This document shows, piece after piece, positions 1-63,443 of a stretch of DNA of 63,443 nucleotides; within the stretch, counting starts at the first letter, position 1; every line of letters begins with the position of its first letter. The stretch comes from Chara braunii (lineage: Eukaryota; Plantae; Charophyceae). The stretch covers positions 4,076,659 through 4,140,101 of the forward strand of contig BFEA01000037.1 in NCBI GenBank assembly GCA_003427395.1, read 5' to 3'. A program made the position numbers and the translations under genes. Under the pieces are notes generated by a model, which saw only the letters and a program-made list of their open reading frames with translations, was not told where the DNA came from and ran no database searches.

Positions 1-13212: not shown

Positions 13213-14768
13213 CTGCGATGAGGCACAAACACATACCAACAATAATGAATCATCAAACACAAACCTGTAAATTAATTAGCACAACCACATTTGAAGTTCG
13301 CAATCCTGTCCTGATCAACTATCAAACTGACAATCTTATTCGCCTTTACCATCACTCCGGAAATGCATAGCCAGAAAAACGATCTCACGGCGTATTTCCA
13401 TCTCAAGAAACTGCAATCATACCTTCATTCAGTTTACACTGCAGTTTCCCACACAACTTTTAGAACATCAGCCAGGTCAAAAAAAAAAAACAAAAAAAGT
13501 GCTGCTCTCTTTTCGGGGGGCAGGACGGGCGGGCCTTATGGGGAGCAGCACAAAAATAAAACCATAAATACAGAAGCAAAACAATAGCAACAGGACACAA
13601 GTTGCCAGGCAGATAATACCCAGCATGCACGAAAACAAGAACAGAAACCGAGTAAGAGCGGCCAGACAAAGTGTACCCAGCATGCACGCATTGTTTTTTT
13701 TTTCCTTTGAAACAAGAAAGAAACACAAAAGACAATGGGTCTGGCCGATGGACTGGCAAGCATAGACTGCCACTAAAAAAAAACAGAATTCAGCCACGGA
13801 CGTAACCAACAAAAATAAAGCTGGGATGTGCAAAATCCCAATTAGCAAAACTCAATCAAAAACTGGCGGTTAAAGAAAACTGCCCGGCAGCCCTCTCTAC
13901 AGATGTCATTCTCTGCGTTTACATGCTACAACAACTGCAACAGTGCACAGCGCAGATATACCCCCATCTGCCACCATGAGATACACAGCAAATAGGTCAC
14001 ATAGCAGGATCTGCTCAAAGGCCTTTCAAAACAGCAGACAGTCCCTCTTATTACTGATGGCCTCCTGCTCAAGGAATCTTGCCACAGCAAATAGGTGACA
14101 TAATAACAGCATCTGCTCAAAGGCCTTTCAAAACAGCAGACAGTCCCTATTATTACTGATGGCCTGCTGCTCAAGGAATCTTGCCAGGCAGTGCGAGAAG
14201 TGGGTACGCAGCTAAGGTGTAGCCCCCACTGCTATGTCTACGTCTGGGTTTAGGAAACCAATGCATGACATCCAAAGTTGATTCTTACCGGCTCATTGTA
14301 ACCGTTGAATTCATTAACAAAGAACTATACCTAGTCCAGTGGCGCCTGCCCATTAGATCCCTGAGAGATAAGGAAGAGGGCAGCTAAGAGTCCAGGAGTG
14401 TCTCTGCAAGCTGGCTTTAGCGCAAAGGATATGCAACACAGCGTACGGCCAAAGACCAGCACCGAAAAGGAATCCTATTCCCATTATTCAAGGTCGTCAC
14501 TGCTGCCCTTCCATCTCATGACGCTTGATTGTAAAACGGATCATCAATCTTACGGTGCAGATTGGCCATTCATCTTTAAGTACCTCCCCATTCATTGCAT
14601 CCCCCCTTACCCCCTGACCTTCATCCCCGAGCAAAGTGAGAGAACAACAAAGAAAAAACAACAATGGTTACGAGCCTCACCCCTTTCCCAGGCAAGGCCA
14701 TCATACACCGCACTTGAACTAAGTCGAGAGTTGACATCGAATTTTCTTTTTTTCTTTTTTTCCGTCCT

Positions 14769-14866
14769 AAAATTTGGACCATTTCTCAATTTATGTGTCA
14801 TCCTCACGCAGGGGCCATGCTAATCTTCGCTGTGTTGTTCCAATTTTCACGCATTTCCCAAAGTTC
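14769..14866 (-). pseudogene. U6: U6 snRNA pseudogene or retrocopy
   Basis: aaaattggaacaacacagcgaagattagcatggcccctgcgtgaggatgacacataaattgagaaatggtccaaatttt matches plant U6. The ACAGAGA box is changed to ACAGCGA. An A-rich tract follows. Confidence 0.9.
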
Positions 14867-15055
14867 TGGATTTGGATTTTCAATAAGCTTGGCAGCAGCA
14901 CCTTCTGATGTGTCATTGCAGCAAGACTAGTACGGACACTCAAAAACGCACTAGTCGAATACGTTGAACCAAAATCACCACAACACCAAAATAACCACAA
15001 CAGAACTGTTTCATTATGACAACAAGGAGGATCAGGGATGGTGGTTATACTTTAC

Positions 15056-15253
15056 CAGAAGAACACTTTTCTCCCTGAACACAAACGAATACAGAAGGTT
15101 CGCCCTGAGCAATCTCCTTGAAGCATCTGAAGCTCTGCACCAGGCCTCTCCATGCCCAGTGTGAGCACTGCAACCCTTTCTACCACACCTCTATCTGCAA
15201 TGAAGTACAGCCGTAGCTCAGAGCAAGGGAGCATGATCAGGCTCAAGTACCCT
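15056..15253 (-). CDS. Exon 3: (R)GYLSLIMLPCSELRLYFIADRGVVERVAVL...DCSGRTFCIRLCSGRKVFF(W)
   Basis: Acceptor gcgcag|AGGG and donor TG|GTAAAG. 198 nt, phase 2 to 2. Lies within ORF 15052..15450. Confidence 0.85.
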
Positions 15254-15988
15254 CTGCGCAATGCAGTCAAAAGACAGATCACAGGGATACAAAGGTGGGT
15301 TAGCTGTAGTTTGAGAATCTGTTCGGTTTCACATAGGCGCATAGGCTTCAGACGAAGAAGTTGGGTTTCGTGTTCCCCAAATGTCACAAAACCCTGAAGC
15401 TGCAGTGAATCACTTTCCACATATCTCCAAGTGACCAAGACTGTTATCATATTGGGACAATTGCATACATCTACAGTCTGGTTGTGACCAGGTTCCGAAG
15501 AACGATGAGCAGTGAGTCACAAGACACATCACAGGTACCAAGTACTTCAAATGTTATCATATCAGCACACTCACACAAGTGGGTCTAGACATTTGCACGT
15601 TACCTCTGCCACTAAGAGTGTTGAACCGTGGGTCACAGGTACAGATCATATACCATACTGGAGCAGTCACGCATGACGTATGGTCATCACCAGGTGGCTG
15701 TAAAACCAAGAACAAGCTCATGCATTGTGTAACGACAACCGCGCAATTGCATGCACCTCCATGTGCACCATACGCAACAGGGCCCTGTTGCGTAGAAGGG
15801 AAAACAAAGAGGTCAACAGCCAAACCTGTTGGCCACATATAGCATAAAATTACTAAGGCCTCTTGCACAATGGCACCTTATTTCAAAAAAACTCAACAGT
15901 GCATGGCAATATGCCCACCGCCAACATGGACTAACTGGTGACCTCGAGTTGAGCTCCAAAAGCGCACATCCGGCCTGGGTCAGGCCAA

Positions 15989-16539
15989 GCGCAGTCCTGG
16001 TGGGCAGTCAAAATCAAGGTGAAGAACAATTCATGGTCCATTTCTGGCCTGCCCCCAGGCACACACGTACCCCGCTGAGCATCCCAGCTGGGACAGACAT
16101 GCCCAGTGGAGCAGCAGAGCTGAATGACTGCACAAAGAGCAACTCTGCAAACACTGACCTCTTGATGACCCAAGAAACTCCATATATTATTTTTTCAGTG
16201 TTCACAGAATCCACCATTGAGGTCCAGAGCGTGGTGACACAACCGTGGGACAGAGATTAGTGCCGCGCAGTCCTGGTGGGCAGTCAAAATCAAGGTGAAG
16301 AACAATTCATGGTCCATTTCTGGCCTGCCCCCTGGCACACACGTACCCCGCTGAGCATCCCAGCTGGCACAGACATGCCCAGTGGAGCAGCAGAGCTGAA
16401 CGACTGCACAAAGAGCAACTCCGCAAACACTGACTTCTTGATGACCCAAGAAACTCCATATATTATTTTTTCAGTGCTCACAGAATCCACCATTGAGGTC
16501 CAGAGCGTGGTGACACAAACGTGGGACAGAGATTAGTGC
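15989..16539. repeat. Tandem duplication, 276-bp unit in two copies
   Basis: Near-identical ORFs offset by 276 nt (16014..16217 and 16290..16493). Confidence 0.9.
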
Positions 16540-17854
16540 CACAATACTATGCAACCTTTGGTGATATATCAAGTTCTACCTCTTGAACCACCACTACCTC
16601 TGTCACTCTTGGGAAAAATGGGAAAACTCAGAACTGGCAGTTTTCCCACTTTTTCCAAACTTTTTTGGGGGTCTGCGGAGGCTGGGCTGTTGGGCCTTGT
16701 TGGCCCGTTTGAAAAATAAAAAGAAAAACAAAAGGCCAAGTCGGGGAAGTCCGTGCACGAAGTTGTGCTCACACCAATACTCACAACGAAGTATCTAACT
16801 ACTATTCTGGCCAGTTTCAGGTATTCTTCCTTTGTGTAATGACCCGCCATAACACAGACTGAGAACACTGCTGATTTCTGAAGTTCTGCCGATGGAATGG
16901 ATACCTTGCTGAGATTCCCGCATGCTGCTGTGTTTTCTAAGTCTGTATGTGTGCGTGCCTGTTGACTTGCGTGCCTGTCTGAGTGCTTGTCGACATGAGT
17001 GTGTGTGACCCGCAAGGGTACTTGCTTGTTTGGTAGGCCCATAGGGCCGGTACTTACCTGTGGCCGTGGCATTGAGGGTTGCAGCAGGGAAAGTAGCGGA
17101 GCCAGGAGCAGCGGGAAAAACACTCAAGTAGCAGGTAGGCCAGAACCGCACCCAGTAGCAGTAGATGTGCCGGGTACTCGAGGCCGAGCAGAAGAAGACA
17201 AAGTTGGCATTTTAAGAGGCCCAGTAGCGATAGGCTAGGTCTAGGCCGGTACCAATCCATCCAGTCTGAGTCTAGAGCCTGTACGGGCAATATCAGTGTT
17301 CCTGATTAGTGTGCTAGTGGCTTTGGCATTCCGCGTTCAACTCGGCTCATTCATGCTCGTTCTTCTCTAAGCTTTTGCATTTTTGAAAATTGGCATTCTC
17401 ATTGTACCGTTCCTTACAGTTCCTTCTTTTTGTTTTTTTTGTAAAGCTGTGTCACTGACAGTGTTCTGTCTTCAGCAATGTTCACATGTCCAAAATTCCA
17501 AATGCTCAATTTCGTCAACTTTTAAGGTCAGGTCACAGGTGGGGATTTCCTGTTTTGTAGAGACGTATGTAAGTAGTGCCCTGCCTTCCGCAATGCTCAC
17601 GTGCGAGAAAAGTGCAGTTTGTTGCTGTTCTGTTAGCTTCCAAGATCGGGCGGGAACTTTCTTTCTTTTTGGCAAAGATGTGTAAGCGATAGTGCACTGC
17701 CACGTGTTGCAGAACTTTGCTTCCAACACCCCTCTCACAAACTCTACGAAGCCCGGACCAAGGCTATGTTCAACCTCTGCGCATGCCGCTCATTGCAAGA
17801 AAGCAGCTGAGCGGGGAGCTGGTGGTGTAACTCGAATTGATGAAGGGATTTCAC

Positions 17855-17970
17855 CTGCTGCTAGCGGGACATAACATGGAACCATGTCTAGAAACCCTTC
17901 CAGCTCTAAGTGACACCAGAGGAGCCAACAGACAGCGTACGAGCATCATCATCTCCTTCGCACGGAAGTG
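17855..17970 (-). CDS. Exon 2: HFRAKEMMMLVRCLLAPLVSLRAGRVSRHGSMLCPASS(R)
   Basis: Acceptor ccttttgtctgtgcag|CAC and donor AG|GTGAAA. 116 nt, phase 0 to 2, in frame with both neighbours. Confidence 0.85.
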
Positions 17971-18049
17971 CTGCACAGACAAAAGGGTAAGAAAACAGTC
18001 ACAAGGCTTAGATAAGAATGGCGCAAAGCAGAAAAAGAAGAGTATACAC

Positions 18050-18315
18050 CTAGGCTACCAGAGTGGCCCGGGGTCACTTGCCCGGCAGGGCCAAAAACAA
18101 TAAAAATTTTAAAAATTAAAATTTTATTTTTATTCTAAACTTGGTGCAGAATTTCGATGTGACCCTGAGGCAAAAGTTGTTCAGTTTATTTTTCTGCATA
18201 ACATAGTTTTTTTTCGTCTTTTTTTTTTTTTTTTTTTTTTTTTTTGGCTGGGAACTTTCCTGGTCCTTGCACGGGCTGCCCNCCCGGGACCCGGGCGGCC
18301 CGGCTGGTAGCCTAG
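18050..18315. mobile_element. hAT-type MITE
   Basis: Perfect TIRs CTAGGCTACCAG / CTGGTAGCCTAG and 8-bp TSD GTATACAC. Confidence 0.85.
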
Positions 18316-18444
18316 GTATACACATCTATAACAAGAGTTATCAAAATTCTTGGTGGAGCAGTATGTAAGGGTGTGAGAAGATAGGGGATGGAACAGGACC
18401 GACCATTTGCAGCACAGATTAAGATTGATATCATAATGTTTCAT

Positions 18445-18494
<50 letters not shown>

Positions 18495-18496
18495 CG

Positions 18497-18543
<47 letters not shown>

Positions 18544-19540
18544 CTCCGTGCACCCGGTCTAGCATTGTGTAGTAAATGCCCCGTCAGTGATCCCGCAAGG
18601 GACATCTTCGAGAGCTTTGAAGTCACAAGCACCTATATTGCTAGAGTCCAATAACAGCACCCATCTACGTGAAAATCTGACAACACTCTTCATTTCCAGC
18701 ACAGCTTCAATAAACACACGCACACACACAACTTTGTGCACTCAGGCTAGCGTTTGTGTGGTAACTGCCCCCGCCAGTGATCCTGCAAGGGCCTCTGTTG
18801 CTCGAGTCCTTCAATAGCAGCACCCCATCTATCTGAAAATCTGACGAGCCTCTTCGTTTCCAGCACAACTCCAGGATCCCTCTTTTTCCGCTAGCCAGTT
18901 CCCCACGCCTGATTAGTGCAATAAGCACCACTGATCGTGGAAAGAGTGAGAGTAGTCCCCAAAATACCTGGAGGCGCATGATTCGCTCGTCAACTAATCA
19001 ATCAGCTTCAATGAGAAAATTGCCGTATCTGTCTGAAGCACCTTAAACCACCAGTCCGCTAAATCAACAAACCAACCAAAAAAAAAAAACTTAAAAGCGG
19101 CTAGTACCAGCCCTTCAAAAACCGATGTGGTGGCAGTACGAGCAGGGGGGCAGGCACTTCCGAACCTGCCAAAAGCATATGGGATCAAGAAGAGGCCCAG
19201 CTTGTGTTTTGCTTTTTTTCTGTCTGATCTTGTGTTCGTATCCATTCTGTTACCTTTCTTTTCCTTTTTTTCACATGTTGCACATTTTGTCCCAAAACCT
19301 GGCCCCTGTGAACATGATCCGTCAGTGACAAAGGCAGGCATCTTCAGCAGACCATGGCACCCATATGTCTGCACGTTTTGTCCAAAAAACCGCCCCCCAT
19401 GAACTTGACTTATCAGTGATGCAGCCGCATCTTCAGGAGATGCTGGCACCTCTCCAGCAGACCATCGTGACAGTTGACAGGAGGAAGGGGGGGGAGAAGT
19501 TACATGTCTGACATGTGCCAAATGGCAGACACACAAACAG

Positions 19541-19615
<75 letters not shown>

Positions 19616-21484
19616 GCAAATGGGAGAATAGAACTCTACGATCAGTTCCAGCCTGTGCACAATTCCGAGTTGCAAGGACATCTACTTGCACCCACATCCG
19701 CACTGCAATCAGGTGAGCGTGACTAGTACTACTACAACAGCAACGACAATGGCAATAACTACTAATGCAATTGCGACAATGATGACTACAGCTACTACTA
19801 CTAAAAGCAACAACAACGACCACTTCAAATATCTATATTCGATATGTAGGTATACATTTCAAAACATATAAAAAGAGTCTGAATATACTAAACTATCCCT
19901 TACCTGCTTTAAGCAAAGAGCGGTCCTCGCGTGACGCTCCCACGCAAGGACCGGAGCACCAGTGAAGGGACGCCAAAGGGCAGCATGGACCGGTAACTCG
20001 CTCGGACGTGGTTTCTGGCGGTTTCTGCCGGGGCCCAGGCAAAATTTGTCCATTGTTTGGCCACTGTGCCGTCGGTAAGTTGTTGCAGGTGGTGCATCGG
20101 GAAGTTTTGACGCGTGAACAGGGACAGCGACCTCCGGCATTCGGATGTGCGCTGTCGAGAAAGTAGATGCGCTATCCTAGCGCGGTTTGTGGACATGCGA
20201 TTTCGCGCTAGGAACGCAGGTCACAGTAGACGAAGGGCAGAAGAGCGAAGAGAGTGGCCTGTGTGGAGACGCGCGGGCATCGTGAGTTGGTGCAGACAGG
20301 CGTGAGGGGCGTGAAGAAGAGTGGCGGGTGGGAAGACGTAGGAGCCAACATGGCGGATTGGATATTATAGACGTGTGAGGTTGGAGTGCTTACAGTGATA
20401 CGATCAAGGTGAGATTGCGGCATGAAGAAGAGCGGAGAGTTGGAAGACGAAGGAGCCGACGTGGCGGATTGGACATTGTAGACGCGTGGGGTTGAGTGTG
20501 TATCAAGACACGATCAAGGTGAGATTGCAGGATCGTAAAGAGTTAGGACCTGCCGAAGACGAGGGGAGGAATCAGGACTCGGCCGGAAGAGTAAACAAGG
20601 AAAAAAAGACACCAGCTTGGGGGGAACCTTGGATTGGCTCGCCACGGCTGATCAAGGTATGTTGATTTCCTGTCATCATCTTTTTTTCTTTTTTCCCTGC
20701 ACTTCGGCCATATCCTCTTTCTCGTCCGTTCTCCCCATCAGGTCCTTTTCGACTGTCCCGATCCCCCATTCCCTCGCTTTCTCCTCTTTCTTGCATCGAC
20801 GTGCGCTGTACAGGAACCAGGGCGAAGTGAACATAACGACGAGCAATAGGGGGAATGACTCCTGCAATTGTCTTTTTTTCTTTCCCTGGACTTCTACCAT
20901 ATTCAGCTGCCCTGATCCTCCATTCCCTCACTTTCTCCTCCTTCCATCGACATGTGTCATACAGGAACGAGGGCAAAGTGAACATAACGAGTTCCCCCCT
21001 GCACTTCAACCATATCCTCTTTCACGTCCTTTTCAGCTGTCCCAATCATCCATTCCCGCGCTTTCTCCTCCTTCCATCGACACGAGAGAGAGAGAGATTG
21101 CTATCACGTACAGATACACAGAGAGAGAGAAAGAGTGAGATCCAGGGGGGTAAGAGCGGGAGGGTAGGATCCGAAGAAAGAGCACCGAGCAGATGGAAGG
21201 GAGGCAAGACGCGGTAGAGCAACAGGAAGGCCGGGAAGAGCAGGAGGGTACGATGCAAAGAAAGAGAGAGAGAAAGATCGAGATCCAGGGGGGGAAGAGC
21301 AGGAAAGTCGGATGCGAAGAAAGAGCAGCGAGCAGATGGAAGGGAGGCGGGAAGCGGTAGAGAAACGGGAAGGCGGGATGTGAACAAAGAGGGAGAGCGG
21401 GCCTGCGGAAGGGGGTAGAAAGCAGACAGTGTCGGGATGGAAGGGGTTCGGGGGCGTGAGGTCGAGAGACAGAGGGAGGTCGAT

Positions 21485-22169
<685 letters not shown>

Positions 22170-22641
22170 GAAGGAAGTGGAGCACAGACAGGATCCAGGT
22201 CGTGATGGAAGGTGCTCGTCGGCGTGATGAAGAATCGAGATGGGGACGAGGATGGGTGGGATTTGTTTATGGAGAGTTGGTATTCATTTTTATCGAGTCG
22301 GCACTGGGGGATATGACCGAAAGAGACACAGAGAGAGAGAAAGAGAGAGAGAAAGAAAGAGAGAGAGAGAGAGAGGGCTCAGATTCGGGAAACGCTCTTG
22401 CTCTTACTATTGCCTATGTGAATACTTTCCTTCCCTTTTTTTTCTTTTCCGCCGCTGACCCGAATGCCCTTCTCCCGTCCTTTCCTTTCATCTCGCTATC
22501 CCCCCCTCCCCCCTCTTGCTGCTCTGTGCACGGAGCCGCTGCGGGTCCCCTTGTATTTATCTATTTATGCAAGATTCTCATAGAGAGCTTTGCGGGTAGC
22601 TATAGGCAGAGAGGGAGAGGAGGATGACAATGACGGGCGAC

Positions 22642-22812
22642 TGAGTTTCACCAGCTCATCAGAGGCTGAACCCTTATATATATGTCATATCCATATACTG
22701 CTGTATATATAGAAAAAGAAACATATGTATATAAATATATATTTCAATACGTATATATTAGGGTTCAGCCTTCTGATGACTGAGCAAAACTCTGACAACA
22801 CAATCTGTCACA
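22642..22812. ncRNA. Two degenerate hammerhead copies in opposite orientation around a TA-rich tract
   Basis: Minus copy about 22642-22676 (agggttcagcctctgatgagctggtgaaactc). Plus copy about 22759-22812 (agggttcagccttctgatgactgagcaaaactctgac). Confidence 0.6.
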
Positions 22813-23028
22813 GTCCGCTCGCTTCTTGTCCCCTTCTCCATCTCTACTTGCGGATCACTGGGCATTTCTTTATAACGCTATATTTAGTATTTACGTATAT
22901 ATTGTCAAACAAAACTGCCCTGTAAATCGTAGGCAGATATATACATATATATAGTCAAAAAGAGCTGCCCGGTAAACTGTCGGCAGAGAGGGAGGAGGGA
23001 GAAGAGGACAACAAACGAAGGGCTGTGG

Positions 23029-23086
23029 CAAACTGTTCCGTCGGAGTTTCGCTGACTCATCAGGAGGCTGAACCCTCAACAGTCTG
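23029..23086 (-). ncRNA. Type III hammerhead copy, probably inactivated
   Basis: Same family as 27583-27640, but GAAA is changed to GGAA and stem II has a mismatch. Confidence 0.75.
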
Positions 23087-24182
23087 CAGAATCCCCTAAC
23101 TGATTACACTGTAAGTGATAATCCACCTTAACCCCGGCTGTGGTTAAGCACCAACGACTGCCCGACAACTGATACCCTGAGATGGGCACCAACCACTGCC
23201 CTCAAGGTACCTGTGGCAAAAGCCAAAGCAGACTATCACTCACCCACACCAGATGGAAAAATCTACAGACTGTCGGTATATGTATACATATATATACATT
23301 GTCACAGAACTATTGACTAAGAGCGTAAGCACGTGAAGTAGGAGAAATAAGATGAGCGAAGAAAAGAAAAATGAAAGGACAGACAGGCAAAGAGACAGAC
23401 AAACCAAAATGACACAAAACAGTGTCCTCTTATTCTTTGTTTCACTGTATTCTTATTTTTTTTCAGTGTTTTGCAAAAAACATCACAGTGAACAAGGGAT
23501 AAAAATAAAAAACAAAGGCACATTGAAATCATTCAGTTTCTCAGTCTTCTTAATGCCTCCTCCACCTTGCCTCTAACATATAAGGCTCGCCACGTTGATG
23601 AAATTGAGCGCGAGCTATATATATATATTGTCACATACCTATGAACTAAAAGAGCACACTTTGCAAAACAAACGGTAAACGTAAAATAAAAATCAGACCA
23701 ACATGAAGGGCACGCATACCATTCAATTTTCTCATTCTTTCAACTCCCCCTTCACCGTGCCTCTCATGTACAAGGCTCGCCCCATTGATGAAGTTGAGTG
23801 TGAGCTGCCCGCATCCCCGTGTGCCACAACGGTCCACTAGTACGCTGAGAAAGAGGCAAAGTAAAGGGGGATGGGATAAACACAGGGAAGCGAGACACAG
23901 AGAAGACAGACACAGAACGACGAAGTATGGAGTGTGGAATGAAGATGAAGGCAAAGGAGAGGATAAGAAAAGGCTCAAGAACGAGTCTGTCCTTGACGAC
24001 AGAGAGGACATACATTGTAAGGATGAGGTGGATGAGCACATTGAAGCCGTAGGTGAGAAGAATTCTCAGGACAGCAATTGCCACGTCACCCGGCATTGAG
24101 TCTGCCCAGCATACACACCCGGCAGATGAATATCGATTGCAGGCCAAATAACAAAAGAACGTTCACCACAAAAGACCATGCA

Positions 24183-25860
24183 TTAGGCATAGCTCCCATG
24201 ACCGCAAAATGAACATCGTGTCTGGATGTCGATGGTGCCTGCAGTCAGGATCGGAGGGACAGNGCAAAATGAACATCGTGTCTGGATGTCGATGGTGCCT
24301 GCAGTCAGGATCGGAGGGACAGTGTTGCATACTAGTGAAAGTGAACACAAGTATGACACAGAACCTAGAACCGACCAATAACAAAGAGCAATACAATGCA
24401 GTGGAAGATTTGAAAACATGGATCTGAACTCAAATCTGACTCGGACTACACACAGGCTCACACACATACATTCACCGGGTGAGGAGGCCTGGCGCTCCAG
24501 ACATGGAAGTTGGCGCCAGAGCCTGTGCACAACGTGTATGGACGAATGGAGGAGGAGGAGATGGCACCAACACAAAGTCACTGGAATAGTAATCCCAAAA
24601 TGTCAAAGATACAGAATCTCGAAATGTCGAAGTTACAGAATCTCAAAATGTCAAAGTTACAGAATCTTGAAATGCCGCTCGTATCAGATCTCCAAATAGT
24701 CCTCCCAACGTCCTACTCTGGAATAGTCTCAGTCCTGATGTCACCGATATCCCCCCATCAATCTCTGTCCCATAGTAACCGAGAAGATAGAAGGTTAGGG
24801 GAAGATGAAGATGGAGGAGAAGAAGAAGAACCGAGAGAGGGCAGAGGAGAAGGTGGAGATGGAGAGGTAGGGCAGAGGAAGATCCTCCTGCCCTGATCCA
24901 GTGCCCAGGCACCAACCTGCGGGTGCAAAGTGCCGCCTTGGAGCTGATGAAGACTCGCCCTCGTCGCTGGAGCCATGGCGCTCACAGGTAGGTGACAGGT
25001 AAAGTGTCTCCCTCTCGCTCTCGCTGCTTGCAGCTAGTGCTATGCCTAGCGCTCTGCCTGGAGCTGCGCTAATCCCAAAATAGCATAGCACTACTCCTCA
25101 ATGCCGCGGCCTCCAAGTCTGTCCCGAACAGACACCTGGTCGGTACTAAGTACCAGTGGTGGCCTGTTCGGCCTGGCTGCTGAGGAAGACGCGCCGTGAT
25201 CAGAACCGTCAAAGCTGATTTGCGGTTCAGATCGGACCCGTGGGGAAGTGGCAGCCTCAAACTTCGGCCGCCAGGCTCAAACAAAACACGTTTGAGCCAC
25301 TTTCCCGCTCAGGGCCTGCAGTAGCAGACCCGGGCCTAAAACCAGTTGCTGGGGCCTACCGTCGGTTTTTCCGAAGGTCCGGCCTTTAACCCAGGCCGGA
25401 CTGGCCCAGCATGGCCACGGTCTGGGATAACACCCTAGACCTAGCCGTCGGGCCTAGCAGGGCCCGTGTGGAATCCAGTATGTAACAGAGTCTACGCATG
25501 GATGCAGAAACCATGTCATAGTCTACACATGGATGCAGAAACCATGTCATTGTAGTGATTGTGCCAGAAAAATAACGGCTACAGCCATTTGTAGCTATGC
25601 AAAGGAGAAGGTCGCAGCGCGTTGGTACATCGTCCACCTGCAGCACAGGGTCAGAGGAATGATCTTCAGCATAAAAGAGATTGTGGATGGATTGGTGTGG
25701 CAAGAAAACGGCATCATTGTGTAAGCAGTCAATAACATCAGTTATGGCATGGACCAGGACGTCGTTGTCCCACAGCTCCAGTGGTCAGAGGCATGTACTA
25801 TGGCCATGTAATGGCCAGGTCCATTGCAGGCAGATGCAATGAATTGCAGTTGCTCACGCG
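24183..25860 (-). pseudogene. Divergent paralog of the protease/Cys-His ORF, interrupted by an insertion
   Basis: GPGHYMAIVHASDHW/ELWDNDVLVHAITDVIDCL matches RPGHHMALVRAAAQWELWDGGTMSQAIFDVNEFL. HNHYNDMVSA and HCPSDPDCRHHRHP lie on either side of the insertion. Confidence 0.6.
24323..25487. mobile_element. Solo-LTR-like or TIR insertion of 1165 bp splitting the Cys/His ORF
   Basis: Termini TGTTGCATAC...GTATGTAACA (TG...CA with a 10-bp imperfect inverted repeat). The flanks rejoin to match the uninterrupted paralog near 32130. No clean TSD. Confidence 0.55.
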
Positions 25861-27582
25861 GGCTGTACACTAAGTTTGTCTGCTGTTTGCCTACTCTGAG
25901 CCCTTTGGGACTTGATCCCGTGACCTACAGTTCGTACGTGTTGATTACTAGCTTGGAGTCCTGCTGGGCTTGATCCGTGAACCTGTCATTGGTAGTCTCT
26001 ATTTGGCAGTCTTAGACCCTTCAGGTCTTGCTGTTTTGTCCTTTTCTGCTCTTCTGGAAACTGGTAGGCCCATAGGTCTCTCGTTTGTGTGTCCTAGTCT
26101 TCGGTCCCCGTAGTCTAGATTTCCATCCACATGGATGTAGACAGGTCTTGACTGTTCGGACGTAGATGTTTGCTGTTTCGACGGTCAGATAGATTCGTAG
26201 GTGACTGCTGTGTTGCAGGTCTAGGGAAGTCGGGTAGAAGTAGGGAGAGGCCGGTGAGCTTGAGGCTCTTTCCTCATCTTTTTGGAAGTGGCGATGGGAG
26301 TACGCGAGCGGCACTATTTCCAGCGCTCAGTCTTCTTCCTCTTCGAAGGGGAACTTGGGCTGCCATTGGGCGCCCTGCTGCATGAGGAGGCAGCATCTGT
26401 AGGTCTTCCAGGTGCTGATGCCACTGCCGTCACGTTGCTGTTTGTGGGGTTGAAGAACAGCCGCTTTCTTCCTTGAGCGGCTTGCTTGTTGCTAGTTGCT
26501 GCCATACCAGGGCAGCCATCATCTTCTTCATTGAGCCTCATCTTCTTCTTCACGGTGGTTTGCGGCGCTGCAACTTGATCTCTGGCTCATGCCAGATCAG
26601 CACCTGTACTCACAGGCTCGGGGCATGATGAGATGCTGTTTTCAACAGTGGGCTATCATTGGAGGTTTGGGGTCGTAGGGAAAAGCAGTTTCGGTGAAGC
26701 TTCATTGAAGTGTATTGTCGGGGGTTAATTGGAGATGCTGTTTTCAACAGAGGGCTATCGTTGGAGGCTTGGGGTCGTAGGGAGAAGAGGAAGTTCCGGT
26801 GAAGCTTCGTTGAAGTGTATTGTCAGGGGTTAATTGGAGGTGGAACAGATTTTGTGGTTGAGACTCTTGGAGTTGTTAGGTTCACAGGAGGAGAGCAGAG
26901 GGTGTAATATATAATTGATTGAAACATTTTCTCTCAATTTTTATCTGGTTTTGGCTTCTGCTTTGCAATCTCTCTCCATGGCTATGGTGTGAATCTGCTC
27001 TCTACAGTCGGCCTGTCATTGCAGATGTGTATGGGAACATTTGAATGCGGTTTGGAGTTGTGAATCAGTCGAACACATAACACAGAGACGTGGAACGGAG
27101 GATTAAACGACTCACTTGCTGGAGCATTGCGTAGTTCAAGTTGGCAGTCCCTCATTGCTACTCGTAGGACAGCAATGGTAAAGCCTCTTTCCCTGGTATA
27201 ATTACAATCCTCTGGCTGTAGCAACGGGAAATCAGCATCAAGCTGAAGGGCGATTGCAAGGAAGTCTGGCGGTATATAAAAAGAGCGGTGAATAGCACGT
27301 ACATATGTCTGCCTCCAGTTTTGAGGGCAGTTTTGTTTGACGATATATTGTCACAGAACTATTGATTAAGAGCACAAACACGAAGTAGAAGAAGAAATAG
27401 GATGAGCGAAGAAAAGAAAAAATGAAAGGACAGAGGCAAAGAGACAGATAACCCAGAAAGACACAAAACAGTGTCTTCTTCTTCTTTGTTTTAGTGTTTG
27501 ACGATATATATCATCACAAATAGAACTGCCCGGTAAACCGTAGGCAGAGAGAGAGAAGAGGACAGCAAACGAGGGGCTGTGA

Positions 27583-27640
27583 CAAACTGTTTCGTCGGAG
27601 TTTCACCGACTCATCAGGAGGCTGAACCCTCAACAGTCTG
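27583..27640 (-). ncRNA. Type III hammerhead ribozyme with intact core (GUU site)
   Basis: CAGACUG-UU / GAGG-guucag-CCUC / CUGAUGA / GUCGG-ugaaacu-CCGAC / GAAA / CAGUUUG. Stem differences from the 4644 copy preserve pairing. Confidence 0.9.
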
Positions 27641-28123
27641 CAGAATCCCCTCACTGATTACACTGTAAATGATAATCTACCTTAACCAAANAGGAGGCTG
27701 AACCCTCAACAGTCTGCAGAATCCCCTCACTGATTACACTGTAAATGATAATCTACCTTAACCAAAATCAAAGTAGACTATCACTCACCCACACCAGATG
27801 GAAAACTCTACAGACTGTCAGTTCACACCCCATCACAAGCCAGCAAAACATCCACGAAACAAAGAAAGGTCTGTCACAGCCAAAAAATACACTCCAGACA
27901 CGCCGCTGGCACTCGAGGCACAGCATGGCCGCCTAGTAACGGCCCCGACCACTGCCGCTCGACCTGACCGGAAAAAAACGTAGCAGGAAGCTAGCGAAGT
28001 CGTAGTATATATCGTCACAAATAGAACTGCCCGGTACACACTATAAATCGGAGCGCAAAGGCGGAAAAATACAAAACAAGAAAAGGAAAAGAAGGAAAGC
28101 CCCACCTGTTCATCACCTCTTTC

Positions 28124-28201
28124 GTACAAGGCCAGCCACGTGGATGACAGGTTGAGCGCTGGCTGCCCCCATCCCCGTGTGTCACAAGGACCCACTTGCA
28201 C
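28124..28201 (-). ncRNA. Unidentified conserved pseudoknotted RNA motif (representative copy)
   Basis: Other copies at 23582-23616 (partial), 23768-23843, 29461-29541, 31056-31122, 31571-31649 (all minus) and 49581-49646 (plus). Compensatory changes GCCAGC/GCUGGC, GCUCGC/GCGAGC, GCCACC/GGCGGC and GUC/GAC versus GCC/GGC. Confidence 0.6.
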
Positions 28202-28409
28202 GCAGCCAAAAGGCAAAGAGGTAAAGAAAAGGAGGAAACCAAACCTGACAGGGAAAGAAAGCCTATCAGTCAAACAAAGCAAATGAGACATCCCACAGAT
28301 AATCCAATTGTCACAAAGCAAATAACACATCCCACAGATCAGCATTTTTTTTTCTATTCTTATTTTCTTATTTTCTTATTTTCTTATTTTCTCTTTTTTT
28401 TATTTTCTC

Positions 28410-28595
28410 TTATTCTTTTCTTTTTTTCTGTTTTTCTTTAACCGTCCCCACCTCGGCAGATACGACAGCTACGGTGAGGATGATGTGGATGTTCACAAGG
28501 ATACCCAAGGAGAGCTGCGCTAGCACAGCATTCAGCAGGACGGCTAGCACGAACCATCCCATCAAAACAGTCCTGACAGAGGACATGTTGTCCAC
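28410..28595 (-). CDS. Short hydrophobic ORF (putative membrane peptide) directly after the Josephin-like ORF
   Basis: Hydrophobic run GWFVLAVLLNAVLAQLSLGILVNIHIILTVAVV. Related runs (NVLIHLILTMYVLSV, HVFIQLTLTMYVLSI) occupy the same position in the copies near 24.0 kb and 31.8 kb. Confidence 0.35.
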   Translation of the reverse strand: MDNMSSVRTVLMGWFVLAVLLNAVLAQLSLGILVNIHIILTVAVVSAEVGTVKEKQKKRKE

Positions 28596-28598
28596 ATG

Positions 28599-29341
28599 TT
28601 AAAAAACAGCAGGACGTTCATCACAGTGTGGCATCATGCAGTTCTGATAGCGTCCTTGGGCACAAAAGGGACAACGTATATCTGGGTGATAGGGATGTGT
28701 ACAATGAGAAAATGTTGGACACCCTTCAGTACAGATGGCGGCAGTCGCAATAGATTGGTAATGGCTATGGCATAGGTGATGCATTCCACAGCCAAGGCGC
28801 ACTGCATCACTGTCCCGACAGGTGTCACAAGAGAGTCGGTCAATAATCCAAAATAATGTATGATTCGGCAATGCACGCAAAAATTCATTTACGTCAAAAA
28901 TAGCCTGACTCATCGTCCCACCATCCCACAGTTCCCACTGGGCAGCTGCACGAACGAGTGCCATATGATGCCCGGGTCTGTGTAAAATACAGGCAGAAAT
29001 ATGAGGATGGTTATTGAGGTCATCGCCTGGCGTCGCATGATGCATAAGAAGGTGGCGGCCGTGCAACGCTAACTGTAAGACATTTACAGTAAAACCTCCT
29101 GAGGTAGAGTATACTTACTGCCTTCAGGAGGTGGACTATTATGATCATACAACAACTGATTTTCAACAGCGACAAGCTGATACTCAGTCGTGACAAAATG
29201 GGAAGCAGTATAACATTGACGATGATAAGCCTGTAGGCAGACATTTGTGGCTGTCAAGCCACAAGTATTTGGTAGATCTGCCCGCAGATCTGATTCGGTC
29301 ACCACTGGAAAGCTAGGTCTGATCTGGAAGGGTCTGCGCAT
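28599..29341 (-). pseudogene. Josephin (MJD/ataxin-3-like) cysteine protease followed by a Cys/His-rich motif, with one frameshift at about 29085-29120
   Basis: Joining ORFs 29084..29341 and 28599..29066 gives TCGLTATNVCLQ..YT...F....QL...E, GGFTVNVLQLAL and ACILHRPGHHMALVRAAAQWELWDG. These parallel ataxin-3 LCAQHCLNNLLQ..FS...L....QL...E, GFFSIQVISNAL and SFICNYKEHWFTVRKLGKQWFNLNS. Downstream motif HHLCHSHY...CTEGCP...CTHPYHP...CPFC. Confidence 0.65.
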
Positions 29342-30075
29342 ATATATATTGTCACATGAATATCAGAGGGCAAAGGCAAAAAAAAACAGAAGAAAACAAG
29401 AAGAAAAATCAATTCGTTTTTTATCGTCTTCCTTACAACTCCCCCTATTCAAAACCTCTTGCATACAAGGCCGCCCACGCGGATGTAGGTTGAGCGGTGG
29501 CTGCCCCCACCCCCGTGTGTCATATCGACCCACTTGCACACAGCCAAAGGGCAAAGAGGCAAAGAAAAGAGGAAGGGATCAGCCAAATACAACAAAACAG
29601 GGGGCAACAAGCAATAGCACCAAAAACGGATCCTAGATGACAAGTCCCACATGCAAGCACCGCCCCTCCTCCACAGGCCAAACGACAGGACAAGACCACC
29701 CAGGACAAAACTCTAGTAAGCAAAAAAAGAAAAATCCCAGATTACATATCTATATACAGCAGCTGGCCTTGTTCGTCATCAAGACGTAGGTATTCCCATT
29801 TGTAAACCATTCCTACTGGGACAAAAAACATAAAAGACAATCCCAGATGGCGATTCCCACATGAAAGCACCGCCCCCTCACACAGGCCGAACAACGGGAA
29901 GCAACCAACTAGGATGCCAAGACAACAAAAGAGAACCCGGATGACTGGTCCCACATGAAAGCACTGCTATGCTTGCCAAAAGCGACTGAGCAACGGGACC
30001 AAACCAGCCGGGATGCAGACAGGGTTACCAAAACAAATTAGTAAAAAAACGGAACCATACATATATTGTCACAGA

Positions 30076-30780
30076 CAGGGTAACCAGCGTTCGGGACGGG
30101 CCAAACGCCCGAACCCGAACGCCCAAACGTACGGGACCCCTTGGGGATGCGTTCGGCCGTTCAGGCCGAACGCGGACCACAAAAAAAACAACAAAAAAAT
30201 CTAAAAAAAGATATGTTATGAAGAAAAATAAAATAAACAACCTTTGCCTGAGCATTACATCCAAATTTGGTAAGCATTACATCCAAATTACTTACCAAAT
30301 TTGATATAAAAATAAAATGCAGAAAATAAAACTAATAATCAAAAAATAAGAAAAAATGAAAAGAGAATTAAAATTAGTGAGTGAGCGAGCACGTTTTTGA
30401 TAAAATGCAGAAAATAAAACTAATAATCAAAAAATAAGAAAAAATGAAAAGAGAATTAAAATTAGTGAGTGAGCGAGCACGTTTTTGACACCACCATCTT
30501 TGGCGATTTTTAATTTTTGTTTGGCTTAGCAAAACGACTTCAAAATTTTTAGGCATGTACCTCACATCATGGTGAAGTCACAAAAAAAATTCAGAAAAAA
30601 GCTTATTTTAAGGCCCCGAAATATTTTTTGGCGGGGGCCGAACGCCATCGGGTTCGGACCCCGAACGGGACCCCGAACAGGACCCTGAAGGGCCTGAACG
30701 CCCGTATGTATGGAGGTCAGCACGCCCGTACGTATGGAGGTCAGCCCAGGGACCTCCGTACGTACGGACTGGTGACCCTG
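30076..30780. mobile_element. hAT-type MITE
   Basis: TIRs CAGGGTAACCAG / CTGGTGACCCTG. Perfect 8-bp TSD GTCACAGA at 30068-30075 and 30781-30788. Confidence 0.85.
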
Positions 30781-31861
30781 GTCACAGAGCTATTGACTAA
30801 GAGCGTAAGCACATGAAGTAGAAGAAGAAATAAGATGAGCGAAGAAAAGAAAAATGAAAGGACAGACAGGCAAAGAGACAGACAAACTAGAATGACACAA
30901 AACAGTGTCCTCATTTTCTTTGTTTCACTGTATTCATATTTCTTTCAGTGTTTTACCAAAAAAAAAATACACTGAACAAAAGATAAAAATAAAAAACAAA
31001 GACACATTGAAATCATTCAATTTCTCAGTCTTCTTAACTCCACCATGCCTCTAATGTACAAGGCTCGCCACGTTGCCGAAGTTGAGCGCGAGCTGCCCCC
31101 ATCCGCGTATGCCATAACAGCCATGGGAAAGAGGCAGAGTGAAGGAAGACGTGTTAAACACAAGGAAGAGAGGAGCAGAAAAAGAAAATCGATAGGCAGA
31201 CTTAGGAAGAATAAGAAAACGTGACACAAACATCTTCTTTATTTTACTGCATCTTTCTTTCTTTCACAGTTTTGCAGTTTTGGTGAAGAGTACCACGTTC
31301 ACTTTCCAGCGCACCTGCACTTCTTCACTTTTTATTCTCATTTTCACCCTTCAGACTTTTTCTTTGAGGGTGTTAGGGTGCACGGTACAAACAAAGTAAA
31401 ATGACACGAACTTATGTTATATATGTATATATATATTGTCACATATTTATAGACAAAGAGCTCGCTTCGTGAAACAAACACTAAAAATACACAAGACAAA
31501 CATGAAGAGCACACTGAAACCATTTATTTTTCCCATTCTTCTTCTAACTCCCGTTCCACTGTGCCTCTCACATGTGAGGCTCGCCACGTTGATGAAGTTG
31601 AGTGCAAACTGCCCGCATCTTCGTGTGCCATAACGGCCCACCTGTATGCTGTGAGAAAGAGGCAGGGTAACGGGGGAGGGTTTAAACACTGAGAAGAGGG
31701 ATGGAGAGAGGACAAAACAAAGAACGACCAAAGGAAACTGAGGAGTGCAGAATGAAGATGAAAGCAAAGAAGAGGATAAGGAAAGGCTCAAGAATCAGTC
31801 TGACCGTGGTGATAGAGAGGACATACATTGTAAGGGTGAGTTGGATGAACACATGGGAGAC

Positions 31862-32240
31862 CTAGCTAAGTATTATCAGTACAACAACTGCCAAGACGGC
31901 TAGCATTGAGCATGCCCACCATACACTCCCGACAAATGGCATGTCAATTGGATGAACACATGGGAGACCTAGCTGAGTATTCTCAGTACAACAACTGCCA
32001 ACATGGCTGGCATTGAGCATGCCCACCATACACTCCAGACAAATCGCATGTCGACTGCAGGCCAACATGAAGGACGAACGATCACCAAAAACCTCCGGGG
32101 GTGGAAGGTGCCTGCAGTCCGGAGCGGAAGGACAGTCCTCTACACACATACATGCAGAAACCATGTCACGGTAGTGATTGTGACAGAGAGTATGGCAATA
32201 TATCATACTCATGAAGCACCTGCACGGTGTGTGTGCAGGG
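31862..32240 (-). pseudogene. Third paralog, Cys/His-rich part only (5' truncated)
   Basis: HTLCHNHYRDMVSACMCVEDCPSAPDCRH matches both other copies. Followed by a hydrophobic segment and the pseudoknot motif. Confidence 0.6.
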
Positions 32241-32553
32241 TGCCATGCCCGAACAGCTGATGCACGTGCACCATGCACATCCCACACAGTTTGCACAAGG
32301 TGAAGTGCACTGGGATGTGTGTGCCTGCAACTTGTGCACGCAGACAGGTATAGCCATCTTTTGTGTGTGTATGTGTGTGAGAGAGAGAGAGAGAGCGGGA
32401 GCCGTTCGGCCTCAGCACGTCCCAGGATGAATGGCACGTGAGATTGTTGAATGTACACTAGAAATTGCCTGCCAGACCTCGATGGATCTGACGGCAATCA
32501 CATCCAGAGCTTAGTAGAAAAAGTTTGAGTGCACGTGGACAGGTATAGCCATC

Positions 32554-32584
<31 letters not shown>

Positions 32585-33616
32585 CCGGCGGCCTCAGCAC
32601 TTCCCAGGACAAATGGCAAGTGAAATTGTTGAATGTACACTAGAAATCGCCCGCCAGATCACATCCAGAGCTTAGTAGAAAACGTCTGAGTGTGATTGCC
32701 CTCACACTAACTTTTGCTACTAAGCTCTCAACATGATTGCGGTCAGATTCATCCACGTTTGGCCGTAATTGCAGTCAGATACATTTCAGAAAGTGCGAGT
32801 GTGAGGTCGTGCTAGTGTGAGTTGCCCTCAGATAGGACGTAAAGTATCTGGACCATTTCTTTTTTCTATTGTCATCTATGAAACAATCTCTGGACAATCT
32901 CTCAATTTATGCATGTCATCTCTCTTGTCAGCATACTCACACTCGGCCTTTCCCGGATATATCTGACTGCAGTTCCCACCCGTTGTACATGTGTCTGATC
33001 ACGATTACATCATGAAGGAGCCAAGAAAGTCCTTAGTGCGAATACATTGTCCTAATCAGTGCTGGTCCCCCGGATGGACCAGGGGGCCCTCCCCCGACCG
33101 GGAGCCTGCTGGTAGGACCGAGCGGTCCACCAGCTCGGCAGCCCCCCAGTCCAACCTAGCACATCGCTCTTTATTGGGGGAGGGGGAGAAGGGGGGGGGG
33201 ACGGTACCGAGATTCACGGCCGTCCACACAATTGCCCAGACCCGGAGGGACCACTGCCTTCCTTGAAGAAGATAAAAACGGAGAAATATGGACCCCACTT
33301 GTTGAAACTCACTGTGGTGTCCTGCACCGACCACGATCACAGCATAAGGGATTTTTTTTCCTCTTTTTTCTTCATTTCCTCTTCATGGGACGGACGCCCT
33401 CACTGAGGGCACAGTTTCACTAGCACCTTGTAGACTGTATCTGATCGTTGTGGCGACATTCGGGAAGTTTTATTTTTTTTTCTCTTTCGTTTTTTTCCCC
33501 CCCCCTTTTTCAGATGTAACTGCCGTGAGTACCAGAAAAGAAAATACAATGGGACCCAGGGTCGGCAAAACTCTGTGCACAGTGAAATTCAGGTTTTGTC
33601 AAAAAGAACTAAAAAC

Positions 33617-34268
33617 CTAGGCTGGGCCGTCGCCCGGCCTGGGCCGGGGGGGATCGCCCGGCAAAACCAGGCAGGTCACAAGAGAGGGAAGGATCTCCAA
33701 AAAAAAGAAACTGACTTCAGGCAAGGACTGCACTCGGCCTGAGCAGTCAGAATCCGGCCTTATCTTCCATTTCGGTGGCGGGTCAAATAAAGTTAATCTA
33801 AACAGTGACTAGAGGATCACCCGGCAAAACCAGGCAGGTCAAAAAAGAGGGAAGGGTCTCCAAAAAAAAGAACTGACTTCAGGCAAGGACTGCACTCGGC
33901 CTGAGTAGTCAGAATCCGGCCTTACCTTCCATTTCGGTGGTGGGTGACCCAGGAGTGTTTGAGGGGTATAAAGTTACTCAAAACAGTGACTAGAGGGGTT
34001 TAAAAGGGTATCTCTTACCTCACTTCTCCTCGTTTATTTTTATCTTAAAATTAATAAGGAATTTCGAGGGGACACTCATTTAAAAGTTGCTTGTAAGGCA
34101 ATTTTATACATCACAGTTTTTTTCCAGTTTTTTCCTGAATTTTCTCATTTTTTATTTTTTTAAATGCTGGGGCTGCCCGGGACCCTCCCCGGCCACTGCC
34201 CGGCCTGGGCCGCCAGGAGGGTACCCAGGCGACCTTCCCCCAGCCGGGCCGCCTGGGGACCAGCCTAC
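33617..34268. mobile_element. hAT-type MITE related to the 18050 element
   Basis: Ends CTAGGCTGG / CCAGCCTAC. Flanks CTAAAAAC / CTGAAAAC (7 of 8 match). Internal duplication of about 165 bp. Confidence 0.65.
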
Positions 34269-36769
34269 CTGAAAACAGGATCATAGGTAATGATGGTTTA
34301 ACATAATCAAAAACGAAAAAAACATACATAGGTAGAGCTATATCTACGAGTGATGAAAGTCTCAGCAACTTAGCATTTTCTCATGCAACGGCTGAGAATT
34401 CCAGCTGCAGGTAGGCTCACCGGGTACTTTTTCCGTTGGCCCTCACGTTGTAGTGGCAAAAAATGGAAAATGTGAGGGATCTACACGGCATTTATTTCAC
34501 GGTCCAAAACATTTTGTTTTATTTTTCTGCTAATTTTCCTGGAAAGAGCACAGGAACTCAACTTTTCAGATGTTTTCATTAATTCTTCTGCACATGAAAA
34601 ATCGGCATAGTTGGCACCGGAAAATTGACGCCCATGGACCCGCCTGCCCAGCAAAAATTGACGCCCATGGACCCACCTGACCAGCAAATTGACGCCCATG
34701 GACCCACCTGCACCTGCTGGTTGCCGCCCCCCGTAAAACCTGGTTCGTAAGGCCAGGCAGGCCGAATTTCGGATGGTGGGGGTAGTGGTGGTTAGAGCAA
34801 CTAAGGCCGAGGAGTTTTGTGGGGCCCACCGGCCCTCCCCCAACCTCCCCCAACCGATGCACTACCCGTACTCGTATTAGGTTTCAGATGAACAGTGCTT
34901 TCAGTACGACTGGTGGTTTAAATAACCCAGAGGAGAGTACATGGATGGAACAGCACCTGTCTCACCAGTTTCCTCCGTAAATCACTAATTAGAATTCTGA
35001 CAGCATTCTATTGGTCGAACCAATGTCCACGGATCCATGTCAACGGAACTGCACAGCACCTCAGCGGTGATCTCCTCAAGTGCCTTTTTGGGGGGAACCA
35101 GACTAGCAACCAGTTGTTTTCCCTAAGAGCTGCATGGTCTGGTTTCCGACGATGCTCACCACCCTTGGAGAAGACTTTTCCACCTAATCTGCCTTTGAAA
35201 GCCAAACGCATGAGATAAAACCAACTGAGACGGTCTAACAAACTTATTGCAGCAGACCTCAATAACGCATGGCATTTTAACCAAGTTCTCAAAGGAATCC
35301 TCACACACGTGATCTTCTCACCAGACACTTCGGGATATGTTGACGCCGCATGGACAGCTCGGACATGGAGAGAGCACCAGGTTCCAACAATATACCCAGC
35401 ACACTGGCAACCAGTTGAACATGAAACGCTATCAATAGTGGAGCATGGCACAGCACAAATCTGACTAGCTTTTACGGGGCTACTTTGAAGGGGGATCATT
35501 GCCCAGCACAAATCCAGCATACCCGAGATTTCCAATGTAGACGTTTCACCGAATCTCTACATCTTGTGGCCACTACCCACCTCAAGCCAAGAGTCCTGCC
35601 ACTCCATTCATCCACTTCTTGTGGCCCATACTATTATCTTTCAGCCACTCAACCAGCTCCTCCACAATTCACCAATTCCACACCCTTGAGGTGGCAGTAA
35701 TAACCGTTGCCAGGAGAAGTTATTCCCATCGCCTAAGAATTTTGCAGTGATAACCAACCATTGCTACACAGTAACAATCAATCAACCCTCTTGTCCAAAC
35801 CACAGATTACCTGCATAACTGCAGCAGTTCTGCGCCTAAAACTGAGGATGCTTGGCCTTGACACATATGGCCACACTTGCCCATCCTGCCCTTGGCTGGA
35901 TTTCTTCAATGCCTCATTCTGCTCAATCCATGCCTGCAGCTGTACAGCCCAGCACTTGAGCTTGTGAGTTTCGACCCTCTGGTCATCCACATCGGCCGGC
36001 AGAGCTGCTGTCTACATCATCCTGCATTGCCACATCCTTTATCTACCGAACTACAGAAATCCCTGATCGTCAGGAGGAGGCCATCTGGGTCATTCACCAT
36101 TGGCCCAGATCGTGAAAATTATGATGGGCCACGGACCTGGCCCGACCCTCTGGTCATCCACAGCGGCTGGCAGAGCTGCTGTCTACATCATCCTGCATTG
36201 CGACATCCTTTATCTACCGAACTATAGAAATCCCTGATCGTCACGAGGAGGCCTACATCCTTTATCTACCGAACTATAGAAATCCCTGATCGTCACGAGG
36301 AGGCCATCTGGGTCATTCACCATTCAGAATGGCCCAGATCGTGAAAATTATGACGGGCCACGGACCTGGCCCGTTGGCATGAACGGATCGCCCAGATTCC
36401 CGATCTTAATTTTTGGGTGACTGGCCTCTAATCTGGCCGTCCTCCGGCTCATGGTGCAGATTCACGATCAATCATAATTTTAGTGATCGCCCATGCATCT
36501 GGGTCGTTCTACACATGAACGGGACAGATCACAGGACAATCTGGGCGGACGCTACTGCCCGCACCAAAAGAACTTGGGGCAGCCGGCCAACCCAAATGCG
36601 CCCGCACCACAAGAACTGAGGCGACACCCCAACTCAAAGTATGTCACGTGAGGCCGCCTGTCACCACACTCCTACCGCACACTTGCCATTACCACAACCC
36701 GCTACGATCCTCGCCCAGTATCCCCCACCAGCAAGCCGCCACCAACACCCTCTGCCCGCTCTTCCATCC

Positions 36770-36813
<44 letters not shown>

Positions 36814-39800
36814 CACAAACCAGAGGGTGAAAGCGAAGGGCCACCAACACCCTCTGCCCGCTCTTCCATCCTACACACAGAGAGAGAGGATTACAAACCA
36901 GAGGGTGAAAGCAAAGGGTGGGAGATAACCTTGAGCTTGAAGAATGTTTGAAAGAGAAGGGGGCAGAAAAGGTCAAAAGAGAGGGAGGACAGGAACCATC
37001 GGCGTCAATGTGTCTTCTATGGTGGCATATAATCCAGATGAAATCAGTTTGTCGAGGAAAAACTTCACATCCACTCAAAATTTCTGGTGATTACAATTAA
37101 AGGGAGAAAATGAGAGCTGGAGATTGCGGTGGCGTCAGAGATTGTCAATGATATGCCAGAGCAATTGTTGATCTGTCAGAGGGCAGTTTGCTGTTAGTCG
37201 CTTTTGATGGCTCTTCGGTTGTTTCATCTGTTACTACTCGCTCCATACGTCTCATATCCGTGGTTGATTGGCTGTCCTTCACTGTCGTCGATACGGAGCT
37301 GTAATACTCAAATAATTGCACATGAAAGTACGTTTTTTCAGTTGATTTTTCAGACTGGCCTTTTCTTCTCTCTTCTGTTATGCTTCTGTTCTGAACGCTA
37401 CTCGTATGCTTTTCCTTCTCAGATTGATTGCCTGCAAGTCAGTTCCTGAGATTGTGTGAGTGCAAGAAGTTTCTCCTTTTTCTGGTAATTGCCTTTCTTC
37501 TGCCCTTGTTCTTTTCCCGTTTTTTTCCCTGTATCTACATTTTTTATTAAGAGAGATAGACAGAGAGAAGGAGAGACAGAAAAGTCAGTACTCAATTGTT
37601 TTCATAAGCACGATCAGTGCACATGCACGTGCACCCACACTATAGAAAGGGACGGTTCTTTTCTTCTTTTTTTTCGTGTGTGTGTGTGTGTGTTGGTTGT
37701 GTGGCGGGGGGGAGGAAGAGGGAAGGATAGCGAGAGAGAAAGAGGGAGAGGGAGAGCGAACGCGCCCAGGGGATACAGAGAAAGAGAGAGGGCGGTGCTC
37801 GTTCGACCAAGGCACACGGCTATCTTTTGTACATGCGCTATTTCTGTTTTACGTTTCTGTATGTGCATTTGAACCCGGGATGAGAGAGAGAGAAAGGAGC
37901 CCACACCTTCCGCCACCATCTCCCTCCACGTGCCACCACCTTTGTTCGCACGGCCCCATGCCCACTGTCTCCCATCATCATTTGCTTGCACTAAGGAGTG
38001 TCTGTGAGAGAGACAAAGAGAGAGAAAAGGGAGCGCAACTGGCTCCCACTACCACTGAGGACCCGCCCTCTGTCTTCCAAACTCATGATACCTCTTTCGT
38101 CCCCCGGGCTGCCCACCCACTGTATTTCTCGGCTTCCTGCCCGCTGTAGTCCACCACCTGCACACGGGCATGAGAGGGAGAGGCGTTGAGAGAGCTGAGT
38201 CACCTCCACCCATTTGCTCCCATCTCTCCCCACTCGGGGGAGGGACGGGTGAGAGAACGAGAGAAGGGACGGAGAGAGATCTTTACCGTCTTCCCCCAAC
38301 ATAGAGCACTCAGATAATGAATGTGTACAAGCTATATTTCCAGTCGGTACAGCAAAAATGAGGGTGTGGGAAAGCAACAGCAAATGATATTAGGGTGCGC
38401 TGAGTCCGAGGGAAGACGGCAGTCAGGGAAGACGGCAGTCCCCGTCCTATCTTCCTGCCACACCACCTCCCCGCCACTTGCCTCTCTGCCTTCATTGCAC
38501 ACGACACCTGTTCCCCCTCCCTCTCTCACCTCCCCCACTTTTCTAGAGAAAATACCTTTCTGCAACAGGTCATCAAAATTAGAAAGCTCTCGTAAAGTGC
38601 CAAGACAAACTTAGAAAGCTCTCGTAAAGTGCCAAGACAAACTTGGGACGGAATATGGGGGTTTCTGTTTTTTTTTTCTGTTCTTTCTTCGCAGGCAAAG
38701 CCGCAACTCGTAAATCGGAATGAAACCAAGCCACTTACGACTCCGAGATCTCTGAGCTTTGCTGCAATGTCAATTGGCTCATCCCCGCTATGGGCCGCAG
38801 CAGGAGAGCAGTCTGATCTTGTCCTCTCAGTCTTCAGCCACTTATATATCCCTTGTATCATCAACAGAGAACTATATTCGACATCCCCTTGACCACGTCA
38901 TACGTCTTTCATGGCTGATCTTGTTCGCCACAGGCGCTGCATGGTATAACATCTCCAGGTCACGAGCGCACCAAGCCACGGGCAAGCCAGGTCCACATTG
39001 CAGGGGATGCACGTGGCTTCACTCTGGCCGCAATAAACGGGTACAGATGAAACACAAACTGACCACTCGTCAGCTTACAACTTCACGGCCATGGATGGAT
39101 CAGCGCGGGAGCTCAAATTGCGACACGAGCGGTCAGGAAAAACAAAGGGGTCTTCAAGTGAGAGGTTATGGTTCTTATGGAGCCTAGATAGACACCACCA
39201 CTTCCCAAACAACACTAGGGGGCGCAGAATCAGTGTCAGGGCTGCTCAGATAAGAACGTGAGTGTTTGGGGCAAGCTCTTGAACATGGCCACCTTCTTCA
39301 TCTCTGCCACGAATGCAATGCACCAGCCTCAATACTACATTTGCAAGACATGAAGAGGGTCTGCATTCATGATAATGGGGCGTTAAGTTCGGGGGAAGAA
39401 GGAAGGCAGAAGGACCACCGGAAGGCAGTCTTATCTATCAGGCCCGCCCGCATGCCATCTCTACTCTGGGGTCAGAATCACAAGTTCCTGCCTCAGAAGC
39501 GGACGACAACAAAGGTGGGAAACAGGCAGATCGTTGCCGGTCACACAACCTGATGGATGTGGGTACAGACCATTTACTTAGGAAGAGCGTGAACATAGTA
39601 TGGTGGATAATGACAGACCAACCCCTCAATACATCACTGCTTAAGCTCGCTCTGCAACCAACCATGGGTGACCACTGAAGCTATTGGGCCCCATACAATA
39701 ACGGTTGCCTGGTGTTTGGAATACGTCTCATTATAATAATAATGTGGCATTCGGGATAGACTGGTCGGTTGCCAGCTGCTTGGAATAGGTCTCGCAACTG

Positions 39801-40909
39801 ACGAAGAGCCAAAGAGGAAATTCGAAATGATGAATATGCTTCCATAACTGACGAAGTGGAAATTCGTTTGCCTAACTCGGTTCACATTACTTCAAAGTTG
39901 AGTGGTCAAGGGGGTAATATAACGCGTCATTCGGGATAGGGTGGCCGGCAGTGTTCCGAATGAGGGTATGCCTAAATCGGTTCACATTACTTCAAATGAG
40001 GGTATGACGTACGTACCCGGTCGATGTATGAAATGTACGCACATGTAACTCTTGACTGATAGACAAATCAAGAGTTCGAAACCTGCCGGATACCGTAATG
40101 CTAACGAACGGCTATTCAATTTAGGCCACCCGCTTCAGGAGGATGGATGTGCTGCCCGAAGTCCCTTTTTTGGGGGACGAGGAGCCTAGCAAACTTTCAG
40201 GGATATCTTCAGCGACCAATTGAAGAAATACATCACATTCTTCAGCCAGCAGCCCTAGCGCCTCTAATAATATATTTGCACTCGCTCTCATCTCCATCTG
40301 TGCTCAAGTGCCTCCCAGAAAAGCACACCAATAGCTGAGAGAAAGTTTGTTTGCTGGAATGCCTCTCGTTGGAATTTTACCTTTCTTTTTCCAGTTGAGG
40401 GCGTTTAAACAAGCGTCTGAACAAATGGAGGAACTGGCGCAAACAGCACAAGTGCAGCAGGGTGTTGGGGAGGCCCTGTAAGCCGAGCGAACTGTAGAGG
40501 TAGGGAGGGAGGGAGGGAGGGAGGGAGGGAGGGAGGGAATCGAGGGAAGTATCCCAAGTTTCAGCCCCTACACATCCCACATAGGTTGCCTTTGACCGCT
40601 ACTGTTTCTGGACTGGCTAGTCCAAGCACGACACCTTGTACAGTGGGGCCCGCCCGGCTCTCGAAAGCGCACATACAGCAACATGTGTCTGAAATGGAAC
40701 GCGCACGCATGGTAGGTGCACAGCGAACAACGTATGAGAGGGGACTGCTGCTGCACCCGTGATGGGAAATTCTAGTAAGCGAAAGGACATACATAGACGA
40801 GGGGGCGGGAGGGCGAGAGATAGATAGTGAGAAAAGGCATAGTAGCAAATAAAATGCGTGCACTGTAGACTCTCGGGTTTGTTTCCTGTCCTGAATGTTC
40901 ATTACTGAC

Positions 40910-42193
40910 CTGTCCAAGGTCTGCGAGCAGCTGTCCGTCGGCTCCAACGCAAGAGAGATTCCACCTCAGCAAGGGCCTGAGCCTTTCGTCCATTCTGCAC
41001 GCCCCGACTGTCTGCCACTGGAACGTCTGAACCCAAGATGCCACAGCTCCTCCTCCCATTCCCATAGGATTAGTGGAACACCTGGCACTTCCCTCGGCAG
41101 CGGGCTGCAGCCCCCCAGCCGAAGAAACGCCAGGAGCAGCAGCACCCCCAGCACCACCATCACCGCGTCCTCCATCTCTCGCTTCCCCTGCCAAGCCATC
41201 ATTCCTCAGTTCGGCCTCCATGGAGGCCGAGCTCCTCCCTCTCGTCGACCCACTTCTACTGGCAACCCGACCACTGCCCCTCCCCCCAACAGTCACACCC
41301 ATCTGTCCACACGATCTCGAATGCAGGAGCGATCGTCGACGGCACCCACCATCGCGATCCTCCCCCGCTCCTCCTTGATTGAGCATCCCGCCTCCGGTTC
41401 CCGCCATCAACCCCTCGTCGTTATTCCTTGAAGCCCCTCCCACGTATGCCCAAGGGAGCGCAGGCGCTCTCCCATAGACCTCGCCCACTGCTCTCAAACC
41501 AGAGGCAAGGCGTTGATCCCCTCCCCCTCCAGAGCGATCGAAGCAGTCCCACCCCCCCTCGTCACTGCTCTTCGACGTCGAAGCCACACTAGACGACCCG
41601 TAGCTGTTAGCCACAGACGAAGACGATGACGAAGTCGAGAGAGGGAGAGAACAAGCCGGAGAAGAACAAGCGTTTAGCTCCACGTCCGCCCGATTTTTCT
41701 CTCTGTTATTGTTACTTGACTCGCTTCGCCTTGCCTTGTTATCGATATTTCGCCCCATAACCCCATCGCTGCTACGTTCTGACGGGCTACGGCTGCCACC
41801 TGCTAAACCGGGTGGTGTTGAGGTCGGCCCTGCTCTAGCCGGTAACCTGGGAGGAAGGCCCGTGGTTTTCCTCCCGCCGTCATACCTCTCCAGTAACGGG
41901 AGGATTCCTCTAAGTCGATGGCTTCGACTCCTATCCCGATCCCGTGAAGAGCCCGTTCCGGCGGCGGAACGCGACTCCCAACCAAGATTGCTGGTTGCTT
42001 GCCAAGCCGACCCTTCCCGTCGATCTTCGTCCTCGTCGCCATCATGGGGGATGCCGTCGCAGTCAACATGAGGTCCAGGCACTCGCCCTCCGAAACACCT
42101 ATCGTGCCGGAGCTGATCATTCCTCCCAGCATCAGCCATCGCCCTTTGACTTCGGGCGACTCCAGGGTCCTCGTCTCGACTGCTCCGGACTAA

Positions 42194-42228
<35 letters not shown>

Positions 42229-42754
42229 CCCCTATCTGCGAGCGGTAGTTTTGGTACCCCCTCCTATTACGAAACGAGAACTTCTTCCTCTCCTCCTCCC
42301 TCTCCTCCTCGGAGGAGGAAGAGGAAAATGGCGACGACGGCAATTTGGACGGAGCTCGACAGTTAAAAGGGGCCGCACCATCCTGTATCAGAGCACTGGC
42401 GCAGTCATCTGCGCCTCCTCGTCCGCCGCCGAGAACCCATCCACGGCCGTCTCCATCTCTAGTCGCCCCTCCTCCCCCTACTCCCCCTCCCGCCCCTGCT
42501 CGACAGTTCAAAGAGGCGGCACCATCCTGTATCCGAGCACTGGCGCAGTCATCTGCGCCTCCTCGTCCGCCGCCGAGAACCCATCTACGGCTGTCTCCAT
42601 CTCTAGTAGCCCCTCCTCCCCCTCCTCCCCCTCCCGCCCCTCCCCCTCCGTCTATTCTCACCAGGCCCCGTGCCCCCTCTTCCGCCACCCTGGGTTCTTC
42701 AATGACCGCTTCTCCCGCAGCACCGTACTCCCCGTTACCCCTGGCGTCCTCCAT
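40910..42754 (-). CDS. Exon 1 (615 codons) of a large plant-type gene with an RPN13/Pru-like domain; Gly/Ser/Arg-rich N-terminus
   Basis: Starts at ATG 42754 and is open for 1845 nt. Ends ...WQTVGACRMDERLRPLLRWNLSCVGADGQLLADLGQ at a phase-0 donor CAG|GTCAGT. This end resembles, from memory, an uncharacterised land-plant family (At2g39950-like; unverified). Confidence 0.8.
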
Positions 42755-42845
42755 GGTGAGCTTCGTGCCAATTGGGATTCGAGGGCTGATTGCCCGCCGC
42801 CTGACCGCCTACCTCGCTTCCCCGCGGACCGGCAAGCCGAAGCCG

Positions 42846-42924
<79 letters not shown>

Positions 42925-43041
42925 CCCGCTTTTTTCCTATGATCGCGGAGCATTCTATGGCGAATTCAATTATTGACAGATTTCCAATGGCCTGCTTGTC
43001 GTGCGTTTTTACGCCGCCGCTAAAAGCAAATCTAAGCAAAG

Positions 43042-43100
<59 letters not shown>

Positions 43101-46100
43101 CTATGATCGGGGAAGCATTCTCCGGCGTTTTCATTTATTGACAGATTTTCAATGCCCTGCCTTTCGTGCGTTTTGCCGCCACCGCCATAAGCAGATGCGA
43201 GCGACGCCCTCTCACTCTCATCCGCCCTTCACTATTCCATTTCTATCATTCTGCGGGGCCGTAGGCAAGTACCCCGCCGCGCCAAACCCCACGCGCGGTG
43301 GAGTGTCACGCTATAATGATCATCGTGAATACATTCGCTTCAAAACCTAAGGTCCTCTTCACGCGGCATGGAATTACACAACCAATCACCGAGACAGAGA
43401 GGTCGCCCTCCATGCACATTCTCATCATTTTATCACAGAAGAGGAGAGACGGCGTCCACGCTTCCGTGCTCGGCATGCATCCGCTGAGAGGCGTTCAGTC
43501 CTGCTGACATACACAGACCCCTTCCTCAGAGAAAGAGGGGGGAGGAGGATGGACGTCGGAGATCTCTGCCATCTCCCTTTCCTATTCTTCACTCTCCCGT
43601 TTCACTTCTCGAGCTGTTCGACATCACCGCCAACCTTTTTGCCCAGCACCCACCTGCCGCATGGAGAGACATTTACACCGCCAACCAGCCATGCATGCAA
43701 AGCGCCTGCACACTCAGTAGAGAAAGAGAACCGAGCGGAGAGTGCAGAGGAAGGTGCAACGAAGCCCACGACAGGAAAACCGACAAAAGAGCAAAGTCAA
43801 ATTTTCCGTCAGGCAACCATCATAAGTACGTTAAATAAATGAAGACACACGAACAGTAATAAATCCAAGTATTCAACAAACAAATGCATCATAAATTGCG
43901 AAGTCGCAGCGATGAGTTGCTAACTGCTGAGTGCGCCCGTCTGCCGAAATGACCAATCTTTTCTCCCACCTAACGAAAACCGCGCGCGCGCTCGAACACA
44001 CGCACACGCGCACGAAAGGTCACACGATCATGGCCAACGTGCCAGGCCATACTTCCTTCTTTCACGAAATAAAGATAACGCGAGAGAGCAGAGAGAAGCC
44101 GTGTAAGAAGAGGGGAAGAGATGGGAGTAGGACGGTTGCCTGTCTCGTCTGTGGGCCAGATGTCAATCTGGCATGACAATGACAGCCCAAGCAGAATACA
44201 CGGACCTGAATAGCGAACAAAGAGAACACAAAGGCAGGGGAGGGGCGCGGGTGCTGCTCGACGGGGCGGAGGGCTAGCGCATGGGAACGGTGGGAAGAGA
44301 GGATAATAGCATGCAAGGGAAGATGGGAATACCACGCGGAAGATATGGAAATTACTAGAAGCCGTGGAAGGAGGAGAGAAGGACGCATCGGAAGAGATGG
44401 GAATAGGATGCCTCGGAAGAGATTGAGACACAGGAGGAGATGGGAATAGGAATGCCTGGCAAAGAAGAAGGAATGGAACGCGAGGGACGACAAGGATAAG
44501 AGGGCGCGGCGCGCAGCGCTGACATGAGGCGAAAGGGGAGGAGGAAAGGATAAACGTTGGCGCTTCACAAACACCTGCAGAGAGTCAAACGGGTAGATAC
44601 AGCTATTGGTCAAGCGAAGAGACGAGATCGCCCCGCCACCACCAGTACCACCATAGACTCCGCTCTGTCAAACTCCCTCCAAACAAGCACCACCCTGCGC
44701 ATCATTCCAATTAAAACACATCCTCCCCTTCCGCATCATGATGCAGAGAAAAGGCAGCCAAGCAGAGATGACGTGGCAACGTACACTGCGCCATGCTAAC
44801 GTGGCAAAATCATACCCTGACCGTCATGGGCGCATGTACATCACAAGACCGGTTACCGTCCCGATTGCTTTGCCTCATTACAATCGCCCTCGGAGATAGT
44901 AGCGCGCCATAATCGGATGACGTCAAGGGATTTCCAGCGAGCCACGTCCCACATACACGCCCAAGGGCAGAGTTGTAAACCGGAGAACTGGACGCAGGAG
45001 CGATAGAAAGCCAAGGCCGTAGGCATAGCCAACAAACAACATGAGAAGAACAAGGGGCGTGAATACACGCATGCATGCAGGCTTGCATGACCATCACCGC
45101 TACTCACCTTGCCGATGAGGATGCATGGCTCCAAGCAGCAGGGCGACACAGCAACCTTTCGTCACTGCTTCAACGACGCCATCTAGTCAATGCTGTTCCG
45201 ACAGCGCTCAGCGATTCGCTGCGCGCTCCGAGCGAACGGCCATGGTGACCCCTCTTCCACAGCACGCCATTCTACCCGCCAGCACGATTCTGCCACACGT
45301 CAGCTCCTTGCAACATCAACCTCGGAGAGCACGATACACAGAAGATAGGGCCGCCGGATGAATTTGAAACACACGAGCACAGGGCCAATACACATGGCGA
45401 AGGGGATAGAGGGGAGTGGGAAGGAGGGAGGGAGCCGGAGAAAGACGAGCAGCCTCATGCCATCCTCTTCCCAAACAGAAGCAATCCGTTTCCCGCATTC
45501 TTTGTTGCTTTGCTAAACGAAAGCGAAAGCAGTGAACTCTCTGGCTGTAAGGTGACGCAAAGTCGGCTATCTGGCGTGCAACCAAGTTCCGCCGCGACGT
45601 CCAAACAGTTTGACATGACTTCGGGCCGAAGCGCGAGGAATGCAACAGGGCTGAACTGCGGGCGACACGCAAGCGCCCAAAAGCATCCCGACGATCCTTT
45701 TCGCTCGCCCGTCCTCTCCTACTCCCTCCGTCTGTCTTGGCAAATCGGGAGCTCATTCCCAGTGGCGGATTGTCCGCGATACCGTGCCCACCGAAGGGCC
45801 GATCAATACGTGTTCGTGTCGTCGTCGCTCAGGCACCGCGTTCTGCGGCGCCAGAACCACACACGGCCCAGGGCTGGACAGGGCATGCACCCGTGAAGCC
45901 CGGAGCGGCGGGTCCCATTTCGTCTCCAAGCTCCAAATTCGGAGGGACGGTAGCGCCCCAAACGCGGCGCGCCGAGCCGAGAAGGGACCCCAACGGGCGG
46001 GGTATCAGAAACCCGATGTGGCGGTAAAAGATTGGGCCTCGTTAGACACTCCTCGGGCGCATAAATTCCCCGACGAAATCTTTTCTTTTTTTTTTTTAAC

Positions 46101-46751
46101 CGNNNNNNNNNNNNNNNTTTTTTTTTTTTAACCGCCAGTACCTATGGCAGGTACTGGTGGTTTAATAGAAGGGGCCCTGAGGGCTTCATCCTAACCCTTA
46201 AACCGGCAGGAGCGGGGGGGTGGAGCGCTAGTACCGGGCGAGTAGCATTAGCGCTCCGGCCGCTCGCGTCGCCGCGTGAAATTTTCTCGCTGTTTCACAC
46301 GGCGCTGTTCGCAGCCCGCCAGGGATGCGTTTTCCCCCCTGAGACATTTCAACGTCAGTCAAAAATTTCAACGTCTGTGGTCATCAGGAGGGTGGTCATT
46401 TTTTGGTTTCGGGGCCTAGCAAGGGGCGCAGAGGCGTAGGACCGCTGTTGAGGTGCTCGTCGGGCTTTTGGGAGGTGGTAGTAGTGAAAACATCGCCGTT
46501 GGCGGTAGTTGGCGAAACGGCGTTTTGGTCCTTGGACCTTGGGCACGTAAAATTTTGGCGGTCGCCGAAACGGCCCTTGCGCATTGTTGACGTTCTGGGC
46601 CTTGGACCTTGGGCACGTAAAATTTTGGCGGTCGCCGAAACGGCCCTTGCGCATTGCTGACGTCGTGGAAACGGCACAATCGCGCAAACGTCGCCCTTCG
46701 CCCTTGCAACTTTCGCACAAATGGCAGCCAGGCGTTGTTGCATGGTGGGTT

Positions 46752-46829
<78 letters not shown>

Positions 46830-47025
46830 TCTCTTGTACGATGATGATGTATGTTGAGACTGCATTGCAACATTGATTGTTCAGATCATTGGTATCTCTG
46901 TCTTCCGCTACGCTGTACGTACACACACACACACACACAAACACACAGACACACATACACACATACACACACACACGTCTGAAAACCAGATGTGTTACCC
47001 TTGAACTGTTGAAATAAGGACCCTT

Positions 47026-47096
<71 letters not shown>

Positions 47097-47372
47097 CAGG
47101 CCGATATGTATGTAGGGTCTGGCTCCATTACTCTCCACATGCACATTAGACAAAAAATATGGCGGTGCATCTTTCCATGTTCTAGCGGCAGATTCGTTCT
47201 CAATTTGCACATTTGGTGAGTGCTAGAGTGAGGCCCATACAGTAGGCAAAGCCGAAAAGTCAGAACCGACCGAGGAGTTGAGCGCGAATCAAAGCGTCCA
47301 AGTGGCTGCCACGTGTGCTTGAGAGTGCAGGCCCTGGGAACGGGGAGAGGGCGGGGGTCACCCGTCTTACCC

Positions 47373-47473
47373 GTCTTCCCCCGAACATAACGCACCCTGA
47401 TTCTGAATGTATGCAAACCATCTTTTCAGTCGGATGCAGTCATAATGAGGGTGCGCTGTGTTCGGGGGAAGAC
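47373..47473. mobile_element. Small hairpin or MITE with inverted ends of about 26 bp; second copy at about 38287-38420
   Basis: gtcttcccccgaacataacgcaccct ... agggtgcgctgtgttcgggggaagac. Confidence 0.55.
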
Positions 47474-49244
47474 ATAGGCTCGTTTGTTCATGTAATATAT
47501 ATGTGTTTTGTCGTCAATCGGTCAAGGAGATATCTCGTTGATGCGGGAAAGAAATGAGGCTTGACGAGGGAGTGGGGGGGCGGAGGGGAGTGAACGAAGG
47601 GGAGAAGGCAAGAGAGTGTGATCAGACCAGATGGATTAGCTCGGTGAAGACAGGGAGAGGGAAGGGGCGCTTACCATCAGATCACAGGAAAGAAGAGCCA
47701 TAGCCGAAACACTACTTGACATGGTCTTGCCGAATGCTACTGACGAAGATGAGGGACGTGGCCTCGACGCGTAGCTAGCTTTTGCACACCCCGCTGCCTC
47801 TTCTTTTTCGTCAAGGAAAGCCGTCTTTGCTATTTGTATGCTTTGTATTTTTTTCGAATTTTATTATAGTTTTCGAACTTTTTTTGCTCGTACCATGAGA
47901 AATAACCGTAATCATTATATTATTTTATTTAATTTTCTTGTTATTGAATAAATACATTTTAAATCTTATTAATATATATTATCATACAAAACTATACCCA
48001 AAAAAGTATAAACTGAATAAAATCTTTGCGATCGAATTCAAATATTTGTCATAATTGAGCACGTCGAGCATATTTTTTCACAGTAGCAGGTTTCACACTC
48101 TCTTCCCACCATCCATTCATCTACTTGTCAAATATCTTTGCACATACTGATGTACAGATCGATGTGTACATGGATACTAGTAATCAGTGTGTCACATACA
48201 TTGGGATGGAGTAATCAATCACACCATACTTCTTTCCACCGACTCTAGATCTATGAATTCTCTCTTCTTCTTGGTGTAGTAAATGATGACTTTCAGTCTT
48301 CTTCGTGTAGCTCCCGCTCTTTGGCTACGCGCCAAAGAGCTGTGACTGATTCTGACGCGCGTGCGCCGTGCTAATCGAAGCGCAGAGGCAAGGATGGTCT
48401 TACACAACTAGCATCGGGGAGGAGTTGTCTGCTTGTGTACTCTCTCTCTCTCTCTGGATTTATTATTTTCTGAAAATCGAATCTCCATTTCTATCTTGTA
48501 ATGTTTTCAAACCAAAATCTTCTGAAGCCTATCAGCAGTTAGTTCTTTTAGCCATATTATGACATTGTCATTTTCGTTCAAACAGGACTTACTTATTTTG
48601 CGAATCAAAACGCGATGGGCTTTGCCAAAACGAGTCTTTCTGGCTCGCCCTCTTGTGATGTCTCTTTAGTCAGTTGCGTTCACTTTCGGCGACTTGGTAG
48701 ACGTGTCTCGTCATTATGTTGTCCTTCGTTCTCTCCCTTCCCTTTGCTCAACCCGTTTCCTTCCGTGTCCTTCCTTCTCTTCAAAACCTCCTGTTCTTTC
48801 TTTCTTTTTCATTCTCTTGCCTGGGGTTTATGGAACTCGAGAGGCCTCAACGATTACATTGTATTATTTTGAACTCCTTTGGCACTTGGCTTGTCACGCT
48901 CAATTTCACGTACCGCCTCTATAGTCAAGGAAAAGATGGCGGCGATCTTCTGATTGATTGCCAATCATGCCTTGGTGGGTGATTAGGGTTGGAGACGGTT
49001 GCTGATGATGGAGAATGGACGGTGGAAGGAGGTGGTGTTGGTCTTGAGGAACTTGCGTTCTGTCTTGTACGCTTGTGTACTCTCTCTCTCTGTCAATTTC
49101 TTTCACAAATCTATGTTTGGTTCCTTTGGATTTCAGATGTTTATTATCATCCGGTGAGACAGACGTGTCAGGTTTTGCGCTGTGATTGCTTGTGTCTATT
49201 GTTTTTCCACGTGTTTATTTGCTGTATAGTTCGTTCTTGCGCAT

Positions 49245-49317
49245 TGATTACCTGTTCAAGCTCCTCCTCATCGGAGATTCAGGAGTGGGGAAGTCATGCC
49301 TTCTCCTTCGGGTCGCC
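49245..49317 (+). pseudogene. RABD: Isolated RabD/Rab1 (YPT1-like) GTPase exon, apparently non-functional
   Basis: Encodes [24 protein letters not shown] (G1 P-loop) in 73 nt ending at a GT donor. The acceptor reads CAT rather than CAG, the conserved RFA is RVA, and no further Rab exons were found. Confidence 0.8.
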
Positions 49318-49410
49318 GTGAATGGCTTTTTGTGCCTCACGCGTTGTTACAGCCAGTCTTGTCCTTTTCTTCCTCAATGCCTATATTTTTTTCAATGACT
49401 CTCCGTGTAT

Positions 49411-49810
49411 GTAGGGTTCTGACTCCTGAGGAGTTGGTAGGTGAAACGTCAAGGAAACAGTTTGTCACAACCACTCCCTCGTTCGTGGTTCTCTTCTCCC
49501 TCTCTCTCTACCTATGGTTTACTGAGTAGTTTTGTGTGACGATAAACTATGATTGAGAGTGTGTGACAATATGTATCTTCTGACACACAGGGATGGGGGC
49601 AACAGTCAGCAGTCAACGTGTGTCATCCACGTCGCTGGCCTTGTACGTAAGAGGTAGGTGATGAACACGTGGTCCTTCCCTTGTTTTCCTTTTTTTGTTT
49701 TGTCTTTTTCCGCCTTTGCGCTCTGATTCCCTGTGTGACAAAGATATATAGATGAGTCGATGAAACTCCGACGAAACAGTTTATCACAACCCCTTGTTTA
49801 TTGTCCTTGT
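49411..49810 (+). mobile_element. Second cluster of the ribozyme-bearing retroposon family
   Basis: Degenerate hammerhead 49411-49465 followed by the family tail ending tgtgacgata. Pseudoknot motif 49581-49646 with a tail homologous to 28012-28120. Partial hammerhead gatgagtcgatgaaactccgacgaaacagtt at about 49750-49782. Confidence 0.75.
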
Positions 49811-52038
49811 ATGTATGTGTGTGTCCTCCATCTATGGTGGGGAGCATCACCTGCTGGAAAGCGGGTCCAGCGTCCCTAGAATACATCTCATCTTGATTTT
49901 CGTTCATTGAGTAGGGCGTTCTATTCGGTTGAAGACAGTAGTGGTGGCGGACCACACTGTTCGCTCTCTTTGGGGTAAACAAATGCAAAGGTTGTCACGG
50001 GCGGTGGGCAGAGATGAAGAAGGGAGGGGGAGGAAGGACGGGAAGGAGACAAGGCGGGGGAATAGGATCTACTAGTACTACCTTTTTGCAATGTGTACGT
50101 CCATAATGAGTGTGATGAGTGCATTACCTTAGGAAAACTCAGGTAGGTGCAGAAGACAGAGCGGATGATGAGCGCTACTTCAACAAGTGATATAAGACGT
50201 ATGGATATCAAGTATTTCATCAATTTCGTAAAACGAGCACACCAACCGCAGTGTTTTTTTTTTTTAAGACTGGCACTGTCTTTCTGTGTGAGCAACAACC
50301 CTTCACACCCTTGTACGATAATAATGTATATTGAGAGTGCATTGCAACATTGATTGTTTGGGTTATTGGTATCTCAGTCTTCCGCTATGCTGTCTTATAC
50401 TTTGTGAGAGAGGTCGGTTCTTCTTCTGTCTTGCACCTTTACGGTATGCAACAGTTTGCTATTGGAGCGGACCTCTCAATCGGAGGATGCACTCAATCAG
50501 CTAGCTAGTTTGCTTCATCTATTCATCTTTGATCTGTCTTTTGCAACAATATCTGAAAGTCTGTGATCGTAGCATTTCCATGGATCTGAAAATTTATGAT
50601 AATTGCATTTCGTTTTTCTGAAATTTTGTATATTAGTATTTCGTTTTAACACAACAATATGTGTGTGTGCGTGTGTGTCTGTTTGTGTGTGTGTGTGATG
50701 CTCGATTTGTTGCCCGGTGTTCATGCGTGCTTATATTCGTGCTTTGTCTTCATCGTTGGTCATTGTCTTCACTACACACAGTCTGTTGTCCTTTACTGCT
50801 CGACGGAGAGGGTGGTCGGTCCTCATCGTGGATCAATTTCATGCTCAATGGTCATCGTGCTTTGCATAATTTTGGTGTTCATCGTGCTACAATTTACTGG
50901 TCGGTGCTCATCTGTGCTTGGATCCGTGTTTTGCCTTCATTGCTGCTCATCATTTTTGTACTTTGATGCTCTCCTTGGTGGTCATGTTCACTACACACAC
51001 TGTGTTCTCCTTTGCTTGTCAACAGGGAGAGTGGTCAGTGGTCATCGTGGTTACTATGGTGATCTCTTTGGTGCTTATTGGTCAATCGGTAAATTTGAAC
51101 TTACATTTTTGTATGTTCCAACACAGCGATGCTCATATTTTTCTTCCTAAATTTTGGATCTTTGAGTTTGGGTTTCAATGTATATGAATGTACTCTCGTC
51201 ATTTTTCAAATGCCCTCTCTCTCCCCTACTTGTACTTTGTTATTCTCTCTTCCTGCTTTGTCTGTTCATTTGTTCTTCTGCTCCTTCCCCCCCCTCCCCA
51301 AATCCCCCACGATCTCTTCCCGATCACATATTTCTATCACTTACAGTTCTGGCTTTCCCTCAAGACCTGCTATCTCCCGTCACATATTTCTATCATAATG
51401 GTCACTGTTAACATGCCCTCTCTCGACAATTTTTACCTCTTTATTCCACCTCCATTTTCTCTTTGTCTCTCTATGTATACCTCTCTCTTTGTACGCAGCT
51501 GAAGTCTTTTGTTTACCCCTTTTTTTAAAACTGTATGCACACACACTCAGTCCTTCTCTCTGTCTGTCGGCATGGTCCTTTAGCTTTTGGCAGGCAGTAG
51601 TATCCGAAAGACCACACTTTCCTCCACTGACAAAATGTCAGCTCACACTCCAAAAATTGCAAAGTAACAACTGTGATATTTATGATGACAAAAAAGCCAT
51701 TTAAAAAACAAAAAACAAAAAAACATACACACTCTTCCTCCTCCCCTACTCTACTGTCGCCTTTCCCCTTTCCCAAGTGCATTTTTGACATCATTCCTAA
51801 GCCTCCTGTCAAATCTCTCATGTAAACTTATCTGCTCCCATCTACTACGCAATAACAGGTCGTTCTCCTTAGTTGCACGTCCTCATATCTACCATAGCCA
51901 CACGTTCGCACATCTCCCTCCCTCCCTCATTTTCCAAACAATCAACTGTACCAACGCTTTACATCACTTACGATAACTTTGCCTGAAAACTGACATCATC
52001 AATCAACTCACACGCATTCAAACTATGCTCGCTGCATT

Positions 52039-52662
52039 TCAACTCCCTCCTCGTTTGCATGTCACTCTCCTTCGCTGTCTTGAGCTGGCTGGCGATGCAT
52101 CCATGCCATGACATGACTGGCTCATTGCGTTCCTATCGCTAGCATCGCTCTCAGCCTCAGTGTCCCGGTCCAGATATTGTTGCTCCCGTTCAGTTGTGTC
52201 TGTAGATGTTTCCTCCTCCGGGTAAGTGATCTTCACTTTGATCTCGTCCGTAACCCCGTCCCGTCTGCATCTTCTCTTTGCACGGTCCTTAGCCTCAGTT
52301 ACTGTCATATGCAGGTTTGAGTTCGCCCTCATCTCTTCCTCTCTCCCTCCTTCCACGTTTATAGTCAGCTTAGCCTCGCCTCTGCCGTAGCTGTAGTCCA
52401 ACACCGCAGTCACAGTAGGCCCATCTCCCGACATCCGCTCCCATCTCCAGAGCGATTGGATTGCTCGCGGCCTATAACCGTATAGTCCATTGCTTCGGAC
52501 CGTGGCTGTGCTTTCCGCAAAAGCTGCCCAATACGAAACTACAGATGATCTCCCACACTCAACTCGGTGTTTTAAGGCGAAAGGCACTGACACAGAGAAA
52601 TATCTCCGCAAGAACCCACAGGCCAATGACCCACTCGCCTGCTGCCTCTTATTTATGTCCAT
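52039..52662 (-). CDS. Unidentified 207-aa ORF, possibly a gene or TE fragment
   Basis: Protein-like composition with an acidic tail. No motif recognised. Confidence 0.25.
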   Translation of the reverse strand: MDINKRQQASGSLACGFLRRYFSVSVPFALKHRVECGRSSVVSYWAAFAESTATVRSNGLYGYRPRAIQSLWRWERMSGDGPTVTAVLDYSYGRGEAKLTINVEGGREEEMRANSNLHMTVTEAKDRAKRRCRRDGVTDEIKVKITYPEEETSTDTTEREQQYLDRDTEAESDASDRNAMSQSCHGMDASPASSRQRRRVTCKRGGS

Positions 52663-53072
52663 ACGCTATCTTCTTCGCGAACAATGCAATCTGAAGTCCT
52701 TAATCAAACTATCACTTCAACAGCCAAAGCAACAATGACGTGACAAAATTCTGGAAATTGCAAATTGCCCCCCCCCCCAAAAAAAACAGAAAGTTTGTTG
52801 TTGTAATGGAGTTGAAAGAAGATGGTTCTCTCCTTCTCTCTCTCTCTCTCTCTCTTTCTCTTTCTCTCTTATGTATAGAAACAAATTCTCCAAATTTATG
52901 AACAACCATATTCTCTATCCGAATACAACGTATCTACCGTCATTATAGCCAAATTCAGCCTATCTTTCAGTGTAAATACAACCATAATAACTGTACGTTG
53001 TATTCAGAGAAAGAAGGTACAACAATGGTTCACGACCGACGATCACATCTTTTTTTTTTTTTTTTTTTTTTT

Positions 53073-53320
53073 NNNNNNNNNNNNNNNNNNNNNNNNNNNN
53101 NNNNNNNNNNNNNNNNNNNNNNNNNNNNNNNNNNNNNNNNNNNNNNNNNNNNNNNNNNNNNNNNNNNNNNNNNNNNNNNNNNNNNNNNNNNNNNNNNNNN
53201 NNNNNNNNNNNNNNNNNNNNNNNNNNNNNNNNNNNNNNNNNNNNNNNNNNNNNNNNNNNNNNNNNNNNNNNNNNNNNNNNNNNNNNNNNNNNNNNNNNNN
53301 NNNNNNNNNNNNNNNNNNNN
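53073..53320. other. Assembly gap (other gaps at 3897-3984 and 46103-46117)
   Basis: Runs of N. Confidence 1.
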
Positions 53321-53339
53321 TCTTTCTCTCTGTCTCTCA

Positions 53340-53390
<51 letters not shown>

Positions 53391-53794
53391 ACACACACAC
53401 ACAGACACACACACACACACAATTTTTCCTTTAATTGGTTCTTACTTTTTTTGTATGACCAACTGAGTACCTTTAATTCTCTACCCGAATACAAAGTATG
53501 AACCGTCTTAATAGCCGAATTTAACCTATCTTTCAGTCTAAATACAACTATAATAACTGTACGTTGTATTCAAAGGAAGAAGGTAGAGTGATGGTTCACG
53601 AGCACCTCCAAAATGAGAGAGAAGCGTAGAAAAACACAAAATTGTACAAATTATAAATTGCCAAAAAAATAAAATAAAATAAAATAATAATAATAATAAG
53701 AGATTGGTGAAGAAGCAGATTTCAATGGACATTATTTACTTGCCCGACTTGTTTTTTCCCCTTCAACGAAATCCCGCCAATTCACCTTTTTTAC

Positions 53795-56700
53795 TGATCA
53801 GTCTCTCTGACGGTGGTCCCTTGGGTGTCCGTTGTCGAGCGCATCGGTCCGACACCACTCAGAGGTAGTGTGGGACCCTCCCGGCCGCGTCACACAGGAG
53901 TCAAGGTACACATCCCCTTTGTGGTATATGCACGGAGCTTCCGTAAGCCGCTCCGGCCGGGTGCGCCAGCCATACCTCTTGCGAGCCCCTACGACAGGAC
54001 AGGGCCTACGCGAGGCACGACTACCTCCACCTTACGGGAGCTGTCACCTCCCTTCGGTGGGCGTATCCCCTCCGAGCTACCAATCCACAATACGAAAGCT
54101 GATCAGTTGCAATCGCAGAGGTGGACCAGCCGAGGGCGTTTCTCGTTTGCTGTAGCATAAGGGGTACGCGCGGTACTACGCCTTTATCGGACCCGCACGC
54201 GAACCGACGTCTTGGGGGGCTGAGGTCTCAAGCGCGGCTCGTCGCCGGTCGACTAGGACGTATCCCACGCGCCACGCACACACCACTACAAGGTACACAA
54301 AAGTAAAGCACGCGCACACACGCACACGGGTACTGAACGACACGAAGGACGTACAACGCGGCACACTCCTAGTCCCTTTGTATCTAACCCATAACTTTGC
54401 GCAGTGGAAGTCGGTAACTGCCGTACCTGAGGTTTAGTATAAGATCGCTCGAACGTAGGATCTACGCATACCAATTCACTATGCAGCTCTATGTGAGTAA
54501 CTGCGATGACGGCGCATTATGTGGTGCCCATACCCAAATGGTCTATTCTGAGCCACGCGGTTGCTTCCGATGCTCAGGCGTCGCGCACTACGGGGGGGTA
54601 ACCCTTTAGCGGGCGCAAAACCAGCCTGAGGGCTTTACCGCCTTCTGTACCCTGAGGTGTCCCTAAGGGCGCGGGGTAAGACGGTCCCTAGGGCAGGAAG
54701 GGATTTGGAGCGGTGGTGAGTTGTCTGGCGCATCACCAGCGACACGCTGACCCTTCCGACCGGAACTTTATCGTTCCACCAAAATAAATCCCAACAAGGA
54801 AAGTACCTTCGACTTGTATCGGAAGTGAGCCTTTTCAAAGTTAGTCCTCGGACCTGGGTCGTCCTGGGCGAAGACCATCGTATTCTAGGCTCTGGGCTAA
54901 CGTCCGACCACAATTTCTTCAGAAGCGTATACATAAATAGAGGGGTCATTCCCTCCCTTCTATTCATTCCAACCCTGGGTTAGGTCCTTAGCACGCGGAC
55001 TCTTCTGGCCACACAAGTACCCTACATAGGTACGCATACATACACATATACACACATATATACACATATGGGAATAAATGTGTGATGATCACATCTCACA
55101 ATCACAGTGGGTCTCCTCATGCACATATATAAAATCGCAGGGCAGTGCAATCCAATAATCCAAGTCACAAAACATGCATGCAACCACATCAAAGAGTCAA
55201 GTAGAATTCCAAACACTACACGGGGTCAACTCCAACCAATCTCCATGCTCATACCCTTCGCCTTAGCCATGCAAGCCCCAACCTCCAGCCAACCAACCTT
55301 AAAAAAATACTCAGTACCTTTGTTAAATGACCATTCAATAAAAGTCCGGGTGAAACCTTAACAAAACAGAAAAGATCATCGGGGCTGAAACCTCTTTAGG
55401 TTGAGTAAGGAGAGTGGGTTGAGGTTGAGTCGTAAACCGACGAATCGGCAACCGACATGTTATCTGTGATAACAGAATGTGATCCTTGCAGGATCAAAGC
55501 TGAATCTAGCCCCAAGTCCTGAATCAATCGATCAAGGAGACCTGTAACACAAGATAGACCAACCTCAAGCTAAGTCTATGAGCCCATGGAGGATAATCTC
55601 CATATCACGATCTTACCCAAGTCATCACACTTAAATAGGTCTAAGCTTTATCTCTCGCCAGCGCTCAAGCAAAGGTAGCCTATGACGTAGTCTCTCCTAC
55701 TTACGTCGCCACCTGTCGAAATACAAGCTAACTCCTCAAATCTAGGAAAATTTCGGCAGCGCTTCTCGTAGGAAGAGTGACATCGAAAAAAATATACTAG
55801 CCCAGAAGTTAAACCTTTGGATTCCAGAGAGTCAAAAATTTGTCCAACTCCCCGACTTAGTAAAATTTGGGCAGCACTTCCCTTAGGCAGGAAGGCTTCC
55901 CAGATTCATACCAAGTCAGAATTTGAACTTAGATATAAAGTCGTAGTCCTGTCAAGGCAAAATATCAACCAACTCCTTAAATTTGCCGAAATTTCGGCAG
56001 CGCTTCCTATAGAGAAAGTGCTAGTCCAATATTTATACAAAGCTAAGTTCGGAATCTGAAGTGACTTTGACCCTTCAGGGCCCAATTTTGGCTAACTCCT
56101 TGAAATAGTTTAAATTTGGGCAGCACTTCCTTTAGAAAATGAGGCTCCCCAAATTCTTACTAAGTCAAAAAGTCATCAAGACTGGATCCTGAAGAAGCCA
56201 AAGTTTTGACTAACTCCTTGATTTTGTAGAAATTTCGGCAGAGCTTCCCGTAGAGAAAGCGGCTCCTTAAGATTTATACAAGACCAAGTATAAATAAAGG
56301 ATCCCAGAACTGCAGAAATTGATCTAAATAAAAAATCGAGCCCAGAAAATGCAGGAAATGACTCTAGCTCCTATGGCTCTAGCACGTGGCGAGCAACTAC
56401 AACAACTACCTATCAAATCCAAGTTCAGACTAAGAAGTGGCATCACTCAGTCACATGCAGGCCAAACCACAAACATGCACTTTCTCACCATCCCCAAGTT
56501 ACCTTAGCAACTGAAAGCTCGTAGTCTTTCAATGATTTATCCCTTATACCGAGCTTACCTAGGGCATAAGGCTAGACCACCCAAACTTATGGAACATGTC
56601 CAGCCCAACCAGGAAGTATACACAAACACAGGGTACAACAACTTTTCTCTTCTTTGGGCATATGACTAGGCCATCTTACTCGCCCTGAACTGTTTAAGTA

Positions 56701-59700
56701 TCCAAGGTTTATACAATTGTCTGTACTTAGTCTTTTGAGGTAGCATATAGTTGAGCCGATCATCTTCAGCTAAAGACTCAGCCTGCCCCTTCGTACCACA
56801 AGTTTATTCTTAGTTAAGTACTCTCTTCTGTTGGTGATAAGCTATAGTCAGGCCACCCAAACTTATGGGACTCTGCCTGACTAGCCTGTTTATAGATAGT
56901 ATAATAGTTAAGTATATCAAAGTTATAGCCTTTCGGTTCCAGCATGTGCGAGGCGTAGGACCAAGACCACCCAAACTTATGGAACATGTCTTGGTCCTCA
57001 GCCTGGTTTATTTCTCTTAAACCAAAGCGGGAAGAGGTAGAGTCACCCAAACTTACGAGACATGCTCACCTCCTCGTTCAGAAACCAAAGAAATTGTCAA
57101 AACCCCCAAATAAACAAGGCCGCCAGAGTACCCAAACTTATGGATTTGACTGGCGCCTGAAGAAGCAATCACATTCAACCCTCACAAGTCAGAGCAACCA
57201 GACCACCCAAACTTATGGATTTGTCTGGTTCTCCACGCAATACAAAATAAAACAAAGCACTGGGCCTTCCCAAACTTATGGAACTGGCCCAGCCTTTGGT
57301 TGACCCAGTCAAACTTCATGCAATACTGTCTTTCTCCCACCCTTCCCCCAGGTGCAACCCCACAATCTGCTTTCAATCAATCAAAAAAGTTGAGACTTAA
57401 CTTTATACATGCATTCTTTTACTTTGTCTGGTTATGTCCTGAATAGAAAGCAAGATTTATAGGGACAGACAGACATACATCAATCAACTATAAGGGGATA
57501 TGCAAACATGGGTGTAGTGGGAGTATATAGACAGAAAGAAGTTACCTGATGGTTCCCTGGCTCCAGAACCTCGCCTAGGTTCCGGCAGAGCTCCCGCTAT
57601 CGGTGGGAGGACTCCCCACAGAGTCTTGTTGCGATCCTACGGGTTGCAATCCCGCCTGCCGCCTTCCCCTCGTAACCAATTGACTAGACTTGGGGTAAGA
57701 AAGACAGATACAAAAGGTTTAGAGACTCTCAGAGGGGTGCACTCAGACTCGTGTGAGGGGGCCTTGTTATCTTGGCTCGTCTGAGGGCCCCGCAATAGCG
57801 GCCAAGTAGTATCAGCATGATCCAGATCCGTAGTCAGACTGCCGAAGTCAGCCGCCGAATTTAACCCCCCTAATGACCTCCTAACTCGCAGCGCTAACTC
57901 CCCCTACCATCATGCTACTAGGTAGCAGCAGCAGCGGCGCTCAGTGGTGGTTGGCAGCAGCCCCCAATAACAGCAGTATATAATCTGTCTCTTATACACA
58001 TCTAGATGTGTATAAGAGACAGCCGCAATAGCGGCCAAGTAGTATCAGCATGATCCAGATCCGTAGTCAGACTGCCGAAGTCAGCCGCCGAATTTAACCC
58101 CCCTAATGACCTCCTAACTCGCAGCGCTAACTCCCCCTACCATCATGCTACTAGGTAGCAGCAGCAGCGGCGCTCAGTGGTGGTTGGCAGCAGCCCCCAA
58201 TAACAGCAGTATATAATGAACCACTGTGCCTCGTGCGTGGCAACAGGTCGTACCCCGCACTCAACAACAGTTTTCAGCAACTCGTAGCGGCATGCAGCAG
58301 TCCGCAGTAACCAACAACAGGCATCAGCAGCAGCATCAGTCCCCCTCAGTCGCAGCAGCAGCAGTCGCTGTAATAGTTCCAGCAAAAATGTTGTAGCAGT
58401 AAATAAAATCCCCACAGCCTGCCGATGGTAACCGCCAGTTCACAGACGCTTCCCTCTGTCCGATCCGCAACTACGTATCGCAGAGACGCCTCGTCCGAAC
58501 ATAACACCCCCCTTCTCTCTGTTTAGACTGCTACCGACACTCCACAGCACAGGGCCCGACAGCAACGAGCATAGCAACTTTGCGTGATAGTCAAACAGAA
58601 TTAGCAGTGCATATCGCACTCATACCACTTCTACCGAAAGTGTAACGCTGCTTCACGAGGCACAGCGGCCCTCACCTCTTCCAAGAAGGAAAACTATCGG
58701 GATACTACAGCCTGTCCGAACACACAGCACAATTTTCGAGGTTACCGCAACAGCCAGTATCCAGAACATAAGCCCCAACAGCAACACTTGTGTCAGTATC
58801 CGTCCAAATTTACCTAGCAGGTCACTCCGACAACCCAAACTTTGGCGATACCCCCGGGGCCGTAGTGCGCCACAGTCGATTTAGTAACAGTCCTTCACTT
58901 CCTCTCTACTCGGCTGGCGTTATTGACGTGCCCCCTCTCACCGGGCGTTGTAGCAGCAGCAGCCCACCAAGCCTGGACGCATAGGCTTGAAACCACCGCG
59001 ACAGGGTGGGAACCGCGATAACTGTTCAGCGACCCAGCCTCAGCGGTAGTAGACTATCCGCTGTGACAACGACCCGCTGGATCACAGCAGTAGTAATACA
59101 ATCACCATAGTAGCTGGTGCTGCAGTCCCTTCAAAAGTGCCCCGTACCAGAGGGTACGTCAGCCTCGAACAAACCGTAATTCTAGTAGTCCTGAGCAACA
59201 ACATTCTCTTGGTAGCCAGAAACTCCGCAGTGCTCAGATATGCAACTGTAATACCTCGAACGCCTGTTCCCACAATCCAATAGCAGTTCACCTCCAAGGT
59301 CGAGCTGCTATCTCCTAGTTTGACAGAGTGACTGGTACCGATCCTGTATAAGTCAGTCAAACCGTACTGTAGCAGCAGATCTTCAACTACTCAGATCTCG
59401 AAAGGAATAACTCTTCTACGACCATGATTTTTACACAGAGAATGACCAATTCGATAATGAGCTTGGTTTGAAACCGCAGATAATCGAGCAACCCAAGTCA
59501 AAACCGAACTACAGAACGGCCAACTCGAAGCACGCAGCTGATTATGTGGGCCTCGCAGCAATATAATGCAGGCAGACTCAGTTTGGTTCCACAGCCTGGT
59601 TGATCCTGTTTTTCTTCTCCTTTCCTCCAGTTCAATTTACTTTCTAGATGCCCGAGTGTCCTCTCCCTCACTTTGCGTATCGCTTGATGGATACGCTGCC

Positions 59701-59981
59701 TGGTGCATGCTGCTCTTAGTATCTTCCCTGAGTATACTGCTCGGCCGCCTTTCTCTTCTCGCCTTGCTGACGAATCTGACCGACACCCAAGCCAAATACA
59801 GGCTCTACCAACTCGTCCATAAAAAACGTCATGAAGTAGACCTGAATTCTCTGCCATAATACGGGAAGATACACCTCCCTTTATGCTATGAAGTTGTCCC
59901 CTTCCTATATACTTGGCTTACATCCAAGTCGGATATACCCAATCTCACAACCAGGGCCAAAGAAGCCCGATCGGAGTCACA
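53795..59981. mobile_element. Long non-coding repeat-like segment, possibly the LTR/UTR of a large retrotransposon, with internal tandem arrays
   Basis: TG...CA ends and no microsatellites. Array of about 120-bp period (aaatttcggcagcgcttc) at 55735-56290. Seven cccaaactta(t/c)g motifs at 56576-57285. No TSD or coding region recognised. Confidence 0.3.
57985..58022. other. Nextera mate-pair junction adapter (inverted Tn5 mosaic ends); assembly artefact
   Basis: Exact CTGTCTCTTATACACATCT+AGATGTGTATAAGAGACAG, lying between two identical copies of about 195 bp. Confidence 0.98.
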
Positions 59982-60107
59982 GACTCAACCATGATACTGA
60001 ACACCACAGGCGACGATGAGGGGGATCACCACGTAAACAGCTTGGCACTGTAGTTCGATTTTCGGTTCACCCCGTACCGACGCTTTGGCGCCCTCTCTGC
60101 CGAGGTG

Positions 60108-60194
<87 letters not shown>

Positions 60195-62916
60195 TACTGT
60201 TGCCGCTCGCGCCTCATCTGTGAAGAAGATACAAGCCTTCTCCCTCCCACACTCACACATATACAGGAACGCCGCCAATTTACCAATGGAGCTGGCCGTG
60301 ATGACGAGGGCCAGTGATCCTATCACGATCACGAAGAAGACAAACGCGAATTTGAACGGGCAGCGAGTAGTATACCAGCACCTTTGTTGCTGCTCTTTAT
60401 ACTAGCACCACCGTTTGCAGCTCGTTGTCGGACTGCGAACACGAAGAAGTCGACCACAATGATGGGGATGAATATCCCGTCAGAGAGTGGGGCAATACAT
60501 TCCCAAAAAACAATTCTAATAATCCTCGCGCAGCCTTCATTGTCCGTACCGGCCAGACCAGCCTATGAATCACAGATCTGAGTTCACCAATCGTCTCGCA
60601 GCGTACGAAAACCTCCGAAACGCACCTTCACTCGCCCATTTTCGTCAAGAAACGGACGAGATAAAAGTTTTTCCCTCCCGCCATATTCACTCGCCCGTGT
60701 CACCCGCGCACCCCGTTTTCTTTACTAACCCCTTTTCCAATACTCTAACAACAAAACTAACCTCACTAATGGATTCGCTCTGGCCCAAAACCTCTAGTTA
60801 GTGTTGCCTCTCGCTAGCGTCCGCTATCAGTTGAGTGAGATATGTGTATGTCACTCCCACACGCCCACCATCACTTCCGCCATCGTCCTTTGCCTTCAAT
60901 ATTCAATGCACTTGGCACAGACCAGCGCCCAGGTACATTCTACCTCCCCCTTCACTCTTCTTTTCCTCTCGTGCCTCCTGTCCTCTCCTTTTTTGCACCT
61001 CCCCCTCTCACCGAGCTTACTCCTTCAGACAAGCAGATGACTACCATCAGGATCAACCAGGATGACGGGCAACAACAAAGAGTGATGCGCCCGGTTTCAC
61101 CTCATCATACTGAAAGTGCTCCATCAGCTCCTGCCTCTTTTATGGGGAAACAACTACTAGGCCTGACTAATATTTTGCAGCAATATTGCTGGATGTTCTA
61201 GCCCCAACGTTCGCGGCCCGCTGGGCCAAGCTTAGCCCACTACCTTTTTGTGTCGTACTGGGCATGCTAAGTTTCAAGCCTTCGCAGCAGATCGGGCCCG
61301 GCAGATGGGGCAGTCGCAGATTGCACCCCACTTTGGCTCCTGCTACCCCGAGGGCAGCCTCAGAGGGAACTAGCAACTAGGTGGCTTGAATAGCCCTCCG
61401 CCCTATACCCAGGTCCGAAGGACCATTTGTAGGTCATCATTGCTGCGGGTTTTTACCGCAATACCCGTGGCCCTTTTATGCTCATACCTTGTTTACTAGC
61501 TGATGGGATAGCTTGCCGCACTGCAAGTACTATGGCAGCCTCCCACCGGTGCTCTTTATTGGACTGTGCCCTCGACACCATTCATCATCTTTCGGATTCC
61601 AAGGGGTCACATTGCTGTACCTTTTCAGATGGGACAAAGGCCCTGCCCATCTGCAGAAATGGCAGTTGGCACTTTGCTGGTCGCACGACGCCATCCACAT
61701 GTGCGAGAACTCTTGTGAACGAATTTTCACCAATTCTTGGAGACCAACAAAAAAAATAAAAAAATAAAAATAAATAAATTGCGCCTTTGTGATCACTTCC
61801 AGCGGTGGCCGCAACTTTCCTTGGCCCCGCTGCTATGCAGTCTGTTGACAAATGGCTACACGTACGGGCAACTTTGGGACCTCGGCAAATCTGTGTGACC
61901 GGTCCCGCACCTTGCCGCACCCAACGGGCATGCTCACACTCAAACCTCTCACTGCAGATCGCGGCTGGTGAACAGGTGCGCCCGCAGAGGATTCCCGACA
62001 GTCAAATTCCCCCTACCCCATGGGTCAAAGCACCCATCAGCTCATGAACTCGTCGAACTTTTCCCAGTCCATGTTTCAACAATTTATGGTTGTACCAACT
62101 GCTCGCGCTGTCGGGACAGAAACCCCTGTAAGGGTTTCTGCCCGAGTTTTTCAAGGTCAGACACTGTCCGACTCTTTTCGTTGAGGAACGTGATGAGATT
62201 GATGTTGCCAAAGTTTATTCAGACCAACCCTATAACTGAGAGACTTAAAGTCTGCCGTCGTATATATACGACGTCATTGACGTGTGACGACATTGTCGAT
62301 CAATCTAAACGGCGGGAGTCGGCGGTATGATCTGTCGTTCATAGTTCCGACACGGCCACAGCGGCGCGTGGTCGTCGAAAGATCGACATTATTCTACTTA
62401 AGGGGATAGTGAGCGGCCTGCGGCCACGCGATTCAGGATCTTAGTGGGCTTAATAGGTGGCTGCGTCACATGCGCGGCCGTGGCGTGCGTGCCGTGCCGT
62501 CAAACGACTATCGTTCTAGCGGTGGCGGCATCACGGCTGGCCAACAGTATGGCCAGCGACAGCCCAAGAGCGAGACCTCATGACCACACACGAGGCCTCA
62601 GAACCAGGGGCTCAACCTCAAGACCGCGAGCTTGGTCACAAGACTGCGAATGAGGTCTGTAGGGCGCGAGCAAGCAGGCTTGCAAGGCCATGGGCAGGCA
62701 GGGCCTGTGGGCCGCAGGCAGACATGGCCTGCAAGGCCATAGGCAGGCAGGCAGGGCCTGCAAGACCACAGGCAGGCTGGGCCTGCAGGGCCACAGGCAA
62801 GCATGCAGGGCCGCAGGCGAGCTGGGCATGCAAGGCCAGGAGCAGGCAGGGCCTGCAAGGCCCCAACATGGGGGAGAAGGGACTGGGCAAACTCTTCATA
62901 TGGAAGAGTTGCTCCT

Positions 62917-63151
62917 ATCAAGCTAGCCCAGTAGGATAACATGTAGGACTCTCACCCACTAGATACTGGGATCAAATCCAACATGCGGTGTCTCTGGGCT
63001 CGCTCCATTTTGGAGCAGCTGCAAACATGCACAGGTTTACACGCGCGGCCAATCTCAGCCGTGCGATCCTCCAAGATCACGGCTGAGACTCGCCGTGCAG
63101 GTTGAATGGCCCTGCGTGAAGGTGACACACATAAATCGGAAAAAAAAAAAA
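62917..63151 (+). mobile_element. Candidate SINE: tRNA(Glu)-like head, body, U6-derived segment and poly-A
   Basis: A-box TAGCCCAGTAGG (62924), CTCTCAC anticodon-loop-like sequence (62949) and B-box-like GGATCAAATCC (62969) at tRNA spacing. atggccctgcgtgaaggtgacacacataaatcg at 63106-63138 is followed by an A12 run. Confidence 0.5.
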
Positions 63152-63443
63152 GGACTAAACACGAAACCGCCAGCTGGCGGATGCTGAACTAGCAGGGCAC
63201 CAACCCTGAAAAGACAATGTGCTGCCCATTTCATGGGGCAACATCAAAGGTAAGTTTTTGTTTTTCTTTATTGTTTTATTCTTTTTGTTTTTTTTAGATT
63301 CTCTTTTAGATTTTAGATTTTACTTTTCTTTATTCTTTTTTATGACCCCTCGTTTTTTCTGAAGATTGCACCCGTTCGCTATAGACAGAATGAGTTGCAA
63401 TCTTTAGGAAACGTGCCTGAATCTGGCACTCTTATTGTACCAG

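Follow-up and report, generated by a model that had tools for sequence, protein, structure and literature searches.

A 63,443-nt stretch of the Chara braunii genome (GCA_003427395.1 BFEA01000037.1:4076659-4140101), referred to here as the window, carries a series of repeat units at (TA)n junctions. A preliminary description interpreted them as the 3' part of one undescribed retroelement combining a hammerhead ribozyme with a Josephin-like protease. The locus thus raises the question of whether these units belong to a single element and, if they do not, to which elements they belong.

The (TA)n junctions hold truncated units of four families

Using self-BLAST and tail listings, we identified at least 14 units at (TA)n junctions between positions 22640 and 32200, arranged head-to-tail or tail-to-tail (Table 1). 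The shortest measure 29-45 nt and the longest 1.3 kb, with the exception of the 3.7-kb U4, which is broken by two foreign insertions of ~1.2 kb each (about 24330-25524 and 25866-27064) and whose 5' truncation point lies just past the Josephin Cys motif. In every unit the 3' end is constant and is followed by (TA)3-8, and the 5' end differs from unit to unit. On the element strand, the 3' termini read (T)GTGAC(A/G)ATATA. The sequence TATATYGTCA occurs nine times in the window against 0.09 expected occurrences, and all nine lie within 22.9-31.4 kb. These observations confirm that the units, as had been claimed, accumulate at (TA)n and are fixed at the 3' end and ragged at the 5' end, and that they represent 3' parts of retroelements inserted in (TA)n. 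The pile-up is real; it is not a new kind of element.

The units sort into four families, J-a, J-b, J-c and a short hammerhead family, and they diverge by 7-24% and vary in family, length and orientation. The sharing of 3' tails that had been attributed to the units as a whole holds within each of the four families; between families, the last 8-11 nt alone agree. Tail-to-tail pairs that meet across one (TA)n are found in the window (27344-27348) and also at 13677/13710 in L004, at 8278/8286 in L005 and at the end of L002. Such pairs, and insertions in both orientations, would arise because (TA)n is self-complementary. The hAT-like MITE within the U11 tail is flanked by an 8-bp target duplication, indicating that the tail is older than the MITE. 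Taken together, the window is very probably a heap of broken tail-ends derived from Chlamys-type Penelope-like elements and from a separate hammerhead family, both residing in (TA)n.

Table 1. Element units and related features, with positions counted from the first letter of the window
Feature	Position	Strand	Content and evidence
Two 115-nt hammerhead mini-units in (CA)n	4638-4816	-	Related hammerhead subfamily; 3' end differs; Rfam 48.5 bits at 4645-4699
Hammerhead-family fragment	22640-22685	-	5' end at ribozyme cut site, 3' side broken; BLAST to U8 positions 300-332
Hammerhead-family unit	22760-22895	+	5' end at ribozyme cut site (U8 position 300); 76% inverted match to 27522-27630
U1, 45-nt hammerhead-family tail piece	22898-22942	-	(TA)n on either side; self-BLAST
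U2, hammerhead-family unit	22945-23283	-	77.5% to 27504-27822; hammerhead 23030-23085
U3, J-b 3'UTR end	23294-23617	-	5'-truncated within conserved 3'UTR motif; 84% to L004 3'UTR; 88% to 30781-31094
U4, J-c copy	23624-27302	-	3'UTR, Cys/His module 2, module 1, part of Josephin; tblastn of P0002 and P0001, comparison with L002
U5, 46-nt hammerhead-family tail piece	27303-27348	+	Tail-to-tail with U6 over one (TA)n; 85% inverted match to 22897-22942
U6, 154-nt J-b tail	27344-27497	-	88% to L004 3'UTR end
U8, longest hammerhead-family unit	27507-28005	-	Type III hammerhead 27584-27639 (Rfam); 423 nt after removing an assembly duplicate around the N at 27691
29-nt hammerhead-family tail fragment	28008-28036	-	Fused straight to U9 3' end; matches U8 positions 392-423
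U9, J-a copy, dead	28037-29341	-	Josephin, Cys/His modules 1 and 2, 3'UTR; 71% identity to P0001
U10, J-a-like 3'UTR fragment, 717 nt	29345-30061	-	Internal repeats; 85% to 28102-28237; conserved motif 29443-29537
U11, J-b 3'UTR fragment	30062-31425	-	Tail interrupted by 705-bp hAT-like MITE 30076-30780; 84% over 670 nt to L004 3'UTR
U12, J-c copy	31432-32197 (5' boundary approximate)	-	3'UTR, Cys/His module 2 with 107-nt tandem duplication, part of module 1; 76% to 23618-24128; tblastn of P0002 61-66%
Second small pile-up	49413-49807	+	In intron following Rab-like GTPase exon; hammerhead-family unit starting at cut site, tiny J-a tail, J-a 3'UTR unit, further hammerhead-family fragment

U9 encodes a degraded Josephin-like domain and two Cys/His modules

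Within 28447-29341 on the minus strand, frame reading and tblastn locate the remains of a Josephin-like coding sequence together with a Cys/His module, in agreement with the preliminary description. In U9, the Josephin Cys motif lies near 29261-29263 and the His motif near 28965-28973, and the copy is disrupted by a frameshift near 29110 and an in-frame stop at 28599-28601. Cys/His module 1 occupies 28647-28829 and module 2 lies at 28447-28614 in another frame. Residues 138-193 of P0002 align to 28614-28447 at 46% identity, indicating that the hydrophobic ORF previously read at 28410-28595 is the wrong frame of this second module.

By themselves, the ORFs of the window have no Pfam match, and the Josephin assignment comes by way of relatives. 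P0001 matches Pfam Josephin (PF02099) with an E-value of 1.6e-5 and 25.2 bits against a cut-off of 26, and three other relatives score above the cut-off (P0011, 40.3 bits; P0016, 34.2 bits; P0006, 33.1 bits). The Josephin domains of P0001 and P0011 are 34% identical (E 2e-13) and align in register at their Cys and His motifs, CGL..N.CLQ and GH..ALV, and protein language-model features returned Josephin clusters with a score of 0.90. The Josephin structure model, with a pLDDT of 43, was too poor for use. This is a Josephin-like domain with its catalytic Cys and His motifs in register, a predicted protease, of which the window holds a frameshifted, dead copy.

Longer relatives are Penelope-like elements with a GIY-YIG endonuclease

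As had been noted, no RT is visible in the window: a search of its whole length returned no EN, CxC or RT match. The preliminary description proposed longer copies as a means of classifying the RT and endonuclease, and one such copy, L004, proved to be a near full-length Chara relative of PLE type. Its order is N-terminal GIY-YIG, CxC, telomerase-like RT and Cys/His modules, with the corresponding ORFs on one strand and ending in the same tail as the window units; its 3'UTR matches the window at 30781-31418 (84% over 670 nt), 23283-23616 (84%) and 27345-27464 (88%). The ORF at 7431-8462, which precedes the RT ORF and shares its strand, matches Pfam GIY-YIG with an E-value of 7e-4 and 20.3 bits, under the 22.6 cut-off, and its GIY..YIG motif is readable. 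The ORF at 8180-9049 contains a CQC motif, read from the sequence since CxC has no profile, and this segment is kept in L005 at 60% identity. A model of the RT (9134-10324) has a pLDDT of 74, and telomerase RTs account for its nine top Foldseek matches (E 3e-7 to 3e-5). RVT_1 was matched weakly, below the curated cut-off, in five of 12 relatives. The RT motifs DK, QxxGxPMG, IDD and FLG are nearly invariant.

The position of Josephin in L004 is a run of N. In L003, L006 and L007, the RT, Josephin and two Cys/His modules are collinear, and in both P0011 and P0006 a single ORF spans the RT-thumb region and Josephin. Among the loci sampled, every copy of J-a, the family of the Josephin unit, is 5'-truncated and none is joined to an RT. 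The window is tied to the autonomous element by 84-93% DNA identity of the 3'UTRs, with that of U9 being 92.8% identical to the 3'UTR of the J-a copy in L003, and by 27-71% protein identity to relatives. Through these 3'UTRs and proteins, the three related subfamilies J-a, J-b and J-c can be linked, in all likelihood, to Chlamys-type Penelope-like elements as their dead, 5'-truncated 3' parts.

The hammerhead units probably form a short non-coding family

The reported hammerhead is present. It is a type III ribozyme in U8 that scores 45.8 bits (E 1.3e-7, Rfam RF00008), just below the 48.5 cut-off, and has an intact catalytic core and a GUU cut triplet. The U2 hammerhead, also on the minus strand, scores 32.5 bits and has a mutated core, with GGAAC for GAAAC. 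All sampled copies of the family measure at most 423 nt. Their 5' ends are ragged, their element strand lacks an ORF and they terminate in TTTG(TG)ACGATAT(AT)n. Four of the ~19 matches to the family begin at U8 position 299/300, which is the predicted cut site. Each unit has one hammerhead, and no direct repeats were found bounding the units. We consider it highly likely that the hammerhead units are separate from the Josephin elements, and probable that they are a short non-coding family of their own.

A conserved 3'UTR motif

A motif of ~95 nt is conserved in the 3'UTR, at 28104-28199 in U9 and at the position listed in Table 1 for U10. The structured RNA anticipated earlier is borne out in part, in that the motif contains one covarying 6-bp stem; no folding-energy signal was detected for it. 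The motif persists between families with protein identity down to about 30%, and its location corresponds approximately to that of the hammerhead in other Penelope-like elements.

It is conceivable, if rather improbable, that this motif is a functional RNA of Josephin-type Chlamys elements, which would serve to recruit the RT or, with lower likelihood, act as a new self-cleaving ribozyme, and that the abundant hammerhead mini-elements parasitise the same enzyme. The mini-elements would then rely on the common (U)GUGAC(A/G)AUAU(AU)n end together with (TA)n as target, and the missing autonomous partner of the Chara hammerhead elements would have been named.

Alternative explanations for the array

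The units might be the 3' part of a single undescribed composite retroelement with Josephin, Cys/His, hydrophobic ORF, ribozyme and a common tail, either related to Dualen/RandI or representing a new class. The hammerhead unit adjoins the Josephin unit, 27505-27538 and 28006-28039 match over 34 nt at 94% by self-BLAST, the terminal 8-11 nt are similar on all units, and a Josephin-like cysteine protease has been noted in the Dualen polyprotein (as cited in PMC8557442). The 34-nt match itself is real, but the canonical J-a tail alignment ends at 28037, and the hammerhead-family segment is absent from six other J-a-type tails (window 29346 and 49750; L003 14281, 14664 and -14829; L004 -13710). 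The "shared terminal sequence" is a piece of the hammerhead family, 29 nt long, that lies directly against a single Josephin copy and does not characterise the family as a whole. The near full-length L004 element, moreover, has no hammerhead at an E-value of 0.1 or better, its endonuclease is an N-terminal GIY-YIG, its RT fold is nearest to telomerase, and the hydrophobic ORF is a frame artefact. With four families, a separate hammerhead and an architecture already published for Chlamys-1_cBra, as far as that account (PMC8557442) describes it, a single composite element is very unlikely.

A more plausible competitor, to which we would assign a real but minority chance, is that the hammerhead units are 5'-truncated 3' ends of an autonomous element of the Chlamys-2_cBra type, which combines a 3' hammerhead with a zf-CCHC ORF, and are stacked with Chlamys-1-type copies only through their common (TA)n target. 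A canonical 3' hammerhead is described for Chlamys-2_cBra in the published account (PMC8557442), and short copies with ragged 5' ends are as expected of a truncated longer element; yet none of the ~19 matches passes the 5' end of U8 in ~230 kb of Chara DNA, and no hammerhead at the Rfam cut-off adjoins any RT in L004-L007. The array could also be a DNA-level artefact, arising by mis-assembly or satellite-like amplification and not by serial retrotransposition. Exact duplicates of 59 nt and 75 nt do flank single Ns at 24263 and 27691, and there are N runs elsewhere, but the variation in family, length and orientation, the extent of divergence among units, the MITE with its target duplication inside one tail, and the recurrence of like junctions both on the other scaffolds L003-L007 and on L002, an independent metagenome contig, make an artefact scarcely credible.

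A model for serial insertion

We favor a model in which the region would be an insertion hot spot, where one (TA)n tract has been hit by successive retrotranspositions and each arriving copy supplies its own (TA)n tail, such that the target is renewed. The Josephin element would encode, in one long ORF, an N-terminal GIY-YIG, CxC, a telomerase-like RT, a Josephin-like cysteine protease and two tandem Cys/His (RING-like) modules, followed by a 3'UTR with the ~95-nt motif and by the end TGTGACAATAT(AT)n. We infer that the GIY-YIG endonuclease nicks (TA)n and that reverse transcription is primed by base pairing between the (UA)n terminus of the RNA and the nicked repeat; the mobiliser of the hammerhead family is likewise presumed. 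Incomplete copying would produce the ragged 5' ends, the tail pieces of 13-46 nt may be very short abortive copies, and RNA self-cleavage may have set some of the 5' ends in the hammerhead family.

Comparison with known systems

Plant retrozymes are LTR-type non-autonomous elements with two LTRs, each with a hammerhead, a PBS and a PPT. They resemble the hammerhead units in being non-coding mobile elements of the green lineage that carry a type III hammerhead, with ribozyme cleavage shaping the RNA. We rejected a plant-type retrozyme on the grounds that the units have no LTRs, one hammerhead each, a ragged 5' end and a (TA)n tail, and a Penelope-like style of insertion. Dualen/RandI elements, which have APE and RLE endonucleases and a LINE-type RT, resemble the window family in carrying a Josephin-like cysteine protease in a retroelement polyprotein. 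The proposed relationship to them did not hold, since the endonuclease of the relatives is GIY-YIG, their RT fold is nearest to that of telomerase, and no ORF scanned matched an APE or RLE family.

Closer comparisons are offered by the Naiad/Chlamys clade of Penelope-like elements (Craig et al. 2021; PMC8557442), in the parts of that report considered here. Chlamys-2_cBra and the PLE-X families have a canonical 3' hammerhead and, like the hammerhead units, combine a type III hammerhead near the 3' end with Penelope-like insertion in the same genome; compared by description, the window units differ in being at most 423 nt long, without an element-strand ORF, and in none being joined to an RT. 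MRC1 of Chlamydomonas, a non-autonomous Chlamys element, is likewise short and non-coding, forms head-to-tail arrays and has a 3' end like those of autonomous families (PMC8557442), but the hammerhead units resemble the Josephin families only in the terminal 8-11 nt, where ATAT may come from the target, and they possess a ribozyme.

For the Josephin/Cys-His units, the counterpart is most likely Chlamys-1_cBra of Chara braunii, matched by its published architecture and not by consensus alignment. Its published ORF of ~1,800 aa matches Josephin weakly and contains an unknown Cys/His motif (PMC8557442), and the element has therefore already been catalogued with the architecture thought to be new. 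Like the Chara relatives analyzed here, it has an N-terminal GIY-YIG, CxC, an RT with a DK motif, and weak Josephin then Cys/His, without a canonical hammerhead; like the window copies, it shows frequent 5' truncation, tandem and inverted arrangement, short tail pieces and microsatellite insertion. Compared by description only, the candidates for its counterpart are J-a, J-b, J-c or the more distant L006/L007 family. The microsatellites reported for Chlamys elements are (CA)n and (C)n, with (TA)n named for Naiads (PMC8557442), in contrast to the (TA)n location of the window copies, and the description of Chlamys-1_cBra considered here makes no mention of a tandem pair of Cys/His modules or of the conserved 3'UTR motif. 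To the known system, the window thus adds small details: (TA)n targeting, with the role of (TA)n as target not fully separable from its being part of the element; a 3'UTR motif that is conserved and has a single covarying stem; and hammerhead-family 5' ends that coincide with the ribozyme cut site.

The array and its setting

The array between 22640 and 32200 is real, well resolved and far beyond chance. The pattern TATATYGTCA occurs nine times in the window against 0.09 expected, with all occurrences at 22.9-31.4 kb, and self-BLAST, a scan for termini and a listing of tails together resolved at least 14 units. This bears out the preliminary description of units piled up at (TA)n junctions with fixed 3' ends. 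Minus-strand units end in (T)GTGAC(A/G)ATAT followed by (TA)3-8, and the next unit starts at a differing internal position. The plus strand holds three units; one of them (27303-27348) faces a minus-strand unit tail-to-tail, with a single (TA)n between the two. Unit sizes range from 29-46 nt up to 1.3 kb, and one copy (U4, 23624-27302) reaches 3.7 kb owing to the insertion of two foreign pieces. One of these pieces is GC-rich, its edge marked by a 31-nt duplication, and the other has a tandem repeat of about 105 nt (26630-26842). The hAT-like element within U11 is bounded by 12-nt terminal inverted repeats (CAGGGTAACCAG / CTGGTGACCCTG), is flanked by an 8-bp target duplication (GTCACAGA) in the style of hAT transposons and has 88 bp exactly duplicated in tandem at 30312-30487. 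An origin of the units themselves as Helitrons or MITEs was rejected on the grounds of their coding orientation, their ragged 5' ends and the RT carried by relatives.

The window, which contains a U6 snRNA gene and a Rab-like exon, comes from a eukaryotic nuclear genome, and its repeat families recur in other loci from assembly GCA_003427395.1. A second U6 copy is found at 17574-17681 of one such locus, L005. Members of the same families also accumulate on a smaller scale at 4638-4816, in (CA)n, and at 49413-49807, where four units occupy the intron that follows the Rab-like exon. The two long ORFs listed in the table are of a length unusual for non-coding chance. Exact duplicates of 59 nt around a single N at 24263 (24204-24322) and of 75 nt around a single N at 27691 (27616-27766), the latter adding 76 nt to the hammerhead unit, look like gap-closing artefacts of assembly.

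Features of the array and of the surrounding window
Feature	Coordinates	Strand	Remarks
J-a family	U9 28037-29341; U10 29345-30061; 49577-49750
J-b family	U3 23294-23617; U6 27344-27497; U11 30062-31425
J-c family	U4 23624-27302; U12 31432-32197		also metagenome contig L002
Hammerhead family	U1; U2; U5 27303-27348; U8 27507-28005		plus fragments
Type III hammerhead	27584-27639		Rfam 45.8 bits; intact core, GUU triplet; cut predicted at about 27631/27632, between GUU and GAGGG
Type III hammerhead	23030-23085		Rfam; core mutated
Type III hammerhead	4645-4699		Rfam 48.5 bits
Two 115-nt hammerhead mini-units	4638-4816	minus	head-to-tail in (CA)n
Cys/His module 1 of U9	28647-28829
Cys/His module 2 of U9	28447-28614		different frame in decayed copy
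Foreign insertions in J-c copy U4	24330-25524; 25866-27064		about 1.2 kb each, unrelated
hAT-like non-autonomous element	30076-30780		705 bp, exactly inside U11 tail
U6 spliceosomal RNA gene	14768-14871	minus	Rfam 77.7 bits
Rab1/Ypt1-like GTPase P-loop exon	49256-49311	plus	18-residue reading
Long ORF	140-3559	minus	1139 aa; no Pfam family at E 0.01 or better
Long ORF	40772-42754	minus	660 aa; no Pfam family at E 0.01 or better

Ribozyme and protease belong to separate families

By tails and bodies, the units sort into four families: three Josephin-type Penelope-like (Chlamys-type) subfamilies, J-a to J-c, and a short ribozyme-bearing hammerhead family. The shared 3' tails reported earlier hold within each family, over the last 30-300 nt; between families, agreement is confined to the last 8-11 nt. 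The 3' end of the J families is GACAATAT, and that of the hammerhead family is mostly GACGATAT.

The proposal of a single composite element drew on a terminal sequence common to the hammerhead and Josephin units. The match is genuine, extending over 34 nt (27505-27538 versus 28006-28039). The canonical J-a tail (GCGCTCYGATTCACAGTGTGACAATAT), seen at 14281, 14664 and -14829 of the Chara locus L003 and at window position 49750, has no hammerhead-family segment. The alignment of U9 to this tail ends at 28037, and the remaining 29 nt beyond U9 correspond to positions 392-423 of the hammerhead unit. This piece is a very short hammerhead-family fragment attached to U9 at its 3' end; a comparable 13-nt piece follows a J-c tail in another Chara locus (L007, 24546-24569). 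The full-length relative at locus L004 contains no hammerhead at E 0.1 or better. Thus, the ribozyme belongs to a separate short family and not to the protease-bearing element.

Once the assembly duplicate is removed, U8 is 423 nt long, the longest of about 19 hammerhead-family matches in 230 kb, none of which extends 5' beyond it. In four of these matches (window 22674, 22760 and 49413; L004 14108), the start falls at U8 position 299/300, on the first or second nucleotide past the predicted cut. Such a position suggests self-cleaved RNA as one class of template; starts of this kind, in about a fifth of copies, are indirect evidence for in vivo cutting by the ribozyme. The mini-units at 4638-4816 stop directly after helix III with CACAGTCG, followed by TG repeats, and therefore form a subfamily with a different 3' end and target.

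The parent element

As originally noted, no reverse transcriptase is visible in the window; we likewise found no match to EN or CxC anywhere in it. Relatives were reached stepwise: P0003, a 240-aa annotated 'gene', pointed to the Chara scaffold piece L003, whose RT-like ORFs in turn gave loci L004-L007. L004 carries a near full-length element on a single strand (7431-13690), in the order GIY-YIG ORF, CxC ORF, RT ORF, run of N, Cys/His modules, 3'UTR and tail (TAGTCAATAGTTTTGTGACAATAT(AT)n). Its first ORF has a GIY-YIG motif (Pfam E 7e-4), and its RT ORF has the motifs DK, QxxGxPMG, IDD and FLG. The best structural matches of the RT model (pLDDT 74) are telomerase RTs (E 3e-7), and a telomerase-like fold is expected of Penelope-like RTs. 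Pfam RVT_1 is unmatched by the RT ORFs of L003 and L004 themselves, and the identity of the RT rests on fold, motifs and weak matches in relatives. The L004 3'UTR matches U11 (84% over 670 nt), U3 (84%) and U6 (88%), which are therefore tails of the L004 element type.

L003, L006 and L007 show a collinear order of RT, Josephin and two Cys/His modules, and two related proteins, P0006 and P0011, hold an RT-thumb region and Josephin within one ORF. Between RT and Josephin, L003 encodes an acidic, Thr-rich linker with a repeat of about 20 aa (TDAMEEH.ETKGD...; 9572-10400), which the genome annotation took as the N-terminus of P0003. The Josephin-bearing L006 family is distant, with 27-34% protein identity to J-a and J-c. 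A further relative of the same RT region, P0024 (233 member sequences), carries a fused Ulp1/C48 SUMO protease domain in place of Josephin, and this RT lineage appears to have been joined to differing ubiquitin-like-modifier proteases.

The Josephin and Cys/His coding region

Pfam matched no family among six window ORFs; the coding pieces were each searched separately. When a 155-aa window ORF was searched against 1.8 billion representative proteins, three short relatives and no long protein were found; a word-indexed protein search with one relative, P0001, returned only itself, and metagenome scans with P0001 and with P0002 gave no match. P0001 shares 71% identity with U9 and reaches 25.2 bits against Pfam Josephin, slightly below the cut-off of 26. 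It aligns to the Josephin domain of P0011 (40.3 bits on Pfam Josephin) at E 2e-13 with the Cys and His motifs in register, and language-model features also gave Josephin clusters. These results uphold a Josephin-like protease in the long unit. The predicted Josephin structure is of low confidence (pLDDT 43), and neither Josephin nor RT found a match among PDB sequences by profile or single-sequence search. Since P0001 reads continuously through the frame change in U9, with one base of difference in frame, we rejected a small intron between the two Josephin halves in favor of a frameshift near 29110. Two tandem Cys/His modules lie 3' of Josephin, with a weak zf-RING_5 match in one relative; the 'hydrophobic ORF' described at 28410-28595 is a wrong-frame reading over module 2.

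A covarying motif in the 3'UTR

A motif of about 95 nt is present in all J families, and a shortened form occurs in the L006 family (13600-13700), where GTGACAATAT is absent within the next 3.5 kb. Three pairs of its 6-bp stem show compensatory change among eight copies, and added copies supplied more complementary variants; a proposed outer helix shows no covariation. The 'structured RNA' of the preliminary description survives as a recurrent motif with one covarying stem, kept in J-family 3'UTRs even between distant families. An unusually stable fold was rejected, with folding energies the same as those of shuffles (z-scores -0.4 to 0.9), as was identity with a known ribozyme, Rfam having given no family at E 1 or better. 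Three J-type copies begin in or near the motif at three different positions, which argues against a site-specific cut; such scattered starts contrast with the repeated starts at one position in the hammerhead family.

Mechanism and relation to published elements

The 3' ends of the units are fixed and carry (TA)n, the 5' ends are ragged, units face either way within one (TA)n, and very small tail pieces occur. Craig et al. (2021, PMC8557442) list all of these as features of Penelope-like insertion. GIY-YIG would nick (TA)n, the (UA)n end of the RNA would pair with the target and prime copying, and each insertion would renew the target; together, these steps would explain the pile-up. The hammerhead family may perhaps be mobilised in trans by enzymes of the Josephin-type element, as the two have the same target and about 8 terminal nucleotides in common; the 3'UTR motif is not shared. 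Taken together, the (TA)n target, 3'UTR motif and shared termini single out a candidate, open to testing, for the enzyme behind the movement of Chara hammerhead elements.

A new composite class combining ribozyme, TA targeting and Josephin is unsupported: there are two separate kinds of element, and the protease element is published. By the architecture given in Craig et al., which L004 and its relatives share, the protease-bearing element is of the already known Chlamys-1_cBra type, contrary to the suggestion of an undescribed element and as the preliminary description itself had named for its refutation. The same text describes most Chlamys as without a hammerhead; the hammerhead-bearing Chlamys-2_cBra is a possible source of the hammerhead family. 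The Chara Chlamys subfamilies here have (TA)n as their insertion site and retain TGTGACAATAT at the end, whereas the text of Craig et al. consulted here gives a (TA)n target for Naiads and not for Chlamys.

Follow-up and report, generated by a model that had tools for sequence, protein, structure and literature searches.

The locus at positions 27583-27640 of a 63,443-nt stretch of the Chara braunii genome (contig BFEA01000037.1; the whole stretch is called the window in the following) raises the question of what kind of genetic element carries a type III hammerhead ribozyme in a streptophyte alga. Type III hammerheads are found in viroids, satellites and angiosperm LTR retrozymes, whereas Penelope-like elements carry minimal type I hammerheads (PMC7761336; 10.64898/2026.07.22.740005), and for algae only “isolated examples” of hammerheads have been mentioned (Cervera et al. 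2016, PMC4918200). The initial annotation, made from the sequence alone, drew the same line between type III and Penelope-associated type I ribozymes, in agreement with these sources. It proposed that the window contains a family of eight type III hammerheads, at least two of them intact, in non-LTR-like units inserted into microsatellites.

The covariance search with the Rfam model Hammerhead_3 (RF00008), by which this proposal was to be checked, gave four matches in the window, with 48.5, 45.8, 35.4 and 32.5 bits, one of which reaches the gathering score of the model (48.5 bits). At the gathering thresholds, the Rfam scan of the window returned two families, i.e. U6 snRNA and Hammerhead_3 (4645-4699), and the scan with an E-value threshold added three Hammerhead_3 matches (27584-27639, 4760-4814, and 23030-23085). 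The U6 spliceosomal snRNA gene (14768-14871, minus strand) has 77.7 bits against a gathering score of 44 and spans the full length of its model. All four full hammerhead motifs, two intact and two damaged, are on the minus strand; the opposite strand of the window yielded no Hammerhead_3 match in the Rfam scan. Our own covariance model, R1, was built from these four full copies and run on the window without filters. The two intact motifs are:

4645-4699, minus strand: intact type III hammerhead with a GUC triplet, (GT)n subfamily (Rfam; minimum-energy fold)
27584-27639, minus strand: intact type III hammerhead with a GUU triplet, (TA)n subfamily (Rfam; exact core; fold; R1 with 87.1 bits)

The motif at 27584-27639 scores 45.8 bits (E = 7.7e-07) and thus falls 2.7 bits under the gathering score, and the motif at 4645-4699 is exactly at it (E = 1.3e-07). 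Both contain the hammerhead core CUGANGA...GAAA together with an NUH triplet, GUC in the 4.6-kb copy and GUU in the 27.6-kb copy. The latter consists of a CUGAUGA...GAAA core, the GUU triplet, a stem III of 7 bp, a stem I of 4 bp with a 6-nt loop, and a stem II of 5 bp with the loop UGAAACU. GUU is a less common cleavage triplet; it counts among the NUH sites accepted as active (PMC3138052). The model alignments as well as the folds show three helices, of which I and II are capped by loops and III is open, and for both intact copies the minimum-energy and the centroid structures are three-way junctions. The 27.6-kb copy retains the hammerhead fold within 186 nt of native sequence, in which flanking pairs and an outer 6-bp helix lengthen stem III. 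The fold z-scores are modest, -1.5 and -1.6. The exact pattern CTGATGAG, followed after 8-30 nt by CGAAAC, occurs twice in the window, compared with 0.03 occurrences expected from shuffles. The proposal of a full type III hammerhead at this locus, with a canonical core, a 7-bp stem III and closed stems I and II, is thus confirmed by the match to the Rfam model, the intact core and the minimum-energy fold.

The initial annotation had further stated that the differences between the two subfamilies preserve pairing and that the loops uuca and ugaaa are conserved, and both statements hold. The intact copies differ at nine positions, none of which touches a conserved core base. Stem II has one double compensatory change (C-G to U-A) between the subfamilies, and stems I and III have three one-sided changes that keep the pairing (G-C or A-U to G-U). 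Loop 2 reads UGAAACU in one intact copy and UGAAAGU in the other, and loop 1 retains UUCA or UCA. In the given register, 95% of the cells are paired across the four sequences, versus 34-60% in slid registers. Covariation among these four sequences was equalled by 250 of 500 shuffles and has no statistical weight, and it was rejected as an independent proof of the structure because only four sequences are available. The structural support therefore comes from the Rfam model and the core, and not from covariation within the window.

The remaining pieces of the family are two damaged full-length hammerheads and five partial copies, and fuzzy search, self-BLAST and the covariance model agree that there is nothing further:

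4760-4814, minus strand: full-length damaged hammerhead in the upstream unit of a 115-nt tandem (Rfam 35.4 bits; fold not a hammerhead)
23030-23085, minus strand: full-length dead hammerhead (Rfam 32.5 bits; hammerhead fold lost)
22760-22900, plus strand: short decayed copy after a (TA) run, starting 2 nt past the predicted cut (R1 24.4 bits over 22755-22806)
22575-22674, minus strand: short decayed copy after (TA)n, starting 2 nt past the predicted cut (R1 23.6 bits over 22638-22675)
49413-49545, plus strand: short decayed copy, starting 2 nt past the predicted cut (R1 18.2 bits over 49406-49463)
49751-49830, plus strand: copy truncated within the ribozyme core (R1 26.7 bits over 49741-49782)
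27692-27715, minus strand: 5′ half of a hammerhead in a 76-bp duplication (own model; self-BLAST; tandem repeat)

In the copy at 4760-4814, stem III contains an A x G mismatch and stem II a C x A mismatch, and the core (CUGACGA, which is allowed) is kept. At 23030-23085, the core GAAA has become GGAA (A13 to G), and an A x C mismatch interrupts stem II. The copy at 49751 begins directly past the tail of another, Penelope-like element plus (AT)4. The extra half hammerhead at 27692-27715 belongs to a 76-bp unit that is duplicated at 27616-27767 with 100% identity and a single N (27691) exactly at the joint, and this duplication is probably an artefact of assembly or gap closing. The count of eight copies with at least two intact therefore stands: we count nine pieces, the ninth of which is probably this artefact, and two of the nine are intact.

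To describe the units that carry the ribozymes, the following features are needed:

27505-28005, minus strand: longest element copy in the window (sequence; self-BLAST)
22950-23276, minus strand: second copy of the (TA)n subfamily, more 5′-truncated (88% identical to the 27.6-kb copy)
4610-4835, minus strand: two 115-nt tandem units of the (GT)n subfamily (Tandem Repeats Finder: period 115, 2.0 copies, 94% matches)
27526-27547, minus strand: conserved 3′-tail hairpin CUGCC ... GGCAG, then a terminal motif ending in GTGAYGATATAT (alignment of seven tails; context fold)
28006-28035, minus strand: tail-only fragment of the hammerhead element, flanked by the long copy and the end of a Josephin-type Penelope-like tail (97% identity with 27505-27535 over 31 nt)

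The longest copy consists of an upstream body of about 365 nt, the hammerhead, and a tail of 80 nt that ends in (TA)n, and it contains no ORF of at least 70 aa on either strand. The 23-kb copy starts at about 23276, has its own (TA)n at the end, and is distinguished from the 27.6-kb copy by an 83-nt indel. Each 115-nt unit of the (GT)n subfamily begins with a 25-nt leader, which is followed by the hammerhead; 8 nt further on, the unit runs into (GT)n. From the ribozyme to the 3′ end, the distance is 8 nt in this subfamily and about 80 nt in the (TA)n subfamily. The tail hairpin recurs at 22960-22985 (minus), 49500-49525 (plus), 27312-27335 (plus), and 22905-22932 (minus), and in the tail of the 49.5-kb copy one of its pairs shows a compensatory change from G-C to A-U. 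The hairpin may be a recognition hairpin for reverse transcriptase.

The 5′ ends of the copies vary (28005, 23276, 22760, 22674, 49413, and 49751), while the 3′ ends always lie in (TA)n or (GT)n. The stacks contain head-to-tail, head-to-head and tail-to-tail arrangements, and tail-only fragments are present at 28006-28035 (minus), 27307-27345 (plus), and 22897-22938 (minus). At 22638-22806, two cut-site-started copies form an inverted head-to-head pair with about 85 nt of TA-rich DNA between them, a layout that matches the “adjacent inverted truncated copy” arrangement of Penelope-like elements. At 21487-21977, a 167-nt unit is present 2.9 times, each time closed by a long (AG)n run, and this looks like a further short element that was inserted repeatedly into a microsatellite. 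A tRNA-derived SINE head was also considered and rejected, as the window contains nothing tRNA-like according to ARAGORN.

Chlamys-type elements are marked by variable 5′ truncation, by copies in partial tandems and in inverted order, and by microsatellite targets, and the hammerhead copies fit this pattern. Target-primed reverse transcription as in Penelope-like elements is indicated by the shared 3′ ends and variable 5′ ends, the stacking in microsatellites, and the lack of LTRs and a primer-binding site. The description of the units as non-LTR-like and microsatellite-inserted was accordingly correct: the window has no LTR pairs of these units, and their ends are 3′-anchored in (TA)n or (GT)n. 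A full-length element cannot be defined from two long copies, so the status of the units as short and non-coding is putative.

Between the (TA)n and (GT)n subfamilies, the alignable block comprises only 65 nt with 86% identity, which consists of the ribozyme with 2 nt upstream of it and 7 nt downstream, and the flanks are unrelated. Between the two (TA)n copies, 3 of 56 positions differ in the ribozyme, compared with 24 of 138 in the flanks (Fisher p = 0.04). The ribozyme is thus the sole block that is kept across two backbones with different target repeats, and it is better kept than the flanks, which implies past selection on it in the source copies.

Upstream of the long copy, and adjoining it, lies the 3′ part of another retroelement with an ORF at 28602-29066 (minus strand). 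The ORF itself has no Pfam match, and it is 70% identical to a 261-aa ENA protein that has a sub-threshold match to Josephin (25.2 bits, with a cut-off of 26). This Josephin-type neighbour fits the published description of Chlamys-1_cBra. Its non-coding tail is present in five copies of two subtypes in the window, and where the ends of these tails are readable they equal the terminal motif of the hammerhead element, roughly YTGTKTGAC(R)ATATAT, in (TA)n. The likeness between the tails of the two elements is limited to the last 15-20 nt. Two other copies of the Josephin-type tail lack the 31-nt stretch that 28006-28036 shares with 27505-27535, and this stretch is therefore assigned to an inserted tail fragment of the hammerhead element and not to the neighbour's tail. 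Within the Josephin-type tail itself, about 70 nt are strongly conserved, many alignment columns being invariant in the five copies (28101-28237, 29441-29574, 49577-49728, 23768-23861, and 31056-31108).

A Pfam search of 21 ORFs found no reverse transcriptase and no GIY-YIG endonuclease, either attached to any copy or elsewhere in the window. If the hammerhead copies are members of the Penelope-like group, they would thus be non-autonomous or truncated. Their proximity to the Josephin-type element and the short common terminal motif suggest a Penelope-like enzyme partner of this kind. Two further long ORFs in the window, 140-3559 (minus, 1139 aa) and 40772-42754 (minus, 660 aa), are rich in Ser, Pro and Gly, of low complexity, and have no Pfam match; they may be large host exons or spurious.

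Three mutually diverged copies (22760 plus, 22674 minus, and 49413 plus) have as their first base the second nucleotide past the predicted cut, for which the context is GUU, then G, then AGGGUUC.... Directly upstream of these starts, TA repeats are found in two of the three cases, and the third has TG/TA-rich DNA without a clean repeat. Three diverged starts 2 nt past the cut are expected if a cut RNA with a 5′-OH end is copied to its end. They are indirect evidence that the ribozyme, either the GUU version or its source, cleaves in vivo before reverse transcription. The three starts could instead go back to one short master and not to three separate cleavages. Copies that start at the cut site have no 5′ strand of stem III and are consequently dead on arrival, so that most of the pieces found here are non-functional.

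Taken together, we consider it probable, at roughly 65%, that the copies are decaying short retroelements, which were inserted by Chlamys-style target-primed reverse transcription and carry a conserved type III hammerhead in their 3′ module, in two subfamilies. The motifs with their integrity, the boundaries of the copies and the common tail motif are shown by the sequence, and we infer that the RNA is cleaved in vivo, which elements donate the enzymes, and from what source the RNA is transcribed. The element RNA would probably be made by read-through or from tandem copies, and it would cut itself after GUH. A reverse transcriptase and an endonuclease acting in trans, most likely donated by neighbouring microsatellite-targeting Chlamys elements, would then prime on a microsatellite at the 3′ tail and copy the RNA to its 5′ end. 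Cut RNAs would give rise to copies of about 135 nt that begin at the cut and could never cut again, and uncut or religated RNAs would give rise to longer copies with the whole ribozyme. The ribozyme may serve to free the element from read-through or tandem transcripts, it may yield a unit-length RNA that circularises, or it may just ride along.

Several other explanations compete with this reading of the copies as short, trans-mobilised retroelements. The copies could be 5′-truncated 3′ ends of the autonomous published element Chlamys-2_cBra or of the endonuclease-less PLE-X type, so that a separate non-autonomous family would not exist. Craig et al. (2021, PMC8557442) place a canonical hammerhead at the 3′ end of Chlamys-2_cBra and describe most copies of Penelope-like elements as heavily 5′-truncated; the ribozymes in the window likewise lie 8-135 nt from the 3′ end, with variable 5′ ends. 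Against this, about 365 nt upstream of the ribozyme contain no ORF of at least 70 aa, both (GT)n units begin at the same point, 25 nt before the ribozyme, and the two subfamilies have unrelated flanks and only the ribozyme in common. None of these three points is decisive, and we regard truncation of an autonomous element as somewhat unlikely. Lower still is our estimate for a retrozyme-like cycle, in which a tandem transcript would be cut twice and the unit RNA, circularised by a host ligase, would serve as a circular template, much as in the non-LTR retrozymes of metazoans. The best candidate for such a unit is 4692-4806 (minus, 115 nt): two hammerheads of the same polarity are 115 nt apart, the fold of the monomer pairs both strands of stem III across the would-be junction, and the long stem III (7 bp plus extensions) holds the cleavage products together. 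In addition, animal non-LTR retrozymes have been argued to derive from Penelope-like elements (10.64898/2026.07.22.740005). The 115-nt pair is, however, the single two-unit tandem and the only hint of circularisation, its upstream ribozyme is damaged, and, given its (GT)n flanks, the duplication can be put down to unequal exchange. Cut sites do not delimit the apparent tandem at 27616-27767, which has an N at the joint. We thus judge a retrozyme-like cycle to be quite improbable.

Plant-type LTR retrozymes, i.e. type III hammerheads located inside LTRs and mobilised by Gypsy elements, would share the identical topology and the green-lineage host, and the 23030 and 27584 copies do have the same orientation at a distance of 4.5 kb. 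These two copies are, however, only 88% identical, differ by the 83-nt indel, each have their own (TA)n, and lie beside tails of unrelated elements. Moreover, the ribozyme is located 80 nt from the 3′ end and not within a repeat of about 350 bp, and no copy has a tRNA-Met primer-binding site nearby, the sole match with one mismatch (at 7602) being at chance level. A direct pair of LTRs of about 350 bp is absent; what the 23-kb copy shares with the 27.6-kb copy amounts to about 190 nt plus about 57 nt. An LTR retrozyme is thus extremely improbable. The same low standing applies to the idea that the motifs arose by chance or are ribozymes domesticated by the host, with no relation to mobile DNA. 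Nothing speaks for it beyond the modest fold z-scores of -1.5 and -1.6, while Rfam E-values of 1e-07, two exact matches against 0.03 expected, and nine related pieces with common flanks and tails speak against it. The family is real, and both the LTR retrozyme and the chance motif are rejected as readings of it.

Relatives were also sought beyond the window. A pattern of stem II and loop 2 (5 bp plus UGAAAYU) gave more than 160 matches in metagenome and viral (IMG/VR) contigs, all of which were rejected as relatives because they are hammerheads of prokaryotes or phages without relation to this family. With a rough script, the 112 non-redundant matches were sorted into about 85 of type I, about 15 of type III, and 12 unclassified. 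The occurrence of this stem II and loop 2 in unrelated hammerheads shows that the module is generic. One type III motif among them, L121/L150 (of the loci L001-L160), agrees exactly with the 27.6-kb copy in stem II and loop 2. A stricter pattern that includes stem I had no match in 185,579 prokaryote genomes or in IMG/VR, and a protein-word search for assembled copies, based on a 47-aa stop-free frame across the ribozyme, gave no candidates. Close relatives of the whole ribozyme were thus not found in the prokaryote genomes, IMG/VR, or metagenome contigs searched.

A type III hammerhead in microsatellite-inserting units of the Penelope-like style crosses both pairings made in the reviews, i.e. 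type III with the LTR retrozymes and viroid-like RNAs of flowering plants, and type I, mostly minimal, with Penelope-like elements and the non-LTR retrozymes of animals. The origin of the plant type III motif has been left open, with horizontal transfer as a suggestion (PMC7761336), and the family in the streptophyte alga C. braunii is a candidate for an older green-lineage home of this motif. One scenario, which we put forward as a speculation with the odds clearly against it, is that the type III hammerhead of the green lineage was present first in Penelope-like non-LTR elements of streptophyte algae that target microsatellites, only later in the LTR retrozymes of flowering plants, and from these in viroid-like RNAs. 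The ribozyme would then be a portable module, exchanged among backbones whose target repeats differ, and its cut RNAs would be direct templates of reverse transcription. The role of hammerheads in Penelope-like elements is stated to be unclear (PMC8557442), and by counting copies that start at the cut site, cleavage before reverse transcription could be read directly from a genome. This window is of limited value, with two of nine copies intact and part of the story published.

The published part concerns Penelope-like elements of the Chlamys clade. According to Craig et al. (2021, PMC8557442), this clade of the green lineage is characterised by 5′ truncation, partial tandems, adjacent inverted truncated copies, and a bias for microsatellites. 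Three types are described there for C. braunii: a Chlamys type with a long ORF that has weak homology to Josephin and no hammerhead, a Chlamys type with a gag-like ORF and a canonical hammerhead at the 3′ end (Chlamys-2_cBra), and the endonuclease-less PLE-X type with canonical hammerheads, which is also present in spike mosses. In the main text, the topology of the ribozymes is not stated. The initial annotation had called the combination unusual, and this has to be divided: the link between hammerheads and Penelope-like elements in C. braunii had already been published, for the 3′ ends of two Chlamys subclades, whereas, to judge from the main text, neither the type III fold nor the short non-coding units appear to have been described, and both may be new.

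The copies in the window resemble Chlamys-2_cBra and PLE-X, as these are described there, in the 3′ ribozyme, 5′ truncation, partial tandem and inverted copies, and the microsatellite bias. Compared by description, they differ in lacking an ORF and in forming two short subfamilies with only the ribozyme in common; in addition, (CA)n or (C)n is given there as the target of Chlamys, while the targets in the window are mostly (TA)n. The type III topology, stable helices, a loop 2 of the UGAAA type, and a non-coding, non-autonomous nature are shared with the angiosperm LTR retrozymes (PMC4918200). In contrast to these, the units in the window lack LTRs, a primer-binding site, a polypurine tract, and 4-bp target duplications, they would be inserted into microsatellites by target-primed reverse transcription, and they are far smaller than the retrozyme RNAs of 600-1000 nt (PMC4918200).

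Short non-coding units, the link to Penelope-like elements, the lack of LTRs, and one 115-nt tandem pair are reminiscent of the metazoan non-LTR retrozymes (PMC7229834; PMC7761336; 10.64898/2026.07.22.740005). The hammerheads of the latter and those that Penelope-like elements carry in their pseudo-LTRs belong to type I, are often minimal, have a weak stem III, and work as dimers (PMC7229834; PMC7761336; 10.64898/2026.07.22.740005), whereas the type III hammerheads of the window, with a stem III of 7 bp, are predicted to cut as monomers. Metazoan retrozymes form long tandem arrays, and the copies in the window are mostly dispersed or stacked. A retrozyme of the metazoan type, with type I ribozymes in tandem units of 150-400 nt, was therefore rejected for this family, which has type III ribozymes and one two-unit tandem of 115 nt. 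The core, the helix lengths and loop 2 are like those of the type III hammerheads of viroids and satellites (RF00008), in line with one copy at the gathering score; unlike these, the motif in the window is encoded in genomic DNA, has one polarity, and is embedded in a retroelement. We read the finding most readily as one variant of the association already known between Penelope-like elements and hammerheads.

Follow-up and report, generated by a model that had tools for sequence, protein, structure and literature searches.

A conserved structured RNA in the 3' untranslated region of Chlamys-1-type Penelope-like elements of Chara braunii contains a loop resembling that of twister-sister and lantern ribozymes

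Chlamys-1_cBra is a Penelope-like element of Chara braunii that combines GIY-YIG, reverse transcriptase (RT), Josephin-like, and Cys/His tail domains and has microsatellite targets (Craig et al. 2021, PMC8557442). Canonical hammerhead ribozymes are restricted to two other Chara/spike-moss Chlamys subclades, Chlamys-1_cBra being without them, and most Naiad/Chlamys elements do well without a known ribozyme (PMC8557442). The presence of ribozymes in Penelope-like elements still lacks an agreed explanation, and Naiad/Chlamys has been cited as proof that they are dispensable. Besides, in the lantern ribozyme the loop and two stems suffice for cleavage (PMC11620745), and candidate motifs near ribozymes often fail to cleave (PMC6765202).

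We analyzed a 63,443-nt stretch of C. braunii DNA (hereafter, the window), which is repeat-rich eukaryotic DNA. An earlier examination of the letters (the sequence-only reading) had described seven copies of a motif here, and seven were found using BLAST, nhmmer, and a covariance model, four of them full-length and three incomplete. Seven further Chara loci, fetched via Chlamys-1-like proteins, yielded 15 more copies, i.e., 22 in ~380 kb of C. braunii DNA, a density that is not usable as a genome estimate because the loci were picked for Chlamys-1 frames. The motif copies and neighboring features of the window are as follows.

28120-28205, minus strand: conserved core, subfamily A copy (the motif under study), full-length
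29459-29543, minus strand: motif copy, subfamily A2, full-length
23764-23847, minus strand: motif copy, subfamily B, decayed, full-length; Cys/His tail upstream
31568-31651, minus strand: motif copy, subfamily B, decayed, full-length; Cys/His tail upstream
31050-31123, minus strand: motif copy with an internal deletion removing the 5' strand of P1 (outer stem)
23572-23616, minus strand: motif copy that follows a (TA)n run and begins, by 5' truncation, at the A preceding the pairing loop
49566-49652, plus strand: motif copy, 5'-truncated in P2, decayed
28413-29362, minus strand: 3' part of a Chlamys-1_cBra-type ORF, frameshifted (Josephin-like + Cys/His tail)
27504-28010, minus strand: separate short hammerhead-bearing unit, with a type III hammerhead at 27584-27639

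The motif at 28124-28201(-) is located ~210 nt past the stop codon of the frameshifted Josephin-like and Cys/His frame at 28413-29362(-), in a copy whose 5' truncation lies near 29350 and whose end is near 28040. The named relatives of this Josephin-like frame are C. braunii proteins. In all cases with an attached frame, the motif lies in the sense orientation, 50 to 630 nt downstream of the stop, and it follows the frames of two-finger and four-finger Chlamys-1 subfamilies alike. RT, Josephin, tail, and motif are colinear at three loci (L004, L008, and L018), and GIY-YIG, RT, tail, and motif occur together at another (L007). Judged from these frames, the host of the motif is a Chlamys-1_cBra-type Penelope-like element (RT-Josephin-Cys/His), with the domain set of the published Chlamys-1_cBra, for whose UTR no RNA structure was reported (PMC8557442). 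The element end reads TGTGAC followed by (TA)n in subfamilies A and B, and (CA)n in subfamilies C, D, and E. The distance from motif to element end, first given as about 100 to 300 nt, measures 79 to 356 nt.

Chlamys-1 3' ends and hammerhead units have repeatedly inserted just behind one another's (TA)n ends and are stacked head to tail (window 22500-32200; L004:12500-15800). Elsewhere in the window, two long low-complexity frames, 140-3559(-) and 40772-42754(-), have no Pfam match and are probably Chara gene exons, a U6 snRNA-like copy with several changes lies at 14768-14871(-) (Rfam, 77.7 bits), and near-exact tandem duplications parted by one N (27616-27767 and 24204-24322) are probably assembly artefacts.

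Between subfamilies, the 85-nt core is 73 to 90% identical (92% for the close pair D/E), whereas the 80-nt flanks align mostly at shuffle level and the Josephin regions of motif-bearing elements show 27 to 43% protein identity. The claimed contrast between a conserved motif and diverged flanks was thus confirmed, and it shows purifying selection on a non-coding stretch. A search of the accessible literature, most subscription journals lying outside its scope, returned no description of the motif. The motif is real, selected, and absent from Rfam, and its host element is already known.

On the element strand, the domain is larger than first described. An outer stem of 15 to 20 bp (P0), overlooked by the sequence-only reading, enlarges it to ~140 nt; its parts are listed below.

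28095-28240, minus strand: whole structured domain including outer stem P0, fold z -2.6
~28215-28240 (5' arm), 28205-28214 (small hairpin), and ~28097-28121 (3' arm), minus strand: P0
28195-28203 with 28122-28130, minus strand: P1, 9-bp stem
28194-28201, minus strand: GUGCAAGU strand, with the letters of twister-sister SL4 G29-U36, paired within P1
28181-28191, minus strand: P2 hairpin, 3 bp and 5-nt loop, with compensatory changes
28158-28163 with 28131-28136, minus strand: loop-to-3'-strand pairing; the middle three pairs covary
28167-28173 with 28143-28151, minus strand: stem closing the twister-sister-like loop (GAUG-N-GG); the bulge position differs between subfamilies
28152-28166, minus strand: twister-sister-like internal loop, short strand GCAG (28163-28166) and long strand GCUCAA (28152-28157)
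between C 28154 and A 28153, minus strand: predicted C^A cut

P0 was better than in shuffles (at most 2/200) in 13 of 17 copies. The P0-containing domain folds at z -2.6 in the window copy and at -4.3 to -4.5 in three other subfamilies, whereas folding of the bare 79-nt core is no better than that of shuffles (z -0.6). In an alignment of 16 copies, 90.6% of the cells pair, with two-sided changes at nine pairs; slid controls gave 28 to 46%, and the covariation score was matched by none of 500 column shuffles. Five forms of the loop-to-3'-strand pairing occur, differing in its middle three pairs, and a tree-aware null of our own design left one significant pair, which lies in this pairing (P 5.5e-5; E 0.002 when only proposed pairs are counted and 0.21 when all pairs are, in a small sample).

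Several helices of the fold first proposed held up in this alignment. The 3-bp hairpin (P2) covaries as claimed, with two-sided changes, and the outer stem GUGCAAG/CUUGUAC is present and actually spans 9 bp (P1), although its two-sided changes fall on CpG sites and may be decay. The 6-bp loop-to-3'-strand pairing likewise exists and shows two-sided changes, but one of the examples cited for it, GCCACC:GGCGGC, contains an A-C mismatch. Neither the CACG/CGUG stem nor the GGGC/GCUC hairpin shows any two-sided change, and for the latter a rival register gains 4 to 6 kcal/mol in stability in intact copies, pseudoknot energy not counted. The preferred register, in which GAUG-N-GG pairs with the strand following the AAC, suits all subfamilies with a shifted bulge and one G-U to U-A change; it surpasses every other nested fold tested in stability, and its pairs have probabilities of 0.93 to 0.99 in subfamilies C, D, and E. 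The loop pairs of subfamily A reach only 0 to 0.26. Several pairing registers compete. A GCAA-tetraloop hairpin replacing P1 was rejected, being compatible with the alignment yet far less stable. While the stems covary, the letters of the GCAG / GCUCAA loop stay fixed, and the G-U pairs are consistent with the sense strand only. The motif is a sense-strand structured, selected cis-acting RNA in the Chlamys-1 3' UTR / pseudo-LTR.

The sequence-only reading had regarded nearby hammerhead carriers as sister units and the motif as a functional replacement for their hammerhead. Type III hammerheads occur at 27584-27639, 23030-23085, about 49413-49460, and other positions, in a unit of a few hundred nucleotides with partial tandems. 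This unit (27504-28010(-) and 22945-23277(-); L004:7418-7888) is non-coding, lies at (TA)n, and has in its 5' part weak words that may be Pol III box-like. Since it shows no homology to motif-bearing 3' UTRs beyond a similar TGTGAC-plus-(TA)n end, it is an unrelated short element and not a sister unit. It is true that no unit has both structures, but these are separate elements, and no swap between sisters took place; what survives of the replacement idea, which had included a possible ribozyme, is a well-supported selected RNA structure in the zone in which other Penelope-like elements keep a ribozyme. As a positive control, 6 of ~23 hammerhead copies begin 1 to 6 nt past the predicted hammerhead cut, such 5' truncations being a genomic trace of cleavage. 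In addition, two tandem type III hammerheads lie 115 nt apart within (CA)n at 4610-4835(-), one of them at the Rfam gathering score.

The near-invariant GCAG / GCUCAA loop together with GUGCAAGU presents the catalytic-loop letters of twister-sister and lantern ribozymes minus one base (twister-sister numbering and comparison from the crystal-structure paper PMC5660989, PDB 5Y87, four-way; lantern from PMC11620745). Equivalents of twister-sister G5, C6, A8, G9, G59, C60, U61, C62, and A63 are kept in 14 to 16 of 16 copies. The long strand is that of the LINE-1 lantern ribozyme, whose pattern is passed by 9 of 16 copies, the rest having point changes. A lantern-like loop and an SL4-like strand occur jointly in 4e-5 to 2e-4 of dinucleotide shuffles, the patterns having been chosen after the twister-sister lead. 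The SL4-like strand is paired with a probability of 0.88 to 1.0, and its opening would cost ~8 to 15 kcal/mol in most intact copies. Because an A7 equivalent is absent, SL4 is paired in P1 and not in a hairpin, and the wiring differs, we place the motif outside the twister-sister family, although it may work like twister-sister without belonging to it.

Our leading reading, at a probability of roughly 45%, is that a twister-sister/lantern internal loop makes the motif a self-cleaving ribozyme that is slow or gated. The 7-bp stem would close the GCAG / GCUCAA loop, the covarying loop-to-3'-strand pairing would stand in, intra- or intermolecularly, for twister-sister P2, and the SL4-like strand held in P1 would be a brake or a vestige. 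The cut would fall at GCUC^AA (28154/28153), slowly or only once P1 is open or two RNAs have paired, and might trim tandem read-through transcripts to unit length, as ascribed to Penelope-like hammerheads. In the long-hairpin fold the loop sits ~15 bp from its partner strand, so the inner stems would have to rearrange or the pairing would be intermolecular. None of 11 incidentally sampled motif copies starts at the predicted cut (one-sided p ~0.08 against the hammerhead 6/~23, calculated by hand). In the Penelope-like element PAc, RNA ends were not observed at the hammerhead cut site (PMC11167929), a warning that missing end signals are compatible with a ribozyme.

The main rival, which the sequence-only reading had already named, is a protein-binding handle by which the Chlamys-1 RT/endonuclease would pick its own RNA and start reverse transcription 80 to 350 nt downstream, in the manner of R2 3' UTRs. 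We regard this as somewhat unlikely, although integration of R2Tg depends on a pseudoknotted 3' UTR element, bound by R2Tg, that is also sufficient for it (PMC12222951), and the minimal RNA of PAc lies upstream of internal RT start sites, hammerhead cleavage being dispensable in vitro (PMC11167929). The R2 structure, too, is a conserved domain with a pseudoknot and lies in an RT element's 3' UTR, but the R2Tg element occupies the last 67 nt, belongs to an unrelated element class, and is likened to our motif, which lies 79 to 356 nt before the end, by position and fold only. Across subfamilies, the motif goes with the RT family, and its invariant loop letters could be protein contacts. However, a handle leaves the twister-sister letter match unexplained, the distance to the 3' end varies fourfold, and the hammerhead unit, whatever its mobilising partner, has similar ends and targets without the motif.

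Less probable still is a role without catalysis, as a switch or dimerisation element acting on the stability, localisation, or translation of the RNA, with mutually exclusive hairpin and pseudoknot states or with the loop pairing to the junction strand of a second molecule. The CACG/CGUG and 7-bp stems set the loop at a distance that, by geometric reasoning, is hard to bridge within one molecule, and several registers compete. Four copies are truncated inside the motif, at start columns ~18, 27, 43, and 75, all different and forming no peak, as RT stalling at a structure predicts. No independent regulatory evidence was found for this reading, and it is compatible with catalysis or RT binding and no alternative to them.

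An exonuclease-blocking structure leaving a stable 3' fragment, the other alternative put forward earlier, is improbable by a wide margin. In xrRNAs, a ring encircles a 5' end that is single-stranded. The motif does combine a three-way junction with a pseudoknot in a 3' UTR, but P0 and P1 enclose its 5' side in ~25 bp of helix, the 5' edge of the domain is not the start of any copy, and there is no Rfam match. Finally, that the stretch has no RNA function, being a DNA-level element or merely similar repeat copies, deserves scarcely any weight: a single pair beats the tree-aware null and the copies are related, but a core 73 to 90% identical between mostly shuffle-level flanks in elements with Josephin identity of 27 to 43%, a covariation score reached by 0/500 shuffles, and sense-strand-only G-U pairs all stand against it.

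Beyond Chara, neither of two covariance models gave a convincing match. Viral and prokaryotic collections, scanned by protein, revealed no relatives, and the motif was absent from the six loci of a metagenome scan. Pattern scans gave 18 matches in GTDB genomes and 10 in IMG/VR, none with the full architecture, and since these numbers are about those expected by chance, we regard the prokaryotic and phage matches as chance. One distant metagenomic unit, L002, encodes GIY-YIG, RT, and Josephin; its RT shares 56% identity with a piece of Chara RT, and the unit was assembled with a 130-nt terminal overlap. It holds GCAG-N5-GCUCA with a complementary 6-nt strand (6-bp pairing) 586 nt past the stop (L002:574), whereas a hammerhead core and an SL4-like strand are absent. 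A descriptor of this motif, written after L002 was seen, has 0.007 matches expected in the non-Chara loci. Both covariance models fail to detect it, and the 3' regions of three relatives (L003, L015, and L016), though short or cut, are without the core. Given the post hoc descriptor, the failure of the models, the missing SL4-like strand, and the three negative relatives, L002 is only a lead. Apart from the motif, L002 is an apparently intact 5,772-nt Chlamys-like unit without a Cys/His tail, and Josephin-bearing Chlamys elements are not confined to Chara. The 3' UTR of the non-Chara RT-Josephin relative L015 contains a different putative nested pseudoknot (L015:2496-2620; 7-, 11-, and 6-bp complementarities) with some HDV-like order, in a single sequence with no Rfam match.

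More tentatively than self-cleavage as such, we suggest that the motif is a natural, selected twister-sister-type ribozyme, rewired in a noncircular manner, with P2 as a pseudoknot or intermolecular pairing and a gated docking loop, in a clade thought to be ribozyme-free, and that a related core exists in distant non-Chara Chlamys. If the RNA cuts, a "ribozyme-free" family would hold an unrecognised ribozyme, which would suggest that self-cleavage is needed and its chemistry exchangeable, and the rare twister-sister core would turn out to be abundant in a eukaryote and wired in a new way. Even without cleavage, it remains the first well-defined conserved RNA domain that we know of in Chlamys elements, as well as a candidate handle for an RT of a telomerase-related group.

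Compared with known ribozymes, the motif could be distinguished from twister, pistol, HDV-like, and hammerhead classes on letters and linker lengths, and Rfam gave no match at the gathering threshold or at E 10. HDV-like ribozymes are nested double pseudoknots with P3 running into P1 and a catalytic C in J4/2; by inspection, the helix order of the motif does not fit. The hammerheads of Penelope-like pseudo-LTRs (PMC4209133; PMC8557442) likewise lie near the element 3' end, but the motif has no CUGANGA/GAAA core, and its family is reported to have none. With twister (type P1) and pistol, it shares outer and inner stems and a loop that pairs with the strand separating them, with a 6-bp pseudoknot from a hairpin loop as in pistol. 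It differs from twister in having no U-A cut site with a general-base G in L1 and no demonstrated second pseudoknot; its junction is UGG plus a hairpin, and unpaired purines are absent before the 3' pairing strand. It differs from pistol in lacking the 2-nt G-U junction (15 nt with the hairpin here) and the A32/G33 and G40-C41-G42 linkers, zero-nt linkers flanking the 3' pairing strand on both sides. The sequence-only reading had seen a permuted pistol or twister and conceded that the canonical nucleotides did not match; that concession holds, and the closest match is instead twister-sister/lantern, which makes a rewired known core likelier than a new class.

With twister-sister (PDB 5Y87; PMC5660989), the motif shares the L1 letters in a stem-closed internal loop, the equivalent of the first P2 pair G10-C58, and the SL4 G29-U36 letters. 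It departs from twister-sister in its short strand, which in intact copies is the 4-nt GCAG and not 5 nt, with no equivalent of the extruded A7; in an A at position 64; in the swap of P2 for a loop-to-strand pairing; and in the SL4 letters, which stand 5' of the loop, paired in P1, with C37 replaced by G and no hairpin closing. The known three- or four-way junction wiring is absent, and the Rfam model gives no match. With the lantern (TS-like) ribozymes of human LINE-1 and OR4K15 (PMC11620745), it has in common the long strand GCUCAA, a loop between two helical elements, and a retrotransposon setting. Its short strand is 4 nt and not the 5-nt GC-N-AG, and its second helix is a pseudoknot-type pairing or one extra pair; unlike lantern, it sits within a 140-nt conserved domain, in a 3' UTR and not a 5' UTR, under clear purifying selection across subfamilies.
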